Source: Ramazzottius varieornatus
Lineage: Eukaryota > Animalia > Tardigrada
Assembly (NCBI GenBank): GCA_001949185.1
Contig: BDGG01000013.1
Span: forward strand, 679,423 to 743,422
Length of the DNA stretch: 64,000 nt
Direction of reading: 5' to 3'
How positions within the stretch are numbered: position 1 is the first letter of the stretch; every line of letters starts with the position of its first letter. The position numbers and the translations under genes were made by a program. Positions 1 to 64,000 of this stretch are shown piece after piece. The notes beneath the pieces were generated by a model. That model was not told the origin of the DNA and searched no databases. It was given only the letters and a program-made list of their open reading frames with translations.

Positions 1-480
1 TTACCTTGATTTGCGAAAGTGTCACATAAGCTCTGTCGTGGGGTGTGGTAGCTCCATTTTTACGAATGTCACTCGGATTTCTTACCACCTCGAGTAAGGG
101 TCCATATGCCTCACTTCGGAACTAAGCGCCGAGCACATGAGTGACCTCAGTTAATCCTGCTCCGCTCACGAGCTCGATATTGATTGGCTAGTCCTTAGAT
201 AAGTAATTTACTCGCGTCATGAAGCAAGGTTTATGTCGCTACCTAAAACCGGTTGTGCCAAAACTACCTCTGAGCGAGAATCTAAAATCGTTGGTCGCAA
301 CCTGAACGGGAACAAGCACAAGCACCAGAGTTTGCAACGCAAAATCTGTTGTTCCGAGTATAATATGACACATGTGCCACAGACAGCCAGTCTGCCACTG
401 CAGCTGTCATACAATATGACTGCGATTTTCGAATTTTATTTCTCGCTCCTAGTTATACCATTCGTTTTCTCCATTGCAAA

Positions 481-2084
481 ATGGATCCCAGATCGACTCT
501 GACTGCTTTGCTGTTAATCTATCGGCTTCGTCTACTTAACTTGCAACGGCGGAAGGTGGAATTGAAGCGACTACAGGCATTGTCTCGTCCACCACGTCAG
601 CGGAAGGCACGAAGATGGTATGTCCGACCCAGAAGCCTGAACAGAGGAGAAACGGGAGAGTACATCAGAAGAGCAAAGACTTTTGAAACTGACCCAGAGT
701 ACTACAAGGAGTACTTCCGGATGACCGAACCACAGTTCAAACTGCTCTTGAAGCTGGTAACTCCGTTGATACTGCATGATCCAACCCACATACAGCCTAT
801 TACTGCGGAAGAACGGCTTGTTTTGACTTTAAGGTACCGTAATCATAAATATGAATATGGATACTTCATCACAACAGCCATAAACGTGTCAATAAAACAG
901 TGCTTCCTAGGATTCTCGCTACCGGTATCTCGCAGACTGCTGATACGCATTCATTCGCCATCTGCCAGACAACCGTCGGGAACATCTTCAAAGAAACTAC
1001 CAAAGCAATTTACACGGCCTTGAAGGATGCATATATCGGGGAACCCAGCAAAGACAGATGGCAGCAGAATGCTGAAAGCTTTGAGGCCATGTGGAACTTT
1101 CCCAATTGTATAGGTGCAATCGACGGAAAGCATGTCCAGATCAAGGTGCAAATTTTCTATGTACATTATAAATATTCGTCCTCCTTTACCAGACAACACG
1201 CACACTAATCTGCTGTTTGTCTTTTGTAGAAGCCGAAGAATGGAGGTAGCAAGGGGATTAACTATAAAGGGACACATTCAGTTGTTCTCATGGCTGTGGC
1301 GCGCGCAGATCATACATTCGTGTACGTCGACGTGGGAGGTTTCGGTCGGCAAAGCGATGGTGGTACTTGGCAAAACTGTACTTTGGGTCGCGCTTTCAGT
1401 GATGGAGAGTTGGTTCTGCCGACCGCAAGAAAGCCACCGCTGTGTGCCAAGAAGTTGCCGTACGTATTTGTGGCAGACGCTGCATTCCCAATGTCAGAAA
1501 ACTTACTGCGACCATATCCCGGATACGAATCATCTAGCCTTGCCAAACAAGAACGTATATTCAACTACAGGTTCGATAGTGTTCATTTTTTACAGATCCA
1601 TAACCAGAATATGCCGTGCGAATGATTATGGTCACTATATTACTGCAGGTTGTCCCGAGCTCGTCGAGTTGTCGAGAATGCCTTCAGCATACTTGCAGCC
1701 AAGTGGGAAATATTTCGGGGACCCATCGCGCTCGAACCACAACAAGTGATTTACCTCACGCTTGCCTGCTGTGCATTGCAAACTTTTCTCATAACGGAAA
1801 ATGCCAAGGCGGGTGACAACTACATCTCCCCCACGCTGGTCGATAGCGGAGCTGCTGATGGCACTTTTGTACCTGGTTCTTGGCGGAAAACCATGCCCGC
1901 AAGTATGATACCTCTTCGTGTTTCCGGAAATAGAGCTGGACGTGCTGCTATTAAGACGCGAGAAGACTTTTCTGAACATTTTAGTACGCATGGCAGTGTT
2001 CCGTGGCAAGATAACATGGTCTTTGGTTTGCTAAACAAGCGACTTTACCAGGACTCTAATAAACTAAAACACCATGAAAATTAA
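481..2084 (+). CDS. Harbinger/HARBI1-like DDE_Tnp_4 transposase (exons 481-833, 911-1145, 1230-1570, 1649-2084)
   Basis: Spliced in frame with GT-AG introns. Motifs FRM..F, LTLR-ILATG, FPNCIGAIDGKH, NYKGTHS, G.QSDGG, FVADAAFP, FNYRLSRARRVVENAF. Confidence 0.93.
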
Positions 2085-3390
2085 CTACACAGAACTGAAA
2101 TCTTGGTTGGAAAGGGTCTCACTGGGACGGTGCTCCGTTGAGCTTCCGGGGTACTGCGCGACAATGACGGGAAAGCCAAAGCCAGTTGCCTGTTCGTACA
2201 GAAACAAAGCTATGGCTTGTTGGATTTTCTGCCGAAGAATTTTACGATCGTCTTCGCTTTGGCTCAACAACGTGGCAGTGACATACGAACCTGCAACAAG
2301 CCATTTAGTACTGTAAGCAATATCGGTTACTTATAGTTTTTTAATAGAGCCTACCATATTGTGCTTGGGGGGAATCCGCCTTTGCTCCTATAATACCTAG
2401 AGCTTTCGTCAGTTCATCGGCTTGGCTGGCTAGCTTGTGCTCTTCGACCTCGCATTCATCCAGTTGTCGAGAACTTTGGCTTTCTTTGCTGCGTTTCTCT
2501 GACTTACTGCCGCTGGACAACGTGGAAGCTACCATGAAATTGACGTCGGTCACTTGACCCACTTCAAATGGTTTTCGCCAGAATGCCTTCTCAAAAACCA
2601 TAATTGGTCGCTCACCTGTCCACGAACGAATCGACGGTGGATCCGGAATGTCGGGCAATTCATCGTCAGGAAGGTTTCCGTCATACTCTTCGTCGTCGTC
2701 GTTTCCGGTGATGCCTTGTTCATCATCAGTTGTGGCGTCCACCAAAGAAAAATCATCACCAGCCCGAATAGCTGCCTTAGCTTTATCGAGAGTCGATACA
2801 GATCTGCAAAATACCCTTCATGATTACATAACTTACATATAGAAAATTATACAGTCGAAGAGTGGACGTACTCGTTCGGAGTAATATGGTCCTTGACGAA
2901 CAGCATGCTCTCCCAGTGCGGCCAGCTTTCAATGACCGCCTGTCTTCCAGCACCGCTGGCAGGATGCTCCTTCAGCTTCTTTCCAAAGTTCCGACGAAGA
3001 TTGGTCCATAATCTCTTGACGGCATCGCCTGCGTAAAACGACATGTTCAGCTAGGGTTCAGCTAAATTAAAGAATAATGTTCATCGACTTTCACTGACCT
3101 GTCTTGTCCAGTTTCAATTCCTTAGCCATATCTTCCCAGATATCCAGTCGTTTGTCTTTACCTTTGTAGTAATCAACATGTCCAGTATCATAGACCACAC
3201 TGTTCTTCTGTACAAGAGTGATCACGTTGGCGATGTCCTTGTCGCTCCATTCTTCTCTCGTCGCTGCTTTGCGTCGCGTCTTCCTGGGTGGCACATCAGC
3301 TGGTGTCGTCTTCTTTGCTGGTTTGGCTGTCCTAGGAGCTGCTCGTTTACCGCTACCTGCCGTCGGTGGCTTCGATCCTTGACTGCTCAT
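2085..3390 (-). CDS. Harbinger accessory MADF (Myb/SANT-like) DNA-binding protein (exons 3390-3099, 3028-2872, 2803-2355, 2290-2085)
   Basis: WSDKDIANVITLVQKNSVVYDTGHVDYY..KRLDIWEDMA..VKRLWTNLRRNF..WPHWESMLFV matches MADF. Acidic linker, then a C-terminal BESS-like helix (YGSYVTATL..RKILRQKIQQAI). Splice phases are compatible. Confidence 0.85.
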
Positions 3391-4706
3391 GGTTGCGTAA
3401 AGAGGAGTTAGAAGCATCAACAGAGAGGCAAGATCGCCGCCACCGTAGACAACAGGATCAAAAACTTCCAAATAAAAATGGGAGAATTCATCACAGTTTT
3501 CGATATTTGGAGCCTGTCTCATCGGTCAAGCAATACGGACGAAATCAACGCCAGCGACAATGATGTGGCCTTTGAGCTAAATCTTGCAAGCTCAAAGCTT
3601 TCTAATCGTGTTCCACGCTTGTTCCAGTCAAAAAATCGCTTGTGCCAGAGCTCGCTCAAAGCTCGCTCAAAGGGGTAATATACTTTTTCGATGGAGCAAG
3701 GCTAGGTAGCGACCCAAGTATAATTAGCCTTTGAGCCGGTTTTGGAACAAGGCTCGCTCAAAGCTTCCTGACGCGAGTAAATTACTGCCCTTACGCTATA
3801 GTAATGCTTCTCACCTCTTCAATACATCATACGAACGATTTTCACAGTCCAACTGCGATTATGAAACGTGGGCAGAATGTGCACGTTTTTTTGCAGGGAC
3901 TCACTGACAACGTCGTTTGGACCATTTGGGCTTATCGTTCTTCGATCCCTCTGCAGGCCTTCGATTCGTCTGAACATCTTCTGGCAGACGGATACTGGTT
4001 ATGCTCTGCTCAGTTTGCAATGCTGGCCGCTATGATCCATACTGCCCCGTGATCACCCGGAATCCGTACTGTATGTTTTCTGAAGTTACATAGTGATTTT
4101 CTATCAGATCTAGTCTTCCTATTAACAGCCTTATCCTCCGCTCTTTCGTTTTGATTTGATTATCAATCGAATAAAGTTCTGACTTCTCCATGAGAGCTGG
4201 TAAAGTAAAGTAGGAAAAAGGGAAGAAAGCGGTGGCAAGAACAGGCCTGGTGGGAGCTTGCAAAAAAGAGTTCGAAAAAGTATCAAATATCGGTCATAAG
4301 ATGGGCGAAAAATAACGTTCAGTTTAGGGTTACCGATGTACCGCGAATTTGTTAACGTTGAACCCTACATTTTCCAAAAAAGGAACGAGATACTATACGA
4401 AAAATGATTTTGTCGGACCAGGGTCATGTACACTGAGCCTCATATTTATCTGTCCACCCCCATCTTTGCTCAAGAATTCATAACTCAGTTTGCACTCTCC
4501 CGATTTTGATGTAGAACAAGCATGATGTGCTATTTGCTGGCTAACACCCGCAACTCGGAGCCGAAAACAAGGCAGTTTGAGATGTTCGTAGGGATGATAC
4601 TGCCAGTTGATTTGCTGATTGATTCATACGGGAGTCACGTGATCGTACAGATGAAACACTGATCTCTATAAAAACGTTCAAAATCAGGTTAGTGCGAAAT
4701 AAGCTA

Positions 4707-6437
4707 CTGTATTCCCTCTAAGTTTCTGCGCAGTACGTCATCACGTAAGTGAATTATACCCCGCAAAAAATTTACGGTAAATCAGACTGATTGTTTGATT
4801 GTCGCCCATCAGGTTGTCACTTATTGCTCATTGTTATCTGAATTTTCAACTGGAAGCACATTGCTGGGCTCGTTGCCGCAATGAGCTCTAAAATTCATAG
4901 TACTTACTCTGTGGAGGAGGCCAAGCGTCATGTCATTGCACTGGAAAGGTGGGAGGGAAGCAATCGGAGTTACGCCAAGGCTGTTGGAATATCTGAATCG
5001 ACATTGCGCCTTTGGAAGTAAGAACTGATTCAAGTTGTTTCGGATCCCTTTGTGTTTCTCCAATAACTTTCGTCATTCTCAGGTTTGGAAAGCTTCCAGA
5101 AAACAGCAGAAACTCCACAAAGCAGATTATGCACCCTGAACTCGATGCAGCGGTGTACAGCAAATACGAAGAGCGTCTCGCGCAGCTCAAGCCCACTCGA
5201 GATTTCAACCTGCAAAGAATGGCTCTTGCCGCTGCTGTCAAGCTAGGAATCAACCGGGTTTAGGGCTCCGAAAGGATGGGTGGAGAAGTTCAGAAAGCGA
5301 CGTGGAATAGTTTTGAGAGTCACAACGAAGATTGGCCGAAAGTTCGCGCAAACGGACGAAGACAAGGTAAGAGGTCTGCTTATTACGGTGTGTGACGTCA
5401 TGTCATGAAATTTTTGCTATTGCATTACGATTAGTGACGACATGCGCAAAATAAACTGCCATTCGCTTTTCCTATCTGCAGATCCAGGAAGAATTCTTCC
5501 TACACGGGATTTTTGAAGCTGTCTCCCTAAATCAACCTCATCCTTACCACATCTTGAACATGGACCAGACTTCTGTCAGACTGCAGAACACGTATAAGAA
5601 CACGCTATCTCCAAAAGGTGCGAAGAAAGTTCGAGCTGTCCAGCCTCCTGGAGATCCCGAATGCCTCACGGTTTGCGCCGACGGCTCAAAATTCCCCGCT
5701 TCCATAGTGTTCAAAGGCAACAAGAAGACCGGAACGCTTTCGCCAAGAATCCTAAACGACCGGAGAGCTGTCGCCAAGAATCCTAAACAAGTTGGTGATG
5801 CCCGAGAACGTGCGCATTTTCAGTACTCATTCGGGGTGGTGGAATTCGGCTTGTGATCAGTTTTGGATCAGCGAAACGTTCGACGAAAGACACGATGGTG
5901 GAACCCTGATCCGCGATCGTGCGCCAGCTCATGGGAGTTTCGAAAGTCAGCTCCCCTGGAAAATCTGGGTATTGAACAGGTGTTCATTCCTGCTGGACTT
6001 ACTGGTACCTATCAACCCCTCGAGGTAGGTGTTAACTTTCCCTTTAAATCGTATCTGCGGCGATCTTACCATGTCTGGAGGGATGATCTCACCGCTGTTA
6101 CCAAGAGTGGATACTTGAAGAAGACTTCATCCATTTTGCTTCGGAAGCTTGGGACAAAATCAAGGTTTCTACGGTAGAAAATTCTTTTGTTGGAGCTAAT
6201 ATTATGCCAGAGCCTTTGTACATGTTAGCTTGACAGGAAGAGATTATAGATAGTCGTGAGGATTTGTAGGCCTCTTTCGAGTGTAGTTTCAGCTCGGTGG
6301 AAGGATCATTTACAGAAGAATAAAGCGTAACTGTATGGAAATTGATTGACGAGCCTTCAATTGACGACCTAGTTGTTTTTCTATACCCGGTAGGTAATAT
6401 TTACGGGCCTGTCACGTGACTGCGCAGAACCTTACAG
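4707..6437 (+). mobile_element. Degenerate pogo/Tc2-type (Tc1/mariner superfamily) transposon
   Basis: Left end TA|CTGTATTCCCTCTAAGTTTCTGCGCAGT. Right end ACTGCGCAGAACCTTACAG is a partly deleted inverted copy. Contains a DDE_1 transposase remnant. Confidence 0.75.
4881..6232 (+). pseudogene. pogo-like transposase pseudogene (HTH + CENP-B HTH + DDE_1)
   Basis: YSVEEAKR..GISESTLRLWK*; HPELDAAVY..KGWVEKFRKRRGI; ILNMDQT; VCADGSKFPASIVFKG; LIRDRAPAH; IPAGLTGTYQPLEVGVNFPFK. Contains stops, frameshifts and an internal 18-bp duplication near 5740-5788. Confidence 0.85.
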
Positions 6438-7395
6438 CATGAAGTTTTGAAACGGGGATGGGGGTGGACAGATAAATATGGAACTCAGTGTACTACCAAA
6501 GTCCCATGACGTTGCACAGTTCTTTCTTCTCGTACGAGGGACCGGTGCTCGGTGGGCGCCAGTGCTGCCATTGGTCTGACCTATGTGCGCACATAGTTCA
6601 GCGCGTCTGTGTGCGTAGTTGTGCATATTTTCAACTGAATTTCGTCGTCACTTCCGCTTCCTGCGGTGTTTTCCATGATTTTACTCCGCCGACGCATTCT
6701 ATCTCAGGTTGTGGAGCAAACTCTCCTCTGTCTTTCTGTCGTATTGTTTTGGGGATCAGAGTGGACAGACTGGCGTGAACCCTTTGTCAGTTACTTCTCT
6801 GGCTTCCACCTGACATACATATGGGGTTCAATAACTTTTAAGGCAGAGGCTACCCGAAAGCGCTATTTTTCAAAGAACGCTCTCGAGAGATCGATCATCT
6901 CTTCTCACCACTATTCTCAAAAGATGAGGTACCTGGTACTCGAATAGAAGAAGAGATAGTGTTCTGAAAAGATGCAAGAAGTCATTTTTCGATTTTCTTC
7001 GTAAACTCGAGCATTTTGTGAGGTTATTCCTGTGTTATCCGCGCCGATGGTGAAAATACAGTTTTCCGAATATCTGAGATAGGGGATTTCTTGGCGCTTC
7101 AACAAAAAGTAACTGGAGTGTGAAGGGAATACTGAGCGACAAATAATTTTCATCAGGAATGGAATCGTGGCGCAGAAAACAGAAACGTTTCCAAAGTCCG
7201 TCTGGTGATCAGGTAAGGCACCAGCTGATTTTTCCCCGTTTCACTTGCGCATTTTCACTTGGTGCAAAAAAGAAACTTTTTCTCGAGCGTGGACAGCGTT
7301 CTGACTTGACTTCCTTCTGCCCAGACTAGTTACTAGACATCCTTCTTTCATCCAGAGCTAAAGTCAAACTCAAACGTGCAATGGTAAAGGAGAAC

Positions 7396-7557
7396 TACTG
7401 TAGTGCAACCAGATTATCGCGCACTTAACCACGTGCTGAGTCATCGCTGCCCAGCATGATCAGATATCATCACCGCTGCCATCGCGGATGACTCTCACCC
7501 TGGCATCATTGACTGTTCACGTGGTTGAGTGCGCGATAATTTGGTAGCACTGCAGTA
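7396..7557. mobile_element. TA-flanked MITE with ~40-bp TIRs
   Basis: TACTGTAGTGCAACCAGATTATCGCGCACTTAACCACGTG ... CACGTGGTTGAGTGCGCGATAATTTGGTAGCACTGCAGTA. Confidence 0.8.
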
Positions 7558-7963
7558 CATAATTTCTTTGAGAACGCGGAGCTCTAAAAAACACTTCCCT
7601 TCATATACCTTACAAATTTTTTAACGAATGACTTCCCAGCTGAACCTTCAATTTCGCAGTACTGCCAATAAGTTGCTTTCACTTCACGCAAAAGGTTGCC
7701 GAACGACCACAGAATTTCTGGTGAACGCAGCTTTGAAAGTTATTGAACCCCCTATGTATTTGCTGTATGTTGATGAACCGAATCAAGTCGTCAGCTTCTC
7801 TAATGGGTTCAGTGAATGCTCAGAAAACTAAACAGCTCAGAGAACCAGATAGATTTATTTCAGCCTCGACGATCCAGTCATCGGTCTCCTTGATGTTCGG
7901 AGGATAAAAGATGAAAAAATATTTGAAAACATGCCAGATTCATTCGTAAAACTCAGCTTGAGT

Positions 7964-9355
7964 TCATTGCAAGAGTGGACGGTGGGTACAGGTAGGATTT
8001 GCGCAAGACGAAGACGCGTGGTTTCCCGTATTGGCCAGTAAAACCTCTTGACACGCACTCGCTGAACTCAGAGCCGAGCCACGCTTGCATGCATCGAGTA
8101 AATCATGTGGCACATTGTGGTCGGCTGATTGAAGTTAGAATATACAGACCTTGATCAGTTTCCGGTAAACATTAACCGCTTTTGGGAAATTTCAAGTTTT
8201 CCGACGAGATTTCTTCAGTAGAACCGTGCCTCCTCGATTCTGTTCTGATTTCCGTCATTGCTCTTCTGAATTGTATTGTTATCACTGAGAACGGAATAGG
8301 TTTACGTGTCTTCTCGTGCGATTGCTAGTTACGGTCTACCGAAGGACGGCTGTTTTCAACTGAGCATCCACGTCGAACAGTCTGTGCCATTGTCTCTTCC
8401 TGACGTTAAGGCAGCCGCTTGCGAAAGGAACCTGGATATTCTGCTTCATCAAGCTCGTAAGGGAGAGATCATTTAGTACTTCTAACACCCGTAACCCTTC
8501 CTGTAATTAGAGCCGTCCTCTCACAGCAATGTCAGCTTGGATCGGACTGACCATGCAGGTTAATGGGTGAGTGTTTGGGATACTGCCCAAGCCTTCTCGC
8601 TGGCTCGCCGAAGTTCCATACGGTGAGCGGAAATGCTCTCGTTGGAGCAGCATGTGGGGCTTCTAATGTGGAAAACCTAACTTCAACAAGCGGAATTTCG
8701 TGAGTTCGGAACAGCGATCTATTTCCAATGCGGAATTAAAAATGGAACGTAAAACGGAATGGGCGTCCGTAGACTATACAGCAGTGCGATTCGGGAATTC
8801 TGTTTTTGGGATTTTTGGAAAGTAAAGCCGGGTGGTTTGTCTAGATCCTCACTAGCCTTGAGGTTTTGCGTTTTGCCCCTCGAACAAGTTTCCGAAGTGC
8901 GTATCTACCTTCACCAAACAGACATCCCCGAACCTGAATTCGTTCGCCCAATAGTGAAAAAGTTATGTACATATCCCTGAAAGCTTTGGAAGCCATGGGG
9001 CTGATCTGCACATACACGCTCTGTAGCGCACTGCACATTTATATTTAACCAATCAATCAACCTGAAGGTGTCGGAAACAAGCTATTTTGAAGACGGCTAC
9101 AGGTGCGTGTCTCCAGACCTTGCATGCTGCGGAAGCCAAGACTGGCTCGTTTAAACCCCTGCGTATTCGATTCGAATCCTCATACTTTTCCATTTTTCTG
9201 ATCAAGCTATCAAGTTTCGATGACTTCCAGTCATTTCCGGAACTTTCGCGGTTTTTCCCTAAGGGGGTTAGGCTCGCTGACTCAGGGCCGTGTCGGCCGG
9301 GGCTTTGATCGTACTTAACGCAGGCTCTGAATACACCCATAATGCTCTGTAGCAA
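7964..9355 (-). CDS. Possible lineage-specific multi-exon gene of unknown function (5' end uncertain)
   Basis: Three to four consecutive minus-strand segments join in phase across short GT-AG introns (..RRASEKAWA|EGLRVLEVLND..TAVLR|RAMTEIR..FPKS|ADHNVPH..PLLQ*). No recognisable domain. Confidence 0.3.
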
Positions 9356-11327
9356 ACCAGGACTGAAATGCTATATCCCAAATTCTATATCGTCAGTATA
9401 ATGGATCGGAGGCTCTTTCGAACCGGGTGTGGGTTTACATGGTTTTGTCCGATTACAGTCCGCGGAGCGCTCACAAATGGAAGATTTGTTCTGGTATGTC
9501 TCAAACATTAGATTTTGTTCGCGCTTCTTTGACACCAGAACTTACTGATATTCCCACCCGCCTTACCCTTTTCTTTTTCAAGTTTCTCCCGCTGTCGAGG
9601 GTTATTTTGTTTGTTCACACATTTACATACTGCTGAGTGCACCTACGTTTGTTCTTCCCAATGAATGTACAATTTATTACGTATCAGTTTAAAACTTATG
9701 TACGCCCAGGAACATCAAAGCTCGAATAAACGGCTTCAGACCTTCAAAGGCAGTATCCGACCCTGGCATGGACATATAATAGCGCGGTGATTCTAGCAGA
9801 GATATTCAGGATGCCAAGACTGATCATGTCCACCTGGCAAATACTCGGATAGAAGGCTTTCACATCTGAGGACCACACCACACTTTCGACCAAAAGCTGG
9901 CATTTTCAATAAAGAGCTCGACAATCTAAGATTCCACCACCGGCTGCGAACTTAACCCGAACCCAAGCAGGTACGAGGTAAACGACATAATTCGGGCATA
10001 TCGATTTTCGCACGCGAAAAGTTTGAACATGATCGTTAACGCTTGATTCATCTCTCATTGTACGCCTGTTGATACACCGCTGGGCTTTTTGACATTGGAC
10101 AGACCCATCTTTCTCCCAGGCCAAATTCCCGTGATTCACAACGCTTTGTCGTTCTCAAACCTATGGAAATCTCGAGAAAAGGGATCAGTCTACATCACAA
10201 AACAAAAAGCAGTTCAGTACACGCAGCAGGAGGTGAGAAAAAATAGGCCCAAATTACGAGTGAAAAATCACGATGCCCGAATTATGTCGTTCACCTCGTA
10301 GCGGAAGGAATATGTGTCACGAAAGTTCCTGACGGAATGCGCTATGTCATTTGTGGTGCGGGCTAACATGATTCCACTGAAGAACTTGTAAATTGCGGCA
10401 ATAATGGTTTCAAAAGGCAATATACTACAAGCCAAGGTTGGTCATGACGAATATGTAATCACGCTGTTCGGTTATATGTTTATGATTTGACCTAAACAAA
10501 ACATATTCTTGTTCACATGCGGTGCGTGTTGGACTATAAATTCGACCACCCGTTGATGACAGAAACGCACGAAAAATGATCCTTCTGAGTAAAGAACGGA
10601 ACGTGCAGATCCAGACGCAAGCCGGCGACTTCTTTAACAATTCCCTCCGATTGCATGGTGGTGAGTTTGAGTAATCAGTCGTAATCAAGCATCGTAACAG
10701 CGCCTCGAGGTGGACCGAAGAATCCAGAGAAGTTTCCAACTTGTATCAGATCCCTTAACATCATAGCCTTTCCGGTTTAAACTAGTGCTACCGGCGAGAC
10801 ACGGTTAAAAGGAAAACGCGATACAAGAGGCGGTTGGATTCAAGAGTGGCGACACATTTGTTTCTCAAAAGCTTCCGCTTATGATATGATTCTCAAGTAG
10901 ACATTAGAGGAATGTTACAGCCCTATATCGTCAGCTGTACAAGGCCGATCAATGGTGTGATCCGCCAACACGGCTTAAAATTAAAACACCGACCCATTAA
11001 CAATGTTGTATTTCCAATGACCAACAAAGGTACGCTCTAATAGGAAATTTATGCACTTGTTACGGATCAAAAGTCTAAGATCATTCATACATGGTAGCGG
11101 CAACAATACATAGCCCAGCGGATGCTCAGCCATGAGCGCATTTGAGATTCTTTGAAAGACTGATTGCCGCTGTCCAACGCGCCGTTTTGACCGCGTCGAT
11201 AAAGTTTATGTATGCAGCTTGATCTCGCATATTTCGTAATTTTCCTAGCGCATCGTTTATCAGTTTGAGCCCTGTTTACGTCGTTTTCTTGTGCCACGGA
11301 TCCTAGGTCTTAGGCGTCCGAGCTATC

Positions 11328-12903
11328 ATGGGGGACATTACCAGATCAATGGAGCGGAAATGGTCCTGTGGAATTGCGGCCATTACACGCTGTCACAAGT
11401 ACAATCTGTCAGCTTATGACGTTATGTCATGTTGCCCGAGTTTTGTCTACTTGCGTTTTCTCCTTTGTGGAGCCCCAGCGCCACCAAGTGACGAGATACC
11501 TGTATCCGAGAAGAACGTCGGGTGGAGAGCTGCAAGGTACCTGCGGTTTATTTTACCGTCCATCATAGCCGTCGCCTTCTGTATTGACTTCGGAGACTGG
11601 ATCGTAAACGGCGAAGAGAACCTCCACTTGCAACAGACAAGGATAATCTCCATGCTGACGTATCTCGACAGTCAGTTCGGATTATGGCTCGGTGCATCGA
11701 CCACCTTCGTGTTCATCTCCAAGTCTGGCAGGTTTATGCATTGCCTGAAATCTCTTGCTCGATCCATGGCACACCTGGACATGGTACCCGTTCGACAAGC
11801 TCGACGAAGAGTCAAAACTGCGTGGATCATCTTGGGCCTCCTACTTCTCTTCTCGACATTCCGTGCGGTGTACGGAATATACGAAGTTAGTAATCCGAAT
11901 GTCTTATGGCGGCCTCGGCGGTACTTTATCTGGAAGCTACCTTCCGGATTAGTCGCTATCGTTCTACGGTCATTTTTCTTCCTCAGTGAAGTCTCCGTCT
12001 TGCCCATTTACATGGTATTCATTTTCGTCTGCGCCAAGTACACTGAATGCTTCGTAATTCTTAATAAGCAAATCAAAGATCTGCTGAAAAGCTTGGACGG
12101 AAACGATACAGATAGCCCTTCGATAGACGGTGCCACTTTCCTGAAGAAACTCAAGTCGCTCTCGCTGAAAGAAGTGACATTGAGCCAAGCCTTGGCCGAC
12201 TTGGACTCTTGCTTCTCCATGCAGGTGTTGTGCTTTTCCGTCAACAACTCTCTTGGAGTGTTTAGCAAAATTGCCAAGTGTTTCGTCTCAGCAGCTTTTG
12301 TAAACTGCATGGATTATATCAAGTTTATCATGAAATCGTCGATGTATGTTGCCGCCCTTGGGCTGATTATTGTTTTCCCAGCCATTCTCCATGAAAGCGT
12401 AAGACAGAATTTCCGTCTCGAAAGCTTTGTTTTATCACTATGGTGGATTTGGATGCTTTTCTACAGAGTTCGAGATCCATTGCGCTCTGGCAGAAACTGA
12501 TTGCTGTGCGGCAAGAAAGTCGACAGAAGGTACACTGTTTGAGCAGATAGCGCACTTAACCGTGATTTTAAGAGAAACGCATTGCTTCTTCGATCGTAGG
12601 ATTACTGTGTGGAAGAAGGAGAAGTGTTGGTGACGCTTCTGCAGCGTACCACTGTGCGACCACATTCCCTGTCGGTAGCAGGAATCGCAACATTAACCCG
12701 CTCTTTCGGAGTTACTGTAGGTGGCGCCTTCCACTTATTACATATGTAGTTTCCTGGCGATACACGCGAAAGCTCCATGACCTTTACAGATGCTGCTGGG
12801 TTTTGCCGGTTTTACCTGTTTTCTCATTGATCGCGCCGAAAATTATCAATCGGAGCTGGATGACTTGACGGTAGCCAACGTGACTTGCTCCTGCCAGTGC
12901 TGA
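11328..12903 (+). CDS. Gustatory receptor-like 7TM chemoreceptor (exons 11328-12398, 12467-12529, 12600-12716, 12790-12903)
   Basis: Multiple hydrophobic helices. A long first exon is followed by three phase-0 introns near the C-terminus, the classic GR gene layout. LSVAGIATLTRS resembles the GR 'hsa.GhF.l.r' pre-TM7 segment. Confidence 0.8.
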
Positions 12904-13532
12904 TTTAAAATTTGCTCACGTGTTTACGGAACGGTGTGTTCTATTAGATGTACAGTAATTTTACCCATCTACGTGCAGCAGAAAATTGTAAGATGATGAA
13001 AAGTACTCCAATACAGACCACCACCATTGATATTATATTTTATCTGACAAGTTTGTGAATTAGTTCGATCTGGAGTTGCTGATAAATCGAGCCATCGATC
13101 GAGGTAGAATTGTTTCGCTGTCCTCATCGGTGATAGCTGTACCACACTAAATCAAGCAGATCCAGGAGCCGTTATGTGGAAGATCTCGAGGCAATGGTTT
13201 CCGACCATCGCTGGTCGGAACGATATCTGAAATAGGAGAAATGGAACAGCCGTGAGGCAAATATACAGTAGTACATGCCAGAGAGTGTTTTGACATGACG
13301 CGGCTGGACCGTCAGACTGTAGTTTCACACCACCATCTCACATGACAGCCTGTCAGTCAGCCATCGACTTGGTTTGACTCTTCGACTGGTCGAGCCGTCC
13401 AGTGAGTCCGGATCGGACTTGCAGGTTTAATCAAAGCCGAAACCGAATCGAGCGAGGGGAATCAATAACCCGGGCCGACCCCACCGTCAACAATGAATGA
13501 TAATCAAATGGTTAACCGAACGAAATCAACAA

Positions 13533-13664
13533 AATTCGCTGCTTCAGCGCAGTACGTACACGTACATGACGATGCACTCCCGTAGGGGAGTGAACAGGCA
13601 GTAAAGCCGGACAGAGGTTGTACTTTATGTGTACGTTGACGTACTGCAGTCATTTTTTACAGTA
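13533..13664. mobile_element. Degraded copy of pogo-related MITE family A
   Basis: Shares ATTCGCTGC..CGCAGTACGTACA.GTAC.T.ACGATGCA.CCC.GTAGGGG with the copies at 13873 and 52062. Ends TTTACAGTA. Confidence 0.6.
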
Positions 13665-13872
13665 CCATAGCTATAGTAAATTGTTATTGAACTGGCATGA
13701 ACTCCAACAAGATTACTTTGAAGATGGACGTTCGGTCCCTGACTGTTTAAAATAACACAACCCATATGCATTCCACCGGAAAAATTTCTTTTAAGCGAGA
13801 ACGAACATGATCTTGACTAGGTACAGATGGCGGCACTGGTACGGTATCTTTCAGGCGGTGCGAAAAATGCTG

Positions 13873-14023
13873 TACTGTAATTATATTCGCTGCGTCCGCG
13901 CAGTACGTCATCGCACAAGTGAAGTACAGCCCCGGTCCGGTTTCACGGATTGCGCAACCCCCTACAGGGGTGCATCGTCACGTACGTGTACGTACTGCAC
14001 GGAAGCAGCGAATATTTACAGTA
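13873..14023. mobile_element. MITE family A (TA-flanked, CTGTA termini)
   Basis: TIRs TACTGTAA..TATTCGCTGCGTCCGCGCAGTACGT / ACGTACTGCACGGAAGCAGCGAATATTTACAGTA. A closely similar inverted copy lies at 52062-52208. Confidence 0.85.
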
Positions 14024-14045
14024 ACTGCTAGCACACGCAGGTATC

Positions 14046-15137
14046 AGTGTTATTCTACTAACGGTTTTGGAATTTTATTGTCTATTACAATTAGTAAAAT
14101 TTTTCCTCAAACCGTAATTTTAATTGTTGCAGGTTTGGATTGGCTGAATCCTCTATTATCTATTAATTTTAATTACATCTGGAACTCTAATTGAAATTAT
14201 TTTAATTATGGTCCGTCTGTAAGTTTGTATTAACCGGGTAATCAGCAGGGATATGTTTCCGTTGTTATGTCATCTTGTTCAGATAGTATGTCATTCCACA
14301 TGTCCATCAAAATTTTCTGTCTGTATTTTCTCGTGTCCTCTACGCCGTTCTCGCACCACTCTCCAGCTTTTCTTCCTGCTATCTCGTTTGTTTGCAAGGG
14401 CTGTCCTCAGATTATTACGGAACAAGGACTCGGAAAACAGCTTGTTCATCCCAAAGGAAGTTGGATTCTTCAGGTATTGGTAGCGCGAGCTGTAGGTCTC
14501 TTTGCCATCTCAAGAATCTGACCGCACACCGCATGCCGTTGTTCTGTCGCGGTGGAGAAGCTGGGTGATTATTTAAAGAGTGTGGGATACTACGGATTGA
14601 AGCTCGAATCTACAGCAAACGTGGTTTCGCTGGTTTCCGTTTGACGTTAGTTACAAAAGTAAGAGTAAACTCGTACGAGACTGTACAATTTGGAAAACCA
14701 TTGGCGAATCATACTGTAAGTCCTGCTATGCTGTCGTGCTGTATGTTTCTTCGCTTCTTTGCAGGCAAAGCAGAGATGTCCACTGTGTCTGCTCTCTTGA
14801 AGGACACCATAGGAAGCTCGAAGAGCCTGAAGATCTCTGCTGACGATAATATTTACTAAGGGATTTTCGTGGTACAATTCACTGTGGATTTGCTAGGCAT
14901 CTTGCCATAATTAAAGTTCGAAGCCCAGCTCTTCCAAATTTTAATTATTTTAATTGCTGCAAGTACGGATTTTAATTACCTATTTTACTATTGACTTGTG
15001 GGTCTAATTTTACTGTAATCTTACTATATAGTAAAATTCGTCGTCTCGATTTCATAATTTTAATTATTATAGTAAAATTCAAAAGTCCCGGTTTTCGGCT
15101 ATTTTCAATTATCTATTTTCATTAGTAGAATAACCCT
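14046..15137. mobile_element. Probable non-autonomous TIR element with AT-rich subterminal regions
   Basis: AGTGTTATTCTACTAA ... TTAGTAGAATAACCCT inverted ends; AT-rich TAATTTTAATT/AGTAAAATT repeats inside both ends. TSD not clean. Confidence 0.55.
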
Positions 15138-16200
15138 CTAGATACCAGGCACTCTACCCCGGCAGGCGACCAGGGGGAAATATCAGACACCCCACTTTGT
15201 GACTGGCTGAAGCGGGGAGGGGGTGGTCTTTAACAACCAACCACCGCTCATCCACATAACAGATCTCAGGGTACCGCACGTTTGCTCCACCCCCTGTAGC
15301 CGCAAACTGCGCCGCTGAACGAATCAGTACACCGAACGTTCACAATTTTTCTCGTGACCACCGGACAGTCGGCACTCACAATCCACAGCTTGCATTCTGT
15401 GAGGGAATTTTTTCGCTGTCTTTCCAATTCTTTTTTAGGTGTTTTCATCGGACGAAACTTGCACAAAAAATTAAATTCCCACATCAATCAAAATCTAACC
15501 GGAAAACAAAAATACTTTTGTGCTGATGGGGAAAAATAATCGGCGTTTGTTTCATCCGTACATTAATCCAATGTTTTCTACAGGGAAAGATGAAAAAATG
15601 TCGTTCAAAGAAACGCCATACGAAATTTTTTCCAGCGGTTTAACTCTGCGCTGGGACACTGAGTATCCTCCGTAGTAGCCAAGGTGTTAAAGCCAGTCAG
15701 ACTTTCAATAGCAGGAGCAGATGCACCTCGGACTGGCCATCTCGCGTTCCGCTTCTTTGCCAATGAATCCAGTGATAAGAAGAGTCACCGATACCGCTAG
15801 TGTCACGGTCTGCGGACAAAATACATCACAATTAACACTAGTGCTCCGAAAGTGGTTTTCTTCCGAGATGCGTCATATCGTCTGATGTTGGCTGTGTTTT
15901 ACTATACCTACTCCGGCAAGAAGCCCTCTTGTGTACGACAACAGCCCTGCTCCTGTAATCGAGCAAACATGAACGCGCGTGCGCTTTCTGAGCAGCTCCA
16001 ACTGCCCAGCGAGATCCATGTGCTAAAACAGACAACAAAAACTTTACAGGACAAACGTTGATTGAAATAAGTTTGTTCAGGTATTCGTGTAACCGTGGGG
16101 GAGGCAAGAACTGTCACATTTACCGAGGTGGAGTGGTAGTTTTCAGAAATCTTGCGCTCAACTTGGACCACCAGCTCGTAGAGAGCGCTGCTTAGCAGTA

Positions 16201-18392
16201 ATGTCTCATCGTGAAAAGGGGAATAACCCTACCAAGGCCACCAGACGCCCACGCGACTACAAGACCTCGGATCCTGAGTCGTCAAAACCCATACCGGACT
16301 ACTTCAAAGCGGTAGTCAGCCGTACAAGGGAGGAATCGTGTAAGAAAACCAAGCTTTCTGTTTGCCGATTACTTTCCCGTTTATCGATATTTCCTTAGCA
16401 GTCACTTACATTTTTCTGTGCTTTGCAGACTGGGTCCTGTTTCAGTACGATTACGGGGTGTACTACTTTCTAGCACCGCCCAAGATCACTCTGGACATAG
16501 TAAAGCCTCTTTTTCGAGAAATTAATTCCTTCAAGGAAAAAGAGATATTGCAGTAAGGGATGAAGGTGCGCTTGTTCTACACTCATGTCTATCCTGTCAG
16601 CAAAGCAACGGTCATTGATGTGAGTAAGGACCAGGACAGGATGAACGCTTTGTTCGACACACTGGACAATGCAGCGAAGGAGCAGAAAAAGAAACGAAAG
16701 GTACTTGTGATTTAACGCTCTTGTCTTAGGCGGATAACGCGCTTGTGCTAGACTTCGCTCTATCCGTATCAATACTGGAATATTATTCACTGTTCCGAAG
16801 ATACTTTGTACGGTGTCTTCTTCTAGAGACCAGACAGGAAGCCTGCCCCAGCCTCGAGGATGACACATGTCAACAGAGCCGAAGACAACAAGACCAAACG
16901 AAAGAAATTGAACGATGAGAGATCAGGTGTGGTTTCCGTGGGGAGAGGTCAAGTCGCTTCCCCAGAAGTTTCTGAACGAGAGGCAGACTCCACCGGCGAT
17001 GACAGTGCTCCAGGTCTCATAACCCATCTCAAGTGGAAAAGCAGCTCTCAATTGTGTACTGGAAGCACAAAGCTACGGAGCTCGGACTCTCCCTTTTCTA
17101 GTGGAGATGAGGAACTGGACACAGAATTTCCGGTAAGTTTGCAATATTTGTTGGTACAGTTGTTTGGGATTGAATAAGGGTCTTTGGTAGTCCACTCAGA
17201 AGCCACGTCAACGCTCGGAGGATAGCGCATCACGAAAGCCTGGATCGCCTCTCCACATCAACGCCTGCAATGCCGAAGAAAAGGATCCCGACGAAATCTT
17301 CAACGAGGCCGATTCCAGTGATAGCGATTATCACCCTTCCACAGATCCTAACTGAAGAAAAAGTAAGCGAACTTACAGTCCGCTTCAGCCGCAGTACTCT
17401 TCCATTCTGTGCTTGGTTTGTTTCTTGAAGAGACTAGGTTCATCGACAGCGAAGACAGGGATAGTGTCAGCATCTCCGGGAGTGCCAAATATGGAGGTAA
17501 ACGGCTTACCAAATTTCGATTAATTTTGCGCGCAGTTCGGCTATTGTGTTCGCCTCCTTTGCACAAGCGAAAACAGCGGCGGTAAGAATGGAGATACAGC
17601 GGAAGACTATACTGCAGAGAAGACTGAGGAATTTGTTCGGAAACGGGAGGAATTGCTGAAGGAAGCTGAAAGTGAGTGCCAAAATAATATTGCGTGATGC
17701 AGTGTAGAATTAGCTTAGCTATGAAAACTCCTCGAATAGAAATGAAAGTCTTTGCTTATTTGTGGCTCATCATAGTGATCAATCGGATTTTGAAATCAGC
17801 GAGACATTCCAGACCATCACGCAAGCCCAAGATACAAGATGAAAATCACCTCTGTTCGGTTCCTCGAGTGTATCAGTCTAATGATAGTATCGTATTACAG
17901 TTCCGGCCATCAACTGGTCATTCAACGCAGATCCAGCAACAGTCGACCGCACTCTGTTCCAGCGACTGCAGCCAAAGTCTCCAATATGGGTCAGACAAGC
18001 AAGATTGAAGCAAGCGCAGAAAGCGCGAAGGACATGGACAACTACGCACGAAAGCTGATGTGGAAAGTCTTGATCCCTGACGATGATATTATCGCTCTCT
18101 TAAAGACGAAGACGAAAAGCGTGGGGTTTGCGAAGCTTTTCGGCCCGGAGAACTTCACGTCGTTTTACGGTAAGCCTGTTGTAACGCAACCAGACCACTT
18201 TCTTACTTTTGACAGTCGTTTTTCTTTGCAGATCACGTTCTCAAGTTCAAGAAAACCAAGGAAGGATTGACGGGAGGAAAGTGGAATAACCAGATAACAT
18301 CCGAAGTTGAACTACGTAAACGATTCATTAGCACTTTCGATCGCAAAATGTCTCGTGTACTTAAGCACACTGAAAATCCACAATCCGACTAG
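16201..18392 (+). CDS. Multi-exon orphan protein with a C-terminal BEN-like helical domain
   Basis: In-phase GT-AG joins (..EES|YWVLFQYDYG..EIL|HKATVIDVSKD..KKKRK; ..NYARKLMWKVL..FTSFY|DHVLKFKK..ELRKRFISTFDRKMSRVLK..*). Ser/acidic disordered middle and basic NLS-like runs. The BEN call is by pattern resemblance only, and the middle exons are not fully resolved. Confidence 0.55.
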
Positions 18393-20096
18393 TTCTTCCT
18401 TTCAATGGCTTCTTCCTCTTTGGTCCTTAATGCTAGAAATCGATCTGTATGGACAATTTTCAATTTTGAATTTTGTAGCCATCCATCGGCTTACTATTAC
18501 GAGCTGGTTCACCAGCCGAATAGAAACCTGAGGGATCACGAAATTTTCGTGGTTTATCTCCTCGTAGATGACTTTCATCAAGCGTTTTCTCATTAGTGAG
18601 TCTCGCGAAACAAACCTCACGCTACACTTCCACGTTCACTTTTCTCGTGGTTGGTATCTGCATTGCATTTCCCGACACCGACAAATTTTCTCTACGTTTA
18701 ACGACCTTTTTTGATAAGAGAAATCCGTCTATCAGAAAATACGATGGAAAGTCATGAATGGCGCCAATCAGGATCTTTGTGATCGATAGGGGTAGTAGTT
18801 CTTCCATAAAAAATCTTGAACGTAGTTATGAGAAACATACATCCAAACAGGCAACTGGATCGTGCAGTGGGGAACGGTTCTGAGCGCTATGCAGTGTCAT
18901 TGCTTTCTGCCGACACGCCCAGTTGTTTGCACGCGTTATAACGCATCCCCTTCGGTAACCAGTTCGGACCTTTGCACTTACCCGAGTCATTTTTTGACAG
19001 TGTACTAAGTTCTGACGTACAGTGAATAATATTAATTTTCGATCTTCCCTACAGGGTAACACCTAAAGGATTTATAATGCTCCTGGCTACGAGCGCAGTA
19101 CTTGGTGTTTTTTTATCATGTGACCAGGTGTCAATCATTTGTGGAAAATGGCTTTCGGACTTCGAGTAGTTCTCAGTTTTTCTGTAGATGTTAATAGTGG
19201 AAAAAACGATAAAATAGAACAAGTTAAATATTCGTCCTGGAAGCTTTGGTGTCGTTATGGAAGTTGCTGTTGTTTCAAGATTCGATAAGGAGAACAAGCG
19301 AAATATATGTAAACGGGAATACAGTCATAATTCTCACTAACTGAATGCGTCGCAGCCAAGGCTATGCATTCCTAATTCCGATCCTTTCCAGGAATTCCTC
19401 TCTGTTGCAAGGGGTGAGGATTTATTAGAAAAACGGTGGATTTCCATTGTGGGAAACTGGCGAAGTCTGGAAAACTAGTAGGAAACCCAGAAGGAATTCC
19501 CCTATTTTTCCAGGTTTTGCAAATATGTTTAGCGTGTCACTTGATGAACGGTCTGTCGAAACCCCGAAAAGGCTTGTTTCGTGGGATGCGCGGTCAACTG
19601 TAACCTTTGAGGGTTGGTAAGGGATGTTTCGAGGTAGACATTGCTTCTTCCACATGGTACAAGCATCATTCGGGTAAGTTCAGCTATTCACATGACAACC
19701 GAAGGTTTGCTTCTAGCCTGATCAAAATGCGAACTGCCATACAAGATGTGATACTCATTCCAATAAAATGAAACGTTATTGGACAGGGATTCGGTTATGT
19801 GATTGGATTACTCGGTAAAGCAAATTACTTCAGCTCTGCTTGCCCGTAAAGCATCAGTAAATTATCACGAAGTACTGTACAGGCATTACGGCCGGTAAAA
19901 TCTTAACGTGACGGCGTTACCTATAGATATTACTGTCATTGTAGTCGGCCCGTTTGCCACACAGCATCCGCATTTCGCTGTTTGGCACCTTGTTATTGTA
20001 AGATCCATGAAAGAATGAAATGAATGACGTGCAGCCCAAGTCAGACAAATTATAATCCCATCATAGGAAATTTATACCGGAATCGTGTTAAGCAAC

Positions 20097-23000
20097 TCAG
20101 AAGGAAGTCGTGCTCCTGTACGATGTACTGTCATCCCGACCTTCAAACGAATCGTTCCGTCCGATATGAAAAACTTGTGCGGCATGGGGCTTCTCCATTG
20201 GGTCCTGCGAAATTCCCCTTCGCGAATCTAGCGTTCTAACGTTGAGTTTTCTGGCGTTAAGGGTTTCGTGGATAGACATGGGCATGGCAACAGTAGTGGC
20301 CGGTTGCTGCTCGGCATTTCGTTGAATAGCCAAGAAGCGCTTTCGGAAAATGATATCGAGAGTGGACACCGCTGCTTTTCGGCCAAGATCCATGGTCGAG
20401 GCACTAGTCTCAGCGTCGAAATCTTTGGCGTTCTTCAAGGACTGCAGTTCTCTTGCCACCTGAATGGCGTTTTCGCGAAGGTAGTCGAAACCGACACGCT
20501 TCTTATTCCGGCAGCAAGAAAGCTCCGTGCTGAAAAACAGATAAATCTGATAAAACTAGCTGTAGTGCATGATAAAGAAGGAGCGGGAAACAATCTTGGG
20601 ATAATTGTTATCCTCCCAGCACTGTTTACCGGTGTTCCATATCAAGATTAATTTTGGAAAAGTTTTTCCTAGTCTGCCTACCCTGCAAGAAGGTTGGAGA
20701 AGGTTCCCCAACGATGCATTAGCATGGCGACGAACTGAACAAGCATTAGCAGGAAGAAGAACAGAAGGAAGGCGATGCCGGTGGGCTCGATTTGCACGGT
20801 GACTGGTTTCTTCGCGGTTCCTCCGAAGGGACTGACGACCCATATGAACAAGTCGTCGCGTCGAAGTTCAAGTAAAAAGACCATCAGGATGAATAGGCTG
20901 TTGATCATCAGAAAGCCGAGGGAAAGTTTGTTGCGGAACTTCTTCATCTGTTCCACCATGGCAGCTTCGAGACCAGCATTGGTACCGGCGAGTGGGCTAA
21001 GGTAGGTGGTGATGAGCTCCCGCCAGAACGAGGCTTCGATCACCTCGAGTGTTTCGGGTTCGGCGCGGATCAGGTCTTCGTCGTCCATCCAATGATCGTT
21101 CTCAATTACTACGGGACCTGATGGATCGGTCAAAGCTAAAAACGGAAACGAAAGTTACCGTTCAACCATGTCTCAACGCCAACATTACTAGTAATCGTAA
21201 CGCGATAAACTGCAGGAACAGACTGCCGAAAGGTCCGAATTTTGACCTTAGACAGTCCTAACCAAGCGGGATTCTACCCATTATTCTGCGGGTATCTGCG
21301 GAACTGCACTGGGTCTGCGCTCGTTGTCGAATCGGCATTCGGAAACGTCCTCTGGTGATAATGAATTGAGAATCAGTATGAAGGCTTAGTACAGTAATCT
21401 CTCCCAAAAGTATATTAGGTCGTCACTCAAGCGAGCTTTTACAACTTTTCCAGCTGTAATGTGTATAGGTTTGCTTGAGTGACGTGATGTACTCTTGGGA
21501 AAAGTTATTGTAGGTCCTTTCGTGGTCATGTTTTCTGTTCAGTAGAGATTAGCAACCTACAGAGCAGCCATTCGGTGAGTTTGTCATTGTTGACATTCTT
21601 CCCGAATTTCTCGTAGAATTCTTCCGTCGATTTTACAGCCGTCCGTACGGTGGAAACAGAGAAGTTGGCTGAGGCTTCGGATATCTGGTCCCAGTCTTGC
21701 TGGGGAGCCATATTCAGTGGCATGCTCAGTCCGTCAGGTGGCGGCACTCTTGGCCTGAACCCCTGCAAGCCCATCCGTCTGGCTCTAAGTCGGTGTTCCA
21801 ACACCTGCAGCTTCTTCCCTAGCTGTAACAGTTCCCTTCCTATCAGGTCACCGAACGGTCCTTCCAGCGGACTGATGTCAGGTGGAGGACAACAAATAAT
21901 CCCACAGAATTTCCCACAAGCGAAACTGACACTTTTCTTCCCATGTGGAAGAAACTTCTTCATCTCCTCAATCACATCAATGGACGGTACTTTGTGCGCA
22001 TGGGGACTATTGGGATCGATTTGGGCTTCTTTGGCAATCTGCTCCCATCGTTCGATCTGACGAGCCATCTGTTCGTCCTCGTCAGGCTTGGTGATACCGT
22101 TGGCCAGGTGGAACGTGCAGAGGGAATGGATGATGGTGAAGAGGTAGGTGGTGGGTATGGCGATGAAGTAGATGGGGGCAAAAGCAATGTTCCACATTTC
22201 TTGTGGATGGAAGACGGCGGGAAGGACGGTGGAGAAAATGAAGGCGACCATGAAGATGGAGACTGGTGACGCAGAGAACCAGGAGTGGTGGAGTTGAACG
22301 GTGGCACTGATGAGCACAGCTAACATGACCAGTCCGTATCCCGCACTGAAAATCCTCATGACGATATCCTACCAAAAAGCACTCGTACCAACATCAGTCT
22401 CATGATCAATGTACGTACAGTCTCACAATGGACATCAAGTGGGAAAAACGGGAACTGCAGCTTGAAGCCAGTTTATACTTCCCTGTCTTGATATATTGGG
22501 TTCGCTAGCAAACTGGCTAGAAAAACTGACACGAAAAAATTTCACTGATTGCTCCTGTAAGAAGCTCTTCTTTCTGGCCTTCTATCAATGCTTATACAAG
22601 GAGAAGAGAGCGGATAGTCAAACGTGCAGCGCCTACTCTCTCTTTTTCTGTTGATGACAAGTTCGCCATGCGATTTCGCACTGACAAGTCCGCTGTATTC
22701 TCCTTGTACCCATCCATGCGCTGCTAAACCGAGCACTGCTGAGTTGATCGACAATCAGTACTGGGCTGCTTGGTTTAGCAGCTCGAAAGTGCTTGTGCCA
22801 AGTATTTTTCTATGACCAGTCATTTTCCAGCAGATATACAGTAGCTTTGTCGGTATACAACAGTACCGGAGCAGATTTGAACTGGTTGTTCGGCCTACCT
22901 GGAGTTTTGGTGAGCCGAAGACGCAGATGGTCAGAAATATCGAGACCGGTCCAAGGTTGGAAGCCAGAGCCAAGAACATGTTCATCTGGAACAAATCGAC

Positions 23001-26000
23001 AAGCGACGTCACGATGACCAGGAAGACTGTGCCGCAAGCAAAGATGGACGACACCAGCGCCATCATCAGATATCCAATGTAAATTATTGTGACATGTTCA
23101 TTCCGATGTAGCACATTAGAGTACTGGCCAACAATGTCGGCCATGGCGGCCAGCTGCAGCGGGACGTCCCTCTGCGTCTCTTTGATGTATGCCGCGAATG
23201 TCTCGGGCACGTGCAGCATCACGTCGACCGCCGCGCAGTACTCCACTTTGTATCCTTTCTTGACCATGAGTGAACATAGCCATTGTTCGTTGCCCAGACG
23301 GAACTGGATGAACTCTTTGGCGTCCTCGGGTATCATGGCGAACTTCTTGGTGACATTGTCGTCCATTAGAGCTGAGGCGCGGAACATGGTGAAACCTGCG
23401 CGAATTCGCAGCAGAGAACCGAGCATGTGCTCGGTAGCTTGGTCCAGCCAGTACCGCATGGAGTACTCGAACATCTGATACCTACAAAAGTAACGTAGAA
23501 AAATGTTGCTCATGGTTCCACAGCTTCTTCCAGGTCATAATATTATCTCGATTGGTGCAGAAACGATTCAATATCCTTTATTCTTGCATGCGTCTAAGCG
23601 TTTAGGAAGGTTAGTTTCTGATGCGAAGTCACGTCGTGAGGAATCAGAGCAACTAATTACCAGACAATGGGACCGGTACCGGTCGGTCGCAGTCGACAAG
23701 TGGTTGCTCCAATATGTTTGGCTTGCTTGAGGGTGTCGAGCAGTCGAGTGACCGCCGAGGGCTTGAACCTCACCGCACCCGAGCAGAACAGGACGAACGA
23801 GTTGTGGGCAAAGTGCTCTTTGCGTTCAAGCTCATTAGGCAATTGCATTATCTTGTGACCCAGCACATAATAGAGTGCCATGACTTGAGACCATCGGTCG
23901 CCAGTCCGCATCAGGTTAGGATCCTTCAGATGCGCTGTACAACTGTTCCCACCGGGCAATATCCACTTCAGTTGTGCCCCATACGGCGTGGTAATCTTCT
24001 TCGGCGACCTCAGCTCGATGTTCAGCCCGTGAACCGCAGAAGCTGCTTCGTCGAAGGTTTGGATTAGATGAGCGGCCTGACGATCCAGCATGCGTTCTCC
24101 GCGAAGTGTGTCCATGAGGAAAGCGTGCTCGAAAAAGAGGTGGCATTCCATCTCGAAATAGTCGGGATCTGTATCGATGAGGAACTTCAGGGCGTTACGG
24201 CGAGCGCACTGTTCTTCGTCGAGAAGTAGGATGGACTTGAGGCTTTCCAGCACATCGTGGTCTGTTGTGCCGTTGAGAAAGGCGCAGGTGTACAGATGGG
24301 AGGTCTTCTCGAATTTGGCCTTGGCTTTAGTGCGCGGTGATATCGGTCCTTCGTTTTGCTCGATGAGCTTGCTGAAGTTAAGGGTCTTCCGGGAAGATTC
24401 AGCTGGTGAGCGCAGTCGGTTCAAGGTGGACGACAGATCCAAGGGGAAGCTACCAAAATCCGGTAGAGCGAACAAACTGCAAAAAGTTTGCCGTTTAGTC
24501 GGTACTTTGATTCCTTCCCTCTTCGGTCTTAATGAGTGTTCTCTTCTTGCTCTTCAGGCCCACCCTGCTTTAGCTTTCAAGCTTACAACGCGTTCACGTA
24601 CAGTGTATGCTGAAGGATTCTTCTACGGCAGTCGCATTGCAGGAAACAGCCTGCTAGCTCTCGCTTACCCTCTTGTCGAAATGGTTTTTAACAGCGACGT
24701 GTATCGTGCATACGGACCGTACTCGAATTCAGAAGTATTTTCAAAACTCCAGGAAGTTTCGACTGTGTTCCTCGCTGGTACTTTTTTTTCTACCAGTGCT
24801 TACTGGTTTGTCTTTCGACGTTCCGGAACAGGCCACCAAATGTGCGCGACGGTCCACCAGTGGCTGACTAGCCACAAGAACCACAGCCAGCTGAATTGGC
24901 TCTCCAGCATATGCAAGTAGCCATATTGACTGCACTTAATGTCCACTAAGCTGGGCAGCACATCATCCATAGCACAAGGATCAGCGCGTAGCGCTTCACA
25001 GACGGCGATGGCCACTGACACTACGATCATCAAACAAGTAAACACATTACATTGCCTAACAAACAAACATTACGTGACTTATCACGTATTAAATGTCCAC
25101 TGACCTGTCGCCGGAGTGACTAAAGAGAATGGAATGGAGAAGCTGAAGACGTGAATCCGAATACGGCAAGCATACTTGGCACAGATGTTCCCCAGGAAGC
25201 CCGCTGCGGAACAGATGACTGCGATCAGGAGAAAAGCAGCGTTGGGCTTCCAGAACCAAAAACGTTGTCGACGCTCAATGAACGTCCCGTTAACCGTCCT
25301 TCCGCCCAATTCAACCGAGCCAGTCCCGGTAAAAACATTCTTCAGGTCGAATATATTAACATCATAGTATCCTACGATCATAACATTGCATAAATATTCG
25401 TAGAAAAATTCCAAAACCATGTCTACCTCCGCCTAAAAAGCTCATGAGAAAAGCGTATTGTGAAAGCTCCGGAAAGAATTCGGGTTCTCCAAGTTCATTT
25501 CCTCTGTGTAACAAATATTTCTCCACTTATTCACCGGAAGATAGGGCATGCCAGGCAGCAATCCATCCCAACACCACGATGATTTTCCACAGCGACACGA
25601 ATAAGTATATTTTGGTCTGTGTCTGGTCGATGTTAGTGCGATGACGAGAAAGCCAGCGGACAAAGGAAATTGGTGAGTCAGTAGAAACGTAATTTTCCCA
25701 CCAGCGAACGGAGATCAGTATGAGCGAGACCGGCAGTGTCCAGCTGTATATCCCACTTTCCGATAAAAGTCCGAAGAGTAAAGCAGAGAACTGACAGGCG
25801 AACGCTACTACATCGAGGACGATTTGTAGTGCGAAGTACGAGTTTGCTCTGCTGCGGCTGAATATGGCGAGTATTGTGGGTAGGAAACACAGAGCACTGG
25901 TCAGCATTAACCCGGATGTAATGTCGGTGTTGGGAAGAACTTCAAAGAGGAACAAAAGAGTCCCGAGCAGGTGTAGCGTCTCCGTGACGAAAGCCTGCAG

Positions 26001-27143
26001 TCCACCGTACTCTCAGAATTATTCGTAGGAAATTGAAATTATCAATAGATTGTCGTGACTGGTGCTCTTCATATGTCTCACTTACGATAATCCAGGTGGC
26101 GTTAGTCTGTGGACCGTGAATCTTCCGAAGAAGCACTTTCCGTAAGCATGATAACCAGTTAATGATTTCCGGTGTCAATATGCAAAAGCATATGGACCAA
26201 ATAACAGCCACATACTTTTCTTTGTGGAGCGAATCAGCTGAAAGAAAAAGATACAACCAGATTTAAATACCTATGTAGAAATTCTTAGAAAAATGTCTTG
26301 TCGGTAATGCTGTCTTCCAGTGACCGTGATAACGTACAGATTACCCTATCGAACCCGCTGCTGGGATCAATAAATCTGTTGGTAGCGGTTGCGTTGATTT
26401 TTCCAGGCCGGACAGTGGTGCTCGGAATGACCGCGCATTTTTGGCGTTCGGTGAGCAGGGTTCCATTGTGAATATTTGAGGTTAGTAATACCATGAACAA
26501 TTTGGATGTAATTCCTAACACAAATATCAGCAAGAATGTCACAACGTAGGCCACCACTTTGGACACTTGTAGTAATCCATCGAAGAATATTTTATCACAG
26601 CGCTTTGGCACTTCTATGGATTGAAGTTTGAAGGCGTCCCAGCCCGCTTGTCTTTGCTCCATCTCACTACAAAATAATCAGTGTTAAATGACAGTTTTGA
26701 ACTGTCGGCCTTGCCGATGAAGTCTGCCGGTCTTTCGAAAAGTCGGAAGAGTTTCACATGTTAAAACAACATCGTGACTGCAACGTAGTCACTGATTCCG
26801 CGGCAGCAATCCAGTGTTATCGTTGAGCGACCTGACGTAACCGCAAAAGTGCCCATCGGCAGAAAAGCCTCGCGAATTAGCCAGTCAAGATAACAAGTCT
26901 AACCTGAAGATGGTCTGAGTAATGCGGCCAAATAGCTGACACTTACCTGGGAGAGGAAGTGGCCTCTTGTTCACTTGAGAAAAGTGGAAAATCGCCCATT
27001 CTGGTGTCGGGCCGGCTGGTGACGGAACGGGTTGCCAACTGGAAAATATGCGATTTGGAGCTGGAGATTTCATACTCCTGATCGGGCGTCGGACTGTAGC
27101 CGTACCTCGACGCCCCAGATCGAGACGTGATATCGCAGTCCAT
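20097..27143 (-). CDS. Chitin synthase homologue (metazoan CHS, GT2) with degenerate catalytic motifs; ~11 exons, ~1,570 aa
   Basis: Scaffold motifs GWDAF, SVRWWENYV, KYACRIRIHVFSFSIP, LKSILLLDEEQCARR, DPDYFE, TPYG, HLKD, RWSQVM, GPIVWYQMFEY, ATEHMLG, ALMDDNV, FWRELITTYLSP, IEPTG..QFVAMLMHRWGTF. Manual splicing gives an uninterrupted frame. Confidence 0.95.
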
Positions 27144-27551
27144 TTTTAGAGTTTAGGCTGTAATTAATGCGGCTCAGGAAGCTCTGAAGACATAAGCCGA
27201 AAGCAATCCCCACCCGAACACCAACGGATATGACGTGAAGCGAGCAAACACTTTATCGATACTTGCGGCGACGTCGACAGAGCAGTCATGTCCAAGCACG
27301 AGCACGTAACAAGGTCGCTGTTGAGGAGCCCATGCTCAACCAACCACTTCCTTGTTCAGTCTACACTGGATGGAGAAACAATCATTCACACCTTCTTAAA
27401 GCACACTACCCTTAAAGTCGGCCTTTACGCAGATGAAACAGAAGGAAAGTTTTTCCTGCGAATGAGCTGCTCAGTGCTTTCGTCCAAATGTTCATCGCTG
27501 AGCTGAAGGAAGCCATGCATGTGAACCTAGGTAATCCTCATAACGAATTTC

Positions 27552-28380
27552 TATACAGAGGAAGCTCATGGTGCATGGATGTGGGCTGTGTTTTGATTAT
27601 GATAATAGACGGCCTTCACACCATGCAAAGTTACACACAAATCATGCTTACTTTACGCCAAGTCGTTGGCATGTGTATGCAAATAGCCATCGATGCTGTC
27701 AGGAGCTACTGGAAGCCATATGGCGGTGCATTGGTCAGTCAGCAGTCTTACGCAGCTGCCCATATGTGTGTTTGTTGTTTCAGGAGGATTCAACTTGCTG
27801 ACCAACATCTCTCAGCAATCGGACCTACTTAATGCGTTCACTGCAGTCGTCAACGAGCTACCTATTGTTGACTTGTCGTTAGCAAGTCAAGAGCATTGGT
27901 CGGAAGTTGGCAGCAAGATGGAGCCCGCTATTGCTTACGAAGTACTGTACCATCGGGCTGCATAGTGTACTCGGTACAGCAGTGGTTTTGGACCGTATAA
28001 CTTGCATCTCGTCGAGTTAGTGGTGAATGGAGAGTGACGGCGTGAAGTGCCACCGTACGGTTACTGGCAATTGAACAGCATCCATCGTCTCGGTGCCCGA
28101 TGATGTGACAGACAGACAAGGCACATCACTTACTGTACTCCCTCGATATCTTCGCGAACCTCGTTACTCATGGCGCAACCTACAGGATGTACGTCATCCA
28201 TACATACGCGCCTATTTGCCGTACGTCATGTACGTTCGTAGGTGGCGCCATGGGTATCAGGCTTCGCGGAGATATCGGGGAAATACATTATAAGGTGGTA
28301 TACAGAGGAAGCTCATGGTGCATGGATGTGGGCTGTGTTCTGATTATGATAATAGACGGCCTTCACACCATGCAAAGTTA
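27552..28380 (+). repeat. 82-bp direct repeat (27552-27633 and 28299-28380, one mismatch)
   Basis: TATACAGAGGAAGCTCATGG...CCATGCAAAGTTA occurs twice. Confidence 0.95.
28131..28290. mobile_element. TA-flanked Tc2/pogo-type MITE
   Basis: TACTGTACTCCCTCGATATCTTCGCGAA ... TTCGCGGAGATATCGGGGAAATACATTA. Confidence 0.7.
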
Positions 28381-29281
28381 TGACTTGTCCCCCGTTTCCG
28401 AGCACCAAATTTAAAAGGTGTTTTCTTCCGTTTGAGTGAAGTGTTTTATCTCAAACTTTTCGCGATATGATGCACCATCATTCGGCTTTCGAACGTACTC
28501 ATGGATGTCCAAATCTTCGGTGTTCGCCGAGAAGTAAATTCAGTTTAGCTAAAGTGTCTGCCTTATGAAAAACCCGTCACTTTGGGAAAAACAAACGTTT
28601 TGAGCGCTCAAATCTCTTCGAAAACCTGACAATGTCTGCAGAACTTACTCTAGTAAACGTCTTTTCAAAAGTACTATCGGGGGTTTTTCTTGTATGGGGT
28701 GCCAAAGTTATCCGAATGGAAACTTGGGCGCGAGTTCAGACACTAAATCTTGCCTCGCGAGAACTCTGAGAGTTCGATCGCTTATCAACTTTGGTCAGAA
28801 ATACAGCCTGATTTATCTGCCGAACATCTCAACAAAGGTTTTCAGGAAGTCCGTGAGACGACAAAAAATTAGTTCTGACTACCTCACTAAAGTGGCGGCT
28901 TTTGAAAGCTGGTTTTACACCCGCAAAAACAGAAATGCTTGTTTTCCAAATTCCACAAGCTGCAATGGGAAAACTCCTGACGGCTGTAATAAAGACCTAA
29001 CATTGGTCTACGGCGTGACAAGATCCGCTTTGAAGTTGATGGGACCAGTGTCGGGAGAAAAAAAACTGAAAAAATAGCGAAAATAATTTCCTCCTTTGAC
29101 TTCAAACCCGGCTTTCTCCTTCCGTTGTCAACGCATAGACCTGGTTCCTGCTGCCGTAAAAAGAGGAGTGTTAGTGGACAACACAATACATTGAGGAAAA
29201 GAGAGAAGATTAGAAACAAACTGCGAAAAAAATTATTAATGTTTTCCTTCGGAAAGGGACAAGTCATACTTCCGCGCCTGA
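28291..29281. mobile_element. Probable non-autonomous mariner-like element with an interrupted left TIR
   Basis: TATGACTTGTCCC at 28379 and its inverse GGGACAAGTCATACTTCCGCGCCTGA ending at 29281 resemble the TIR of the adjacent mariner. No transposase inside. Confidence 0.55.
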
Positions 29282-29345
29282 GAGCAGTGCACCAGTACTG
29301 ATCTGAAGAACTCTTAGGCTTTGACCAAGGGCAAACCGGCAAATA

Positions 29346-30629
29346 TCAGGTGATAAGGTATGACTTGTCGGCCACCAACATAAAATCTTATTACAACTTT
29401 CCCCAGTTTGAATCTAATCCTTTTCAATCGAAGTATTCACCATTACTATCGACACACTTTTGCCATTTTTCCGGCAGACAAGATAGGCCTTTACGGAAGA
29501 ACTCGAGAGAAAGAGAACCGGCGAAGTTCTCGAAGGCACTTTTCACAGCTTCTTCGGAATTAAATTTTCTTCCTCTCAAAAAGTTATCAAAATTCAAAAA
29601 GAAGTGATAATCTGTTGGAGCTAAGTCAGGACTGTATGGTGGATGAGGAAGAGTTTCCAGACCGAGCTCGCGTAATTTGGCAGAAGTCTTTTTCGCGGAG
29701 TGAGCTTTTGCGTTGTCGTGTAGCAGCAGGGGCTTGTCACGATTGACCAACTTTGGTTGCTTGACGGTCAGCTTCTTCATCATTTCCTCCAGTTCCAGAG
29801 AGTAGTAGTCTGCTACTTTTGTTTTGCCAGGAGGAAGAAAGTCATAGTGCACTATCCCTTCCATTGTCCACCAAACAGTAACCATGATCTTGCGTTGGTG
29901 AAGCTCAGGCTTTGGAATAGTTTTCGGGACTTCACCTGGACTCAAAATTACCTTCTTCCGCTTCCGGTTGTTGTAAAGAATCCACTTCTCATCACACGTA
30001 ACAATTCGATGCAGGAAAGGTTCGTTTCTGGAACGGTTGAGGAGAGAAAGACACACGTCCACACAATGCCTTTTCTGGAGTGCGCTAAGTTTATGAGGTA
30101 CCCACTTTTCCAACTTTTTCACCTTACCGATCTGACGAAGGTGCAAATCGATAGTCACGGGTGATATATTGAAGTGTTGAGACAATACGGCAGACGTTTG
30201 GGAAGGATCGGACTCCACCAGCTTTCTCAGCTCGTCGTTGTTCACTTTCAGTTTTGGCCTTCCGTGAGGGTGATCTTCAAGACTGAAATCTCTCGAACGG
30301 AAACGAGCATACCATCGTTCCACCGTACGTTCGTTAGTGGCTTCTTCACCAAACACATTGTTGATATTCCGGGCTGTCTGTGCTGCGTTGGTGCCGCGAC
30401 GAAATTCATACTCGAAAATAGTCCGTAACTTTCTCTTATCCATGGGCACGCCAACAACTCCACAGAGAGGGCAGAAGCAACAAACTAACATAAACGAAGC
30501 AGCGAAAGATAGTAGACGAACACTAGCATCGACACAAAAAAACGAGACGAAACGATCGCGCTAAAAGAGAGATATGGATTTTTCAATGTGAGACTGGTGT
30601 GAGCCGACAAGTCATACCCTATCACCTGA
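29346..30629 (-). mobile_element. Full-length mariner transposon
   Basis: 27-bp TIRs TCAGGTGATA(A/G)GGTATGACTTGTCGGC with one mismatch. TA duplications at 29344-29345 and 30630-30631. Length 1284 bp. Confidence 0.97.
29424..30443 (-). CDS. Intact mariner DD34D transposase, 339 aa, Hsmar1/cecropia-like
   Basis: MDKRKLRTIFEYEF..ARNIN..NERTV, WVPHKL, IVTCDEKW, LLHDNA, PPYSPDLAPTDYHFF; 34 residues between the second and third Asp. No introns or stops. Confidence 0.97.
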   Translation of the reverse strand: MDKRKLRTIFEYEFRRGTNAAQTARNINNVFGEEATNERTVERWYARFRSRDFSLEDHPHGRPKLKVNNDELRKLVESDPSQTSAVLSQHFNISPVTIDLHLRQIGKVKKLEKWVPHKLSALQKRHCVDVCLSLLNRSRNEPFLHRIVTCDEKWILYNNRKRKKVILSPGEVPKTIPKPELHQRKIMVTVWWTMEGIVHYDFLPPGKTKVADYYSLELEEMMKKLTVKQPKLVNRDKPLLLHDNAKAHSAKKTSAKLRELGLETLPHPPYSPDLAPTDYHFFLNFDNFLRGRKFNSEEAVKSAFENFAGSLSLEFFRKGLSCLPEKWQKCVDSNGEYFD

Positions 30630-30961
30630 TAATTTCATGAAGAAGTAACGAAACCGCCTGGGAGACGCTGCATAGTGTATTTTCTGGTTGACAGTAGGTT
30701 GACAGTAGGTTGCATTGTAGTAGTACCGGTGCTACTGCAAGCGTGATTCTCCGAGCAATCCGGATCGAAGAACGCAGTTCCCTATCCGAAGTTTGATTGA
30801 TGCGGGCATGATCATTCCACTAGCAGCCACGGTCTCGCCCAGTGATTAGCACACTTAGACAGCGAACTGCGAGTTTTTTGAATGGGTTTGAGGTACCTGG
30901 CGTGTATGGTTGTACCCAGCCAGGAAGCGTTGACTCGCATCGCAGCTGGGAACCCGGAAGT

Positions 30962-31106
30962 TACTGTAATGCTTCATGAACTTCGCGAAGCACGTCATCA
31001 TACGCGCAAAGATCCCTTAAGTGTTGGTAGGGCAAAATTTTCGGACCGGGGTTCGAGTGTACGCGTATGATGTCGTGTTTCGCGAAGTTCACGAAGCATC
31101 ACAGTA
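30962..31106. mobile_element. MITE family B (TA-flanked)
   Basis: TACTGTAATGCTTCATGAACTTCGCGAAGCACG ... CGTGTTTCGCGAAGTTCACGAAGCATCACAGTA. Related copy at 56923-57046. Confidence 0.8.
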
Positions 31107-33519
31107 TATCAGGGCGCACTCATATGACACAAAACTTCTGCAGCCATTGAACCAGAGATACTTAGCCTGGCCTAATACAGCAAACATGGAAGTAAAGTCA
31201 CCGTGTTTTTGCGTGAGTGTGAAGAAGAAGGTTGAGACAAATTGTTCCAGCGTACAACAGCCTGAGTCGCTTTCTTGCCAGAAATCTCCTCCGCATCTGT
31301 GCGACGTGATGACGTTTCCGGATCTGGATGACGACAGCGACACCATTCTTCGTATCTGAGCCAAACGCTTCTTCGACCAGCAATGTTATCCGCCAATCCG
31401 AATTCACTACCGTCTGGGAGATTACAGTGTATCGATACTTCGACAAGAAGGAAACCTGTAAGAAAATTTTACATGCAGTTCATCAATAGGGAAGCTTCAT
31501 TTCACCTCTGCGTTCAATATTAGGATCAGGCTATACTGCTGTGCCGTCTTCGTGCTGCTTTTCTCCCCTTCCAGCCCTACAAAGAAGTTGAACCGACAAA
31601 AGCCAGCCGATGTTGACCTTACCACTAGAAACGCAAGCGTCGTATTAGGATGGTTCTTTCAGTCTTGCGTTCAGAGTTCAGTACACAGTACCCCAGTTCG
31701 TCCGGTGCACCGTACCATACTTACGGAAAACGTGGCACCTTCCAAGGCAACGTTCTAGCAACCGGGTCAGCTGGCGCACCATGAGCTGTAGTTTGTACAG
31801 GATGGTTTGGATCCAGTCCCGCAGTACAACGCCGCAGGCCCGCTAAAGGTGCGCAGAAAGCGTCGGGTGAAGCGATTATTCCCACTGAAGCAAGAATACT
31901 ACCTAATCAGGGGTTTTTCATAAGGTAAATTTTGCGGCCTAAAATCTTTACTCTGGAACCGAATCTCCATTCCTTCCGAACAAGATATTCGGATGCAACG
32001 AGAAAAGTTGTCTTCAGTGGTACTGGGATACCCTATGAACTCGACGTCACATACACCATCGTTCCCGGAATATTCGGGAATTCGACTTGTGCACATTCGA
32101 CCGCGATTCGGCCCGTATAGACCTAGTCGTATAAACCTATTGTGCTGATTGAACAGCACAGCTGATCAGTGAGGCGATTTACGGGATTTGGGAGCGCCAC
32201 GGTGCGAGTTCGGGCTGGAGGAGCATCGAAAGGGGAGCTCGAATCTTCGGTGCGCAGGATATCTAAAAATTGAGCAGCCAACCAAAACGTAAATCGAAAA
32301 AGCTTTGACGGAGAGTCCATTACATTTCGGCACTGGTTTTAGTTCGCGGGAATCTGGACGGTGGAACCGCAACAGACGTCTGGACGAAGATAGGAATCGC
32401 AGTCGGTAGATGGCGCCATCTACAGCCATAACTCGACCATTTGAAGTCCCCGTTGACCCGTGCGTGTCGAACCAAAGCCACTCTCGTTGCGATTAGGCCA
32501 TGAAACTGCCGAAGAAGTTTTTTCGAGACAAACTTTTTCACGAACCGCACTAGATGAAACCTTCAACTTACAGAATGCCAAAGAATGAGAAATGTGAGAC
32601 AATCAACCACTAAGTTATAGGAAGAAAACCGCTCGCAGGTCGAAAATTCCTGCTCTCCTACCCTTCTCCGATTCTGGCCGCTACATTAACATTACTGCTT
32701 GGACATTACTGCTTGGAAGTAAGTAGGAAGCCTTGCTTCCTACTTACTTCTTATTGTCTCTCTGCATGCCTCCCTTTATTTTTCTACGCAGCGCGGTTCA
32801 TATGGTTAGTGAGCACTTCCCCCGCTATTTGCGATAAATGCAAGTTTTATGACTGGTTTCACGGCCCTAACCGCTGCGAGAGTGACTTTGGTCGATCACT
32901 AGAAGAAGCTCGTCGCTTCCATTCATTAGCGATAGGGGTGCGAACATAGATCTGATCGACGTTTTGAATTATGGCGGCTGCGTCAAACAAGTAATGGCCG
33001 CACCCCGCGCGATCTTGGAGATTCAGCTAAAGTCTGCGGGTGACATTAAACATCTAAGATTGCTGCTTAATTATAAGGATAACACCTGCATCGCTGCACA
33101 GCCGCGAAAGGATTAACAACCGACAATTAATTTCTAAAAAAAGTACTGCATAATGGGAGCTATCCAATCATTCATGCTTAGATCCTTCCGCTCTGGCTAG
33201 TTGGATTATTCCACCATTCGATCATGGCTGAAGATTAGACTGATCATGTAAGTTTTTCTGATGAGAACAACATAATCAAAATGTCAGCTTATCATAAGGT
33301 TTTCGAGAACGACCCTTTCTACGCTGCTGCACATGTATGTGCTTGTTGACGTGCTAAGTTATTTCCCTTTTGAACAGCGTAAAGTTGACAAGCGAGCAAT
33401 GATAGATTAAGTGTTAGTGACCTTTAAAGCACCAACGAGGGCTTCAGAAGCTGCAGTACCACTTGCAAATTCTACTGTGGCTACGCCAGTCCGGCGTCCG
33501 CACACAATATCGTAACAGA

Positions 33520-36500
33520 ATGGTTTCGGCTATGCTATCCAACTCATCCATCATCGTTAACTTTTCGACCCAGTCCGCTAACTTATCTTCGAATGTCAGT
33601 GGCGTTTCGTCAGATCGTCCAGACGAAGGTGCGGCATGGTGGCTCATGCTTCTGGTTATATTGGTTGTATTCATCACGGTTACCGCAAACTTTGCCGTAA
33701 TGCTCGCTTTCCTCATGGAGCCAAAATTAGGAACGCCATTCAACTTTTTGGTTCTCAACATGACGGTCGCTGACTTCCTAGATGGTGTACCGGACACGCC
33801 GCTGACGATTACAGGCTACACTTACTTCGGTTACTGGCCCTACTCCGTGGTCCTTCAGTGAACGACAAAATAAGCTTCAAAAATGGGTGTCAATGGAACC
33901 AGCTTGACACAGCAAATCAAATTTGCTCATTGGCTAAACGCTGATTTTGATTCCTCGTCCGTATTTGAGACCCTCCGCCCATTTTTGAAGCGTATTTTGT
34001 CATGCACTGTATGTTCGTTATGAATCTACGTGGACTACACTCTGTTAGCTGTCAGTATCTGATCAGTGATCATCATGTCCGTCGATCGCACGTGGTGCGT
34101 CACTTGGCCTGCTGCCTACCTAAGACTCAATCCTTAAACCAAATGTATCTGGGGAGTGGCATTTACCTGGATCGTCACGAATGTTTTCAACTTACCAGGT
34201 ATTCCGCTTTTGCCCGGTTAGATGTTATGTAGTTACCGTCCTTGGGATGTGTGGTCGAAAAACCCCGTTCTGGTTGGTGATCTAATACGACTCATCTGTT
34301 CTGCATGCCACGCCCAGGTCAAGCGGCTCGCTTGTCTCCCTTCCCCAGCTCTCCTGGGTACTGTAACCCTAAGCCTTGAAGTGATGTCACAGCTGAGTAA
34401 AAAATGGGATTGCTTCGGTAGATCATACGTCACGAGCGCGGGCTGAAATGAACTTTCAGGCGTGCCGTTTGTTGGCAGCTGAATTGTTCTAATAGGTTTT
34501 GTCTACACACGGATCTATTTTGCGGTAAATCAAACCGCATCCAGAGCATGTGTTTGGGATGCTGAAGGCCTTCCCCCCATCCAGAAATTCCCAGCGGTGT
34601 GTCGTACTGAGGCGAAGGATTTTCCATTTTATACTTCGCCTCAGCTCCTACATTCGCGGGGGGCTTTTAACGACTCAGCCGGAGCTGATACGAAGCTTAG
34701 TCGAAACTCAGTCGAAGTTCAGTCGTTGTATTATTCAGAGCTCAGATGAAGCTTCCGAACAGCTGCCAGCCGAAGCTGAGGCGAAATTCTGCTTAGACAA
34801 CAGCGTAAAAAAGTTTCGGTTTCGAAAAAAATCCAAGCGAAAGCAACCCTAGGTTCTGGAAAATAGAACACAGCAATTTCAAAACAGGACACTGAAATCA
34901 ACAGACCAAAATCAAGCTCAAAGGATACCAGACGTCCAGGGAAACAGTGTCGCGTCGACAAAAGAAACACTAAAGAAAACACGGGAACGTTCTGCAGTTC
35001 AGCGAAGGGATACTCGTTGGCTCCGACGACGCTGACGGTGTTCCAGTCTTTATGAGATGTTCCCATGTGCCGAATACGCGACCTAGAACAAGCCTGTCGT
35101 TGAGCGAAGATCGTCTTATCATCAGGGGACTGGGAGCATCAGGCATTGACTTACCCGTGAGTCAGGTTGGGAGTTCCCTTTCCGGTTTTCTACACATCCT
35201 CCATCCATCCCCAAAGCACCCTGTAGAAACAAAGACGAAACGGTTTAGCTGTTAACAAGATAAACAGGATAGACTGCCACGTTCAACCAAGAAAACGATC
35301 CGGGTCGAAGCTTTGTCGGGTTGACAGGCTGTGTTGAACTGGGCACGGCCTTGTTCTGCACACATGTGTGCGGCCAAGGCCGTGCCGCTGTTGATTACTC
35401 TAGACAGTCAACAATCAGCCGAACGAAATTTCCGAAAAGACATAAAGCAGATCTCACCTCTTCCTCCCACTTCTAATTACGGTTCACCGGGAGCTTGTGA
35501 GAGTTGTCCGATTAAGGATGACCAGGAGGCAGGAACAGAGCTTTGTGGTGGGTAGTAAACCATGTATCACTTCCTCAAGGCCTGCAAGAGAAAAATGCTA
35601 GGTGACGCACCAGCCCATGTTGAGACTGTCCATTTTGCGCGAGTTCGGCGAGTTGATCAAAGCCGTTGCCGCAGCGGAAAGATTTCCTTCCCACCTGGAT
35701 TCGGCTAACTCCACCGACATAGAACGCCCAAAAGATGCGGAAAGGGAACTCCCCTCTCACCTGCAGTGACGATGCAGAACCTGAAGCGGCAGACGTTCAG
35801 CTGGCAGCTTCAATGTCGAAAGAAGAATGGCCGGCCGTTGTAGACTTACCTTGGGTGAATCCAGAACACGCTTCACTAATAACGCTCTGCCAGCTGGATT
35901 CCTCTCCCTTAGCAAACAGGCCAGTAAACCTGCCCATCAACATGAGCACAGAACCACATTGATATGCAAAAGCTGAAACGTTCTAGAAGGATTACTTCAA
36001 AGAAGCGAGATAAAGCGACCGTTAAATCGAAGAAAGTGAAATTGCTTTTCGAGTTGAAATTCGTTCAACTCGCGTGGTGAGTTGATCGCCCAGCTTGATT
36101 GATCATCCACTGCGCTCAATCAAGCCATAACTCATTGATTGGAGCCAGTTCGCCCCAGCTTCGCCGCGTATTGTCGTGACAGTGACCAGTCGGAGCTGGC
36201 TCGCAGTAGAATGATGGATTTCAGACTTTCTGGGTAGGGTCCCGAATGGGCCACGTCGTTCTGGGGGTTCACAGTGGGAAACGGCTGGCTACCCATGAGC
36301 ATAGGTGTGGTTTGTTATGGCATCACCGTGAAACAATATTTGAAAAGCGGTAGGTCAGAAAAAACGGGATCGGCAAGCCATGCTGGTTCTGACCCTAATA
36401 ATAATTGACCCTATAATATAGAGATTAAGTTGCCACTCCCGTTCACTTTGCAACTGTAGCTACGGCCTTGCTCCGCCTCTTTCGTGACGTGTAACTACAT

Positions 36501-36898
36501 TTTGCTTTCCGGAGCTCCCCTTATTTTGGAAAAATAGCGCAATCGGAGTTACGGTTGGCTAGCATTGGGAAGCATGGTGGCTGCCCAACTATTCAAAGTT
36601 CTGATCAGCTGCTGCGCTTATGAGTGACGTTGCAACTCATCTTAGCTACAGTGGGACTTTCATCTGGCGGTGGCAACTTAATGTCTGTAATACAATGCTG
36701 ACGCTGTGGATGTCTTGGTATGTTCACGTGTTCAGAGAGACGTTAGCTGGTGCTACCGATTCGTTTGAATTTGTCACCGCTGCCGCCTGGCTGGGTATTC
36801 TACCCTCGACGCTGAATCCTTTTCTTTTCAACGCGATGAACAGTGATGTGAGACAGACGTTTAGGAACATCCTTCGCACGACAGGTCCGCAACGTTAA
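33520..36898 (+). pseudogene. Class A (rhodopsin-like, aminergic-type) GPCR pseudogene
   Basis: TM1-2 TVTANFAVMLAF..LGTPFNFLVLNMTVADFL..GYWP; TM3 CSL*IYVDY..MSVDRTWCVTWP; TM4 AFTW..LP; TM5 GWLPMSIGVVCYG (~36240-36350); TM7 STLNPFLF. Stops at 34021, 34060 and 34135, plus a MITE insertion. Confidence 0.85.
33856..34009. mobile_element. Tc1-like MITE inserted in the GPCR coding sequence
   Basis: CAGTGAACGACAAAATAAGCTTCAAAAATGGG ... CCCATTTTTGAAGCGTATTTTGTCATGCACTG|TA. Removing it restores YWPYSVVL-CSL. Confidence 0.85.
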
Positions 36899-37143
36899 CG
36901 AAGCTCTGATCGAATGCCGGACACGGACCAAAGCATCCCTTTGTCAGAGCCGAAAAGCTGAGATATTCACACCGTTTTCACGCACGGTTAACGAAGTTCT
37001 TCTGATATAAAATGTTTCGGAAACCCAGATCAGCATTGCGTAAACAACTTACAGTATGTCCGATCATTGCAGCACCTGTCCCTTTATCTGTGCACCCTAA
37101 AGTTTGGCATTTCTGTCTGAATCTTAAACAGCTTGCACATCCG

Positions 37144-37311
37144 TACACGCGCCTGGCCTAAATATGGGGATGGACAGAAATGTGAGGAACGGAGCGAAAG
37201 AGACTGTGCTTCGATTGATTTAGTTGATTGGTCAACCACAGCTGGCCCGTATCGCTTTCGCTCCGTGGCCCACATTTTTTTCCATCCCCACATTTAGGCC
37301 AGGCACGTGTA
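37144..37311. mobile_element. MITE family C (TA-flanked)
   Basis: TACACGCGCCTGGCCTAAATATGGGGATGGA ... TCCATCCCCACATTTAGGCCAGGCACGTGTA. Confidence 0.8.
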
Positions 37312-37352
37312 CACAATGTGCTGTTTGATCACAGAACCACAAGCATGAAGTA

Positions 37353-37599
37353 GGTTCGGCCAGACGTCAGTCAGTGGCCAACGGCTGTTTTGGCAGCAAA
37401 AAATCCTGTTTTGGCAGAGTTTGAACTGTTTTTGCCGCGTCCTTTGGCCGATCAGTGCACGACTTCCATACCGGTCAAGATATCTTTAGCCATGGCCAAA
37501 GCGACCAAAGCCACCAAGTGGACAATGGCCGAACGGCTAATCGTCATTCTGGCCGCAGCTAAAACAGCCGTTGGCCACTGACTCATGTTTGGCCGAACT
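37353..37599. mobile_element. MITE with ~44-bp TIRs and TGGCC-rich interior (possibly Harbinger/Tourist-like)
   Basis: GTTCGGCCAGACGTCAGTCAGTGGCCAACGGCTGTTTTGGCAGC ... GCAGCTAAAACAGCCGTTGGCCACTGACTCATGTTTGGCCGAAC. Confidence 0.75.
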
Positions 37600-39251
37600 C
37601 ACCACGCAAGCAAACACGGGTGTATCATGAAAATAATTATCGTTGTCGACAAGACTGGCTTCGTCAAAGCAGCTTTCTCCCGCCGTCCTGCCACACGAGC
37701 AGTCCACTAGGGACCGAAAACAGCAGACAATGTAAGACGAACACAGCAAAAATGAAGGGATGGTTCTGGATGAAGCTGCTCGGTGGCAGCGGTGGCCGAG
37801 GAGCTGCAAAGGTGATGGCGGTGGATTCCACGCTGGACATGATGCAGCCCAGCTGCGCTCGTGGTGGTACCGTTGTACCAAACGAAGCCTACAAACAAAA
37901 CACAGGACTAACAATGTAACCTTCGGAGACGTAAAACTTAAACCATATTCCCGATGTGTTTACGTGATAGGAGCCAGTCACACGCGCATGCACTAAAACG
38001 GGTTCCTGTTGATGCCCTAGCCAATCGCAACACGTGTGGCGCCGAGGTCGTCTTAAAAACTGCCATCACGTGGGTGGTCAAACTCAAAATTAACATTGCA
38101 GCTTTCGGGCTTTGAAGCACCTTGCTTCGCTCGACCTAATTAAATCACCGAATTAAATCATTTTATTTTGCTTCTGTGTCTTTACTGATAGGGAAACCTG
38201 TGGCGTTAGTGGTTCACTTCCAACCAAAACTCGGGGGCGGTTCTGCCATGGAAGGCAACGTAGAGCCGACAGCCATATTTGGTTTTGCTGGCGGATGTCA
38301 TCAGCGCCAAACCCACAACTAGTAAAAGCGCTAGTCAGACGAATAAGTACAGAACTGCTTCAATGAGACGTGTGTCATGCAGACTGAAAAAAGGTGAGAA
38401 CACGACTCACGATTTGGAACGACAGGGAACATTCTCAAGAGAGTTATAATGGAGGTGGTGCTAACGTAACTTTCTTCCTGATACCCTTGCACGGAACGCT
38501 CGATTTTGCTTTCTTTGGCTTCATTCATCTGCTTTATAAATTCTCATCATGAAAACGCTGACTTTCGACTCGGGTGGCAGCCTCTTGATGATTTCCTTCG
38601 TCTTCAACATACCCCACAGATCATGACCAACAACGCTCCGACAGTACCTAGGTAATGGAGCGTCACTTCAAAGACGACCAGCAGGAAGACGAACGACCAC
38701 ACCCTATTGAACGCAATCAACGAAGCCCACTCAAACTGCAGAGTGCCGTGTAGGGTAGGTTTGCGAAACCACGGCAAAAATGCGGAGCATTCCATAAACC
38801 ACGCTCGCCCTGAAATAAAGATCAGGACGCGAGTCGAAATTCCGGTATCGACTCAACCATGCATGGTGTTTTTGCCGCCAAACAGCTTCAACCTGTTTCG
38901 GGAATCTGATTTTCCAAAATGAATATGGCGTGGCGCCGTCTGTATATGGACTTCAAAAACGGAAAGAGCGGAGGTTGAGTCTGTCAGTCTGAAAGACCAG
39001 TCATTGATATTTTATGGCGTCGCGTTCACTCTGCACGCAAAATACTGCAAATTACCGCACCGACACAAACAAATTAACTGCGGGTTACAAATGAAATAGG
39101 CAGAAATCAGAGTAAAACATAAAACTGGCTGTAGCAAACCGGATACGAAAAGAGAACTTAGTTGAACTAAAACTTCTACAGCTGAGGGTTTTGTCCTTCG
39201 AATGACTCTTTGATCGAAGTGCTGCGGGAAGAGCAGAGTGCCCCACTTTCT

Positions 39252-41398
39252 TCAGTCAGAATCCGGAAAATCTACATTCAGATAATTTCATTCAAACGCC
39301 ACTTTCGGCGCGATGAGGCGCTGAAGCATACTACGAAACAAGGAATGCGGGTTTCTTACCTAGTGGAGATCGTTCGTTGGATCTCTCAGTATCTGACCTC
39401 GACTTGAGGATGCCCGTGCTCGGTGTATCCTTCTTCCTCGAAGACCTGCCGTTCTTACTGTGACTGCTTTCGGCTTCATCCTGGAAGGCTACCATCTTTG
39501 GTCCTCGTTCCTCCACCAAGGATCTCTCCTTCGCGCTTTCTGAAGCAGCTTCGAATAGTTTCGAAGAGCTGGGCAGCGGCATTCGATCAGACATTTTACC
39601 TCTCGATCCGTCCTCAATACGCGGCGGACTACCTGAAATTCAATCGACTAACAAAAGAATTCCTAGGAAAAAAAAAGTTCCAAAATTGGCAGACAGAAAA
39701 CAGAATAAGGGCTGGACAGGACTATTTTCCCAAGTGGCGTACTCTTACGCTTTCAAAGACTAAAAGCGTGCGTGACTCGAGAATAACCTTGCCAGTTTGT
39801 TTGCCCAATGCGAAAAAGATCCGTTTCCGGCCATTTTTGATTTTTACTAACTATTTCCTCGTCTTGGGGTGTCCCTGATGGGTATGGATTGTTGGTTTCC
39901 CGGTTCGATCCGCGCGAAGAACCATGGAAGGTGGACGCGGTAGCCGGACTTAACGATGATGAGCATGAACGTTACGAAGAGGACAAAGACGATCACGAAA
40001 GGCCACATGTAGAAAGGAAGAGGTGCTAAGATGCCTTGAAAGAATTCACCGAAGGCTCGCCCGATGTGCTTCAAAGGCTCTACGACGAAATTCGTGATCG
40101 TCACTGCAACCGCCTACAATTCAGTATGGTAGACGAAAGTTGGAATTACTCCGATCACTTATTCCGTTGCAGGTTCTACCTATGCTTACCATGGTTGGAG
40201 GTACGTCGAGAAATGGATCCACGTTAACCGCTCGGTAATACTTTTCACAGGGAGAAGCGTCAGGATTTATGGAGAAGATTTTGCCTAGGGAACGTTTCAG
40301 CATTTGGGCAGCGGATAATGGCCCACAATGAGAGTCTTTCTGTAAAAGACCTCTTTGCTGCTCCGCTACTTTCTCCTGAAAAACAAAAACACGCTACGAT
40401 ACTATTCGTAACGTAATCTGGACGGAAGACGGCGAACCGTCAATTAAGATGGCGTCAAATGAATCGAACATGATCGCTTTCCCAGGTGGCGCAATCTACA
40501 GCCAAGAAAAATGAAACCGTGCGCCACTTCCGAAAAACGATCATATCCACGTCATTTGCCGACGTCTCTTTTTACCTGGTAGAGTCGATACCACGTCCAA
40601 GGGAAACTCAACAGAAACGAGAGCAAAAGCATGTACTGCAGTATTCTGCGGATGATTCCCATCAGTGACATTCTTATCTTTGTCTCGAGAAAGATGATGA
40701 GGATGGGGAGGCTGACGATTGCCACAACCTGAATAACAGATGAGAATAAAGTCGAGAAAATGAAGAAAAGCCCGGAAATATATTCGGTATTTACCTGAAA
40801 AATTAAGTTGAGGCGAACACCAAACATGTTCTCCACCGATTCGATGCTTGTCGGATCCCGATGCATTCTCATAGTTTTCAGAATGCTATTCCAGGCGTCC
40901 AAGATAGGTGCTGAATGCGTAGCGGCGATTGGGGAATCCATATCCAAAAGGCGGCTAAACTCCTCCAGCTGTGATCGACGAATCCTCACCGTCACGTCAA
41001 AATTTTCTCCGGTCTTCCCCTACAACCAAAACATCCGTCAGAATCTTGCAAGCCCCGGAAGCAAGTAAAACAGACAGGCTTACCGAAGCGTCGACGGTAG
41101 AGACGAAATTCCGAAGGACATGCCGCAGCATGATGACTTCGTTCCGGCTGCAATCTATGTTGCATTCCTCCCTTCTGCCCGCATCGTAGTCGCCCACAGC
41201 TCCCGCTGAAGAATCCACAGGCCTTTTCCGGTCTTTGAGAGCAAACTTTGCTTGAGGATCGATCCACTTCGACTCGTCGCGTTGCTCGAAGACGTCTTTG
41301 GAAGTCTTGCGGATGGCTTCGTCGGCAGGCCAGCTTTGACCTACGAATTGAACTAACACGACCACCAGGTGTGTAACGAACCATTTGTGACGCTCCAT
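39252..41398 (-). CDS. CLCC1: Chloride channel CLIC-like protein 1 (MCLC family), multi-exon
   Basis: Signal peptide; SFPWTWYRLYQ; CEKYYRAVNVDPFLDVPPTM; VTITNFVVEPLKHIGRAFGEFFQGILAPLP followed by a TM helix, all matching MCLC family motifs. The last exon is tentative. Confidence 0.88.
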
Positions 41399-41825
41399 CT
41401 CGAGGCAGGGAGCCGTATTTTCCGAACTAGCCCAGTTCTAGAAGTCAGACCATTATGTCCTGCCAGTCTTGGGGAACGAGGATGTTTGCCAAAAGAAGAG
41501 ACGATTCAGGCGAACAACGAAGGAAAAAATCGACCTGAAACAAAAACGAAAACAAATCAACAATCAATGAAGAGGACGAGTCAAAAGAGGCAGCTGATTC
41601 CACTAATTCACTTCCACCCAATATCCAGTCTGGAACGGAATTCAGTCAGCTGGAACTCATTCGAAGATGGAATTATCGATTGATTGTTGATTGGCTTGTT
41701 TTGGCCAAGACGAAAATTTTTTCTTTGCATTAAATTAATCTTCTTCTCGTTGAAGAAAAATGCCGATTTGTTCCGCTGTTTTTGAACGATACTGTGTTTC
41801 TTGACTGTTGTCTTTCAGCTGAGGG
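41399..41825. promoter_or_regulatory. Probable bidirectional promoter for CLCC1 and TBCD
   Basis: The divergent start codons are 427 bp apart; CCAAT (~41619) and ATTGG (~41690) motifs lie between them. Confidence 0.5.
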
Positions 41826-48527
<6,702 letters not shown>

Positions 48528-50598
48528 TTTACATGTATTTCCTCCCACCGAATCAGCATGATGCATGCACCACTTTACCCGCGCTAAACGATCATATTTC
48601 GCCGGCGTCTGCTGCCTGACTGCTGTATAGCTACAGATCAGGCTTTAAAGTGTTTCCATACCTGCTATTTTTCACGCTTTCCGGAATTTGTCATATTCGT
48701 GACATAAGTGAAATGTTTATTGTCAACTGAGATTATTACTACGAGTACATATTTTTCGCCTTTTCGCTAAACGTTCCAAGAAAGACAGCTGTTGTACTCC
48801 GAATGTTTTGAAATTCCGGAAGGCTACCGGGCAATGAGTAAACCGGAAGTTTCGAGTCCAGTATACGCAGACTGCTATATTGAAAAGAATCGAGAGGCAA
48901 AGAAATGTTTGAGAACTTCTGCTTCTCCTTCCCTGTTTCCCCGCAAATATTTTGCTCAAGATACTTTAGCGAAATCTTTCCTGTTTGTTTGACCAACGAG
49001 AGGAGATCGAGAGGAATGTCGGTAATTTTCTACAGACGTGTCCACGTCAGATGAACGGTTTCATTTTGCCGTCATTGTGCTGCAGATGGAGTAGAATCTG
49101 TTGGAGAGGGTGCAGAAGTGGAACAATGAGGAAGTGAGCTGCGATTCGGCGAAACAGTAGGAACGTTGTAATTCAGACTGCAGTGTACTTGCCCAATGCT
49201 AGTCAAGAGCAATTAAAATAAATTAGCCTTGCAAAAGACAAAAGGCAATTGTCCGGCGAGTGTCTGGTAGAAAAGCATTGTGCCGGTGGTGCAAAGTGGA
49301 CAGAGTCGTGGGGGCGCCGCATTGAAGAAGCCATGGACAAGTGTCTTTTCCACAAGCAAGCTCAGCAGTCCAAGTGCTACCTGACTCCGGAAGAAACCTG
49401 CTGAATAGCCATGATTCAAGTCAGCACAACGTGGGTACGTGGTGAAGTCGAGCTGGCATGTACACAGACAGAGGACTGCTCAAGTGACTTCAACGCTGTT
49501 TTGTTCTGATTCAGGGAAACAGTGGCCTTTCTTGGTAAATGACTAAATGCTTTACAGGAAGAGACTTTACCGTAAATGTAGGAAGTGTTCTCTCAGTGAT
49601 CCTTTTAACCCGTCAAGACCACACTACGCAATTATAGAACGGGTTCCGCAACGGTGCGAAAGCCGAGCAGACTGGAAACGACGTTCAAGCTAATTTTAGG
49701 TACGGTTCTTGTCCTTCCTAGCACAGAAAATACCACACCAGAAGCCCGAAAAACAGACAAATTTCTTCTCTAAAATCAGTTACAGAAGTATTAATATTGT
49801 ATCAATTTTTGGTTTGAACTTTCTTTCGTTTTCCAGCCTTTCTCCCAAAATACGGCACAGATCGTTTTGCGTGATTACGGGAGTACTTGATACTGTTGAT
49901 ATCCACGGTCGAAAGTGCAGAGCGTAAGCATTCTACATGAAGTGGGCAGTTTACGTCTACCCAGTAGCGGTGTAGAGCAGGAGGGCGGGACTTGATGGGT
50001 ACTGAGAGTTCTCCGCGGCGTCAGCAACAAGCTAACGCCGTGTTAAGCGCCAGTTTAACGCGGGATGAACCAAAAGCGAAAGCCCAGCCAAAAGTTAAGG
50101 CTGTAGTCGATTATCGCAAAGCCACAAGTCGACTCCGCTTCATTACCGTATTACACCATATTACCATACATATTTCCTCATACTGGGAAGATCGTAGTTC
50201 GCCGGCTGTGTTAATTTTAACCATCGTCACACTGTGTATGTTGTTTCCTTCTTCTCGATGGCTGCGCTTGGAATTGCTTCTTTTTCGTGCTCACACCGGA
50301 AAAGACTGTATGATTTTTTCTGGCGATAAGGCTTGTCTGTGTTGACTGATGAACACAAAGCTGAATGCTCAACATTTTGGTCTAACATGCCTTTGGTAGG
50401 ATGATACCCAAATTCTGCATGTCGCCATACTGTGCTGTATATCCATCATCATCGGTTTCCTGTTGATTCTTCATATCCTGCTGATAATATGGAAATAAAA
50501 TTCCTTTATTGGAAAATCATGACGTGTTTATGATGTCTCCAAGAGGATGTTGATGATGGTTGTTGAGGCTGTGTAATTGCAAAACAAAACGAGATAAT

Positions 50599-53573
50599 AT
50601 GGCACGGCACGAATATTTGGTGTTTGATCTGCGTCGACCGGGACGAGTGCGGCGTTATCAGGATGTCCTGAAGATGATATTAATTGCCGTGGGCTGTTTA
50701 AGTGTCGGCTTGCATATTGCGGTCCTCTTCCGAAGTACCTTTGACGTGCCTTGTGCGACGACGCTACACCGAACGGATACGGAACCTTGGGCTCCGTGGA
50801 CAGCCTCCAGTGAATCCCGGAAGAGCTCGTCGGATCAACTGTTGACGGCAGTAAAGCATGCTGATAAGCCAGGACGCCCGGTCCTTCGCTCTCCCCTGGC
50901 ACATCGACGCAGGGACGGCCTGAAGTTTGGCGGGCAAGTCAAGTCCAGTACCAGTCTTCCGCCACCGGATGTCCCCTTGAATGATGCCGTGAGGTTAGAG
51001 AGGAAGGAATACAAGGCGTTGTGGAGGCATTATAAGGCGACGGCGAATATCAGCAGCAGTCCGTATGCCAGGCCGAAGCAGTCGATACCGCCTTATCGTA
51101 ATATGGCGGCAGTGTATGCTGCAAACAAAAGGTAGAAAAATGGCCGTACTCTAACAGGCAATCGCGGAAACACAATCGGACTCTATCAAAAAATAGACTT
51201 TGTTCCGTTGTTATAATTAAAATTTCGGTTCTGTTGTGCATTACAAACTTTTTGGCTTTCAATGCTGTGAATGTTCGTCCGCATTTACCTGCTTACTGTT
51301 TTTCCTACTAATGAGGAAAGCATGTAGTTCTCTGCTTTTCAGTTATCCGGCATTGGGAAGCTCGGTATGGGATAGGTTTCATGCTGGCGTGGGACCGTAC
51401 CAATTGTACGAAAGTACATCAGCGATCGATGGAGTGATCAAAGATCTGCAAACGGCAGCCATCAAACGAGCAGGTCAGTGTGCATTTAGTGCAAGAGGAG
51501 ATCTTGTCGAGCTTCTCACTGAATACAGCTTAATTTATTGATACATGAACCTGTCTTCCACGATATCCCTCTGAACCATTGTCCCACTAATCAACTTGCC
51601 TGGATCGTTACTTAACGATGTATTGAAAAGTCTTCGCTTTCTGGGTCTTCCCTGTGGCATTGCTGAAAGTAGGGGAAGTGAAAGCCAAAGATAGACTAGC
51701 CAGAGTCTAACGCTAATTGCATTGCCGCTTGACTTTTTACTTGCTTGGTGATGAGCTCTCTTCTGTCGGTTGCAGAAATGAAGGATGGCGGCACGCAGCT
51801 CAAACTTTTTATCGAATTTGACGGGAGCGGCAAGGCTCTGTTCAAACCTCTTCGCCTAAACAGCACCCAGGAGGACAATCCTAATCATTTCTACTTCAAT
51901 TACTTTGAACGGCATTACAGCGAGATTGCGGCCTACCATCTCGACCGGTCAGTATCATGTTCCTAGTGCTGAAATCAAACTCGTAGTACAATGAAAACGG
52001 ACAAGGTGTAATAGACTATCGTATATGTGCACGAATTATAGGAAAACCGACAAAATTGTCATACTGCAAATATTCGCTGCATTCGCGCATTACGTACATG
52101 TACGTCACGATGCAGCCCCGTAAGGGGTTGCGAAATCCGTGAACCGGACCGGGTTGTGCTTCACTTTTACGATGACGTGCTGCGCGGATGCAGCGAATAT
52201 TTACAGTATGTTGTTCTTATAATATGCACTGACTCATTCCCCGTACATTTCCAGATTTGATTCTCAAAGTTTAGAAGTTAATATAACACCCTCGATATTT
52301 TTTCCTGTTATTGTATCTCGCTCCCTGCGCACACCCCTTTTGAAATAGACGGGGACATCATCATACTTGAGTGAAAACCAGAAATGTCGACTTGTACTGT
52401 GAAATATCGAACGCCAGTCTCCGGTTTTGATGGTCATGATGGATATTCCATTTTGATTTAGGATATTGGGCTTTCATCGAGCACCGCCGGTGGCCGGTCG
52501 TCACGTCAACCTAATCACGGACATTCGCAATAAGGCCGATGACAATCTGCGGGAGACCTTCTACATCTCCCCTGCTGGCAATATCTGCCTAACGGGATCA
52601 TGCAAATACTATTGCGACACCAGTCACGGCCTCTGTGGCGCACCCGAGCTGCTGCCCGCCTCTTTCAGCGCCTTCCTCCCTGAGGATGAGGGACCCGGCC
52701 TGCGTATGACGTGGCGACATCCCTGGCGCCGCTCGTATAGTCGGAGTAAACTGGCACCTTGGGAGATGGACTCGAATTATTGCGGTCTCATCAAGACGAT
52801 TGAACCTTACGATGGCGGGAGACGAATGCTGGACATTGTCGACATGGCCGTTCTGGACTATATTGCCAACAATTTAGACCGACACCACTATGAAACGTTT
52901 TACGAGTTCGGAAATGAAAGTTCGCCTATCCACTTGGACCATGGGCGAAGGTACTGTATTACCTCTAAGGTTTCGTACAGTCACGTACACTGCGAAACAA
53001 AACCTATTGAGTTTATATAATGCAAGAATATAATTGTGAACTCGGCGGAAACCCTTGACAAGATTGCTTCCCCAAGCGGTGCTTGCTTCCTGCTTGTGTG
53101 AATGACAACGTGCGCTACTTCCAAGAACGAGTCTGTCATGTTTGATTGTTTCCCCAAGTAGCGCACGTCTTCTGTCTTAATAGCTGCAACCGTGCGCCAC
53201 TTGGAAAAACCTTTGTACACCGTAGAAAATTGACAGAAAATAAAGTAACAGGTGCCCGTTTTTTGGTAGCTTCAACAAGGCCAATACGGATGAGCCCACC
53301 ATCTTAGCACCCCTGTATCAGTGTTGCTTGATAAGGCGGTCAACGTTGAAGCGCTTACTGGATTTGACTCACGGACCGCGGTTAAGCGAGTTGTTGGACT
53401 TGTCGCTGCAGTCTGATCTCCTTTATCCAGTGCTCAGCCCTGCGCATTTGAACGCAGTGGATCGCCGCGTTTACGGCGTGCTGGACGTGATCGACAAATG
53501 TCTGACCGATGCTACAAATCCTTCTAATGTGATAATACAAGAGGACGTAAATGCATACTTTCCGTCCTCGTAA
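50599..53573 (+). CDS. FAM20C: FAM20C-like secretory pathway (Golgi) kinase, 5 exons
   Basis: N-terminal signal anchor; [86 protein letters not shown]. Catalytic residues intact. Confidence 0.92.
52062..52208. mobile_element. MITE family A copy in a FAM20C intron
   Basis: Reverse-orientation copy of 13873-14023 with TA-flanked TIRs. Confidence 0.85.
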
Positions 53574-54191
53574 AGCCACTTTTAGCATGAATATTTTGTC
53601 AGAGTTATTATTTTGCCAACGGAAGAGCTCGTAATTTGTGATAAGAAACTTAGAGGTTATCCAGATGAGAACGTAAAGTTTCATCTTTTTTCTGGCGTTC
53701 GGCTGTGTTTTACTTTATACCCGTTCGCAATGGCATGAACGCAATGGGGCTACGCGACAGAGGGCGTTACGATCGCGCAAGACAGTACACTGTAGACTAA
53801 AGTCACTTCGATCTCAAGGAAAATCGAACAGCGCGAGAAAACAGTAGCGAATCGTCTCATGCGGTGGAAGAACTTCGAGCAAGAAAAGTCGAGTACGAGT
53901 TACAGGGTTGTGTTCGAATTTTTCAGTTAACAGTTTACAGTTAGGTCCACGAGTCAGAAGGTTCGTCAGAGCCTTACTCATCCAAGCACTCGAGAAAACC
54001 GAGCTACGGCCCGAATGACGCATTTTCATCGATTGATTCCGAAGGTGCGCCGCAGGTGCACTTGTGAGCGATGTGCATTCTGAAACATTCTGGCAAGGTA
54101 CTCACCCTTTGGTATCCGTAAGAAAGATAGTTTACTTTCAATAGCCAGTAATTGCGAGAACCCATTGGATGGTTTTTCGTCAAAGGTACGG

Positions 54192-54521
54192 ATGGCTGAT
54201 ATTCGTGAATTTATTGCTCCCAAATGGACGATTCCAGTGGAGTATCTGTACTACGTCGTGCTGCCTGTTGGGGTATTCCTCATTTTGGCCGGAGTTCTGA
54301 GTTGCTACTGCATTTCCAAATGGCGCCGGAAGTATGCCAGGCAAACCAACGAAGACGACGGAACTAGCAGTCCTCTACCTTCACATAATCGGGACGAGGT
54401 CTTCACGGTAACGCCAAGCAACATCTACCAAATTTCTCCCTCATCCAACGATCTCCGGACCAAACTTTAGCTACTAACTGACCATTCCCAGACTCCTTTC
54501 AAAACCAGCGTCATTCCATAA
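54192..54521 (+). CDS. Small single-pass membrane protein of unknown function
   Basis: YLYYVVLPVGVFLILAGVLSCYCI TM helix followed by SKWRRK (positive-inside). Possible 63-nt phase-0 intron at 54408-54470; the unspliced ORF ends at 54470. Confidence 0.45.
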
Positions 54522-54529
54522 AGCCGGTT

Positions 54530-55810
54530 CATTGTGTCATCTCTCCGCACACCACTCAAATCCGTTCACGAATATGATACCCGATTTCGGGAGGCATTGT
54601 CTTCCACCGACGCTAATGACGCGGACTGGTTCAGTCTCAAATCCTCGCTTCTCGTCGAAGTCATCCCTTCCTGGTCAAGCGTTCCATCTCTTCTGTCTAG
54701 ACCACATGGTATCGCCCGCTGTCCGATGTCCTATATCTCAAGTGTCACACTCCGAGACACTATGCCGATTAGTGTACTGCGTTTGCTACACAAGCTGCCT
54801 CCGATCGCAGTCCAGGGATGAGCAGTTATGGGATTTGGTTCTCTCCGCTTTACTATCGCTTTGAGGACGTTGGAGCGCTTCGCTATGACCCGCTTTGAGA
54901 TACAAGAGTCCGCTATCCGCTGTGCTATCGCTATAGAAAATTTTCTTGTGCTGGAAAAAGCATCGATTTTCGGCTGTTTTTCATAACCGAGACTGATTAG
55001 CGCAGTAACGACTTATTGATACAAGCTTGAAACAAGACCAAACATGTCGAAAAAGTCTGCTAAACCCGAATTTCACGTCATGAATATTGAGAGAGGACCC
55101 AGTTTTTCCACCAGTTTCCAGCTCAAATTCTGCTATTTCCGCTATAGCTCATTATCGCTTCGCTCTGGATAGTTCTGTGTGTACCCAGTTCCGCTGCAGT
55201 TTCGCTATATCGTAGCGAAGCGGAAAACGGTCAAAAACGCTACGCCGTTCCAAAACTGCTCATCCCTGTCGCAGTCCCGCAAGTCTGGACCAGCCGAGGT
55301 GGCCGTCCTGCGGACAAGCTCTTTCGAGCGGCCCGCGAGGTTATCTGCAGGGACTACAACGCGGGCCGCTGTACCACTCCCTGTCTCAACGGTCGTACCC
55401 ACAAATGTACCTATTGTTGACACCTTCACCCCTTCTCTGAATGTACCCAGTATCAAGACGACATCAAAGCCAAAAACACCGCTTCTGTCTGACCGGTTGG
55501 AACACTTCCTCAAAGATCATCCGGACCCTTCTTTTGCCCATCAATTCGGCCATGGCCTAAGCACTGGCTTTACGATTGGTTCCACCGGCCTTGAGTTTAC
55601 TCTTAGGGCGATTAATGCCTCCACCACGAAAGAAAACACTGAGATGGCCAAACGTTTCATTGCCAAAGAGTTCATTCATTTCGTTTAGAGTATTCTGTGG
55701 GACCTTTCGTTTCTCCGCCATTTCGCCATTGCGTGTGTTCCTCTCTCGGACATCGTTCTAAGACGAATGGTGGTGGTCAATTGATCATGCACCTTTCTCG
55801 GCCTTTTCCG
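54530..55810 (+). mobile_element. Ngaro/DIRS-type tyrosine-recombinase retrotransposon remnant (gag zinc finger and RT N-terminus)
   Basis: EYDTRFR..W gag motif; ICRDYNAGRCTTPCLNGRTHKCTYC*HLHPFSEC zinc finger; TPLLSDRLEHFLKDHPD..GLSTGFTIG; GPFVSPPF..CSSLG..K..LIMHLSRP. Frameshifted and truncated. Confidence 0.8.
54813..55268. mobile_element. Non-autonomous hAT element, 456 bp
   Basis: TIRs CAGGGATGAGCAGTT / AACTGCTCATCCCTG; perfect 8-bp TSD TCGCAGTC (54805-54812, 55269-55276); CGCTAT subterminal repeats. Confidence 0.93.
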
Positions 55811-56581
55811 TCTACGGTTTTATCTTTTGATATCTTGTCATAATATGTGTCTTCCAGTGTCGGTCAGATTTACGAAACGACACTGTATGCTCGTCAAAGT
55901 CCGGAATCAAAAAGATATAACGAATGAACTGCCTTTCATTTCGCAGCGTGTTTATCGGGAGCGCGGTCTCTCCAGTCACGTTTGAGGCATGTCGCACATC
56001 GCCTGTTCTATCGTTTCCCCGTATTATTCAGGTGGTATAGAGCTTACTATCGAATTGCCGAACAATAAATCACGAAACCGGGGCTTGGCTGGCGAGCTGC
56101 GAGCAAGGTAAGCCAAGTGAAACTAACTATAACCCCAATACACGCTTTGTTTCGAAGAATCTATGGAGAAACGTGGGGCCAACCGGCCCAGACAAATCAG
56201 CGAGGCAGATCAGGTCTATTAATATTATAGATTAATCATACAGTAAAAATACAGTCATTTACTCGGTGGTGAATGTGGCGCTCCATCGTACCGACCGGAG
56301 ATCTGGAGTACGAGCGACGAGATGGTCAGCCATGCGCGGAGATACTCAGAGATGACAGCGACCGGGTTAGCACCCCGTGGTGGTGCATGGAAGCCTTTGG
56401 ATAACCAGATCAGCAAGCAAGTGATTGCTTTACTGCCTAACAAGGCTTTCATGCACCGCCAGATGGCGCTAACTCGTGCACCAAAGTCCCTCACTTTCCC
56501 CGCGTACGCCTGGTTACGTTTAACTGGAAACATTTCGATCTTTAAGTAAGTAGACAATCATCAAAACAAACAACAAATTGT

Positions 56582-59549
56582 TTATTCCTCCCACGAAGCC
56601 ATCAGACCGCCATGCAGGCCGGGGTGAGCGCGTGGATCATTAGGTAGAAACATCGATGGCAGTGCAGTGCTGTTGTAAGCCAGTAGTTTCTCCATCATCA
56701 ACTCGACAACGTCAGGGTTATCCGCGGCAATGTTATTTCGTTCACAAGGGTCAACCACAACGTCGAAAAGGCATGGCGCCAAATTTGGATCACAAGGAAT
56801 TTCGGAACTTTCACAGCGGATAGCTCCTGGTGTGCTGACGATCAAAGACGTGTTTAGTCCTCCGGGCGGTTCATACCTGGGAAGAAGAGCGGGTACACGG
56901 ACATTTTGCCCTAAAAATGTCCACTGTAATGCTTCATGAACTCCGCGAAGTGACGTCGAATTAAGCGTATGTTGCATGCATCATCTTATCCGTAAACTCT
57001 ACGAGTACTGTGACGTCACTGCGCGAACTTCATGATGTACTACAGTCCATTCTGAGTTTTGCTAAGAGTTACTGTACCAGTCGTCCGCTGATCGTCCTTC
57101 TTTGTCCACGTAAAGACCTTTTAAAAGTTTATATCCCTTCCAACGAAAAGCGTACTCGTTGTTTGTGACGTCGGTCTGAATCAGGAGCTCCTTCCTCGGC
57201 GACGGCGAATCTTCCGAGATCGATTGCCACACATCGAATCCATCTAGTCCAGCTGACGAGTCAACGGCTCCTCCTGCGAGATTGGTAACAGTGGGAAGAA
57301 GATCGGTTATGTGGTATAACTCCGTCGATACCCGACCCGCCTTTCGCAGTAAAGAACTCCAGACCACAGCAGCAACTCTGACGCCTCCTTCAAATCTGTA
57401 ACAGTATTGTCCAAATGCGCCGAACAGCGACTGAGACAACCAAGGAACCTACTGTGTGTTCTTCGCTCCACGTAGCGGCCAATTGCTACCGAACGAGGGC
57501 TTGTTTAGTGGGAACATAAGCTGCTCCGCTGCACCTCCACCGTTGTCCGAAAAGAAAACAATGACGGTGTTGTTGAGGATGCCTTTTCTTTCCAGCGCTT
57601 GAACTACAGCTCCTACCGAATCATCCAGAGCCGCCACCATACCTTTATCAAGAGAAGTGACCAACATTAGATTTTCGTTACTTCTTGTGTAAAGTTCGGG
57701 TCGGTACTACCAGCATATTTCCTTCGTCCGGGGTGTGCGATATGAGGAAAGCGGTCAATGTACTCCTGTGGCACCGGAAACTCGTCGGGCCCGCTTGCCA
57801 CGTGAGGCGCAATATGTGACAAGTATAGGAACATTGGCTGTTGAAAAATCGGACTGATGAAATTAAAACAAACTCGCGCGGAAAATAACCAGTTCTCCCC
57901 GCAAAACTTACTGTAGTTGGGATCTGGTCTTCGATGAGTCGAACAGCAGCTTCCGTGAAGGCAGTGGTTGCGTACTTGCCGACGTATTCATATGCGGGCT
58001 GAGTACCGTTCCACAAATCGAAGCCAGCATACGAACGATCCTTAGGCTGTCCAAAAATTCAAATGTCAGGTTGGCAAACCCTGCCAACTGGTCCACACGT
58101 TGCAGTGGTTTTTTCGTAGGAATCAAATTACCAGGAAGGTATAGTTGTAGTAGTCTATTGACGTTCCATGGTATCCAAAAAATGTGTCGAACCCGCGGCA
58201 TGCTACAGAAGCATCACGTACATTACACTGTCTCTCATAACTACATTATCTGGGTTCCCCCATCTTCGTTCAGATATTCACAACTTCCTTCGTTGTCAAC
58301 CGATTACGACGATTTAAGGACTCTTTACGAGACTAATGTTTACGCTTTGCGACCACGTGACTCACGTGCCATTCTATCAACAAATCGGCTCGTAGTACTC
58401 AGCGTACGAACCTCTGAAACTACCTCGTACTCGGCGCACTGCTGACAGTGCCAGCGGTTCGTACGCTGAGTACTACGAGTTGATTTGTTGATAGAGTGGC
58501 ACGTGAGTCACGTGGTCGCAAAGCGTAAACATTAGTCTCGTAAAGAGTCCTTAAATCGTCGTAATCGGTTGACAACAAAGGAAGTTGTGAATTTTTGAAC
58601 GAAGATGGGGGTGCCCAGATACTTATGAGAGACAGTGTAGGTCCATAACTAAGTCCCCCGATCAAATGATATCTTTTCCCACCCATCTGTTTTACGTACT
58701 TGGTAGCATCCTTCTCTGGTAATATCCCAGATTCCACTGCAAAACAGCGCTTACATGCTGGAACTCGTTACTCGACAAGCCTGAATAACAGCTGTCAATA
58801 GCAGAGAACTTTACCTTGCCGATCAGGTGGGTGCTATATCCCAGCTCTTTCAGATACTGTGGAAAAATCTTTTCGGTCACAGACAGCCCGCGCGGTTCGC
58901 CATTTTTGATAACTTTGTACTGGAGGCCTGCATAAACAAAGATGGTGTGTGATTGTTGCATTTGGCTTCAGAATTGTGCAACTGCAGTATCTCCGTTTGA
59001 CGTACCATGCCTGATGGGGTACTTGCCAGTCATCAACGCGGACCTATAATTTAATTGCACAGAATATCTTTACTATCTCACGGAGCTTGGCTGGACCGAT
59101 ATCTGATACCTTGATGGAGTACACAGGTACTGGGCGTAGAAGCCATTCAGTATTACTCCTTCGTGGGCCAGACGATCGATGTTTGGTGTTGCGATCTCCA
59201 AATACCCATGAAAGCTAACGTCGTTCCAGCCCTGGCAAGATAAAGCGGCGTAAAGCAGTGACATGCTGAGTAAATTTCCAAAGAATCACTTACCAAGTCG
59301 TCGGCGGAAATGAGAATGACGTTGGGCTTTATTGCAAAGCCGGCCTTCTTTGGTTGGCCGTCTGTTGCCGTCGGTAAAGATAATTTCAAATAAAACCTGT
59401 TCAGAAAGCGTTATGATCAAGAACAAAATAAAAAAACTAGCAATTGAAATGCTTGGAATACCAACAAGCCTTACTGACGATAGCAAGATGGCGACAAAGC
59501 CCAAGAGATAAGCTACGAAGATCAGTTTTCTGGCTGAATCCCATTCCAT
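56582..59549 (-). CDS. ARSB: Arylsulfatase B-like sulfatase, multi-exon
   Basis: Signal peptide; [43 protein letters not shown] (formylglycine motif), [69 protein letters not shown]. Confidence 0.92.
56923..57046. mobile_element. MITE family B copy in the last sulfatase intron
   Basis: ACTGTAATGCTTCATGAACTCCGCGAAGTGACGTC ... GACGTCACTGCGCGAACTTCATGATGTACTACAGT. Confidence 0.7.
58224..58639. mobile_element. Foldback MITE with ~185-bp arms in a sulfatase intron
   Basis: Arms 58224-58412 and 58456-58639 are near-perfect reverse complements around a ~43-bp loop; TA|CACTGTCTCTCATAA termini. Confidence 0.93.
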
Positions 59550-60430
59550 TTTTACCCGAGCAAACCCCTCCTACCGGTTATCTGCAAACTTTCAAGTCAA
59601 TTTTTGCGTATCGTACTGCTGGTGCATTTGGCTACTACTGTAGACTCGAAGATGAAAATTAGTTTGTTGAGAGGACAATCGACTTACCCACCGCAGGGAT
59701 CAACCGACATCTGCACCAAAGCAAAACGAAGGTACAGTACGTACATGTTATTCCATCCAACTGGCAGTCAAAAGGCACGATATCTTTCCACCGGCATAAT
59801 AGAGCATAACCCCGTCATTTCCTAACGCAGACAAATGGAACGGTCAACCAGCTGACCTCCATGGCAGAAATATTCGCATAGTCTGCGGTAAGTGTGCATA
59901 TGTGGTAGCGGTGAAAGATGGAATAGAAGAAACTCATGCAGCCCAGTTCTAAAACCACGAAGTAGTTTTAAGTTCAACCCAACCGTATGTTACACAGGCC
60001 TTTCCTCCATTCCTTAGGGCAGATTTCACGCATTTCGGTGTTTTCCCGATGGTCTAAAGCTTTTGTTCGCCTCTGGGCTCCTCAGGCTTCATGGCTCCTA
60101 CGTGTCTCCCTCAAGCTCGCAGGAACTGGTTTGAGTTCAATATATTCACGGCAGACAACCATGTGGCAGAATATGTAGCCTGCTTAGTGACGTAGATGAA
60201 CAAGAATGTCACCGCGCAAAGAACTATACACAGAGGCCGAGAAATCATGGGCCACTAAAAATTATGGACCTAGCATTTTCGCTAGGGCGATACGGAAGCA
60301 TGTACGTACGCGACTCATTCACGCTAACACACTTTCTGTCACTTTTCTCCGTTGGATTTCCATTTTGCCGACTTTTCCGCCTGGCCCACAATCTTTACTG
60401 ACCCATATTTTCTCTTCGTACGTGTTCACT

Positions 60431-61016
60431 TAGAGCTGTTAAAAATCAAAGCAGAACACTTAGAAAATGGTCCGAACGGTTCATGTGGTTTGAGACCTGA
60501 ACCAATCACCTCAAACTATACTGCATCTCAAACCAAACCATGTACGTAAAACGGTTTTGATTTTATGCCAAGCCGCATAGACCACTGGTTAGTATGGTCT
60601 GCGGTAAGCGACAATTTTACACGGAAACCTGCACTAAGACTCGTGCGAAAATGGACCGTCTGGCTTGACCTTTTGCCATTCCGTCTCCGGAACGATCTAG
60701 TTTTGCACTGAAATCAACAATTTTCACACTATTCCTTCATGTCCCCGATGGTTACTTCTTTCGATTGCCCTCTTGGCATTGATCGAGCGGGAGAAGATAT
60801 CAGTAGAATTTCGTCAAGTACCATGGATTGGAAATTTATTTGCAAACCGGTTCAAGCCGGTGTTTATGTGGTTTGGTTTAAATTGGTTTGGTTCGAAAAT
60901 TAGACCAAACTACTTTGGTGGTTTTTGGGAGAAACCATTTTCATTCAACCGGTTTGGCGTGCTAATCACTGCTTCAACCAAACCAAATCATATTGTTCAA
61001 ACCATTAACAGCACTA
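60431..61016. mobile_element. Degraded hAT-like MITE
   Basis: TAGAGCTGTTAA / TTAACAGCACTA ends; many AAACC/GGTTT subterminal repeats. TSD not preserved. Confidence 0.55.
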
Positions 61017-61359
61017 TTTACAAGACTAATACGGGATGTGATGTTCCTTATTAGTGCCGTGTAACTTATATCAGACTTGATTATTTGTACGCGACTTAAT
61101 TAGTATTAATGACGCACTCAGCGAAAAAAGCTGATATATGGGCCGTCTCTGTTCAACTGGCTCCTTTTACTTACGGTAAACAAGCTACTTAAGCACTGGA
61201 ACCAGCAATTTTTGCTCAATAATCAATGGCGGAAAATTACTGAAATTAAAAGTCGGAATTGATATTTGTGGCTCGACAGAAACTAAGTAAGAATTCTTGT
61301 TGGAAAGAGCGTCAAGCAGCCGGTACCCAAAGGCATTCATACACTGTAGGCGAATAAGG

Positions 61360-61534
61360 TACTGTAAAAGGGGGCAGGGCCAAAATCGAGTTTTAACTCT
61401 GACGTAAGAAGTAACAGCTGGCCAAGCTGCAGTCCGGAGACGTGAATCGCAGCTTGATCGGCTGATGGCTTCGGGCCAAATTTCTTACGTAACGGGTCAA
61501 AAATTCGATTTTGGCCCTGCCCCCTTTTAGAGTA
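61360..61534. mobile_element. TA-flanked MITE with ~35-bp TIRs
   Basis: TACTGTAAAAGGGGGCAGGGCCAAAATCGAGTTTT ... AAAATTCGATTTTGGCCCTGCCCCCTTTTAGAGTA. Confidence 0.82.
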
Positions 61535-61998
61535 GCTAATCTACCGATATTGTACTTCTATCTAGTTTGAAAGAGACGTTATTCTGCCCTGCTGTCAAAT
61601 GGCAAACTGGCATCAAGAATTCAAGACGGACAAACTGCAGCTGTGGCGGAACAATGCTCGCCTCTGAAATCTTGTCCGCGCTGGTCCTTGCAGTATCCAT
61701 TGATATCTCCACCTCCGGAAAAACTTTTGGTGCACTGAAAAACTTATCAATTGAGGCAGGTACATCGACAGATTTTAATGCTTCGACGCAGAAATTCTAC
61801 AAAAGAGTGCAAAGAAACAGCTCCGATTCAGGTGAAGTAAACCCAGTGGGAGAAACACTCTACAGTCCAATATCGGCTTGGTCACCTGCTGGGTTCGAAA
61901 TCTGACTCAAAATGGCGGCTACAAGACTGCACCCACGTAGGTATAACAGCACACCCAGTGGTTCAAAGTCTAGCAGGGGAGCAATGCCGACATTTTGG

Positions 61999-62145
61999 TA
62001 CACGCGCCCGCTCTAAATGTGGGCAGGGACAAAAAGGTGGGCAGCTCAGCGAAAGCGGCACGGGCCGGCTGAAGTCGACCAATCGATTAAATCAATCTAG
62101 GAGCACCAATCTCGCTCCGCTACCCACGTTTAGAGCAGGCGTGTA
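61999..62145. mobile_element. MITE related to family C
   Basis: TACACGCGCCCGCTCTAAATGTGGGCAG ... CTACCCACGTTTAGAGCAGGCGTGTA. Confidence 0.65.
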
Positions 62146-63223
62146 TACTGAATTTATCTTAAGGTAATCAGGGGCACGGTATGTCTGAATAATTAAAACC
62201 AATAGCATTACAGAACCAACCAGAAGCGGGACAGCAGAGTCTTCCATCTTTGTGCCGAAGCAAAAAACTTGTTTCTACCAGCGATCGATTTTTATCGAAG
62301 GCGAAAGTAAGGAGAAGTAAAAAGGTGGCCTTGAAAGCGAACGTTGACTGTAAGCGCGATCCTGATGAAAGTCATCCAGCCCAAGGCGCTTTTGAACATA
62401 CTGTTAACACTTAAAAGACCGCGCAATTCCGAGCTCTGGGAGTACAAGGGGGTAGATCACCTTCCTCAATTTTTGACTGGCTGAAATCGTGGGGTGGGAT
62501 CAGATCGGGTCAATCACCACATGTACGCTTCGCATTCCTCGAGTAAGATGCGCCACTAAGTGAATCCCAGTGCCAGACCTTTCCGTTTTTGCTGCGACCA
62601 CTGGTAACGCAACATGGAACATACTGAAGATTCCAAGACGGTACCAATGTACTAGCTCTCTGTCCAATTTTTAACACTTAGAATACCAAGGGTACAACTC
62701 ACTTGTCCGGCGCACAGTTACCTCGCTGTTGAAACTCTCCTGTTCCACTTTTACGTCTCGTTTTTTCACGTTTGACTGAGAGCTACATTTCTCTATCCAG
62801 TCCACCCAGCGACCACCGGCTAAACAGTGGGCAAAAAGTGTGAAATTTTTCTGAAAAATTAGTCGTAAAATGCTGTTCGTACACAAATCCAATTCTGTCT
62901 GGCGTATCGTTTGACACAATGACTTGGAAAAAATTCAAGGCATACTAGACTGTTTTCTTTACAGTTCATAGTTTGTTTCGTTAATACTGTGCTTGCCCAG
63001 TGGTCAGAAAGAAATATGGCGCTTGCATGAAACAAAACACTATGTGGCGCAGTCTATGACGTCATACACGCTGCTACCACTAGTGGCACAGTCAAAGTTA
63101 CGATCGAAAAATGTAAAATTTGATTTTACGCTTTCCGATCGCAGCCACTTAGCCTTCCTCTGTTCTTCGTCGACAACATCTTCTTCGAAGCTTTCTGTAC
63201 GGTATTGTGGGATTTTGTGCACT

Positions 63224-63696
63224 ATGGAAGCTCAGCGAGAACTGGAGACAGCTTTCGGAAATCAAGGGTACGTTTTTGTCGATTTTCAAATGGGATTTCT
63301 ATATGGCATTCTAACATCAAGCTCTGCAATTACAGATTGACTCTTCCTCCAAAATTACTGCTTTTCATGGAGAAGGCTTCGCATGGTCTCGAGGGAAGGG
63401 AAGCACGATTCGCCATTTACAGAGCCCTCTGCAGTCAGATTTTCGTAAGTCGGATTGATGTGTTTTGTCGTTTTCTGTTTGTCTGCAATGTGAACGAAGG
63501 TTTGACTGTTGTCGGTGATTGCTTTCAGGACGTTGAGCAATCCATGGCGCGAGCTGGACCAAAGTCTGTTCTGATGTATCCTCCTGCCCTGCTGGAATAC
63601 ATACGGAAAATTCACGGCGGGGAAGTGGCTGGTGGTTCGGGAAGAGGAAAGATGATTGTCACGCTAGAAACTATTGCTCTGATGAAATGGTGTTGA
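63224..63696 (+). CDS. Small 3-exon orphan protein, ~106 aa (exons 63224-63267, 63336-63444, 63529-63696)
   Basis: Canonical GTACGT and GTAAGT donors, TACAG and TTTCAG acceptors, in-phase joins; AATAAA downstream (~63834). Confidence 0.55.
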
Positions 63697-64000
63697 TTAT
63701 TGAATGAGTTACTTGAATTTGATCAGTTGATTTGTTGTTGATGTTACAGTCTGGTGCAAAATGGAGTAGCTTTTTTGATTGATTAGCCATCAGTGAGCTC
63801 TGAAACTCCTTCATGGAAACAACGTGTCAGCACAATAAAACAATCAAAATTAGTCAAGTGCATCGAATAAACTGACGGAAGTGTTGCGCTTTTCATAGAT
63901 ATTTATGAAATTAATTACTTCCAAGAGCGTTTCTTGTACGCCTCGTGCTTTTCTTCTTGGTTTGCGAGTTTCAAGGTATGGACGTTAAGGAGGAGGAATC

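What the first reader, a model, noticed from the sequence alone, without database searches (positions are those of the whole stretch)
20097..27143. Full-length chitin synthase with every catalytic motif replaced: candidate CHS pseudoenzyme
Seen: the gene splices into an unbroken frame of about 1,570 aa with all TM regions, and the GT2 domain aligns closely with arthropod CHS as I recall it. The active-site motifs, however, are changed: CATMWHE->CAFLNGT, FFDDAF->FFEHAF, RHRKRWSQ->RTGDRWSQ, LDGDID->CSGAVR (~23775), CSPGCF->RIRAGF, GEDRWL->GNEQWL (~23285), QRRRW->ETQRD (~23170), SWGTRE->ANGITKP (~22095). Flanking residues (DPDY, TPYG, HLKD, YQMFEY, ATEHM, LMDDNV, VEY.AA) are kept. Established: EDR (catalytic base), QRRRW, DxD and SWG are required for chitin synthesis. 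Inference: losing all of them with no stop or frameshift fits selection for a non-catalytic role rather than decay, for example a regulatory or scaffolding subunit of CHS oligomers, a trafficking factor or a repurposed membrane channel. I do not know of a characterised metazoan CHS pseudoenzyme, but have not searched.
Basis: partly seen in the sequence, partly recalled or inferred. Interest (0 to 1): 0.9.

Follow-up and report, generated by a model that had tools for sequence, protein, structure and literature searches.

The report
Expressed, conserved dead chitin synthase paralogue
A tardigrade genome carries, beside two normal chitin synthase genes, a third full-length copy that has lost eight of its nine active-site motifs yet is transcribed, correctly spliced, conserved in other species and under purifying selection, so it is probably the first described "dead enzyme" of the chitin synthase family.

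Summary
On the minus strand of 20097-27143 lies an 11-exon gene with GT-AG introns throughout, encoding 1,571 aa with the usual animal chitin synthase (CHS) layout of 8+5+2 membrane helices. Spliced contigs from four independent studies confirm introns 1-9 and corrected one acceptor I had misplaced. Eight of the nine CHS active-site motifs are replaced; only QxFEY is kept. Of 98 columns nearly invariant in 83 canonical animal CHS, this gene keeps 57, while its two canonical paralogues in the same genome keep 95 and 98.

It is not decaying. A divergent strain differs at 26 synonymous and 7 non-synonymous sites (pN/pS 0.08, p=2e-11). Unnamed fragments from at least three other sources are 64-80% identical and carry the same replaced motifs. 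The clade has a long stem of at least 1.1 changes per site and short crown branches.

The genome matches Ramazzottius varieornatus by size and scaffold number. No paper in the library describes a CHS pseudoenzyme.

The function is inferred, not shown. The likeliest role is a non-catalytic membrane partner of the active CHSs (about 0.4). A complex prediction gave no verdict.

Two caveats apply. The acid at the catalytic-base position and the third Arg of QRRRW survive, so a remodelled ligand pocket is not excluded.

The parts
26947..27143 (-). Exon 1, with the first in-frame ATG at 27143; poorly conserved N-terminus
   Evidence: ORF list. Junction 26947/26666 is seen in spliced contigs of runs X1 and X7. 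No Pfam hit. The start codon itself is not verified.
26338..26666 (-). Exon 2, containing the first membrane helix
   Evidence: Junctions 26666/26947 and 26338/26237 in spliced contigs; model; hydropathy scan.
26086..26237 (-). Exon 3
   Evidence: Junctions confirmed in all four runs.
25535..25994 (-). Exon 4, N-terminal membrane domain
   Evidence: Marginal Pfam PF23000 (chitin synthase N-terminal domain) hit, E 3.6e-5, 23.3 bits against a cut-off of 23.5. Junctions confirmed.
25105..25371 (-). Exon 5; acceptor corrected from 25422 to 25371 by RNA contigs
   Evidence: Joint 25370-25534 (cut +1), skipping 163 bases, in all four runs; re-translated without a stop.
24804..25020 (-). Exon 6, last N-terminal membrane helices
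   Evidence: Junction 25020/25105 in X1 and X7; junction 24804/24476 in all four runs.
23661..24476 (-). Exon 7, first half of the GT2 domain. Carries the degenerate motifs M1 (CAFLNGT), M2 (FFEHAF), M3 (RTGDRWSQ) and M4/DxD (CSGAVRF)
   Evidence: Alignment to canonical CHS and to orthologue fragments; motif coordinates; orthologues P0155 and P0156.
22899..23481 (-). Exon 8, second half of the GT2 domain plus two membrane helices. M5 QxFEY is kept; M6 (RIRAGF), M7 (GNEQWL) and M8 (ETQRD) are degenerate
   Evidence: orthologues P0154 and P0151.
21561..22368 (-). Exon 9: membrane helices, degenerate M9 (ANGITKP in place of SWGTRE), and a soluble coiled-coil-like region that is strongly conserved among orthologues
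   Evidence: Orthologues P0160, P0161 and P0162 at 71-80% identity; alignment.
20682..21135 (-). Exon 10, containing the two C-terminal membrane helices
   Evidence: Junction 21135/21561 in all four runs; hydropathy scan.
20097..20529 (-). Exon 11 and the TGA stop at 20097-20099
   Evidence: Model. Intron 10 was outside the stretch laid. The X1 contig runs 865 nt beyond 21000. That equals the rest of exon 10 (318) plus exon 11 (433) plus about 114 nt of 3' UTR, so it fits splicing but does not show it directly.

Best explanation
This is a genuine, expressed gene for a full-length paralogue of animal chitin synthase that can no longer make chitin. It keeps the membrane architecture and the GT-A scaffold. 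It has lost the motifs that bind UDP-GlcNAc and metal (M1, M4/DxD), the Glu of ED, the gate-lock motif (M6), Q, two of the three arginines and the acceptor-binding Trp of QRRRW, and SWG. The changes arose in a burst on the stem of the clade. Since then the protein, including the new residues at the former active site, has been held by purifying selection in several species. These points are shown. The next step is inferred. It most likely acts as a non-catalytic membrane subunit or regulator of the two active chitin synthases of the same genome, joining their oligomers or guiding their assembly and trafficking, much as dead rhomboids (iRhoms) and pseudokinases serve their active relatives. My odds are about 0.85 for a conserved non-catalytic CHS paralogue and about 0.4 for the partner-of-CHS mechanism.
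For: The gene model is intact and spliced in contigs of four studies. There is a single genomic locus, so the spliced contigs cannot come from a retrocopy. Eight of nine motifs are replaced, and only 57 of 98 near-invariant CHS columns are kept, against 95 and 98 in the two canonical paralogues. The roles of the motifs are taken from the review PMC12653383. The X7 strain shows 26 synonymous and 7 non-synonymous differences, pN/pS 0.08, binomial p=2e-11. Orthologue fragments at 64-80% identity, with different intron positions, carry the same or similar replacements: FFEHAF, RSGERWSQ, TSGSTR/TSGAAR, RIRSGF, GNDQWL, ETQRE, GNCSRK/GNCPRK. The clade has SH-aLRT support of 100, a stem of at least 1.1 changes per site and crown branches of 0.03-0.34. 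For the partner idea there are two points: CHSs form dimers and probably higher oligomers (PMC12653383), and the conserved coiled-coil-like region after the central membrane helices is shared with canonical CHS.
Against: No experiment or prediction supports binding to the active CHSs; the complex job gave no verdict. No co-expression data could be obtained. The acidic residue at the catalytic-base position and the third Arg of QRRRW are retained, which could mean that a ligand pocket still matters. The pN/pS value rests on a single contig from one run. The orthologue fragments are unnamed, so their species and the age of the clade are unknown.
Confidence: 0.8

Rival explanations
1. It is a non-catalytic protein whose role does not depend on the active chitin synthases. 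It might use the retained membrane domain as a channel or transporter, or act as a receptor or anchor for chitin or another glycan.
For: The full set of 15 membrane helices is kept. QxFEY, which flanks the entrance of the translocation channel, is kept. The N-terminal domain has a marginal hit to the Pfam family described as a 'putative transporter domain'.
Against: The other two channel-entrance motifs (gate lock M6 and QRRRW) and SWG are lost. Nothing points to a particular cargo.
Confidence: 0.3
2. The active site is remodelled rather than dead. The protein would still bind a nucleotide, sugar or polymer ligand and would either catalyse a different reaction or sense that ligand.
For: Conservative acid-for-acid changes occur at two key positions: D to E in M2, and D to E (or D kept in P0154) at the catalytic base. 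The diphosphate-binding third Arg of QRRRW and RWSQ of M3 are kept. The replacement residues are themselves conserved among orthologues.
Against: Both Asp of DxD, the M1 nucleotide-binding motif, the Glu of ED and the acceptor Trp are all gone. To my knowledge no GT2 enzyme works without these. The SWG replacement varies between orthologues.
Confidence: 0.12
3. It is a decaying or recently inactivated pseudogene that is still transcribed.
For: The catalytic motifs are lost. The end branch is very long when the gene is placed alone in a tree, 2.4 against about 0.3 for its paralogues.
Against: There is a 1,571-codon open frame with eleven correctly spliced exons. pN/pS is 0.08. The motif loss is shared by orthologues at 64-80% identity with open frames and different intron positions, and crown branches are short.
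Confidence: 0.03

Closest known systems
Animal (metazoan) chitin synthases of glycosyltransferase family 2, such as insect CHS1/kkv, C. elegans CHS-1/CHS-2 and the two canonical CHS genes of this genome (contig 2 near 750 kb, contig 12 near 65 kb)
   Same: It is homologous over nearly the whole length: 32-37% identity to the own-genome paralogues with E 1e-122 to 1e-150, and 31-43% to library CHS. The 8+5+2 membrane-helix layout is the same. QxFEY and many scaffold residues are kept.
   Different: Eight of the nine active-site motifs are replaced. Pfam Chitin_synth_2 does not detect its catalytic exons, although it detects the two paralogues. Before the orthologue fragments were added, its branch was about eight times longer.
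Pseudoenzymes that serve their active relatives, such as iRhoms and Derlins (dead rhomboid proteases) and pseudokinases. This comparison is from my own knowledge and was not tested here.
   Same: It is a full-length homologue of an enzyme, it lacks the catalytic residues, and it is expressed and under purifying selection.
   Different: It belongs to a different fold and family, a processive membrane GT2 synthase. No partner, regulatory or trafficking role has been shown for it.
Fungal and oomycete chitin synthases with solved structures (CaChs2 7STL, ScChs1, PsChs1)
   Same: There is weak but specific sequence similarity of exon 8 to 7STL chain A, E 0.0034. The M1-M9 motif framework is shared.
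   Different: These are very distant, catalytically active enzymes with a different membrane topology of six helices.

Membership tests
Animal chitin synthase (GT2), as a homologous family | Significant full-length sequence homology to known animal CHS | tested here: met
   Exon 8 alone finds 786 relatives at E<=0.001, 128 of them at E<=1e-30. The ten looked up include chitin synthases of nematodes, insects, a spider and scallops. The local joined model aligns over more than 900 residues to the own-genome paralogue.
Animal chitin synthase (GT2), as a homologous family | Domain layout: N-terminal multi-helix domain, cytosolic GT-A domain, five membrane helices, then a soluble region and two more helices | tested here: met
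   The hydropathy scan gives 8+5+2 helices at the same relative positions as in P0024, an odonate CHS.
Animal chitin synthase (GT2), as a homologous family | Match to Pfam Chitin_synth_2 (PF03142) above its cut-off | tested here: not met
   No hit for either catalytic exon at E<=0.01, and the whole-genome scan with PF03142 finds only the contig 2 and contig 12 loci. This was tested exon by exon only; the joined protein was not sent to any search tool.
Functional chitin synthase (the enzyme) | DxD metal-binding motif (LDGDxDF) | tested here: not met
   CSGAVRF here and TSGSTRY/TSGAARF in orthologues; both Asp are lost.
Functional chitin synthase (the enzyme) | EDR motif (donor-binding Glu and catalytic-base Asp) | tested here: not met
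   GNEQWL here and GNDQWL in P0154. The Glu is lost and the Arg is lost; the base position is still acidic, E or D.
Functional chitin synthase (the enzyme) | QRRRW motif | tested here: not met
   ETQRD here and ETQRE in P0151. Only the third Arg is kept and the acceptor Trp is lost.
Functional chitin synthase (the enzyme) | Nucleotide-sugar binding motif M1 (CATMWHE), gate lock M6 (CSPGCF) and SWGTR | tested here: not met
   CAFLNGT, RIRAGF and ANGITKP.
Functional chitin synthase (the enzyme) | Incorporation of UDP-GlcNAc into chitin | not testable with these tools
   This needs a biochemical assay.
Pseudoenzyme | Homologue of an active enzyme that lacks essential catalytic residues | tested here: met
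   motif roles from PMC12653383.
Pseudoenzyme | Expressed and maintained by purifying selection, so not a pseudogene | tested here: met
   Spliced contigs from four studies; pN/pS 0.08, p=2e-11; conserved orthologues and short crown branches. Between-species dN/dS could not be computed because no orthologue DNA was available.
Pseudoenzyme | Demonstrated non-catalytic function | not testable with these tools
   The complex prediction gave no verdict. Genetics and biochemistry are needed.

The most novel reading that the evidence does not exclude
Tardigrades keep a lineage-specific, catalytically dead chitin synthase as an obligatory non-catalytic subunit or regulator of their chitin-synthase complexes. 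It would be the first pseudoenzyme of the chitin, cellulose and hyaluronan synthase class, and it would offer a way to study how such synthases assemble and how chitin deposition is controlled.
Probability: 0.35. Interest if true: 0.8.

Novelty: new variant of a known kind. Interest (0 to 1): 0.66.

Why it matters
Processive membrane synthases for chitin, cellulose and hyaluronan are thought to work as oligomers. How their assembly, trafficking and activity are controlled in animals is poorly understood. A naturally dead but conserved family member is a ready-made probe. It shows which parts of the protein matter apart from catalysis, and it may point to a regulatory subunit. It also adds a glycosyltransferase of this class to the list of enzyme families that have produced pseudoenzymes. 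Finally, it gives tardigrade biology a testable candidate for cuticle, feeding-apparatus or eggshell formation. I found no description of such a protein in the searchable literature.

Tried and rejected
1. Complex prediction of the exon 9 region against the matching region of the canonical contig 12 CHS gave no verdict: score 0.00, partner fold uncertain, controls not run. It counts neither for nor against binding.
No DNA of the orthologue fragments could be fetched, so there is no between-species dN/dS and no species assignment.
3. The 50%-identity representative library held no close relative. The top hit, P0001, is only a canonical CHS with two tandem catalytic domains.
4. The listing of cluster members gave no names or accessions for the orthologue fragments.
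5. The ESM Atlas search of exon 8 against unnamed clusters returned only weak bacterial glycosyltransferase-fragment clusters.
6. Placement of the clade among animal CHS is unresolved. It grouped weakly with tardigrade and nematode CHS in one tree and fell at the base in two others. The 'careful' tree search did not finish. A tardigrade-specific duplication is not rejected (AU p=0.17), and it is not shown either.
7. The ROOM-protein paper, the cnidarian CHS paper, the tardigrade moulting preprint and the salmon CHS paper contain nothing on this gene. The supplementary expression tables of the genome paper are not held.
8. Plus-strand ORFs inside the gene, including one of 247 aa, have no Pfam match and are taken as chance.
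9. My first acceptor for intron 4 (25422) was wrong and was corrected by the RNA contigs.
10. The joined (spliced) protein was used only in local scripts.
Full report
**What is there**

The minus strand of 20097-27143 carries a multi-exon gene whose open frames resemble chitin synthase (CHS). I assembled 11 exons, each intron bounded by GT..AG, with no internal stop.

Public runs labelled with one organism hold 44-69% of the sampled words of the 7,047-base stretch. The exons make up 68% of it. I laid contigs from four runs of four different studies on 21000-26999. They show nine joints that skip exactly introns 1-9, all with CT..AC ends on the plus strand, which is GT..AG on the gene's strand.

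Eight joints matched my model. The ninth moved the start of exon 5 from 25422 to 25371.

Two contigs (4,484 and 4,715 nt) cover almost the whole coding sequence. Intron 10 lay outside the stretch I could lay. The length of the X1 contig beyond position 21000 (865 nt) fits a spliced exon 10-11 plus about 114 nt of 3' UTR.

The runs are only guessed to be RNA. However, contigs without introns can come only from spliced RNA or from a retrocopy, and the genome holds a single locus for this gene.

**The organism**

The assembly has 55,842,812 bases in 200 contigs. This matches the published Ramazzottius varieornatus genome of 55.8 Mb in 199 scaffolds plus a mitochondrial genome (PMC5034306). This identification is an inference. 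Earlier scan notes on CAHS and Dsup-like genes nearby point the same way.

**The motifs**

A recent review lists nine conserved CHS motifs and their roles (PMC12653383):
- M1-M4 form the UDP-GlcNAc binding tub.
- In M7 (ED), the Glu binds the donor sugar and the Asp is the general base.
- M5 (QxFEY), M6 (the gate lock) and M8 (QRRRW) form the channel entrance. The third Arg of M8 binds the diphosphate and its Trp binds the acceptor.
- M9 (SWG) sits on a loop by the reaction chamber.

I aligned the local joined model with the two own-genome paralogues, six canonical animal CHS and ten orthologue fragments. The changes are:

| Motif | Canonical | This gene |
|---|---|---|
| M1 | CATMWHE | CAFLNGT |
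| M2 | FFDDAF | FFEHAF |
| M3 | RHRKRWSQ | RTGDRWSQ |
| M4 (DxD) | LDGDIDF | CSGAVRF |
| M5 | QKFEY | QMFEY (kept) |
| M6 | CSPGCF | RIRAGF |
| M7 | GEDRWL | GNEQWL |
| M8 | QRRRW | ETQRD |
| M9 | SWGTRE | ANGITKP |

Of 98 columns at least 95% identical in 83 canonical animal CHS, this gene keeps 57. The two paralogues keep 95 and 98. Among the 150 best relatives in a library of 1.8 billion representatives, 149 have EDR and 142 have Q[RK]RRW.

Pfam's Chitin_synth_2 model does not detect the catalytic exons. It does detect the loci on contig 2 and contig 12. Both of those carry every canonical motif.

Two details soften 'every motif replaced'. The base position is still acidic, Glu here and Asp in orthologue P0154. 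The third Arg of QRRRW is also kept.

**Not a decaying gene**

- **Strain comparison.** The contig of run X7, filed under the same organism label, differs from the window at 34 places. One is non-coding, 26 are synonymous and 7 are non-synonymous. That gives pN/pS 0.08. The chance of 7 or fewer non-synonymous changes out of 33 under neutrality is 2e-11.
- **Orthologue fragments.** Exon-by-exon searches of the 5.8-billion-protein collection returned ten short unnamed proteins from Logan and ENA assemblies, 64-80% identical to the model. They cannot come from this genome, which has one such locus.
- **Several species.** For the exon 9 region there are three distinct sequences, 64-82% identical to each other. 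Three fragments lie on one 63,624-nt contig and so belong to one species. Intron positions differ from ours.
- **Shared replacements.** All fragments carry the same or similar changes: FFEHAF, RSGERWSQ, TSGSTR or TSGAAR, RIRSGF, GNDQWL, ETQRE, and GNCSRK or GNCPRK.
- **Tree shape.** With these fragments in the tree, the clade has SH-aLRT support of 100, a stem of at least 1.1 changes per site and crown branches of 0.03-0.34. Those crown lengths are like or shorter than the branches within canonical CHS clades. Placed alone, the gene had an end branch of 2.4 against about 0.3 for its paralogues.

The picture is a burst of change followed by constraint.

**Origin**

The position among animal CHS is unresolved. 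A tree that unites the clade with the tardigrade canonical CHS is not rejected (AU p=0.17). The named relatives I looked up are nematode, insect, spider and scallop CHS.

**Surroundings**

- No plus-strand ORF inside the gene has a Pfam match.
- Upstream of the gene lies an intact mariner/Mos1-type transposase ORF at 29424-30491.
- A rhodopsin-family receptor exon lies at about 33463-33861.
- Nothing nearby suggests a functional link.

**How it most likely works**

Shown: it is a transcribed, spliced, conserved CHS homologue without the residues that the family needs to bind UDP-GlcNAc and metal and to hold the acceptor.

Inferred: it is a pseudoenzyme with a non-catalytic role. CHSs form dimers and are thought to form higher oligomers (PMC12653383). 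The membrane domain and the coiled-coil-like soluble region after the central helices are kept, and that region is the best-conserved part among orthologues at 71-80%.

I therefore rank the readings as follows:
1. A non-catalytic partner or regulator of the two active CHSs (about 0.4).
2. A CHS-independent membrane role (about 0.3).
3. A remodelled ligand-binding or catalytic pocket (about 0.12).
4. Decay (about 0.03).

A complex prediction for the exon 9 region against the matching part of the contig 12 CHS gave no verdict. It is not used as evidence.

**Comparison with what is known**

By homology and architecture the gene belongs to the animal CHS family. It fails every tested catalytic criterion of a functional CHS. 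It meets the tested criteria of a pseudoenzyme.

Full-text searches for chitin synthase together with pseudoenzyme, catalytically inactive, QRRRW or tardigrade found no description of such a protein. The library does not cover most subscription journals, so this is not proof of novelty.

**Limits**

- All database, family and complex searches used single exons by reference, and no search or fold of the joined protein was made.

Noticed in passing
window 29424-30491 (-): An uninterrupted 355-aa ORF with Mos1/mariner transposase domains (HTH_48, Transposase_1, DDE_3), about 2.3 kb upstream of the gene. It may be an intact mariner element.
   Followed up: partly
window 33463-33861 (+): An ORF with a weak rhodopsin-family 7TM receptor match (E 1.7e-6, just under the Pfam cut-off), probably one exon of a GPCR gene.
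   Followed up: no
window 22604-22894 (inside intron 8): Run X1 has a separate 291-nt low-depth contig lying wholly within the 530-nt intron 8, and run X2 has a contig with a loose end at 22720. This could be partial intron retention, an alternative exon or a small independent transcript.
   Followed up: no
window 21000-26740, run X7: The contigs of one run filed under the same organism label differ from the reference at 34 of about 4,700 transcript positions, roughly 3% at synonymous sites. This suggests a distinct strain or cryptic species under that label.
   Followed up: partly
window 25372-25422: An in-frame alternative acceptor (AG at 25423-25424) would add 17 codons to exon 5. None of the four runs uses it.
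   Followed up: yes
window 11328-12500 (+): A 390-aa ORF, long for this intron-rich genome, has no Pfam match.
   Followed up: no
protein libraries: Neither library returned a full-length protein of this clade, not even this genome's own annotated product, although the genome has a published annotation. This is unexplained.
   Followed up: no
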